27,033 nucleotides of DNA from a virus (lineage: Duplodnaviria; Caudoviricetes). Position numbers and translations under genes: made by a program. Position 1 is the stretch's first letter. Each line of letters starts with the position of its first letter. Positions 1 through 27,033 of this stretch are shown piece after piece. The notes below the pieces were generated by a model. It had not been told where the DNA came from. It worked only from the letters and a program-made list of their open reading frames with translations, and ran no database searches. Location: the IMG/VR virus record IMGVR_UViG_3300037045_000076, positions 1-27,033 of that record; one strand, written 5' to 3'.

Positions 1-148
1 CAGGGAAAACTGCGCGGGGTGGTGGAATGATAGGACCTTCTCCGCGATTGAACCAACTCTATACCAGCGACTCTCCATGTTGCCCCCGTCTCCCCCTTAA
101 TCAGGGAGCTGACCAATCGTCCTATTGGATGTGTACCGGGAGGCTATT

Positions 149-961
149 TTGATCACTATCAGACTCAAAGGTGTGGAGGCTACCCTTAAAAACCTGGAGA
201 AGATCCGTGCCGATCAAATACCTTTCGCTACTGCCAAGGCCTTGACCGATACGGCAAAGCTGGTGCGCGATAGAACAGTCGCAACGATGAAAGGGGTTTT
301 CGATAAGCCAACTCCTTTTACTCTTAACGCCTTTCAGATTCGGCCTGCCACGAAATCTAACCTTACAGCCAAGGTGGAATTTAAGTATGAACGCCTCGGG
401 TATATGCGCACCCAGGTTGAAGGCGGTTTCCGTGGTCGAAAGAGATCAGAGTCGGCTCTGCAGAAAACCGGGATGATGCAAGCGGGGCAATCATGGGTAC
501 CAGGTAAGGGCGCTCGCCTTAACCAACACGGGAACATAAGCGGTGGTCAGATCACCCAGTTACTGTCTGTGCTGCGATCTGCTGAGATGACATCCGGGTA
601 TAGTGCGAACGTGACGGCGCGATCGGCAAAGAAGAACCGCAAGTCTCGTGATTATTTTGTTGTGACAAAGAAGCGCGGCGGGCTGGTACCTGGGGTTTAC
701 GAGCGAGTGCAGTCGGGGGCCGGCTTTGGAGCAAAGACGAAGAAGAGCCTACCATTCGGAACCTACCAGAAAGGTAAGACCAAGGGAAAGATATCCTCGG
801 TTATCCGTGCCAGAGGTGTGAAGCCTGTAATGATCTTCGTTGACAAGGCAGGCTACCAGAAGCGGTTACCTTTCTACGAACTGAGCCAGAAGGTTATCGA
901 TCGCAACTTCGGCAGGATTTTCCGGGAAGCTGCCGCCTATGCACTTAAAACGGCACGATGA
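149..961 (+). CDS. Basic phage morphogenesis protein, probably lambda gpZ / HK97 gp10-like tail-completion family
   Basis: Long K/R-rich ORF. QIPFATAKALTDTA and FDKPTPFTLNAF resemble a widespread phage family often found near cos/terS. The start is moved to TTG149 because GGAGG lies at 139-143. Confidence 0.55.
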   Translation: MITIRLKGVEATLKNLEKIRADQIPFATAKALTDTAKLVRDRTVATMKGVFDKPTPFTLNAFQIRPATKSNLTAKVEFKYERLGYMRTQVEGGFRGRKRSESALQKTGMMQAGQSWVPGKGARLNQHGNISGGQITQLLSVLRSAEMTSGYSANVTARSAKKNRKSRDYFVVTKKRGGLVPGVYERVQSGAGFGAKTKKSLPFGTYQKGKTKGKISSVIRARGVKPVMIFVDKAGYQKRLPFYELSQKVIDRNFGRIFREAAAYALKTAR

Positions 962-1023
962 CAAGGCCCGCTGGGATAAGTAATTCCCTTATCAGCTTGA
1001 ATATTCCAAGGAGAGGTAACAGG

Positions 1024-1224
1024 ATGACACTTCAAACAGTAGTGGCCCAAGGCAATGAGAATATTACGCTATATGAGCAGCTGAAGGACCGGCTCTATAT
1101 CGTGGGTGTAAAAGAGGGTGAGCGCTTTGATGCGGCACGAGTCAAGGCACTCTCAGGTGCCGATTCTATTCGGTTTCGCCCCGCTCCCGGGACAGCTGTG
1201 GGATCAAATAAACATGACCACTGA
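1024..1224 (+). CDS. Small hypothetical protein
   Basis: ATG1024 is preceded by AGGAGAGG; 66 aa with no recognisable motif. Confidence 0.45.
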   Translation: MTLQTVVAQGNENITLYEQLKDRLYIVGVKEGERFDAARVKALSGADSIRFRPAPGTAVGSNKHDH

Positions 1225-1419
1225 GTGTATTTACCCTGGACGGAGTAAAACGATTCGCCCCGCAGGGGCGCAATTAGAGTTTGTGGGGGTGAAGTCCCCC
1301 GGCCGCCCCTCCCCCCTCCCTTCCTTCAAAAGAAGGTCCTTTCCAATGGTCCTGACGGGGAATGGGGGGGTAATGGCAAGGTTGGCGAACATGAAGATCA
1401 TGAGAATTCAGGCCTCAAA

Positions 1420-1520
1420 CTCGCGGGTCCTTCCGGGCCCCCTGACCCTTGCGGGTAATTCGAGCCTCACTGTTTGTTTACGAATAAAGTTTTTTTGAAT
1501 TTTCCGTTTTTCATTTTATA
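1420..1520 (+). other. Candidate cos (packaging/cohesive end) site
   Basis: GGGTCCT at 1425-1431 is identical to lambda cosQ. About 20 nt later comes TTGCGGGTAATTCGAGCCTCAC (cosN-like position), followed by an AT-rich tract containing GAATTTTCCG. The phage encodes a lambda gpA-type terminase. Confidence 0.5.
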
Positions 1521-1552
1521 GAATATTGGGGAATTCCGGGAGGTTAGCGGCT

Positions 1553-1963
1553 GTGGTGGAAAAATCAAGAAACAAATTATTTACCTTGGCCGAGGCTGGG
1601 GAGTCGTTCGGCATGGACATGGTGAAATTCGAGGATTGTGCCAGATGGATCATTGCCAGACTTCACCCGAAAGGCGCTGCCTGTCCCCATTGCTCCACAG
1701 TCATATCCGGAGAATCCCGTCTGGAAAAATGGTACCTGTTCGAGCAGCTCCGCTGCCAGTCGTGCCACGTAAAATTCACCGCCGCGACCGGTACCCACCT
1801 CAACGGAAGCAAGCTCGAGATCAGGGAGATATACCTGGTCGCCGCCCTGTCTTCCCTGGGGGTCTCTCCCCTTAAAATAGCCTCCACATTACGCGTCCAC
1901 GTCGACACCGTTGCCAACTGGCAGTCCAAATTCCGCGCCCACCAGGAGCTTGCTGGTGTCTGA
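1553..1963 (+). CDS. IS1595-transposase-like Zn-ribbon + HTH protein, with no catalytic DDE domain
   Basis: EDCARWI..HPKGAACPHC..CQSCHVKFTAATGTHLNGSKL..GVSPLKIASTLRVHVDTVANW matches the N-terminal half of IS1595-family transposases. GGGAGG SD precedes GTG1553; the stop overlaps the helicase start. Confidence 0.7.
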   Translation: MVEKSRNKLFTLAEAGESFGMDMVKFEDCARWIIARLHPKGAACPHCSTVISGESRLEKWYLFEQLRCQSCHVKFTAATGTHLNGSKLEIREIYLVAALSSLGVSPLKIASTLRVHVDTVANWQSKFRAHQELAGV

Positions 1964-3584
1964 AACTCCCCCCTCCGACACTACGATTGACGTGCGTGCT
2001 CTTGTGGAAGAGCGCCGGCGCATTGAGGCTATCGCCTTGGCCGAGAAAGAAAAGTCCGACGCGCCGGAGATCACTCCACGAAAGATCAAGCAATGCCTCC
2101 AGTCCAACGAGCTCGGAGACGGAACCCTCTATGCAGCTCTACACCGTGGCAAATATCTCTACAGTAAAAACACCGCTCAATGGCTCGCCTGGCGTGGCCA
2201 CCACTGGGACCTCGATATAATGGACGAAGCCTTTGCCGCGGTTGAAGATGTCGCCCAGCATTACCTGGAAGCAGGACACTCGCTCAAGGACGAAATAGAG
2301 CAGCTGCAGAAAGACGATAAAACCGACGAATCAAAACGCCTCCGGGAGCTGCAAAAAGCCTACTACGGTCGCGTAAAAAAACTCCGCTCCGTCTCCGGAG
2401 TCGGCAACTGCCTCACCTATAGCCACCGGATCAAAGAGCCGATCGCCATCAAAGGGGACGAAATAGACACCAATCCCTGGCTCCTGGCCTTCACCAACGG
2501 CGTGCTCGACCTCCGCACCGGCAAACTGCGTGACGGTCGCCCGGAAGATTACCTACTCAAAGCCGTCCCGCACGAATGGAAAGGCATCGACTGCCCGGCG
2601 CCGAACTTCCTTGCGTACCTCCACTCTTCCCTCGATGGCCCGCCAGAGCTCAACGCAGATGCCCGCGAGGAATACAGCAAGCAGCTGGTCAGCTTTGTAC
2701 TGCGTGCCCTCGGCTACGGCATCACCGGCCTCACGACCGAGCACATGTTTCTGGTCTTCAACGGACCTGGCGGCCGCAACGGCAAAGGCATTCTGGTCGA
2801 AACCCTCCGCCATGTCTTTGGCCCACTGGCCGGACCGATACCCGCCGAAATGCTGCTCGACCAGGGACGTGCCAAGTCCAGCTCCGGGCCATCACCCGAC
2901 GTCATGGCACTCAAAGGCTTGCGCCTGGCCTTTGCCTCCGAAACCGACGAGGGCCGGCGCTTCTCACCCGGGCAGGTCAAATGGTATTCCGGCGGTGACA
3001 CCCTCACCGGCCGCTTGCCTCACGACAAGCGCAACACCTGTTTCGACCCGACGCACACGCTGATCCTGCTCACCAATAACCTGCCGCACGCCCCTGGGGA
3101 CGACTTTGCCTTCTGGGATCGGCTCAAGCTGGTGCCCTTTCTTTACAGCTTCGTCTCCAATCCGGATCCCGCCAAGCCGAACCAGAAGAAGCGGAACGCC
3201 GGTCTCCGGGAAAAACTCAAAGAAGAAGCCAGCGGCATAGCAGCACTGATCGTCCGTGGCTGTCTCGAGTGGCAGCGGGACGGGCTCAGTCCTCCCTCCA
3301 TAGTCACCAGCGCCACCGAGGAATATCGCATGGACGAGGACACCATCACCCAGTTTGTCGAAGAATGCTGCATCGTGACCAGCGGATCCGATGTTAAGGC
3401 AGCCGATATCTACAAAGCCTTCGCCGCCTGGTACCAGGAAAACATCAATGGTGATGAAAAAAGGACACCCAAGCAGAAGAAATTCGGGCAGATGCTAACC
3501 AAGCAGTTCAAGAAAGAGAAGATCGGAGGCGTCGTTAAATACTTCGGCCTCCAGCTCAATAGCGAGTCGCAGGAATCCTTCTAA
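1956..3584 (+). CDS. P4-alpha/D5-family SF3 helicase (D5_N + ATPase + C-terminal winged helix)
   Basis: LAFTNGVLDLRTG (D5_N), Walker A GPGGRNGKG, Walker B LAFASETD, motif C LLTNNLP, FWDRLKLVPF, C-terminal DIYKAFAAW. AGGAG at 1944-1948 supports GTG1956. Confidence 0.9.
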   Translation: MSETPPSDTTIDVRALVEERRRIEAIALAEKEKSDAPEITPRKIKQCLQSNELGDGTLYAALHRGKYLYSKNTAQWLAWRGHHWDLDIMDEAFAAVEDVAQHYLEAGHSLKDEIEQLQKDDKTDESKRLRELQKAYYGRVKKLRSVSGVGNCLTYSHRIKEPIAIKGDEIDTNPWLLAFTNGVLDLRTGKLRDGRPEDYLLKAVPHEWKGIDCPAPNFLAYLHSSLDGPPELNADAREEYSKQLVSFVLRALGYGITGLTTEHMFLVFNGPGGRNGKGILVETLRHVFGPLAGPIPAEMLLDQGRAKSSSGPSPDVMALKGLRLAFASETDEGRRFSPGQVKWYSGGDTLTGRLPHDKRNTCFDPTHTLILLTNNLPHAPGDDFAFWDRLKLVPFLYSFVSNPDPAKPNQKKRNAGLREKLKEEASGIAALIVRGCLEWQRDGLSPPSIVTSATEEYRMDEDTITQFVEECCIVTSGSDVKAADIYKAFAAWYQENINGDEKRTPKQKKFGQMLTKQFKKEKIGGVVKYFGLQLNSESQESF

Positions 3585-3651
3585 TCTGCAGGACGATCAT
3601 TGGCCGGGACCTACCGAATAAGGGGGCGGGCGGCCGCAAAGGAGAATCAGT

Positions 3652-3891
3652 ATGACATGGGAAGCGGTAATAAAAGACCAGACCGGCAAGCGGGGCATAG
3701 ATGGCGGAAGCATCTGCCCGGAATGCGCACACGGATCCTTTGTGTTAGACAAGGGCCCTTGCCACATCCCCAGGCTTGCCAGAGTGCTCGGCAACCTGAT
3801 CACCAGTATCGATAAAGGCTCGGATGGCCACACGGCTTCCGGAATGGTGGAGCTGCTCTGCTCCGGATTTGAACCGAAACCGGAGGACTAG
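3652..3891 (+). CDS. Small Cys-containing hypothetical protein
   Basis: AAGGAG SD; CPEC plus two further Cys and a C-terminal CSGFEP. Confidence 0.65.
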   Translation: MTWEAVIKDQTGKRGIDGGSICPECAHGSFVLDKGPCHIPRLARVLGNLITSIDKGSDGHTASGMVELLCSGFEPKPED

Positions 3892-4175
3892 GACCTTTGA
3901 GACCATAGCAAGACCGTGAAAAATCGTCAGTCCTGCTTCTAACTTATTGAAAGTAAAAGCACAAAAACCAGTAGCAGGACTTTAGGACCGAAATGTTTCA
4001 AACTTTAATTTCTATTTTACGGCGGAGCTTACACTTTTATCAGGAAATAATTCCTTACATCTCCGTCCTATAGTCCTAGTTCGCATGGAAAAAAGAATAA
4101 TATAAAGGCTTTAATAGATAAGACAGACGAATTTTCGTCTGTCCTGATCACTCCTGATAGACGTGAAAGGTCCTG
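3884..4175. promoter_or_regulatory. Putative replication origin with AGGAC/GTCCT iteron-like repeats
   Basis: AGGAC at 3884, 3890, 3976, 3984 and GTCCT at 3930, 4065, 4073, 4141, 4170. The paired units AGGACtttAGGAC and GTCCTataGTCCT are inverted around an AT-rich core. A perfect 10-bp inverted repeat spans 4122-4143. The region lies between helicase and primase. Confidence 0.6.
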
Positions 4176-4185
4176 GTAGGGAACT

Positions 4186-5658
4186 ATGACACTCCTCGAA
4201 TTAGCACAAAGCAAAGTACCGATGCGGAAAGTGACCGCCAACGAATGGCACGGGCCCTGTCCGTCGTGCGGAACAAAGCACAGCAACCCGGCTTTTTCCG
4301 ACCGTTTCAGCGTAAAAATCAAAGCGGACGGAGAAGACCGCTGGTATTGCCGGGACTGCGGTAATGGCGACGCTATCGCCTTTCTCATGCAGTTTGAGGG
4401 CCTTTCCTTTCCCGCGGCCTGCAAGACCCTGGGAAAACCGCTTCCCGAAAACGAAGAATACCAGGCCCCACACTTCCGGTCGCCTGCCGCCGAAACCTTC
4501 CAGCCGCGCACGGTAGCGGCACCCGCCGACCTCTGGCGCGAACATGCCGAAAAGTTCCTCGCTTGGACAAACCAGCAACTGATCGACCTGGGCGAAGGCC
4601 CCGGCACTCCCCTTCACTACCTGGCCGGGCGAGGCATCAACAAAGAAACCGCCATCGCGCAGCGCCTCGGCTGGAACCCAGGCGAAAAAGGCAAAGACTG
4701 CTACCGGGCACGGGAAGCTTGGGGACTGGAAACCGTCATGAAAGGAGACAAAAAGAAAAAGCTCTGGCTGCCGATCGGCCTCGTCATACCCTTCCATGTC
4801 GGAGGCATACTCCGCCGCCTGCGGATCCGCATCCCCAAAGAGCGCCGCACCGCTGAATTCTCCACGCCCTACTACATCGTGCCCGGCTCGGCCATGGACA
4901 CCTTCGTTTGCGGCGAGAACGCCAAAGCATACGTCATCACCGAGGCAGAGCTCGACGCCATCCTGGTTGCGCAGGAGGCCGCAGGGCTGTCCGTCGGGAC
5001 CATGGCCATGGGGAACGACTCCGCCAAGCCCACCGACGCAGCACACGCCATGCTGGCCGCCTCCCTACACATTTCCAACGCCCTCGACTATGACTTTTGC
5101 CAAGGCAGTGCCAGCAACCCGGGCGGAGTCGCCTGGCTCTGGTGGAAAAAACACTTCCCCCAGGCAGAGCGCTGGCCGGTACCGGCCGGCAAGGATCCGG
5201 GAGATTCATATCAAGCCGGAATAAACATTCGCGAATGGGTGATCGCCGGGCTGCCGCCGGTCCTTACCCTGCCACCCAAGGAGGAGACTGTTGTTAATTT
5301 ACCCAAGAGTGTCAGCGTCGACAGTGGTGTGGATACCCCTAACAATAACGGACTACCCGTTAACGAGTGTGTGGATAAGAACCCGGAAGAGGACCCGATT
5401 CAAGTCGATTATCTCCGAGGCAAAAGCGAGAACGGCCACATTTTTTTCATCACAGACAATGCGGAAAGCCGGTCGAAACTGGCGGAGAAATTCCCGGGCA
5501 AAGCCATATTCACCCATGCCGAGATCGAGCTGCTTAAAGACTGCAGCGCCGAACAGGCTGAAAAATACATCATCATCAAGGAAACCCGAGGAGTTGCCGC
5601 CGCAATCTTCACCACCGCGCAGCTCGCGCAGGCCGAAAAGGTTTCCGCGGCGCCGTAG
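4186..5658 (+). CDS. DnaG-type primase (Zn-binding domain + TOPRIM)
   Basis: HGPCPSC..DRF..WYCRDCGNGDAIAFLM Zn domain; YLAGRGI; TOPRIM ITEAELDAI and ALDYD; GKDPGD. Confidence 0.85.
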   Translation: MTLLELAQSKVPMRKVTANEWHGPCPSCGTKHSNPAFSDRFSVKIKADGEDRWYCRDCGNGDAIAFLMQFEGLSFPAACKTLGKPLPENEEYQAPHFRSPAAETFQPRTVAAPADLWREHAEKFLAWTNQQLIDLGEGPGTPLHYLAGRGINKETAIAQRLGWNPGEKGKDCYRAREAWGLETVMKGDKKKKLWLPIGLVIPFHVGGILRRLRIRIPKERRTAEFSTPYYIVPGSAMDTFVCGENAKAYVITEAELDAILVAQEAAGLSVGTMAMGNDSAKPTDAAHAMLAASLHISNALDYDFCQGSASNPGGVAWLWWKKHFPQAERWPVPAGKDPGDSYQAGINIREWVIAGLPPVLTLPPKEETVVNLPKSVSVDSGVDTPNNNGLPVNECVDKNPEEDPIQVDYLRGKSENGHIFFITDNAESRSKLAEKFPGKAIFTHAEIELLKDCSAEQAEKYIIIKETRGVAAAIFTTAQLAQAEKVSAAP

Positions 5659-5693
5659 CCGGGTACCGGAAATAGATCCAGGAGAAACAGACC

Positions 5694-6827
5694 ATGAAAT
5701 TCACGATAAATCAAAAACTCTTCTGCGCCGCACTCTCCCGCGTCCAGGGCATCACCGGCAGCAGGCTCACCATGCCGATCCTGGCCAACGTGCTGCTCAG
5801 CACCTCGGCACCCCTGCCCTTACTCCACATCAGCGTCAGTGACCTGGAAGTCGGCTACACCACCGTCATCGACTGCAATGACATCGAAACACCCGGCAGC
5901 ATCACCGTGCCGGCTAAAAAAATCTATGAAGTCGTCAAAGGAGCACCCACCGGAGAAATAAGCTTCTCGCTCGATCCCGCAAACAACCGGGTCACCATCG
6001 AAGCCGGAACATTCGTAACCACCCTGGCAGGTTTGCCCGCAGACGAATTTCCCGAAGTGAACAGGGTTGACGGGGAAGATCTCGAGCTCGATGCCGCCGC
6101 CCTCCTGCGCCTGATCGGCCACGTCGACTATGCCCAGTGTGCTGCCCCGGAAAAATACAACATCTGCGGAGTATTCCTGCAGATCAAAGACGATGACGAA
6201 GGGTGCAGCCGCCTCTACGCCGCCGCCACCGACGGCCACCGCCTGGCAGCCGACAGCGTGCCCCTGCCCGGAGATCCGCGTGTCATCCCGGCCGATCTCG
6301 CCAAAGGAATCATCATCCCCCGCAAGGGCATCGCCGAACTGAAAAAAATATCGCCCGAAGGCGTGTTGATCCTGCAGATCCTTGGTAACAACCTGTCCAT
6401 CTCAACGGAAAACGAGACCTTCACCCTGCGTCTGGTCGACGGACAGTTTCCCGACATCCAGCGGATAATCCCGACAAAGATACTCGGCAGCGCCCATTTC
6501 AACCGGCAACCGCTGATCGATGCCCTCGACAGGGTGTCCCTGCTCAGTGAAGGCAAATCCCACGCGGTAACCCTCTCGTTTGACGACGGACATATCCAGC
6601 TCGATTCCCAGAATCCGGAGCTCGGAGAAGCGCATGACCGGGTTGCCGCCGCCCTCGAAGGTGAGCTGTCCTATCGCAAACTCAATGCCGCCTACCTGGT
6701 TCAGGCGCTCTCCGTCTGGGATTGCGGTGTAGTGCAGATCAACCTGGCCGGTGATCTCGACCCGATACTGGTAACGCCCTACGGCGAAACGGAGCCACTT
6801 GCCGTCATCATGCCGTTGCGAGGATAG
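5694..6827 (+). CDS. dnaN: DNA polymerase III beta sliding clamp (phage-encoded copy)
   Basis: MKFTI..MPILANVLL, SDLEVG, PGSITVPAKK, DEFP, AATDGHRLA, IIPRKG, RLVDGQFPD..RIIP, LNAAYL, C-terminal VIMPLR; 377 aa. Confidence 0.95.
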   Translation: MKFTINQKLFCAALSRVQGITGSRLTMPILANVLLSTSAPLPLLHISVSDLEVGYTTVIDCNDIETPGSITVPAKKIYEVVKGAPTGEISFSLDPANNRVTIEAGTFVTTLAGLPADEFPEVNRVDGEDLELDAAALLRLIGHVDYAQCAAPEKYNICGVFLQIKDDDEGCSRLYAAATDGHRLAADSVPLPGDPRVIPADLAKGIIIPRKGIAELKKISPEGVLILQILGNNLSISTENETFTLRLVDGQFPDIQRIIPTKILGSAHFNRQPLIDALDRVSLLSEGKSHAVTLSFDDGHIQLDSQNPELGEAHDRVAAALEGELSYRKLNAAYLVQALSVWDCGVVQINLAGDLDPILVTPYGETEPLAVIMPLRG

Positions 6828-6838
6828 GAAGGAAACCC

Positions 6839-7102
6839 ATGCCATTCACCGACGTTCCGAAAAACCTGGAGATACTTGCCGAAGAGTGCGCCGAAGTCAT
6901 TCAGATCAAATCGAAAATCATTCGATTCGGCATCGATGACTATCACCCCAAGAACGGAGCACCCAACCGGCAGGCCCTTGAAACAGAATGCGGCCATGTC
7001 CTGGCTATGATCGAAATCCTGGTAAAGAACGGGCTGCTTACTCAGAAAGGGATCGATGAGGCCAAAGAGCTGAAAAAAATAAAAATGAGGGCATGGTACT
7101 GA
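6839..7102 (+). CDS. MazG-like NTP pyrophosphohydrolase-family protein
   Basis: LAEECAEVIQ...LETECGHVLAMI fits the EExxE..ExGD pattern, with the last Asp replaced by His. Confidence 0.65.
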   Translation: MPFTDVPKNLEILAEECAEVIQIKSKIIRFGIDDYHPKNGAPNRQALETECGHVLAMIEILVKNGLLTQKGIDEAKELKKIKMRAWY

Positions 7103-7103
7103 G

Positions 7104-7796
7104 ATGAGCGACATCACCACCGAAGAACAGATCCTCATCGACGCAGTCGACAAAACCGGGCAGGCCTACCAGGAAAGCCCCACCGTCGTCAACCTCCGTG
7201 AATGGAACGCAGCCAAAGCCGCCCTGGAAAAATACCGGAAAGCCCTGACAGAAACAACCGAAGGCCAGCGCTTTCGCAGTATCGCCGAGGTTGCCCGCTT
7301 CCTTATCCGGCAGGGCTACAAAGTCCAGGAGCGCACCCTCCGCAACCACCACAAGTCAGGCCTCTTCCCTGTTCATGTCGGCGGAGAATTCCGGCAGCAG
7401 GATATCGAAGCCTATGCGGAAAAAAACCTCAAGCGGCCCGGCTACGAAGGTCAGGGCACCGGCGGCACCCCGACCGCCAAAGACCGACTGGCCGAAGCAA
7501 TGGCCGACGGCAAAGAACTCGACAACAAGAAAAAACGCGGAGAGCTGATCGACGCCGCCGAAGAAGAAGCACGCGATGCCAAACTCTGGCGGGCAGTGCG
7601 TGCCGACATTGAAAACTACGCCCCGGCCATCATCACCGAACTGGTGGAAAGGGTCCTCTCCTGCGACCCGCCCGAGGAGCTGCGCCACCGAATCACCACC
7701 CTGATCCCGGAGCTCCGCGTAACCTACGAAGACTTTATCGCCGAAATGTTCGACCGCTATGCCCGTGATGGTGGGGTGGCGGTTGAAACAGCATGA
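7104..7796 (+). CDS. Terminase small subunit (Nu1-like)
   Basis: HTH (SIAEVARFL..VQERTLRNH..GLFP) followed by the Nu1-like coiled coil KDRLAEAMADGKELDNKKKRGELID; upstream of terL. Confidence 0.7.
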   Translation: MSDITTEEQILIDAVDKTGQAYQESPTVVNLREWNAAKAALEKYRKALTETTEGQRFRSIAEVARFLIRQGYKVQERTLRNHHKSGLFPVHVGGEFRQQDIEAYAEKNLKRPGYEGQGTGGTPTAKDRLAEAMADGKELDNKKKRGELIDAAEEEARDAKLWRAVRADIENYAPAIITELVERVLSCDPPEELRHRITTLIPELRVTYEDFIAEMFDRYARDGGVAVETA

Positions 7797-7918
7797 AGCA
7801 TAAATGTCCCTACCGGTGCCCGGTCTCCAGTTGGCGATACTGCTGCTGGCATTGTAAGGAAGTAGATGATTGTGAAAACAGGTGTCGGAGCTGTTTGACG
7901 GGTAGGTGCTGGAAGTAA
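7793..7918 (+). CDS. 41-aa Cys-rich microprotein (not in ORF track)
   Basis: MKHKCPYRCPVSSWRYCCWHCKEVDDCENRCRSCLTGRCWK. It has an ATGA overlap with the terS stop and 9 Cys. Confidence 0.6.
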   Translation: MKHKCPYRCPVSSWRYCCWHCKEVDDCENRCRSCLTGRCWK

Positions 7919-7950
7919 CTGCACGTTGTTAGCGTGAGAAGGGGATAACA

Positions 7951-8916
7951 GTGTCAACGAAAATATCATGGTGCGACGAAACAATAAACCCAGTCGTTGG
8001 GTGCTCCAAAATCAGCGAAGGCTGCCAGAACTGCTACGCTGAAAACATGGCTGCTCGGCTGGCCTCGATGGGCTTTGTTCAATACCGAGCTGTGACATCA
8101 TCACGCCGCTGGAACGGTCGAGCTGAGTTTGTCCCTTCAGAGCTGCAAAAACCGGATAAATGGAAAAAACCTCGAAGCATCTTCGTTTGCAGTATGGGTG
8201 ACCTGTTCCATGAGTGGGTACAGCCCGAATGGATCGACAGGGTGATGAGGATGGCATGGAATAATAAACGCCACACTTTCATTCTGCTGACAAAGCGTCC
8301 GGAAAACATGCTTAAGTATTTCATTGGATTAGCCAAGCCAGGCACTGGCACCGACACCGCGAAAAGATTGCTCATGAACCCGAACTACACCCAGCAAGAC
8401 CACGGTTGGCACATGCGGTATTTACGGGGAGACTCATTGCAGAATCTTGTTTTGGGTGTGTCCGCGGAAAATCAGGGAGCGGCTGACAAGCGTATTGGGC
8501 TTTTACTCCAAACTCCAGCTGCAAAGCGGTTTGTCTCGCTGGAGCCGATGATAGGACCGGTTGATTTGGATAGAATCCATGAGGCTGGTGAAGGTGAGGA
8601 AGGGTCACATTGGGAAAGCTGGGAAAGCTGTATCGACGGCAAACGATTTGACCCATGGTCTGAAGGATGGATAAACGGTTTTCCGAGGCTCGATGGCGTA
8701 ATCCTTGGCGGAGAATCCGGCAGGAGCGGCCGCCGTCTTGAACCTCAATGGGCAATGAAGGTTCGCGATCAATGCCACGCTGCCGGGGTGCCTTTTATGT
8801 TCAAGCAATGGCACCACGAAAACAGAAACGAGGTCAACCCGAGCACCGGCTTTCCTTTGTTGGGGAGTTGTACTCATTCGGAATTGGCTTGGGCAGTTAA
8901 TAGAAAGGAGAGTTGA
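7951..8916 (+). CDS. DUF5131 / phage Gp37-Gp68 family protein
   Basis: TKISWCDETINPVVGCSKISEGCQNCYAE, IFVCSMGDLFHE, LLTKRP, GVSAENQ, FVSLEP, ILGGESG, VPFMFKQW. Confidence 0.9.
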   Translation: MSTKISWCDETINPVVGCSKISEGCQNCYAENMAARLASMGFVQYRAVTSSRRWNGRAEFVPSELQKPDKWKKPRSIFVCSMGDLFHEWVQPEWIDRVMRMAWNNKRHTFILLTKRPENMLKYFIGLAKPGTGTDTAKRLLMNPNYTQQDHGWHMRYLRGDSLQNLVLGVSAENQGAADKRIGLLLQTPAAKRFVSLEPMIGPVDLDRIHEAGEGEEGSHWESWESCIDGKRFDPWSEGWINGFPRLDGVILGGESGRSGRRLEPQWAMKVRDQCHAAGVPFMFKQWHHENRNEVNPSTGFPLLGSCTHSELAWAVNRKES

Positions 8917-8917
8917 A

Positions 8918-9301
8918 GTGACAGCGCAACATCGCCAATGGCTACAGAAGCGCCGGGGAGAAGAATATCCATGGATGAATGATGACCAGTTTGAGTGCTG
9001 GTGTATGTTCTGCGAACTCTTGCACGGAGGGAATCACCAATTCGGCAAGATTAAGCCAGCAGGGCCGGATGGAATCACTGTTGATGAACACGCGGCGGGA
9101 GGTTGGGGTACCTACGATTTTGACCACCTGACCCGGGCCGTTGTCCTGGCCCATGATCGTTGCATCCGGTTTTATATAAGTCCACGTAACTCACAGAAAC
9201 TCCGCTTCCACCTTCACAAAAGGAACGCAAGGGATGGGGGTATCATGATCAAGCATCCGACATTAGAGGAAGCTGTAGAGAAAATACGGAAAACAAGCTA
9301 A
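8918..9301 (+). CDS. Hypothetical phage protein
   Basis: AAAGGAG SD; contains TYDFDHLTRAVVLAHDRCIR; stop lies within TAAC. Confidence 0.75.
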   Translation: MTAQHRQWLQKRRGEEYPWMNDDQFECWCMFCELLHGGNHQFGKIKPAGPDGITVDEHAAGGWGTYDFDHLTRAVVLAHDRCIRFYISPRNSQKLRFHLHKRNARDGGIMIKHPTLEEAVEKIRKTS

Positions 9302-9364
9302 CGATAAGTCTGGCGCCGCCTCACGGGTCGAGGCGCTGGTTATCACTTTCAAAAGGAAACTGAA

Positions 9365-9523
9365 ATGACACAAGAAGAAATCGACAGAATCTTAGAAATC
9401 ATGGAATCAACGGCTAACACACTGCGGGGAATAACACTTGATCCTGCAATCCCGAAACACGTTAAAGATTGTTTCTGGCCCCTCATTGCAAAACTTGAAG
9501 GCGAAGTGGCGATGCACGTTTAG
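9365..9523 (+). CDS. 52-aa hypothetical protein (not in ORF track)
   Basis: AAAAGGA SD; MTQEEIDRILEIMESTANTLRGITLDPAIPKHVKDCFWPLIAKLEGEVAMHV. Confidence 0.6.
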   Translation: MTQEEIDRILEIMESTANTLRGITLDPAIPKHVKDCFWPLIAKLEGEVAMHV

Positions 9524-9563
9524 CGATAACAAGGCATTATCCAAATAACACAAGGAACGCATC

Positions 9564-9893
9564 ATGCCAAATTGGGTTAAATACCGATCAGAACAGGCAA
9601 AAAGAGCACGGAGCGAAAAAGCAAGCCGTGCCGCAAATGCCCGATGGGAGCAATACCACGCCTGCCTTTCTGATCAACCAATTATGCAGGACCTGCCTGA
9701 TGACTGCTTCCGCATAACCGTCGAGAATCTGATAACCAAAAAAACCGAAGTGTTGCTGTTTCATCCTGGCGGGAAGTCTGGCCGTTTCCACATCGATGTC
9801 AACGGGAAATACTGGAAAACCTGCGGCTGGACTGACGCCACTGTCAGGATCCGCAAGAGCTGCAAAAGAATGTTTAACCCGAGGATAATTTGA
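9564..9893 (+). CDS. Hypothetical protein
   Basis: AAGGA SD; basic helix EKASRAANARW; the stop overlaps the terL start. Confidence 0.7.
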   Translation: MPNWVKYRSEQAKRARSEKASRAANARWEQYHACLSDQPIMQDLPDDCFRITVENLITKKTEVLLFHPGGKSGRFHIDVNGKYWKTCGWTDATVRIRKSCKRMFNPRII

Positions 9894-11785
9894 ACACAGC
9901 CCCGCAACCGACATTCGAATTCATCCCCTTCCGCCCGGCGGAAGTAAAAGCCTTCCGCCGGCGCAAGCGCCTTCCCGGCCCCCAGTGGGCGGAAAAAAAT
10001 ATCTACGTCCCGGCCGGGTCTCGCCAGGGGCTCTACCGCAACCACAATAATCCGCCCCTCTACGGCATCCTCGAAATTGCCGGGCGGCCGCATGTCCGCA
10101 CCGTGGTGCTCGCCAAAGGGATCCAGACCGGCGGGACCCTCGGCTTTTATATCCTGCTGCTTCGCGAGGCCGACTATTCCAGCGGCGGTGACAACGCCCT
10201 GATCGTCATGGCCGACGAGCGCTCGGTCAAGAAGCTGAGCAAGAAGCGCCTGCAGCGGATGATCGACCTGAGCCCGACCCTTGCCGCCATCAAGAGCAGC
10301 AACCCGGACGATACCACCATCTACTCCATCACCCTGGCCGACGGCTTCACCATCGACATCGGCTGGGCCTCCTCCGAGATGAGCGTCTCCTCCGAGTCGT
10401 ACCGGGTCCTCATCCTGGACGAAATCAGCAAGTACAAAGTCCGCGGCAACATCGAGGATGCCAAGGGCCGCACCACCGTCTATCCCGACACCAAAAAACA
10501 ATTCATCTTCTCTTCCCCGGCCATCGACTCCGATGATCCGGAAAAGCGCGATCCGCTCATGGAAGAGGCTGAATCCTGCGACGTGATGCTGGATTATCAT
10601 GTCAAGTGCCCCGACTGCGGTGTCGAGCAGGTGATGATCTTCGAAAACATCAAATGGCCCCGCCAGGAAGGTTTACTGCCCGGCTCCGCCATCGAGGATC
10701 CCAAAGCGATCCGCCGGCACAAAACCGCCTGGTATGAATGCCCCCATTGTCACGGCCGCTGGAACGATTACAAACGCGACAAGGCTGTGCTCGCCGCCAT
10801 GAAGCATGGCTGGAAACCGACCGAACCGGGAATCGATTTTCCGCAATCGGTCTACTTCCATTACCCCGGCTGGCTCTCGCCCTACATGTCCCTGTCCGAA
10901 GTAGCCGCCCGCTGGATCGAGGCCCAGGGTGATGAGGAGAAACTCCAGAAATGGTACAACCTGGTCGCAGGGGTATCCTACCGCCACGAGAAAAAAGACC
11001 GGCCGCACTCTGCTATCCTGGCCCTGCGCGACGATCGCCCCGAGGGGCTGGTGCCGTCGGTCCCCATTGCCGCCATCTCCTGCATTGCCGACATGCAGAA
11101 GCGCGGACTCTGGTACAAGATCACCGCCTGGGGCTACGGCCTCGAGCAGGAAAGCTGGACGCTCAAAACCGGCTATGTCGACTCCTGGGAGGCCCTGCGC
11201 CAGATCATGTTCGACTCGCAGTTTGAAGACATCAACAAAAATACCTACAACGTAACCCTGCGCGGGCTGGACTCGGGCGGCGGAGAAGGCGAAGAACACT
11301 CCGATCTCTCCCGCACCGCCGAGGCCTACCTGTTCGCCGCCGCCAATCCCGGCGTAATACTCTTCAAAGGCCGCCGCCGCATGACTCGGCAGCACAACGT
11401 CACGAATCTCGACCGACTCCCCGGGACCAACAAGCCGCTGCCCGGCTCCGCGAAGCTCTACACGATTCACTCGACTTTCTTCAAGGACAAGCTGGCCGGA
11501 AAACTCCTGGTGTCCCCGACTGATCCCGGCTCCTGGCACCTGCATCAAGACATCGATGAGGATTTCGCCAAGCAGATGTGCGTCGAATTCCGTAACTCAC
11601 AGGGGTTCTGGGAATGCCCCAAAAACAAGGCGAACCACTACTGGGACTGCAGCTATATGGAGATGGCGCTGGTGGAGATTGCCCAAGTTAAATTCTGGAA
11701 GCATGCTGTGGAGCCACAAGCAAAACCGCAGCAGGCACCGCCATCGCCCGGCGGCAACCGGCCAAGCTGGTTTAACAACCGATAG
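9890..11785 (+). CDS. Terminase large subunit, lambda GpA family
   Basis: QWAEKN, Walker-A-like VLAKGIQTGGT, Walker B VLILDEISKY, KGRTTVY, FSSP, CPDC..CPHC Zn finger, LSPY.S, nuclease residues IADMQ, GLDSGG, NHYWDC. Confidence 0.93.
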   Translation: MNTAPQPTFEFIPFRPAEVKAFRRRKRLPGPQWAEKNIYVPAGSRQGLYRNHNNPPLYGILEIAGRPHVRTVVLAKGIQTGGTLGFYILLLREADYSSGGDNALIVMADERSVKKLSKKRLQRMIDLSPTLAAIKSSNPDDTTIYSITLADGFTIDIGWASSEMSVSSESYRVLILDEISKYKVRGNIEDAKGRTTVYPDTKKQFIFSSPAIDSDDPEKRDPLMEEAESCDVMLDYHVKCPDCGVEQVMIFENIKWPRQEGLLPGSAIEDPKAIRRHKTAWYECPHCHGRWNDYKRDKAVLAAMKHGWKPTEPGIDFPQSVYFHYPGWLSPYMSLSEVAARWIEAQGDEEKLQKWYNLVAGVSYRHEKKDRPHSAILALRDDRPEGLVPSVPIAAISCIADMQKRGLWYKITAWGYGLEQESWTLKTGYVDSWEALRQIMFDSQFEDINKNTYNVTLRGLDSGGGEGEEHSDLSRTAEAYLFAAANPGVILFKGRRRMTRQHNVTNLDRLPGTNKPLPGSAKLYTIHSTFFKDKLAGKLLVSPTDPGSWHLHQDIDEDFAKQMCVEFRNSQGFWECPKNKANHYWDCSYMEMALVEIAQVKFWKHAVEPQAKPQQAPPSPGGNRPSWFNNR

Positions 11786-11792
11786 ATTAGGT

Positions 11793-11820
11793 TTCATACT
11801 TCATCCTTCATCCTTCATAC
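11793..11820. repeat. Heptamer tandem repeat (TTCATMC)x4
   Basis: ttcatac ttcatcc ttcatcc ttcatac, immediately after terL. Confidence 0.85.
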
Positions 11821-11844
11821 TTTTTATTTTTTCCGGAGGCAGAA

Positions 11845-12063
11845 ATGCAGCAGTCGTTTCGCAGGGAAGACACCCTCACCGTAAAGCAGATATGGAAAGA
11901 GCTCGACCGCAAGATTTCCATCCGCAAAATCTACTACCTCATCGAAAGCGGAGAGTTTGGCGAGGGCAACGTCTACCGCTTCGCCGGAAGTCGCGGCACC
12001 TGCGTTACGAAAGATGCCGTGCTGGCGTATAAGGATGGTTGCCGGTTGGATGTGGGGGTTTAG
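11845..12063 (+). CDS. Xis/MerR-like (HTH_17) DNA-binding protein
   Basis: LTVKQIWKEL..ISIRKIYYLIESGEF..TCVTKDAVLAY; GGAGG SD. Confidence 0.75.
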   Translation: MQQSFRREDTLTVKQIWKELDRKISIRKIYYLIESGEFGEGNVYRFAGSRGTCVTKDAVLAYKDGCRLDVGV

Positions 12064-12336
12064 ATGTCAAGGCTCCGCGAAATAGCACTATATGACGCCA
12101 CGGTTCATGCTTATCTCAAACTGTTTGATATGACCCCAGGGGCGTCCTGGACGCTTACAATGGAAAACCTGGTGATTCACCTGTCCAATGAAAAAGCAGA
12201 GTTACTGCGAAGGGTAACCGAGCTTGAGATCAGGAAAATGCCAGAACCTCTAGAGTTAAATATTGTCAAAATTAAAACCGAGACAACGGCTGGTACCGCC
12301 AAGGAGGAACGATGGACAACGAGAGAGACGCAATAG
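12064..12336 (+). CDS. Hypothetical protein
   Basis: Abuts the upstream gene; contains a short coiled coil. Confidence 0.6.
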   Translation: MSRLREIALYDATVHAYLKLFDMTPGASWTLTMENLVIHLSNEKAELLRRVTELEIRKMPEPLELNIVKIKTETTAGTAKEERWTTRETQ

Positions 12337-12713
12337 ACAGGGATACCGGAACGAATGAGAAAAGTGCTATCCCGGTCAATTCGCTGGTTATGCCCTTTTC
12401 TCTGGAAATATGGGAGAAAAAAACCATCACAGTTACAGCCGAAAATTATGCTGGAGCTGTTAAACAGGTTCCACGGGAATGCTCCTTCGAATCGGTACGG
12501 AAACAGGGTGATGAGTACGAAGATCGGTTGACCGAATATGACTGGTGTCACTTGTGCTGTCAGCCGATGCTCCAGAATAAAAATGGTCCGGTCGATAGGT
12601 GGGCAAAGATTGAGATCGACCGTGATGACGATTACCCCTTCGCAGGGGACTGCGTGCACGAATCCTGCGCTATTTCCCTGGGTAGGAAAATACTGGAAAC
12701 CATGAGGATATAA
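12312..12713 (+). CDS. Hypothetical protein with possible Zn-binding motif
   Basis: AAGGAGG SD; CHLC..HESC; stop lies within TAAC. Confidence 0.65.
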   Translation: MDNERDAIDRDTGTNEKSAIPVNSLVMPFSLEIWEKKTITVTAENYAGAVKQVPRECSFESVRKQGDEYEDRLTEYDWCHLCCQPMLQNKNGPVDRWAKIEIDRDDDYPFAGDCVHESCAISLGRKILETMRI

Positions 12714-12768
12714 CACCAGTTCAACCTTGGTAAGTGCACCTAACATAGAAAGAGCGAGGAGATTAAAA

Positions 12769-13107
12769 ATGGAACTGACAAAAAAAGCAAGGGCTGTCGT
12801 TGATGCAATTGAGGAATGCGGTGCAAGTGATAAGTTGACCCATGCCGTCACGTTGGCTACTGATCTGGCAGCAGACCTGGAGTTTATGGATCTGCATCAT
12901 CTCGCAATCGACAAAGGCTGGAAGATTCCGTCGCAGGAAAATGGTGATTTCCCGAAACATGCCTGGACGTGGTACTGGCGCAACTGTGAAGCTTATGAAA
13001 AAGACCCGTCCGTGGGCCGGCCGGTTGTGCCACATCGCAGTGGAGGTGGAATATTCCATGATGTTAAGAACCCACCGAGTATCCCGAGAGATAGACCGAG
13101 GGCATAG
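12769..13107 (+). CDS. Hypothetical phage protein
   Basis: GAGGAG SD precedes ATG12769. Confidence 0.65.
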   Translation: MELTKKARAVVDAIEECGASDKLTHAVTLATDLAADLEFMDLHHLAIDKGWKIPSQENGDFPKHAWTWYWRNCEAYEKDPSVGRPVVPHRSGGGIFHDVKNPPSIPRDRPRA

Positions 13108-13129
13108 AATCTGGATCAGCGGAGGGCTT

Positions 13130-13351
13130 ATGAGTGAGTACGGATGCACAGAATGTGAAGCATTGCCAGGGAGCGCTGTTTGCGAGAAATGCCAGCCTTC
13201 CGCTGTATCGCCTAGTTCACCAGCCCCATGCCATGAGTGCCTATGTTGGGAAGGCCGCTGCACTCGTAGTAAAAGACTTTGGGACCAATGCGCATGGAAG
13301 AGTAACTATGGATTGTTTGTGCCAAGAGAAAAAAGGCGACCCGCTAGGTAA
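13130..13351 (+). CDS. Cys-rich small protein
   Basis: GGAGGG SD; CTEC, CEKC, CHEC motifs; 73 aa. Confidence 0.6.
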   Translation: MSEYGCTECEALPGSAVCEKCQPSAVSPSSPAPCHECLCWEGRCTRSKRLWDQCAWKSNYGLFVPREKRRPAR

Positions 13352-13377
13352 ATTATCTTTTAAAAAGGAGGATGACA

Positions 13378-13635
13378 ATGAATGCAGTAGAAATCGTAAA
13401 ACAGTTGGGCTATGAACAGATGAGAGTATTGCAGGAGTTGAAAAATAAACCCGACAGCGAAGGCTCTGTCCTCTGCAAGGATGCAGATTGCTCCTTCTCC
13501 GAACTCTTTTCTCTGGGTGAGAAAGGACTGATAGATGTGGGGATGGATCGGCTGGAACCGAAGCGAGTGCACCCTGCGTTGACCGACCTTGGCCGCGAAG
13601 TTCTGGCGCTCTGCGAGTCGGAAGGGATTGTTTAG
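13378..13635 (+). CDS. Hypothetical protein, possible winged helix
   Basis: AAGGAGG SD; SLGEKGLID...LTDLGREVL. Confidence 0.6.
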   Translation: MNAVEIVKQLGYEQMRVLQELKNKPDSEGSVLCKDADCSFSELFSLGEKGLIDVGMDRLEPKRVHPALTDLGREVLALCESEGIV

Positions 13636-13691
13636 TAAAGGTCTCACCCCCTATCCCATCCTAACTTTGTTAAAAAATTAGAGGGTTCCAC

Positions 13692-13874
13692 ATGAAAAAT
13701 TGGAATGAACTTGATGGAGCAGCCGCAAAAAACTTAACCCCCTTGGCCTTAAAGGTATTTCACGAATACAAAGACCAACTCAAACAAGATGGACATACAT
13801 GGGAAAATGATGCCTCTGATATTTTACGTGGATACATTTGGGATGACATGGAAGATGACATTCAAGAGCCATAA
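13692..13874 (+). CDS. Small acidic hypothetical protein
   Basis: GAGG SD; AT-rich; stop lies within TAAC. Confidence 0.55.
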   Translation: MKNWNELDGAAAKNLTPLALKVFHEYKDQLKQDGHTWENDASDILRGYIWDDMEDDIQEP

Positions 13875-13881
13875 CGACAAG

Positions 13882-13913
13882 GGTCAGCTGGTTCCCTGCT
13901 GAGCCAGCTGACC
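13882..13913 (+). other. 10-bp hairpin (terminator or attC-like remnant)
   Basis: GGTCAGCTGG-N12-CCAGCTGACC; no U-tract follows. Confidence 0.5.
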
Positions 13914-13942
13914 ATGAAAAATGATTTGAGCAAGGAGACTCG

Positions 13943-14269
13943 ATGAAATTTCATTCGATCATGACGGCAGAGGTAAGAGTTGATTGTTACTCTGGCGAGA
14001 CATGCGACCAGCACCGAAAATATTTCGGCATGTACTGCGACGGTGACATGGAAGGCGGAGAGTTTGGAGAAGACAAGATCGTAATTAACCTGGCCCAGTT
14101 GCCACCAGGGGCAAAAGTGACTGTGGGATATCCCGTTTGCCCGACATGTGGAACTCCTCGTGAGGACTCCATGGAATTTGTGGAGGGCGTTTACAAGATC
14201 ATCGGCCATCCCGATAAATGCCAATGCGGTTTCGATTGGAAGAACTGGGCCGAAGAGGTATACGGATAA
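13943..14269 (+). CDS. Hypothetical protein with C-terminal Zn ribbon
   Basis: AAGGAG SD; CPTC...CQCGFDW; stop lies within TAAC. Confidence 0.7.
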   Translation: MKFHSIMTAEVRVDCYSGETCDQHRKYFGMYCDGDMEGGEFGEDKIVINLAQLPPGAKVTVGYPVCPTCGTPREDSMEFVEGVYKIIGHPDKCQCGFDWKNWAEEVYG

Positions 14270-14283
14270 CACCTGCCGACCCC

Positions 14284-14316
14284 AGACCTGCCAGGTTTTC
14301 AAAACCTGGCAGGTCT
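14284..14316. repeat. Perfect 16-bp inverted repeat, REP-like palindrome
   Basis: AGACCTGCCAGGTTTT-C-AAAACCTGGCAGGTCT; each arm contains its own palindrome ACCTG-N-CAGGT. Confidence 0.85.
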
Positions 14317-14376
14317 CATCCCCCCCATCCCTACCGCAAACTTTTTACAAATCCCCCCGAAAATGTAAAAAAACTT

Positions 14377-14418
14377 GTGCACGTGGTGCATGTGGTGCAC
14401 GTGGTGCACGTGGTGCAA
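14377..14418. repeat. 9-bp tandem array (GTGCACGTG)x4 plus a partial copy, likely regulatory
   Basis: GTGCACGTG GTGCATGTG GTGCACGTG GTGCACGTG GTGCAA, ending 34 nt before the first head-operon gene. Confidence 0.85.
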
Positions 14419-14452
14419 GACTTTTCACTTTTTACGCCGTACCATCCGGCCC

Positions 14453-14695
14453 ATGGCACTCACCCCCCTTTATACCCAAGCGGAAATCGACGCCGAAATC
14501 ACCCAGGCGAAACGCGATCTGGCTTCTGCCCGCCAGGCGATTTCGCGCAGCATCGGGACCGGAGTCAGCAACAGGGCCAGCATGAGAGAGCGGGTCGATG
14601 TCTTGCAGCGCCACCTGGAATGGCTCCAGAGTCAGCGCGCAGCCTTGCAGATCGGGCCGGGCGCTCAGGCTCATGTCGGGAGGCCTGCACGATGA
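14453..14695 (+). CDS. Head completion / head-tail adaptor (lambda gpW-like)
   Basis: 80-aa helix-hairpin-helix pattern (YTQAEIDAEI..SRSIGTG..VDVLQRHLEWL); ATGA overlap with the portal gene. Confidence 0.7.
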   Translation: MALTPLYTQAEIDAEITQAKRDLASARQAISRSIGTGVSNRASMRERVDVLQRHLEWLQSQRAALQIGPGAQAHVGRPAR

Positions 14696-16359
14696 CTGGT
14701 TCTTGCCGCATAGGAAGAAGTTACCCCGCCGCCAACTACCATGGCCCGGCCATGGAAGCCGCTACCGTTTCCCGTTCCGCTGCCGGCGCGCTCGGTACCA
14801 TGAGCAACTGGGTCCCCCGCCGCCTCTCCTGGCGTGAAGAGGGTAGCCAGCGCGAAAAGGTCGCGCTCCGTTCCACCGACATCGCCGTCAATGACGCTCA
14901 CGGCGCCAGCATTATCGACTCCATCACCATCAACACCGTCGGCACCGGACTCTGGCCCCGCTCCACTCCCAATTTCAAGCGGCTCGGAATTACCGAAGAA
15001 CAAGCCACCGAAGTCGCCGAGGCCATGGAATGGGAGTTCGAACAGTTCTCCCGAGAAGCCGACGCCCGGGGTGTCACCGATTTTTACGGCATCCAGGTGC
15101 AAAACATCTGGGCGATGCTGGTCAAGGGGGAATTCATCAACCTCCCGCTGATGCTGCGCGATTCAGCCCGCCGCTATTCCCTGGCCCTCCAGACCATTGA
15201 CCCCGCCCGCCTGCGCACTCCGGCGGTCTACGCCGCTTCCCCCGATATTCGCGACGGTATCCGCCTGGGCGAAAACGGCCAGGCAACCGGTTATTTTCTG
15301 GCTGATCCGGAAAACGGCCTGATCTTCTCCGGCGATTCCTACAACTACGAGTTTCAGGAGTTACCCCCCCGACGCGGGCACCGCCCGGTGGTCATACACA
15401 GGTTCGTACCGAAAGAGCCGGAGCAGGCACGCGGAGTTCCGATCTTCGCCCCGGTAATGAAACTCTTCCGCGATAAATCCGATTACCTGGATTTCGAGCT
15501 GGTCGCCGCCATCGTCGCTGCCAACTTCCCCGTCTGGATCGAGAAGGGGAGCCTGTACGACGCAAACACCCTCCCCGGTGTACGCGTCGGCGCACCAATG
15601 ACACCGGAAGGCGATCCGACCTACTACCACGAGCTCCGTCCCGGACAGGTCCATTACGGCAACCCCGGCGAGAAGCCCCACTTTCCCAGCTCGACCCGCC
15701 CCTCCGGCAACCTCCCGGCCTTCCTGGAGACAGTACTGCGAGCCATCGGTGCCGGCGGCGGCGGAATGCCCTACGAGCTGGTGGCCAAGGACTTCAGTAA
15801 AACAAACTACAGCTCCGCCCGGGCCGCACTGGAAGAGGCCTGGCGCGTATTCGGCTTTAACCAGGATTGGCTGGTCAAGGGTTTTTGTCAGCCGGTCTGG
15901 GAGATGGCCTTCGAAGAGGCCTGGCTCAGGGGTCGGATCAAGTTCCCTAAGGGCGCACCCGACTTCTACGCCGCCCGAGCTGAATGGTGTGCGGCGCAGT
16001 GGACAGTCCCCGAGCGTACCACCCTCGACCCGGTCAAAGAGATGGTCGCTCACGTCATGGGCAAGCAAAACAACGTCGCCACCGACGCCGATTTCTGCGC
16101 CAAACGTGGAAAAGACTACGAAGCCGTCTACCAGCAAAGAAATCGCGAGCGCAAACTTGCCAAGGATCTGGATCTCCCCGAGGTCAACGACTCGACCGTC
16201 TCAAAAAAACCGGAAAAACCGGAAGACCCGCAGAACCCATCGGAGTCATCCTCCTTCGCCAAGGCTCCGGCGGACACGTCGGCGGACATGGTAGCCAACA
16301 TCATCGCCGAAGCAGTCCGGGAAGAAGTAAAGGCCGCCATGCGCACGGAGACAGCATGA
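14692..16359 (+). CDS. Portal protein, lambda family
   Basis: LRSTDIAVND, NTVGTGL, VKGEF, IRDGIRL, PEQARGVP, KTNYSSARAAL, FCQPVWE, LDPVKE. The start is ATG14692, not 14218. Confidence 0.93.
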   Translation: MTGSCRIGRSYPAANYHGPAMEAATVSRSAAGALGTMSNWVPRRLSWREEGSQREKVALRSTDIAVNDAHGASIIDSITINTVGTGLWPRSTPNFKRLGITEEQATEVAEAMEWEFEQFSREADARGVTDFYGIQVQNIWAMLVKGEFINLPLMLRDSARRYSLALQTIDPARLRTPAVYAASPDIRDGIRLGENGQATGYFLADPENGLIFSGDSYNYEFQELPPRRGHRPVVIHRFVPKEPEQARGVPIFAPVMKLFRDKSDYLDFELVAAIVAANFPVWIEKGSLYDANTLPGVRVGAPMTPEGDPTYYHELRPGQVHYGNPGEKPHFPSSTRPSGNLPAFLETVLRAIGAGGGGMPYELVAKDFSKTNYSSARAALEEAWRVFGFNQDWLVKGFCQPVWEMAFEEAWLRGRIKFPKGAPDFYAARAEWCAAQWTVPERTTLDPVKEMVAHVMGKQNNVATDADFCAKRGKDYEAVYQQRNRERKLAKDLDLPEVNDSTVSKKPEKPEDPQNPSESSSFAKAPADTSADMVANIIAEAVREEVKAAMRTETA

Positions 16360-16368
16360 TTTCAATAA

Positions 16369-16396
16369 TTCATCATTCATCCTTCATAATTCATCC
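16369..16396. repeat. Heptamer tandem repeat (TTCATMM)x4
   Basis: ttcatca ttcatcc ttcataa ttcatcc, between portal and protease. Confidence 0.85.
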
Positions 16397-16417
16397 TTAC
16401 CCCAGCCCGGAGGCAGC

Positions 16418-17704
16418 ATGAAACTCGACCGCCTGGTCCGCCTGATCAGTCAGCAATGGGCTATCGAATCGGAGGTGTTGGAAAACTGGTGTCAGATCCT
16501 CGACGCCAAGCTTTCCGGTCTCCCGCTTCCGGATCACCTCCTGGCCACCGAAGAAAGAATCGCCGCTGGCCGCTCCGGATCCAGAAGCGATGACGACCTG
16601 TTTATTCGCGACGGAAACATTGCCATCGTCCCGGTAGTCGGCACCCTGGTCAAAGCCAATACCCTCTTTTCCTGCGACGCTACCTATGGCGATTTGCGCC
16701 GGGCCGTATCGGCCGCCGAGAAAGCTAAAGGGATCGACGCCATTATTCTTGATGGCGACACTCCCGGCGGTACCGTGGCAGGCGTGCAGGAGGCCGGTGA
16801 TTTTCTCGCCAAGGTTGGCCAACGAAAACCCCTCTACGGCTGGGTGGATGACCTGGCGGCCTCGGCCGGTTATTGGCTCCTGTCTCAAACCCGCATGATC
16901 GGAGCGCACGCCGCCGCCGATATCGGCTCTATCGGAGTCCTGACCGTCCACTATGACCGATCCGGACGCGACGCGCAGAATGGCGTCAAGCGCACCGTGC
17001 TTGCCGTGGGTGATTACAAAGCAGCGGGCAACGATACCGCCCCGCTTACCACCGACGAAAGATCCTACATCATGGACCGGCTTGACCAGACCTACGGCCT
17101 CTTCATTGCCGCCGTCGGCAAGGGCCGCCCGCAACTCTCCGCCGAGATGATCCGTGAGATGCAGAGCCGCGTTTATAAATCCGCCCAGGCCCAAAAACTG
17201 GGCCTCATCGACCACGTCATGGGACGTGATGAATATATCGACTATATCAAACAACAGACCAGAGGGGCGGTCACCGTCCCGGTAAAAGGAGTAAGAGCCA
17301 TGAATATCGATGAACTCAGAGCGCAGCATCCCGACCTCGTCTCTCAGGTTGAGGCCGCCGCTCGCGAAGGAATGATCTCCCGTGCCGAGCACGACACCGC
17401 CTTGACCGTTGCCAGCACCGAAGCGACCGAGACGAGCCGCTCCTCGGTGCTTGCCCTGCACTCCGCAATTTTCGGCGAGGAGGCCGCCGCCCGCTTCTCG
17501 GCGGCAGTCGAAAGCGGCATCACCGCCGACCAGGCCAAAGCGCTTGGCATTACCGCCGAAACCGGTGACGCCGCGAGCCGCACCGCCATCCTGGACGGCA
17601 TCACCGCAGCTGCGGCGCAGGGCCTCAGACCCGGCCAGATCGTGCAGCAGCAAGTAGCCGCCATTGATACCTCGGCCATCTACGCGAATCGACAAGCAAG
17701 GTAA
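16418..17704 (+). CDS. Head maturation protease, S49 family (lambda gpC-like), with C-terminal scaffold domain
   Basis: IAIVPVVGTL, DTPGGTVAG, AASAGYWL (catalytic Ser), IGSIGV, GDYKAAG, GLIDHV. Confidence 0.92.
   Translation: MKLDRLVRLISQQWAIESEVLENWCQILDAKLSGLPLPDHLLATEERIAAGRSGSRSDDDLFIRDGNIAIVPVVGTLVKANTLFSCDATYGDLRRAVSAAEKAKGIDAIILDGDTPGGTVAGVQEAGDFLAKVGQRKPLYGWVDDLAASAGYWLLSQTRMIGAHAAADIGSIGVLTVHYDRSGRDAQNGVKRTVLAVGDYKAAGNDTAPLTTDERSYIMDRLDQTYGLFIAAVGKGRPQLSAEMIREMQSRVYKSAQAQKLGLIDHVMGRDEYIDYIKQQTRGAVTVPVKGVRAMNIDELRAQHPDLVSQVEAAAREGMISRAEHDTALTVASTEATETSRSSVLALHSAIFGEEAAARFSAAVESGITADQAKALGITAETGDAASRTAILDGITAAAAQGLRPGQIVQQQVAAIDTSAIYANRQAR
17300..17704 (+). CDS. Nested in-frame scaffolding protein (Nu3-like)
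   Basis: Internal AAAGGAG (17285-17291) precedes in-frame ATG17300; the product MNIDELRAQHPDLV... is Ala-rich and helical. Confidence 0.7.
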   Translation: MNIDELRAQHPDLVSQVEAAAREGMISRAEHDTALTVASTEATETSRSSVLALHSAIFGEEAAARFSAAVESGITADQAKALGITAETGDAASRTAILDGITAAAAQGLRPGQIVQQQVAAIDTSAIYANRQAR

Positions 17705-17709
17705 ACAAA

Positions 17710-17770
17710 GGATGAAGGATGAAGGGTGAAGTTTTTTCATAATTCATACTTCAAAATTCATAATTCCAAA
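17710..17770. repeat. Opposed heptamer arrays (GGATGAA)n / (TTCAWAM)n
   Basis: ggatgaa ggatgaa gggtgaa gtttt ttcataa ttcatac ttcaaaa ttcataa ttccaaa. Confidence 0.85.
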
Positions 17771-17787
17771 AAAAAGGAGTACCGAAC

Positions 17788-18435
17788 ATGTCCCCAGTAA
17801 TCAGCGAAGGCCGCTATCGCGGCGAATTTCTCTACAGCGAAGCGTGCGGAACCCGCTCGCTGGAGACTGTCATCATCGATACAGGCGATTTAGCCGCGGG
17901 TACCGTACTCGGCCAGATCACCAAAGGGGCCGCAACCGGAGCGGCCGTGGTCGGCGGTACCGGCAACGGTACCATTACCGCCGCCCCGGCCGTGGCAGCT
18001 GGCGCTAAAGCAGGCGTTTACCGCGCTGTCTGCATCGAACCGGCGTCAAACGCCGGTAAGTTCCTGGTCACCGACCCTGACGGCATCAACCTCGGCGTGG
18101 CCACCGTGGCAGTCGAGTTTGTCGGCGGCGGACTCACGTTCACTATTGCCGACGGCAGCACCGACTTCGCTTCCGGCGATTCCTTCACGGTCACCGTGGC
18201 CGCAGGTTCCCTGAAATACGTTGCCTACGACCAAGACGGTGTAAACGGCACCGAGATCGCCGCCGGTATCCTCCTCGACAACGTCGACGCCACCTCAGCC
18301 GACGTGGAGGCCGTCATCGTAGCCCGTGACGCCGAAGTAAACGGCAGCGAAATCACCTGGCCGGCGGACATCGAAGCCGGAGAGAAAACCGTCGCCATCG
18401 CGCAGCTCGCTACTCTCGGCATCATCGTCAGGTAA
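17788..18435 (+). CDS. Head decoration protein (lambda gpD-like) with inserted beta-rich domain
   Basis: FLYSEA..RS.E, LAAGTVLGQIT, and after the insert YVAYD..G.EIAAGIL..VARDAEVN..LATLGIIVR; located between protease and capsid genes. Confidence 0.85.
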   Translation: MSPVISEGRYRGEFLYSEACGTRSLETVIIDTGDLAAGTVLGQITKGAATGAAVVGGTGNGTITAAPAVAAGAKAGVYRAVCIEPASNAGKFLVTDPDGINLGVATVAVEFVGGGLTFTIADGSTDFASGDSFTVTVAAGSLKYVAYDQDGVNGTEIAAGILLDNVDATSADVEAVIVARDAEVNGSEITWPADIEAGEKTVAIAQLATLGIIVR

Positions 18436-18441
18436 AACAAA

Positions 18442-18508
18442 GGATGAGTTATGAAGGATGAAGGATGAAGTAAAAAACCTTTCATAATTCATAATTCAAA
18501 ATTCATAC
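18442..18508. repeat. Opposed heptamer arrays (GGATGAA)n / (TTCAWAM)n
   Basis: ggatgag ttatgaa ggatgaa ggatgaa, an 11-nt spacer, then ttcataa ttcataa ttcaaaa ttcatac. Confidence 0.85.
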
Positions 18509-18531
18509 TTTAAGAAAGAGGAGAAAGACAA

Positions 18532-19563
18532 ATGGGAGTCTTCGACGTATTCAATTCCGACCCGTTCAGCCTGGTGTCACTAACCGACGCCATCAACAAA
18601 GTTCCCTTCGTCCCCGGATATCTCGGCCAGCTCGGCATTTTCGAGGAAAAGGGTGTGTCAACCACTTCTGTAATGATCGAGGAAAAAGACGGCATCCTCT
18701 ACCTGGTTGAGAACCGCCCTCGCGGAACATCACCCCAGCAGAATCAAACCGGCAAGCGCAAGGCCAGATCCCTTGTCCTCACCCACCTGCCGACCGGCGA
18801 CCGGGTCATGGCCGACGAGATCCAGGGCGTGCGGGAATTCGGCAGCAACGACCAGGCCAAAGCCATCCAGAACGTGGTCAACGGCAGGTTCGCCACCATG
18901 TCCAACAGCCTCGATGCCACCCTGGAGCATTTGCGCATTGGGGCCATCAAGGGGACCATCCTTGATTCGGACGGCAGCACGGTGATCTACAACCTGTTTA
19001 CCGAGTTCGGCGTCTCTCAGGAGACGGAGGTTGACTTTGATCTCGACAACGCCAACCCGGCTTCAGGTATTGTGCGCAAAAAATGCGCCGGCATCATTCG
19101 CGCCATCGCCGTCAATCTCGGCGCCGTACCCTTCTCCGGCGTCGAAGCCCTCTGCGGCGACGCCTACTTCGATGACCTGATTGCCCATCCTGAAGTGCGC
19201 GCAACCTACCTCGGCCAACAGGAAGCGGCGGAATTGCGCGGCGGCTACGTTCAGGGCGGACAGGCATATGGCCGCGTTTCCTACGGCGGGATCAATTTCA
19301 CCAACTATCGTGGAAGGGTCGGTACTATCGACTATATCAACACCGACAAAGCTCACTTCTTCCCGACCGGCGTAACCGGCCTGTTCAAAACATACTTCGG
19401 CCCGGCCAACTACATCGAGACGGTAAATACCCTGGGGCTTCCCAAGTACGCGAAAGTCTCCCCGGATATGCAGTTCCAGAAATGGGTCGACCTCGAAGCG
19501 CAATCAAACCCGCTCCCCATTTGCACCAGACCCAAGGTGCTCATGATCGGCAAGCGAACCTAG
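18532..19563 (+). CDS. Major capsid protein (lambda gpE family)
   Basis: FSLVSLTDAINK.P, ADEIQGVREFG, TLEHLRIGAIKG.ILD.DG, LIAHPEVR, ETVNTLGLP.Y, QSNPLPICTRP. Confidence 0.93.
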   Translation: MGVFDVFNSDPFSLVSLTDAINKVPFVPGYLGQLGIFEEKGVSTTSVMIEEKDGILYLVENRPRGTSPQQNQTGKRKARSLVLTHLPTGDRVMADEIQGVREFGSNDQAKAIQNVVNGRFATMSNSLDATLEHLRIGAIKGTILDSDGSTVIYNLFTEFGVSQETEVDFDLDNANPASGIVRKKCAGIIRAIAVNLGAVPFSGVEALCGDAYFDDLIAHPEVRATYLGQQEAAELRGGYVQGGQAYGRVSYGGINFTNYRGRVGTIDYINTDKAHFFPTGVTGLFKTYFGPANYIETVNTLGLPKYAKVSPDMQFQKWVDLEAQSNPLPICTRPKVLMIGKRT

Positions 19564-19565
19564 TA

Positions 19566-19596
19566 TTGGGGCGGGCTTACCCCGCCCCAAACTTTT
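19566..19596 (+). terminator. Probable intrinsic terminator after capsid gene
   Basis: TTGGGGCGGG-CTTAC-CCCGCCCCAA, a 10-bp stem followed by ACTTTT. Confidence 0.75.
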
Positions 19597-19627
19597 AACC
19601 GCACCTTCTGGAACTTGCCGGGGTTTT

Positions 19628-19939
19628 ATGGATTTCACAACTGACATAGACATGCTGTTTGAAGAGTTTGCCGATGCAACCGCCACCATCGGCGCCGACT
19701 CAATCTCTGTCATATTCGACGCTCCCTACAAGGGCGTCAGCATTGAGACCAACGAGATCGAGGCCTACTCCCCGATGGCAACGGTTAAATCAACCGACGT
19801 GGCAGCCCTGTCCATAGCGCATGGTACCTCGATCATCATCAGCGGCGCACCTGGCGGAGAATATGACGGGACCTACACCGTCATCGGCATCGAACCCGAC
19901 GGCCAAGGAACAAAGAAACTCATACTCGAGAGTCAGTAG
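19628..19939 (+). CDS. Head-tail joining protein (lambda gpFII-like)
   Basis: EEFADATATI..ISVIFD..P.ATVKSTDV..HG..I.I..YTVIGIEPDGQG..LIL; follows the capsid gene. Confidence 0.8.
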   Translation: MDFTTDIDMLFEEFADATATIGADSISVIFDAPYKGVSIETNEIEAYSPMATVKSTDVAALSIAHGTSIIISGAPGGEYDGTYTVIGIEPDGQGTKKLILESQ

Positions 19940-19980
19940 GCAGGGAGTAGAAACCAGTAACCAGGGAATAGGAGCCATTC

Positions 19981-20262
19981 ATGTCCGAGCATATTCACCC
20001 GGAACCGTGCTCAGCGTATCACGCCAGTAATTGTGAATATGCCAATTCCGCCGCAGAGAAGGCAGTGAAAAAAACTTTCGCGATCCTCGGGGTGGATATC
20101 GAGCGCCCTGAGCAGGTGGCGGAGTTCCAGGACGCCCTCCGCTTCGGCAAAAAGCTCTTCAAGCTCGCCGATCACGGTGTGCTGGTTATGGTCGGAGCCC
20201 TGGCGCTCCTGTTCGTTGCCGCGGTGGTGGTCGGGATTAAAGTCAAGCTTCTGGGGTCGTGA
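19981..20262 (+). CDS. Small protein with C-terminal transmembrane helix (holin/antiholin-like candidate)
   Basis: AGGAG SD; C-terminal GVLVMVGALALLFVAAVVVGI. Confidence 0.7.
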   Translation: MSEHIHPEPCSAYHASNCEYANSAAEKAVKKTFAILGVDIERPEQVAEFQDALRFGKKLFKLADHGVLVMVGALALLFVAAVVVGIKVKLLGS

Positions 20263-20486
20263 TGGTCAAGTGTGAATTTTTAGAAGGCTGCCAAGTCTAC
20301 CAAAATGCCGGAGAGGCAGCATGCCGCAGGCACTTTTGTAACGACACCTGCCCCACACCGAAAGGAAAAAACAATGATAATCACGGCCCTGGGAGGATGG
20401 AACAATCTGGTGATTCTGCCGGATCCGGAACACAACCGACACATGCGGCGTGTCCGCCGAAGCCTCGGCGAAGGCGGAAGGCGTAA
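20259..20486 (+). CDS. Small Cys-rich hypothetical protein
   Basis: Overlaps the upstream stop; 5 Cys in the first 30 aa; basic tail. Confidence 0.45.
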   Translation: MMVKCEFLEGCQVYQNAGEAACRRHFCNDTCPTPKGKNNDNHGPGRMEQSGDSAGSGTQPTHAACPPKPRRRRKA

Positions 20487-20491
20487 GAAAA

Positions 20492-20761
20492 ATGGCTAAG
20501 ACCTGTTTTTTCTGTAAACCGAATAACCAGCATGTCTGCGACGGCGAGCATTGCGGCGGGTGTGTGGTCGGCCAGGATCCCCACGGGGACGTGTCCGCCA
20601 GAGCCTTGGTGGTGGAGGATGGCAAACCCAGCGAGCGGATGTATGACGGTAGACCATGGATACCAGGGGAGGTATTGGCGGAGGAGAAAGACGGTACCCC
20701 CAGTGAGGACACAAAACTTTCTGAAAGGATGATGCAAAATGCTGACGACACTCAAGAATGA
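20492..20761 (+). CDS. Small Cys-rich hypothetical protein
   Basis: MAKTCFFC..HVCDGEHCGGC; acidic C-terminus. Confidence 0.5.
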   Translation: MAKTCFFCKPNNQHVCDGEHCGGCVVGQDPHGDVSARALVVEDGKPSERMYDGRPWIPGEVLAEEKDGTPSEDTKLSERMMQNADDTQE

Positions 20762-21029
20762 ACTAATCAGAATCTGGCCGCTCCTGGCAATCATTGCCCT
20801 CGCCCTCGTGATACTCGGCGATGTGGCTCAATTGGCGGTACAGCTTTACCGCCTATCGATGGTGGCGCTGGTCCTGATCGCTGCCCACTTGATCCGTAAG
20901 GCGCTGTTCCCGTATCTGGACCTGAAAACATTTACCGGTAAAGCCAAGGAAACAGCATCCGGAGCGGGCATGGTTGTTCTGGCGTTGTTCGCCCTGTTGG
21001 CAGTCATTGTTTGCGTGGCGGTGCTGTAG
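20739..21029 (+). CDS. Putative holin (2/3-TM type)
   Basis: Three hydrophobic segments and the motif LIRKALFPYLDL; directly upstream of the endolysin. Confidence 0.8.
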   Translation: MLTTLKNELIRIWPLLAIIALALVILGDVAQLAVQLYRLSMVALVLIAAHLIRKALFPYLDLKTFTGKAKETASGAGMVVLALFALLAVIVCVAVL

Positions 21030-21685
21030 TGAGATATCTGCTCTTCGCCCTGGTGCTTATCGGCCTCCAGATATCGCCTGCAGCCTGTCTAGCTGCCCAG
21101 GTGAATATCTTGGCCAGGGCGCAAAAACATTTGCCGACCCTCTCGCAGATCACCGACCTCCACTGGCCCGACGCTCCGATGCGGGAAGTCATGGCCGGAC
21201 AGATCGAGCAGGAGAGCAGGTGGAACACGAAAGCCGAACTGAAAACCTCAAGAGAGTACGGCATCGGCCTGGCACAGATAACCGTCACGGAGCGATTCAA
21301 TAATTTTGAGGCGGCAAAAAGAATCTCCGCACTCAAGGACTGGCAATGGGAAGACCGTTTCAATCCGCGCTACCAGATGACCTACCTGGTTCTCACTGAC
21401 CGGGCCAATATTAGGGCTGTGAGCAAAATGTTCCTGGATGATGCAAATCGCTGGGCAGGAGCATTAGTGGCCTACAATGCCGGCATGGGCACGGTACTTC
21501 AGCGCCGAGCAATTGAGCGAGCCACTACCGGCCGGAATAGCGGTCTCTGGTTCAGTGGTCTCGACAAATATCGCATGGCCTACGAAAAACGGCTGCTTTA
21601 TGGACGTGACCTGGGCGAGCGCCGCAATGAGTATCCGCACCTTGTGATACGAGTCCGGGCGCCAAAATACCGGGGGATGTTGTGA
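21029..21685 (+). CDS. Endolysin, SLT lytic transglycosylase with N-terminal signal/SAR sequence
   Basis: QIEQESRWNTKA (catalytic Glu), GIGLAQIT, ALVAYNAGMG, ENxxY-like RNEYP; hydrophobic N-terminus from GTG21029. Confidence 0.88.
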   Translation: MRYLLFALVLIGLQISPAACLAAQVNILARAQKHLPTLSQITDLHWPDAPMREVMAGQIEQESRWNTKAELKTSREYGIGLAQITVTERFNNFEAAKRISALKDWQWEDRFNPRYQMTYLVLTDRANIRAVSKMFLDDANRWAGALVAYNAGMGTVLQRRAIERATTGRNSGLWFSGLDKYRMAYEKRLLYGRDLGERRNEYPHLVIRVRAPKYRGML

Positions 21686-22089
21686 TAACCGACTTGCTTA
21701 AATCATTTTCGGGGGCGGTAGCTACGTACCTTATACAGATCCTGCTTGGCATCATTGTCCTGCTGGCCATTTTCGCCGGTATCCAAACAGCCAGGCTTCG
21801 CTGGTCTGATAAAGACCTGCAGATAGTCCAAGCCAAAAACGAAAACCTCTCCACCGAGATTGCCGCACAAAATAAGGCAATCCAGCGGTGGCAAGAAGAG
21901 GGAGAGATGGCACGGCTGCAAGCCGAGGTGGCCCAGCAGGCCGCCGCCAAGGTGAGAGCCAAAAGCAACCGCCGAATTGCCAAGCTCCAGGCCGAACAGG
22001 TACCGACAGATTGCACCGAGGCAGCGCAATGGGCAGCAGGCAAAGCGGCTGAACTGACGAGGACATGGCAGGCGATCCCTGCTCCGTGA
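21682..22089 (+). CDS. i-spanin (Rz-like)
   Basis: N-terminal TM helix, long coiled coil (QNKAIQRW) and a Cys near the C-terminus; follows the endolysin. Confidence 0.75.
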   Translation: MITDLLKSFSGAVATYLIQILLGIIVLLAIFAGIQTARLRWSDKDLQIVQAKNENLSTEIAAQNKAIQRWQEEGEMARLQAEVAQQAAAKVRAKSNRRIAKLQAEQVPTDCTEAAQWAAGKAAELTRTWQAIPAP

Positions 22090-22116
22090 ACTGTGTCCGT
22101 GAAGGGCGAAGACTCT

Positions 22117-22278
22117 ATGGAAAATTTCAAGTGCGACGTAAGGCTCAACAATGAGCGGATAAAGAAACTACAAAAGCTCAGAGAATGGAGCGGCCTGGGC
22201 AAGCAGGCGATCTTTAACACGCTAATAGATCAGGCGTATGACAACGCGGCACGGACAATGGGAGCTACAAAAAAATGA
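22117..22278 (+). CDS. Small ribbon-helix-helix-like protein
   Basis: FKCDVRLNNERIKKLQKLREWSGLGKQAIFNTLIDQAY fits a beta-alpha-G-alpha pattern; stop overlaps the next start (ATGA). Confidence 0.55.
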   Translation: MENFKCDVRLNNERIKKLQKLREWSGLGKQAIFNTLIDQAYDNAARTMGATKK

Positions 22279-22607
22279 ACAACACGGAAGGCGGTTCAAT
22301 GTTCAAGGTTCAAAGTTCAAGGTTGAAAGGTATTTTCAACTCAAAACTCAAAACTCAAAACTCAAAACTGCTTTTAGTGTTTTTAGTGGTTTTTCTCGCC
22401 GCCTGCACCGCTCCAGTCGAGACACTGATCCCGACTGCTATCCCCTGCCCGCAGCCGCCAGCTCTGATCCGCCCGCACCTGGCCCTCCAGGATCTTCAGC
22501 CCGTGGCAGCGCCTTCCGAGGTGCTCCGGGCCTACGTCATCACCGTCGAGCAGCTCACGGGTTACGCCTGCGAGCTGGAAACAATTATCAATGGGTACAG
22601 GAGATAG
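22275..22607 (+). CDS. o-spanin (Rz1-like lipoprotein)
   Basis: Lipobox LLLVFLVVFLAA|C, Pro-rich mature part (IPCPQPP), C-terminal helix LTGYACELETII. Confidence 0.75.
   Translation: MNNTEGGSMFKVQSSRLKGIFNSKLKTQNSKLLLVFLVVFLAACTAPVETLIPTAIPCPQPPALIRPHLALQDLQPVAAPSEVLRAYVITVEQLTGYACELETIINGYRR
22295..22370. repeat. Heptamer arrays (TTCAARG)n and (AACTCAA)x4 inside the o-spanin 5' end
   Basis: ttcaatg ttcaagg ttcaaag ttcaagg ttgaaag, then four perfect AACTCAA copies at 22338-22365. Confidence 0.85.
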
Positions 22608-22610
22608 ACG

Positions 22611-22970
22611 ATGCAAAAACTAATCGAGGGTTATACCCGCCACTCATACTCCGGCATTATCGAAGTGGCATCAAGTATCACGCCGCTGGCAGCCGCCGCC
22701 GTTGATGTAGGCGAGTTTATCAATTGTTCCCAGTTCTCCCGCCTGCACGGCACCGTCTTCGCCGATCAGGGCGGCACCCTCAACATCCACTTCAGCGGCG
22801 ACGGGGTCAACATCGACTACACCCGGACCATCTCTGTCGGGGCCTCGGACAAGGTCAACTCAGCCTGGGACCAACTGGTGATTGCTCCCTATGTCAAGTT
22901 CGAATACATCAACGGCTCCACAATCCAGGGTGCGTACCGCTTCTACGCCTTTGGCCGGTCCATGAGCTAA
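22611..22970 (+). CDS. Small beta-rich putative virion protein
   Basis: AGGAG SD; alternating beta pattern ADQGGTLNIHFSGDG.N.D..YVKFEYING; immediately upstream of the DGR target. Confidence 0.65.
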   Translation: MQKLIEGYTRHSYSGIIEVASSITPLAAAAVDVGEFINCSQFSRLHGTVFADQGGTLNIHFSGDGVNIDYTRTISVGASDKVNSAWDQLVIAPYVKFEYINGSTIQGAYRFYAFGRSMS

Positions 22971-22980
22971 GGGGAAAGAG

Positions 22981-24582
22981 ATGCCAATACAAAGCGATGG
23001 AAAAATCAAATCAGACCCGACCGGCCTTTTGCTCGGCTCCTCCAGTGCCCTCTCTCCCGCGGTCAACTCTATCGGCTCCCCGGGCAGCGCCGGCTTCGGC
23101 GTCGGGATCGCCCCGGAGACCGCCCTGCCTCCGGGTATGGTCCCCCTGTATGGGTACACCGAACCGACCCACTTCAATTTCGGCAACTACCAGTACAAAG
23201 ACGGCTCCGTCATGTGCTGGGTACCGAAATACTACTACAAGATCGGCACCGGAGCCAACGGGCTGCCGGCCAACCGGGTCGACATTGCCGGCGTCCAGAC
23301 CTTCGCCACTACCGCCCTGGCCAACAATGCCGGCTACGCATTGCACCGGGCCTTTATCGATGGCGGGGCGGAAAAAGACGGCTTCTTTGTCGACAAATAC
23401 ATTGTCAGCAAAAACGCCTGGGGTACCGGTTATATTGCCAGTTCTATCAAAAACGGCCTGCCGCTTTCCACCAACAGTGCCCACAACCCGATCGGAGACC
23501 TGACCGCCGTCAGCGGGGCCAACTATTATTACTCGGCCCTCACCGCTGCAAGGGCCCGGAGCGGACTCAACGGCGCCGTCGACGCCAACTCACCCTTTTT
23601 CTGTACGAGCCGCTTCATCTATGCTGCCCTGGCGCTGCTGTCCATGGCCCACGGCCAGGCCTCAGCCAATGGTCAGTTTTGCGGCTGGTTCGACGCGACG
23701 AAGAATTTTCCGAAAGGGTGTAACAATAACGCCCTGGCGGATGAATCCGACGCCACCGTCACCTATCAATCGGACGGCTACTCCAACTGTGCCAAAACGG
23801 GCAGCGGTAACCCTTTTGCCAAAACAACCCACAACGGCCAGGCCTGTGGTGTCGCTGACCTTAATGGCCTGATGTGGGAGATCAGCGCCGGGCTTACCTG
23901 TATCGCCGCAAGTAAAACAATTACTGGTGCATCAAAAGCCAATCCCTGTGTGATAACCATTGTCGGACATGGCTACACAACCGGCCAGGTTGCAATGATC
24001 ACCAGCGTCGGCGGCATGACGCAACTCAACGACAAAATCTACACACTCACGTCGATCAACGCGGACACCTTCTCGCTGAACGGTGTCGACTCTTCCGCTT
24101 ACACTGATTTCACCACGGGTGGATCCGTGACCGTCGGCACATTCTACGCCGCTAAATCGGCGACAAAGATGCGCGACTTCACCTCCGGCAACTCAGCCGC
24201 CACCGATCACTGGGGGGCAACCGGCGTAGCCGCCATGATGGATGCCTTCGCCATGCCGCTCCTGGCAGCGTCCGGCGGAACAGCGATTGCACAGCGGTTT
24301 GGGAATGCTGCTAACCAGGTCCTCTCCGAGGCAACCTCCGGCGCCGGATGGCTTCTTGCTGGTCTCGGCATCCAGAAAGACAGTGCCGGAATTTCTTCAG
24401 CAGGAACCAACCTTTTTGGCACCGACTATTTTTATGAGTATATCAGGAATGAGCTATGCGTCATCTCCGGTGGGATCTGGAACGACGGTTCGTCTGCCGG
24501 CGTGTGGTGCCTGGCTGTGAGCTCCGCTCGGACGAACTCGGGCAGCTCTGTGGGGTTCCGGTGTGCCTGCTACCCTGCTTAA
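22981..24582 (+). CDS. DGR target protein (CLec/FGE-sulfatase-like fold; probable receptor-binding fibre)
   Basis: LHRAF..GFFVDKY, GVADLNGLMWE (cf. FGE GLYDMxGNVWE), C-terminal SGG.W.....GVW......R......VGFRCA encoded by the VR. Confidence 0.9.
   Translation: MPIQSDGKIKSDPTGLLLGSSSALSPAVNSIGSPGSAGFGVGIAPETALPPGMVPLYGYTEPTHFNFGNYQYKDGSVMCWVPKYYYKIGTGANGLPANRVDIAGVQTFATTALANNAGYALHRAFIDGGAEKDGFFVDKYIVSKNAWGTGYIASSIKNGLPLSTNSAHNPIGDLTAVSGANYYYSALTAARARSGLNGAVDANSPFFCTSRFIYAALALLSMAHGQASANGQFCGWFDATKNFPKGCNNNALADESDATVTYQSDGYSNCAKTGSGNPFAKTTHNGQACGVADLNGLMWEISAGLTCIAASKTITGASKANPCVITIVGHGYTTGQVAMITSVGGMTQLNDKIYTLTSINADTFSLNGVDSSAYTDFTTGGSVTVGTFYAAKSATKMRDFTSGNSAATDHWGATGVAAMMDAFAMPLLAASGGTAIAQRFGNAANQVLSEATSGAGWLLAGLGIQKDSAGISSAGTNLFGTDYFYEYIRNELCVISGGIWNDGSSAGVWCLAVSSARTNSGSSVGFRCACYPA
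24454..24569 (+). repeat. DGR variable region (VR)
   Basis: 116-nt copy of 25029-25144 with 19 mismatches, 17 of them opposite TR adenines. Confidence 0.97.
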
Positions 24583-24599
24583 GGGAGTGATAACGACCG

Positions 24600-25004
24600 A
24601 TGACGCAGTCCAGTGGTGAAGTTCATTTAAATCGCAAGTTCATGGAGCTGATAAAACTCCTGAACATTTACCTCAACCACTTTCCAAAGCACGAGAAATT
24701 CGCGCTCAGCAACAGGATCCGGAACACCGCCTATGAAATCTACGACAATATTTCCGAGGGCCAGAAGCGATACTTGAAAAAGACCACGCTGAGCAACCTG
24801 GACATTGCCCACGAGAAGCTCAGGATGCAGATCTACCTCGCCTACGAGCTGGGGTATTTCCGATTCAAGGACGGCAAGGAAACCGACAAAACACCAGAAG
24901 AGCTCGAAGGCCACCGCTTTGGCTCCCTCAGTCTCTTGGTGGACGAGCTGGGCAGGATGATCGGCGGCTGGATTAAGAAGATGAAGGACGATAGCAGATG
25001 GTGA
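24600..25004 (+). CDS. avd: DGR accessory variability determinant (four-helix bundle)
   Basis: FPKHEKFAL..IRN, LRMQIYLAYELGY, ELGRMIGGWIK; lies between VR and TR. Confidence 0.92.
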   Translation: MTQSSGEVHLNRKFMELIKLLNIYLNHFPKHEKFALSNRIRNTAYEIYDNISEGQKRYLKKTTLSNLDIAHEKLRMQIYLAYELGYFRFKDGKETDKTPEELEGHRFGSLSLLVDELGRMIGGWIKKMKDDSRW

Positions 25005-25266
25005 AGTAGAAGAACGGGCACCACATTACTATGCGTCATCTCCGGTGGGAACTGGAACAACGGTTCGAATGCCGGCGTGTGGTACCTGAATTTGAACAAC
25101 TATCGGACGAACTCGAACAACAATGTGGGGTTCCGGTGTGACTGTCTCTCTGGCCTCAAAACGCGCAGGCGTATAGTGGAGATACAGGGGTGTGGTGTCC
25201 GGCGTTACGCGAAATCAACCAGCCGGACTTTTTAGTAGGACAATCCGAACATCAGGATGGCACTTT
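25005..25266 (+). ncRNA. Putative DGR template RNA (5' flank + TR + spacer)
   Basis: The avd-RT intergenic region; 25015-25026 can pair with 25190-25201, and further stems lie in the spacer. Boundaries are inferred. Confidence 0.6.
25029..25144 (+). repeat. DGR template region (TR)
   Basis: Non-coding copy with 11 AAY triplets in the VR frame and 28 adenines in total. Confidence 0.97.
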
Positions 25267-26313
25267 TTGAAACGACACGGCAATCTTTTCAACGAAATAT
25301 TTACCCGGGAAAACCTGCACCAGGCCTTCCTCGATGCCCGCAAGGGCAAACGGAAGAAGCGTGCCTGCTTCGATTTCGAGACAGCACTCGGCCGCAACCT
25401 GGAGATGCTCTACCAGGAGATCCACTCAGGCACCTACCGCCCGCGTCCGTATTATACCTTCAAGGTCTACGAGCCCAAGGAACGCATCATCCACGCCCCG
25501 GCGTTCCGCGATATCGTCGTGCAGCACGCGATCTATCGGATCATCTATCCGCTCTTTAACAAGACATTCATCGATCAATCCTTCGCCTGCCGGAACGGCA
25601 TGGGCACTCACCGGGCCAGCGACTACACTCAGCGAGCTCTGCGCAAATGCGATCCCGACAGCTACACGCTGAAACTGGATATCCGGAAATTCTTCCACAG
25701 TATCGACCGATCCATCCTGAACTGGCTGCTCGAACGAAAGATTAAAGACCAGCGACTGGTTGACCTGATGATGCTCTACGCCGAATGCGACGGACCGGCC
25801 GGGATCCCGATCGGCAACCTCCTCAGCCAACTATATGCCCTGGTCTACCTCAACCCTCTGGACCATTACGTCAAGCGGATCCTCGGGGTGAAAAACTACG
25901 TCCGCTATGTCGATGATTTCATCCTGTTCGGCCTGACCCGCGAGCAGTGCCTCGAATACCGGGAGCGGATCATCATTTACCTGGATAAAGCGCTCCGCCT
26001 GACACTCTCGAAATCCACCATCCAAAAGGTACGCCGTGGCGTCAATTTCGTCGGCTACCGCACCTGGCGACACAAGCGCTTTATCCGAAAGTTCAGCCTG
26101 TACCGATTCAAGAAAGCGCTGCGCACCGGCAACGCCAGATCAATAGCCTCGATCCTTGGACACGCCTGTCGCACCAACTCACTGCCGCACATGCTGCGGC
26201 TCATCAAGGAGAGCAGCAATGGCCAAAATATACCGCTTCCAAAAAGCCTCGGACGAATACACCAGCTACGGCCCGCAAGGCGAAGGGATCACCGAGCTCT
26301 GCACGCTGCCTGA
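25267..26313 (+). CDS. DGR reverse transcriptase
   Basis: (M)KRHGNLF, PKERII.AP.FRD.VVQHA, LKLDIRKFF.SI, GIPIGNLLSQ (DGR-type SQ motif), YVRYVDDF, VNFVGY. TTG25267 has an AGGA SD; no maturase or endonuclease domain. Confidence 0.95.
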   Translation: MKRHGNLFNEIFTRENLHQAFLDARKGKRKKRACFDFETALGRNLEMLYQEIHSGTYRPRPYYTFKVYEPKERIIHAPAFRDIVVQHAIYRIIYPLFNKTFIDQSFACRNGMGTHRASDYTQRALRKCDPDSYTLKLDIRKFFHSIDRSILNWLLERKIKDQRLVDLMMLYAECDGPAGIPIGNLLSQLYALVYLNPLDHYVKRILGVKNYVRYVDDFILFGLTREQCLEYRERIIIYLDKALRLTLSKSTIQKVRRGVNFVGYRTWRHKRFIRKFSLYRFKKALRTGNARSIASILGHACRTNSLPHMLRLIKESSNGQNIPLPKSLGRIHQLRPARRRDHRALHAA

Positions 26314-26650
26314 TGGGTTCACGTATGTTTCGGTACCGGATGATGGGAAATTGTCCGACGAGCAGCCGAAGCAGATCCAGATCGAGGAGCCGATCCTCAC
26401 TGACGAGCTGAAAGAGCAGATCAAGGCAACGAGCCCACACTGCCAGCTGATCTATACCAGGATGCAGGAGAAGATCCGCGAGAAGTATTGCTCAGAAGAC
26501 GAGATGTACATGACCCGGATCAGCGTCGGGCAACTCGCCGGCATGTATCAGATGCAGCCGGGCGAGCCGGAGCTGATAGTGGCATACCAAACCTTCATCG
26601 AGGGGATCAGGCAATGGGGAAAGTCAGAGCGGGCAAAATTCGGACTGTAA
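26219..26650 (+). CDS. Hypothetical protein, possible tail-fibre assembly chaperone
   Basis: AAGGAG SD precedes ATG26219; IREKYCSEDE..YQTFIEGIR..K pattern; overlaps the RT 3' end by 95 nt. Confidence 0.65.
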   Translation: MAKIYRFQKASDEYTSYGPQGEGITELCTLPDGFTYVSVPDDGKLSDEQPKQIQIEEPILTDELKEQIKATSPHCQLIYTRMQEKIREKYCSEDEMYMTRISVGQLAGMYQMQPGEPELIVAYQTFIEGIRQWGKSERAKFGL

Positions 26651-26868
26651 TTAAACGCTATCTGAAAAACATCGCCATCTGGATCGATCAGGGCTGCAAC
26701 GTCGTACTGTTTGCCGGATCCCCTGACGAGACAATCAGCAGCAGAATCGGCCGCAATCAACATATCTGGATCTGCCGGTTCGCGAAACGGGTGGTTGATA
26801 TGGTCTTTGGCCTCGGGCACTGCGAACGGAGCATCGAGCACGAAGAGTGCCGGAAAGGCGAACTGTAA
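26614..26868 (+). CDS. Conserved small phage protein (DQ..N...G.PDETISSR.G family)
   Basis: YLKNIAIWIDQGCNVVLFAGSPDETISSRIGR...HCERSIE; start is uncertain. Confidence 0.7.
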   Translation: MGKVRAGKIRTVIKRYLKNIAIWIDQGCNVVLFAGSPDETISSRIGRNQHIWICRFAKRVVDMVFGLGHCERSIEHEECRKGEL

Positions 26869-26872
26869 CCCC

Positions 26873-27033
26873 ATGATAACCGGCTTCAAAAGAGAGCGCC
26901 GAGGCTCAGGATTCCGCGTAGCTGTCCAGGTCGATCATTCCTCCTGGGGGCATGGTGAGGCGGCAACAATCCGGGCAGCAAAGAAGCTGGCCAAAACCGA
27001 AGCAGAACGTAAAGCGGCGAGGCGGCCGGAAAC
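26873..27033 (+). CDS. Partial ORF running off the window, with a dsRBD-like pattern
   Basis: MITGFKRERRGSGFRVAVQVDHSSWGHGEAATIRAAKKLAKTEAERKAARRPE... Confidence 0.45.
   Translation, partial: MITGFKRERRGSGFRVAVQVDHSSWGHGEAATIRAAKKLAKTEAERKAARRPE

Follow-up and report, generated by a model that had tools for sequence, protein, structure and literature searches.

This locus raises the question of whether a reverse transcriptase (RT) gene lying close to a pair of imperfect repeats forms an intact diversity-generating retroelement (DGR), which protein that element would diversify and whether it still does so. The window, meaning the whole stretch of 27,033 nucleotides analysed (positions 1 to 27,033 of IMG/VR record IMGVR_UViG_3300037045_000076, Caudoviricetes), holds at positions 22981 to 26313 what is very probably an intact BPP-1-type DGR (target-avd-TR-RT). 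The phage has lambda-like head genes, and the element likely diversifies, by mutagenic retrohoming, the exposed tip at the C-terminus of a putative host-binding protein with a predicted C-type-lectin fold (CLec fold). The parts, their order, the A-biased differences that separate the template repeat (TR) from the variable repeat (VR), the identity of the RT and six lineage-private bases common to both repeats are directly supported. The element is one more phage DGR beside thousands known, likely an ordinary family member of a well-catalogued system except for a short target hairpin with probable G·A mismatches, and the family comparison provides two testable leads on DGR mechanism, namely a GA/GA stem variant and a natural T>G signature. 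All annotated parts of the locus lie on the plus strand.

Template and Variable Repeats

The VR (24454..24569) and the TR (25029..25144) measure 116 nt each at an offset of 575. The VR covers codons 492-530 of the target, its last bases being likely the IMH, and the TR (28 adenines in 116 nt) includes 11 in-frame AAY codons and IMH* at its 3' end. The repeats differ at 19 of 116 positions, 17 of them TR adenines (hypergeometric p 2.9e-11), which reproduces exactly the coordinates and counts of a preliminary description made from the letters alone; the four codon changes quoted there are all present (AAC>ATC at 24475, AAT>TCT at 24493, AAT>GCT at 24514 and AAC>GGC at 24541). Its wording of "adenine-specific" mutagenesis holds as a strong A bias but is a slight overstatement, given two T>G changes and one A change that belongs to the IMH. 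Because this last change, the A>C at 24566 (C in the IMH, A at 25141 in IMH*), recurs as TR A and VR C in 64 of 83 TR clusters, with divergence beyond it, it is read from the alignment as a family-fixed IMH/IMH* difference and not as a record of mutagenesis, leaving 16 A changes and the two T>G (A sites, 16 of 18). The position likely lies 3' of the copy start, and its register within the IMH would follow by analogy to BPP-1 G117.

The same description held that each AAY codon can give 15 residues and no stop, which stands for A-only change, the figure of 15^11 (8.65e12) being an upper bound only. Across 89 aligned targets the mean is 3.16 bits at the 11 AAY sites vs 1.14 elsewhere, and 978 of the 979 residues at these sites are within the 15 that AAY can reach.

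Identity of the Reverse Transcriptase

The RT gene (25267..26313, 348 aa) has a TTG start and no ATG, the same start being called in the protein collection, and encodes IGNLLSQ (25810-25830) and YVDD (25906-25917). An [I/V/L]GxxxSQ motif in DGR RTs and fidelity roles of R74 and I181 in bRT are described in the excerpted text of 10.1101/2020.04.29.068544; R73, I182 and YVDD of the window RT correspond to R74, I181 and YMDD of bRT, the fidelity residues being kept.

The alternative would be an RT of group II intron or retron type next to a repeat that arose by chance, and the top NCBIfam score is indeed that of a group II RT; its 112 bits, however, are far under the 300-bit cut-off, and the retron St85 model reaches 42 bits against a cut-off of 235. 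The motifs are SQ, not QGGxxSP, and YVDD, not YADD, and the window yielded no Rfam match. Among RTs of solved structure, bRT is the closest relative (E 6.5e-50; next RT 1.2e-18). In a quick ML tree, which contained no retron RT, six group II RTs stand apart from 44 others including those of the window, BPP-1, VHML and ANMV-1 (SH-aLRT 100), so that the phylogenetic placement proposed at the outset groups the RT with DGR RTs and not with group II introns. The A bias of the repeats (p 3e-11), bRT as best relative and the tree refute the group II or retron identity, the probability of which is vanishingly small.

Cassette Architecture and Proposed Mechanism

The avd accessory gene (24600..25004, 134 aa) matches Pfam bAvd with 56.1 bits (cut-off 40) and PHROG 3206 with E 2.4e-22, and scores 70 bits with NCBIfam NF033474, under the cut-off of 80. 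Its frame is open and both RT motifs are located, in agreement with the preliminary reading of an intact avd and RT within a BPP-1-type architecture: the stretch carries an intact DGR, all core parts of which occur in BPP-1 order, with a DGR RT. The avd-TR-RT order is architecture B in the available part of Wu et al. (PMC5758913). An upstream XepA-like ORF, which has a homologue in 1 of 107 loci, was rejected as a member of the cassette, and promoter and terminator scans gave matches at chance level.

The 122-nt segment between TR and RT (25145..25266) is predicted to form a structured DGR RNA that folds back to pair with the 3' end of the TR. It is 98.4% identical to that of the related locus L001, vs 91.9% for the RT, and 15 of 28 pairs of its consensus fold show compensatory change (24 chosen sequences, no shuffle control). 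On the model of BPP-1, the avd-TR-spacer RNA would fold and prime its own copying by RT-Avd from about TR position 25138, the RT would misread adenines often and uracils rarely, the latter being a likely source of the two T>G, and the cDNA would replace the VR guided by the IMH and a GATA-loop hairpin.

The BPP-1 DGR (mtd-avd-TR-brt; NC_005357.1; bRT PDB 8UB7) shares with the window the gene order, a single C-terminal VR, an AAY-rich TR, Avd, the RT motifs and R74/I181 equivalents, the IMH/IMH* difference, a predicted GRNA-loop element after the VR and a spacer predicted to be structured. The two differ in that the window RT is about 36% identical to bRT and starts at TTG, its target is TaqVP-like with an FCCH-like insert instead of Mtd, its predicted hairpin has a tandem GA/GA and 4 Watson-Crick pairs whereas BPP-1 has a perfect 8-bp stem, its phage has a lambda-like head, and its 143-aa downstream gene has no match to bbp4. 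The nearest named phage RT (59% identical, same RT clade) is that of Pseudomonas phage Bise (OR683401.1), which has a DGR-like cassette with the same target-avd-TR-RT order and nine TR/VR differences, A-only, but a baseplate-type tail context, a target of 364 aa and an annotation merely as hypothetical and RT genes.

The Target Protein

The target gene (22981..24582, 533 aa) encodes a predicted TaqVP-like CLec-fold protein with the VR at its C-terminus. The predicted model has a mean pLDDT of 85, the N-terminal 25 residues being low-confidence, and has, at about residues 305-392, an inserted FCCH-like beta domain. Its top fold match is TaqVP, the variable protein of a Thermus aquaticus prophage DGR (PDB 5VF4; Z 25.9, rmsd 3.2, 294 aligned, spanning 54-532), to which it is about 21% identical and from which it differs by some 150 aa of additional length and the inserted domain; Mtd (1yu3, Z 10.1) and TvpA (2y3c, Z 9.8) follow, and viral fold matches include tail and collar fibre proteins. 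The target has at least 2655 homologues; PF18454, which we take to be Mtd_N, occurs on 9 of 120 listed. The FCCH-like insert is present in 39 of 96 family targets, and a literature search linking DGRs to FCCH found no report. A ubiquitin E1 function was rejected, the match being limited to the FCCH-like fold.

From the model, the target appears to be a CLec-fold protein like TaqVP and Mtd, fitting a receptor-binding role. Its gene sits after the lysis genes, between lysis and tail genes and not inside a tail module. A distinct gpJ-like central fibre is also encoded by the closest complete relative, so the window protein probably serves on the virion as an accessory receptor-binding protein. 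An active DGR could instead serve an adhesin of the head or collar that binds surfaces, or a protein that functions in the lysogen, as the position between lysis and tail genes, the central fibre J of relative G001 and the additional matches of the FCCH-like domain to tail-tube and head-to-tail proteins would allow; this is unlikely, with TaqVP and Mtd as nearest folds, the L003 cassette following baseplate and tail-fibre genes at a distance of a few genes, and viral DGR targets being mostly tail proteins in the excerpted text of PMC8144416.

T>G Changes and Probable Uracil Misreading

The non-A changes of the window are two T>G, at 24517 and 24526. Among the TR/VR pairs of relatives, T>G makes up 14 of 18 T changes and 14 of 29 non-A changes; a T>G at TR position 11 (CTA>CGN) was excluded from the main tally because it may be an effect of the 5' boundary, and the near-zero T>G count of distant DGR clades is uninformative, as the finder penalised non-A changes. 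T changes are enriched after a mutated +1 base (5/85 vs 13/1502, p 0.002). Uracil misreading by bRT in DGRec, with T changes enriched after prior mutation, is reported in the accessible portion of 10.1101/2025.03.24.644984; there as here T ranks second among the bases changed, and changes come after an earlier mutation, the difference being that the present data are naturally occurring TR/VR pairs from a different RT clade and show a T>G direction, while that portion gives no direction for bRT. Across 948 DGRs T changes favour C, according to an extract of PMC6642488.

The two changes likely reflect this published uracil leak, and the natural T>G signature would extend it. It is unlikely that these changes stem from ordinary drift, from another TR having written the VR, or from recombination with a sister phage. 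Recombination within the target gene is visible in sister protein P0122, which is identical to residue 270 and then has 61 differing sites, and non-A differences occur in 23-34% of DGRs with their cause left open in the parts consulted of PMC5758913 and PMC6642488. Against these origins, the L001 TR keeps both T, G/T differences are just 4/85, 4/99 and 2/42 of ordinary differences in three comparisons, as opposed to the T>G share above, and the +1 enrichment matches the bRT report. Drift of the TR from A to T was rejected separately; it predicts T>A mismatches, of which 0 of 18 were seen.

The Predicted Target Hairpin

A target hairpin, GG-GA-GT-[GATA]-AC-GA-CC, is predicted at 24583..24598 (loop 24589-24592). 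Its stem consists of two Watson-Crick pairs, a tandem GA/GA and two further Watson-Crick pairs, thus four in all; it overlaps the likely avd ribosome site, and DNA folding favours an overlapping hairpin at 24573-24585. Published DGR hairpins have a GRNA loop after the VR and a GC-rich stem of 7-10 bp, and occur in 34% of DGRs without being universal; the present stem falls short of that length. In 45 of 81 clusters of relatives, with repeated switching, the tandem GA/GA stands in for two Watson-Crick pairs, which suggests that the hairpin forms on the coding strand only. A literature search for diversity-generating elements with a G-A mismatch hairpin found no report, and one for DGRs with T-to-G change nothing relevant.

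It can be proposed tentatively, at somewhat less than even confidence, that this DGR clade reads its target through a coding-strand-only hairpin with tandem sheared G·A pairs (the opposite strand having TC/TC mismatches) and that its RT adds a directional U>G leak. If so, the GA/GA hairpin would supply evidence from nature that favours a hairpin on a single strand over a cruciform, a choice left open for BPP-1, and the leak would let AAT codons reach NNG (e.g., Glu, Gln), beyond the 15-residue repertoire. GA/GA stems can separate hairpin from cruciform recognition, and screens for perfect inverted repeats would miss them.

Past Transfer and Present Variation

The TRs of the window and L001 differ at six sites, where the window VR agrees with its own TR at 6/6 and the L001 VR with its own at 5/6, the sixth being A>G; these lineage-private bases common to TR and VR support past TR-to-VR transfer. 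The sole matches of degenerate VR/TR pattern scans were L210, whose VR is the same, and L211, which shares its contig with L001. As for a second target, G000 has no further TR match and G001 only a 24-nt match to the TR end and spacer.

No VR variants were found across runs, the VR being identical in 7/7 covering runs (8 of 24 listed compared, as contigs, which hide minority variants; four of these seven carry a flag as possible source); run X9 lacks cover at 24440-24547, a gap between depth-28 and depth-3 contigs, and was not counted as evidence. The exact target protein is present on 10 contigs, and none of the listed datasets that carry the stretch is an RNA dataset. The VR seen here would appear to be an allele favoured by selection and dominant in the population. 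That this genuine DGR has by now fallen dormant or almost silent, a short hairpin or missing expression keeping retrohoming negligible and the VR frozen, is rather doubtful: it would fit the invariant VR, the identical targets, the L210 VR, the deletion of avd-TR-RT in 10 of 37 loci of relatives and a stem shorter than the BPP-1 optimum, but every frame is open, the RT retains its catalytic and fidelity residues, the spacer is 98% conserved, the same hairpin type occurs in 45 of 81 clusters whose VRs depart from their TRs at adenines, and minority variants are invisible in contigs.

The 143-aa Downstream Gene

A 143-aa gene of no known family (26219..26650) overlaps the RT end by 95 nt. Its product is likely a partner (chaperone or adaptor) of the target and not DGR machinery, and would be an unnamed partner, 143 aa long, for a large DGR-target family. 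The protein has no Pfam or PHROG family, no PDB sequence match and no profile match to the post-RT genes of cr55_1, BPP-1, BK070120 and VHML; its Atlas neighbours are unnamed, with weak leads to XkdW, DUF2977 and Caudo_TAP (all under 0.9), a viral fold search gave one match below 1e-3, also unnamed, and complex prediction with the target gave no verdict (score 0.00). The gene follows the RT in 83 of 118 loci and stands directly after the target in 10 of 37 target-fetched loci without a full DGR; it stays with the target even in loci that have lost the DGR by deletion.

An intact phage DGR

The element on the plus strand of the window is a real, intact and ordinary phage DGR, and its main value lies in two family-level leads, a hairpin behind the target gene and a T>G tendency in the VR. 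It comprises the target gene (22981–24582), avd (24600–25004), the TR (25029–25144), a spacer (25145–25266) and the RT gene (25267–26313). A repeat search of the window finds the VR (24454–24569) and TR where the preliminary description had placed them; 17 of the 19 differences between them fall, as it had counted, at TR adenines, which make up 28 of 116 nt (hypergeometric p 2.9e-11). The codon changes it quoted are correct, as are the 11 AAY codons in the target frame and the figure of 15^11 = 8.65e12 variants, a bound that rises to 2.2e15 once four single-A codons are counted too.

The RT starts at TTG 25267, where relatives have ATG or TTG. A phylogeny, proposed earlier as a check on the DGR call, bears it out: 6 group II RTs are split from 44 others including that of the window (SH-aLRT 100), which lies in a 28-row clade together with phage Bise, in a quick IQ-TREE run with long branches flagged and no retron among its rows. 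The best solved relative is bRT, the BPP-1 DGR reverse transcriptase (E 6.5e-50; next RT 1.2e-18), in which R74 and I181 are reported to promote adenine mutagenesis (10.1101/2020.04.29.068544); their aligned equivalents here are R73 and I182. Avd scores above the Pfam cut-off and below that of NCBIfam.

The predicted target hairpin

Downstream of the VR, 81 of 83 clusters have a predicted stem of two pairs capped by a GRNA loop (GATA in 57); in the window the hairpin spans 24583–24598. The next two stem positions are GA/GA in 45 clusters, Watson-Crick pairs in 30 and other combinations in 6; a 5' GA is accompanied by a 3' GA in 45/45, and the TR-side control gives 0 GA/GA. On a FastTree of 74 RTs, which omits L116 and 8 unlabelled clusters, the GA/GA and Watson-Crick states switch 11 times, at least 8 of the switches being forced by strong branches. 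Tandem 5'-GA/GA would be expected to pair stably in DNA, in the sheared form. Three observations weigh against the GA/GA stem: by scan, only 22 of the 45 extend into at least two further pairs; in about 20 of 47 motif matches the 5' GA belongs to a TGA, so that some may serve as stop codons; and in the window the hairpin overlaps both a rival hairpin and the probable ribosome site.

The stems described for published phage DGRs are perfect and of 7–10 bp, whereas GA/GA here stands in place of pairs; hairpin versus cruciform is left open in that account (PMC3240598). With GA/GA, the stem would be functional on the coding strand alone, consistent with a recent model in which the cDNA anneals to its exposed complementary strand (PMC12875486). 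A search of the open-access literature found no earlier report of this variant in DGRs.

Changes outside adenine

A survey of the window and 199 related loci (L001–L199) gave 165 with a TR-like match and 132 TR/VR pairs, 120 of them distinct. Repeat position 113 is A in the TR and C in the VR in 64 of 83 clusters and, by likeness to BPP-1, where the first copied base is reported as G117 (PMC6182149), would lie 3' of the first copied base; on these two grounds 24566 is assigned to the IMH (the 3' end of the VR).

Changes were counted at positions 16–111 in one pair per 90% cluster (81 clusters; the window is represented by L001, its nearest relative), excluding BPP-1 and four pairs with at least 4 non-A differences (L003, L057, L068 and L074). 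Changed bases are 1181/2060 for A, 18/1587 for T and 11/4129 for C or G (Fisher p 1.9e-4); 14 of the 18 T changes are to G, 4 to C and 0 to A. With 80% clustering (50 clusters) T changes number 10/1038, all to G (p 0.02, or 0.058 on positions 19–96). At AAT third positions 6/335 became G versus 0 to A, and T changes are commoner after a mutated +1 base, which fits 1 of the window's 2. G/T accounts for 4–5% of differences in ordinary divergence, and selection on the VR is a possible source of the T>G excess. One report describes uracil errors by bRT with a snowball effect (10.1101/2025.03.24.644984), contrary to another in which such errors are near baseline in vitro (10.1101/2020.04.29.068544). 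Surveys give non-A changes in 23–34% of DGRs, with T preferring C in one (PMC5758913, PMC6642488); an open-access literature search found no earlier report of the T>G direction in DGRs.

The target protein

The target model, built from 89 of the 120 homologues listed, has a mean pLDDT of 85, low at residues 1–23 and 246–283. It resembles the Thermus aquaticus variable protein TaqVP (Z 25.9, with 294 residues aligned at rmsd 3.2) and, with lower scores, Mtd (Z 10.1) and TvpA (Z 9.8). From this modelled fold and published patterns (PMC8144416) we infer that the target is probably a receptor binder. Across aligned targets, 978 of 979 residues at the 11 AAY sites are AAY-reachable. For residues 305–392 a fold search gives the FCCH fold of E1 (Z 15.1), along with phage tail-tube or neck proteins; this domain may be mobile, since the homologue P0002 apparently carries two such inserts. 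Among 107 loci (RT at least 50% identical, 2.6 kb upstream, not deduplicated), avd occurs in 104, this target type in 96 and the FCCH insert in 39.

A Helicobacter prophage record (BK070120.1; L209:3518-7124) contains a DGR of this clade that is missing from its annotation, its TR and VR differing at 10 positions, all of them A; Campylobacter phages such as CP220 encode target homologues covering residues 35–304.

Probable past retrohoming, and DGR loss

Six sites distinguish the TR of the window from that of L001. At these the window VR matches its own TR at 6/6 and the L001 VR its own at 5/6, the sixth being A>G. This supports TR-to-VR transfer in both lineages after their split, as read from sequence. 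The sister protein P0122 shares residues 1–270 with the window target and has a different VR. The exact target protein is found on 10 contigs; in 7 of 8 runs compared, as contigs only, the VR is identical and shows no variants (4 of the 7 are possible sources). Another locus bears two VR-like copies (L084:2131 and L084:2714), that at the TR position partly mutagenised, reflecting either a chimeric assembly or an overwritten TR.

Of 118 loci that reach far enough downstream, 83 have a 143-aa ORF (26219–26650 in the window) after the RT; in 10 of 37 target-fetched loci without a full DGR this ORF comes directly after the target, avd or RT remnants persisting in three. These remnants (L081:7515-7675, L087:7524-7643, L104:7536-7858) lie between target and 143-aa gene where the machinery was deleted; the target hairpin is kept. 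The protein is modelled confidently (pLDDT 97) and matches no known family; judging by gene order, it probably serves the target as a chaperone or adaptor.

Phage setting

The window is an entire linear viral record, estimated as 56% complete. Profile matches identify primase, DnaN clamp, gpA-type terminase, lambda-type portal, protease, decoration and capsid proteins, followed by holin, endolysin, spanin and the DGR. In L001 (provirus G001, 95% complete; RT 95% identical) the same cassette has lysis genes on one side and a lambda-like tail (tape measure, central fibre J) on the other. The cassette moves between unlike phages, since that of L003 (DNA 75% identical) lies a few genes past baseplate and tail-fibre genes, versus the lambda-like setting of L001.

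Named relatives at about 63–67% include Geobacteraceae, Desulfobulbus and Desulfobacula, plus other phyla. Of 24 sequencing runs listed, 15 hold at least half of the words; 8 are flagged as possible sources and the other 7, labelled coal or groundwater metagenome, may be one campaign.

The phage encodes a full DNA polymerase III beta clamp (5694–6827), as does G001, and a gpZ-like tail completion gene (125–961) among early genes, away from the tail module. The head decoration protein (17788–18435; 215 aa versus a 116-position model) carries an insertion. A 119-aa ORF 5' of the target (22611–22970) weakly matches PBSX XepA (E 2.8e-5, far below cut-off) and is not a regular companion of the cassette. 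Intergenic 7-nt repeat runs (11792–11829, 16366–16405, 17703–17772, 18435–18517 and 22300–22369), with purine-rich then pyrimidine-rich arms and partly inverted copies of one another, are placed before head genes and within the start of an Rz1-like ORF. A near-perfect 34-nt palindrome ahead of the portal gene (14283–14316), possibly an operator, terminator or small mobile repeat, recurs between genes at three places in G001 and also in the related locus L002.
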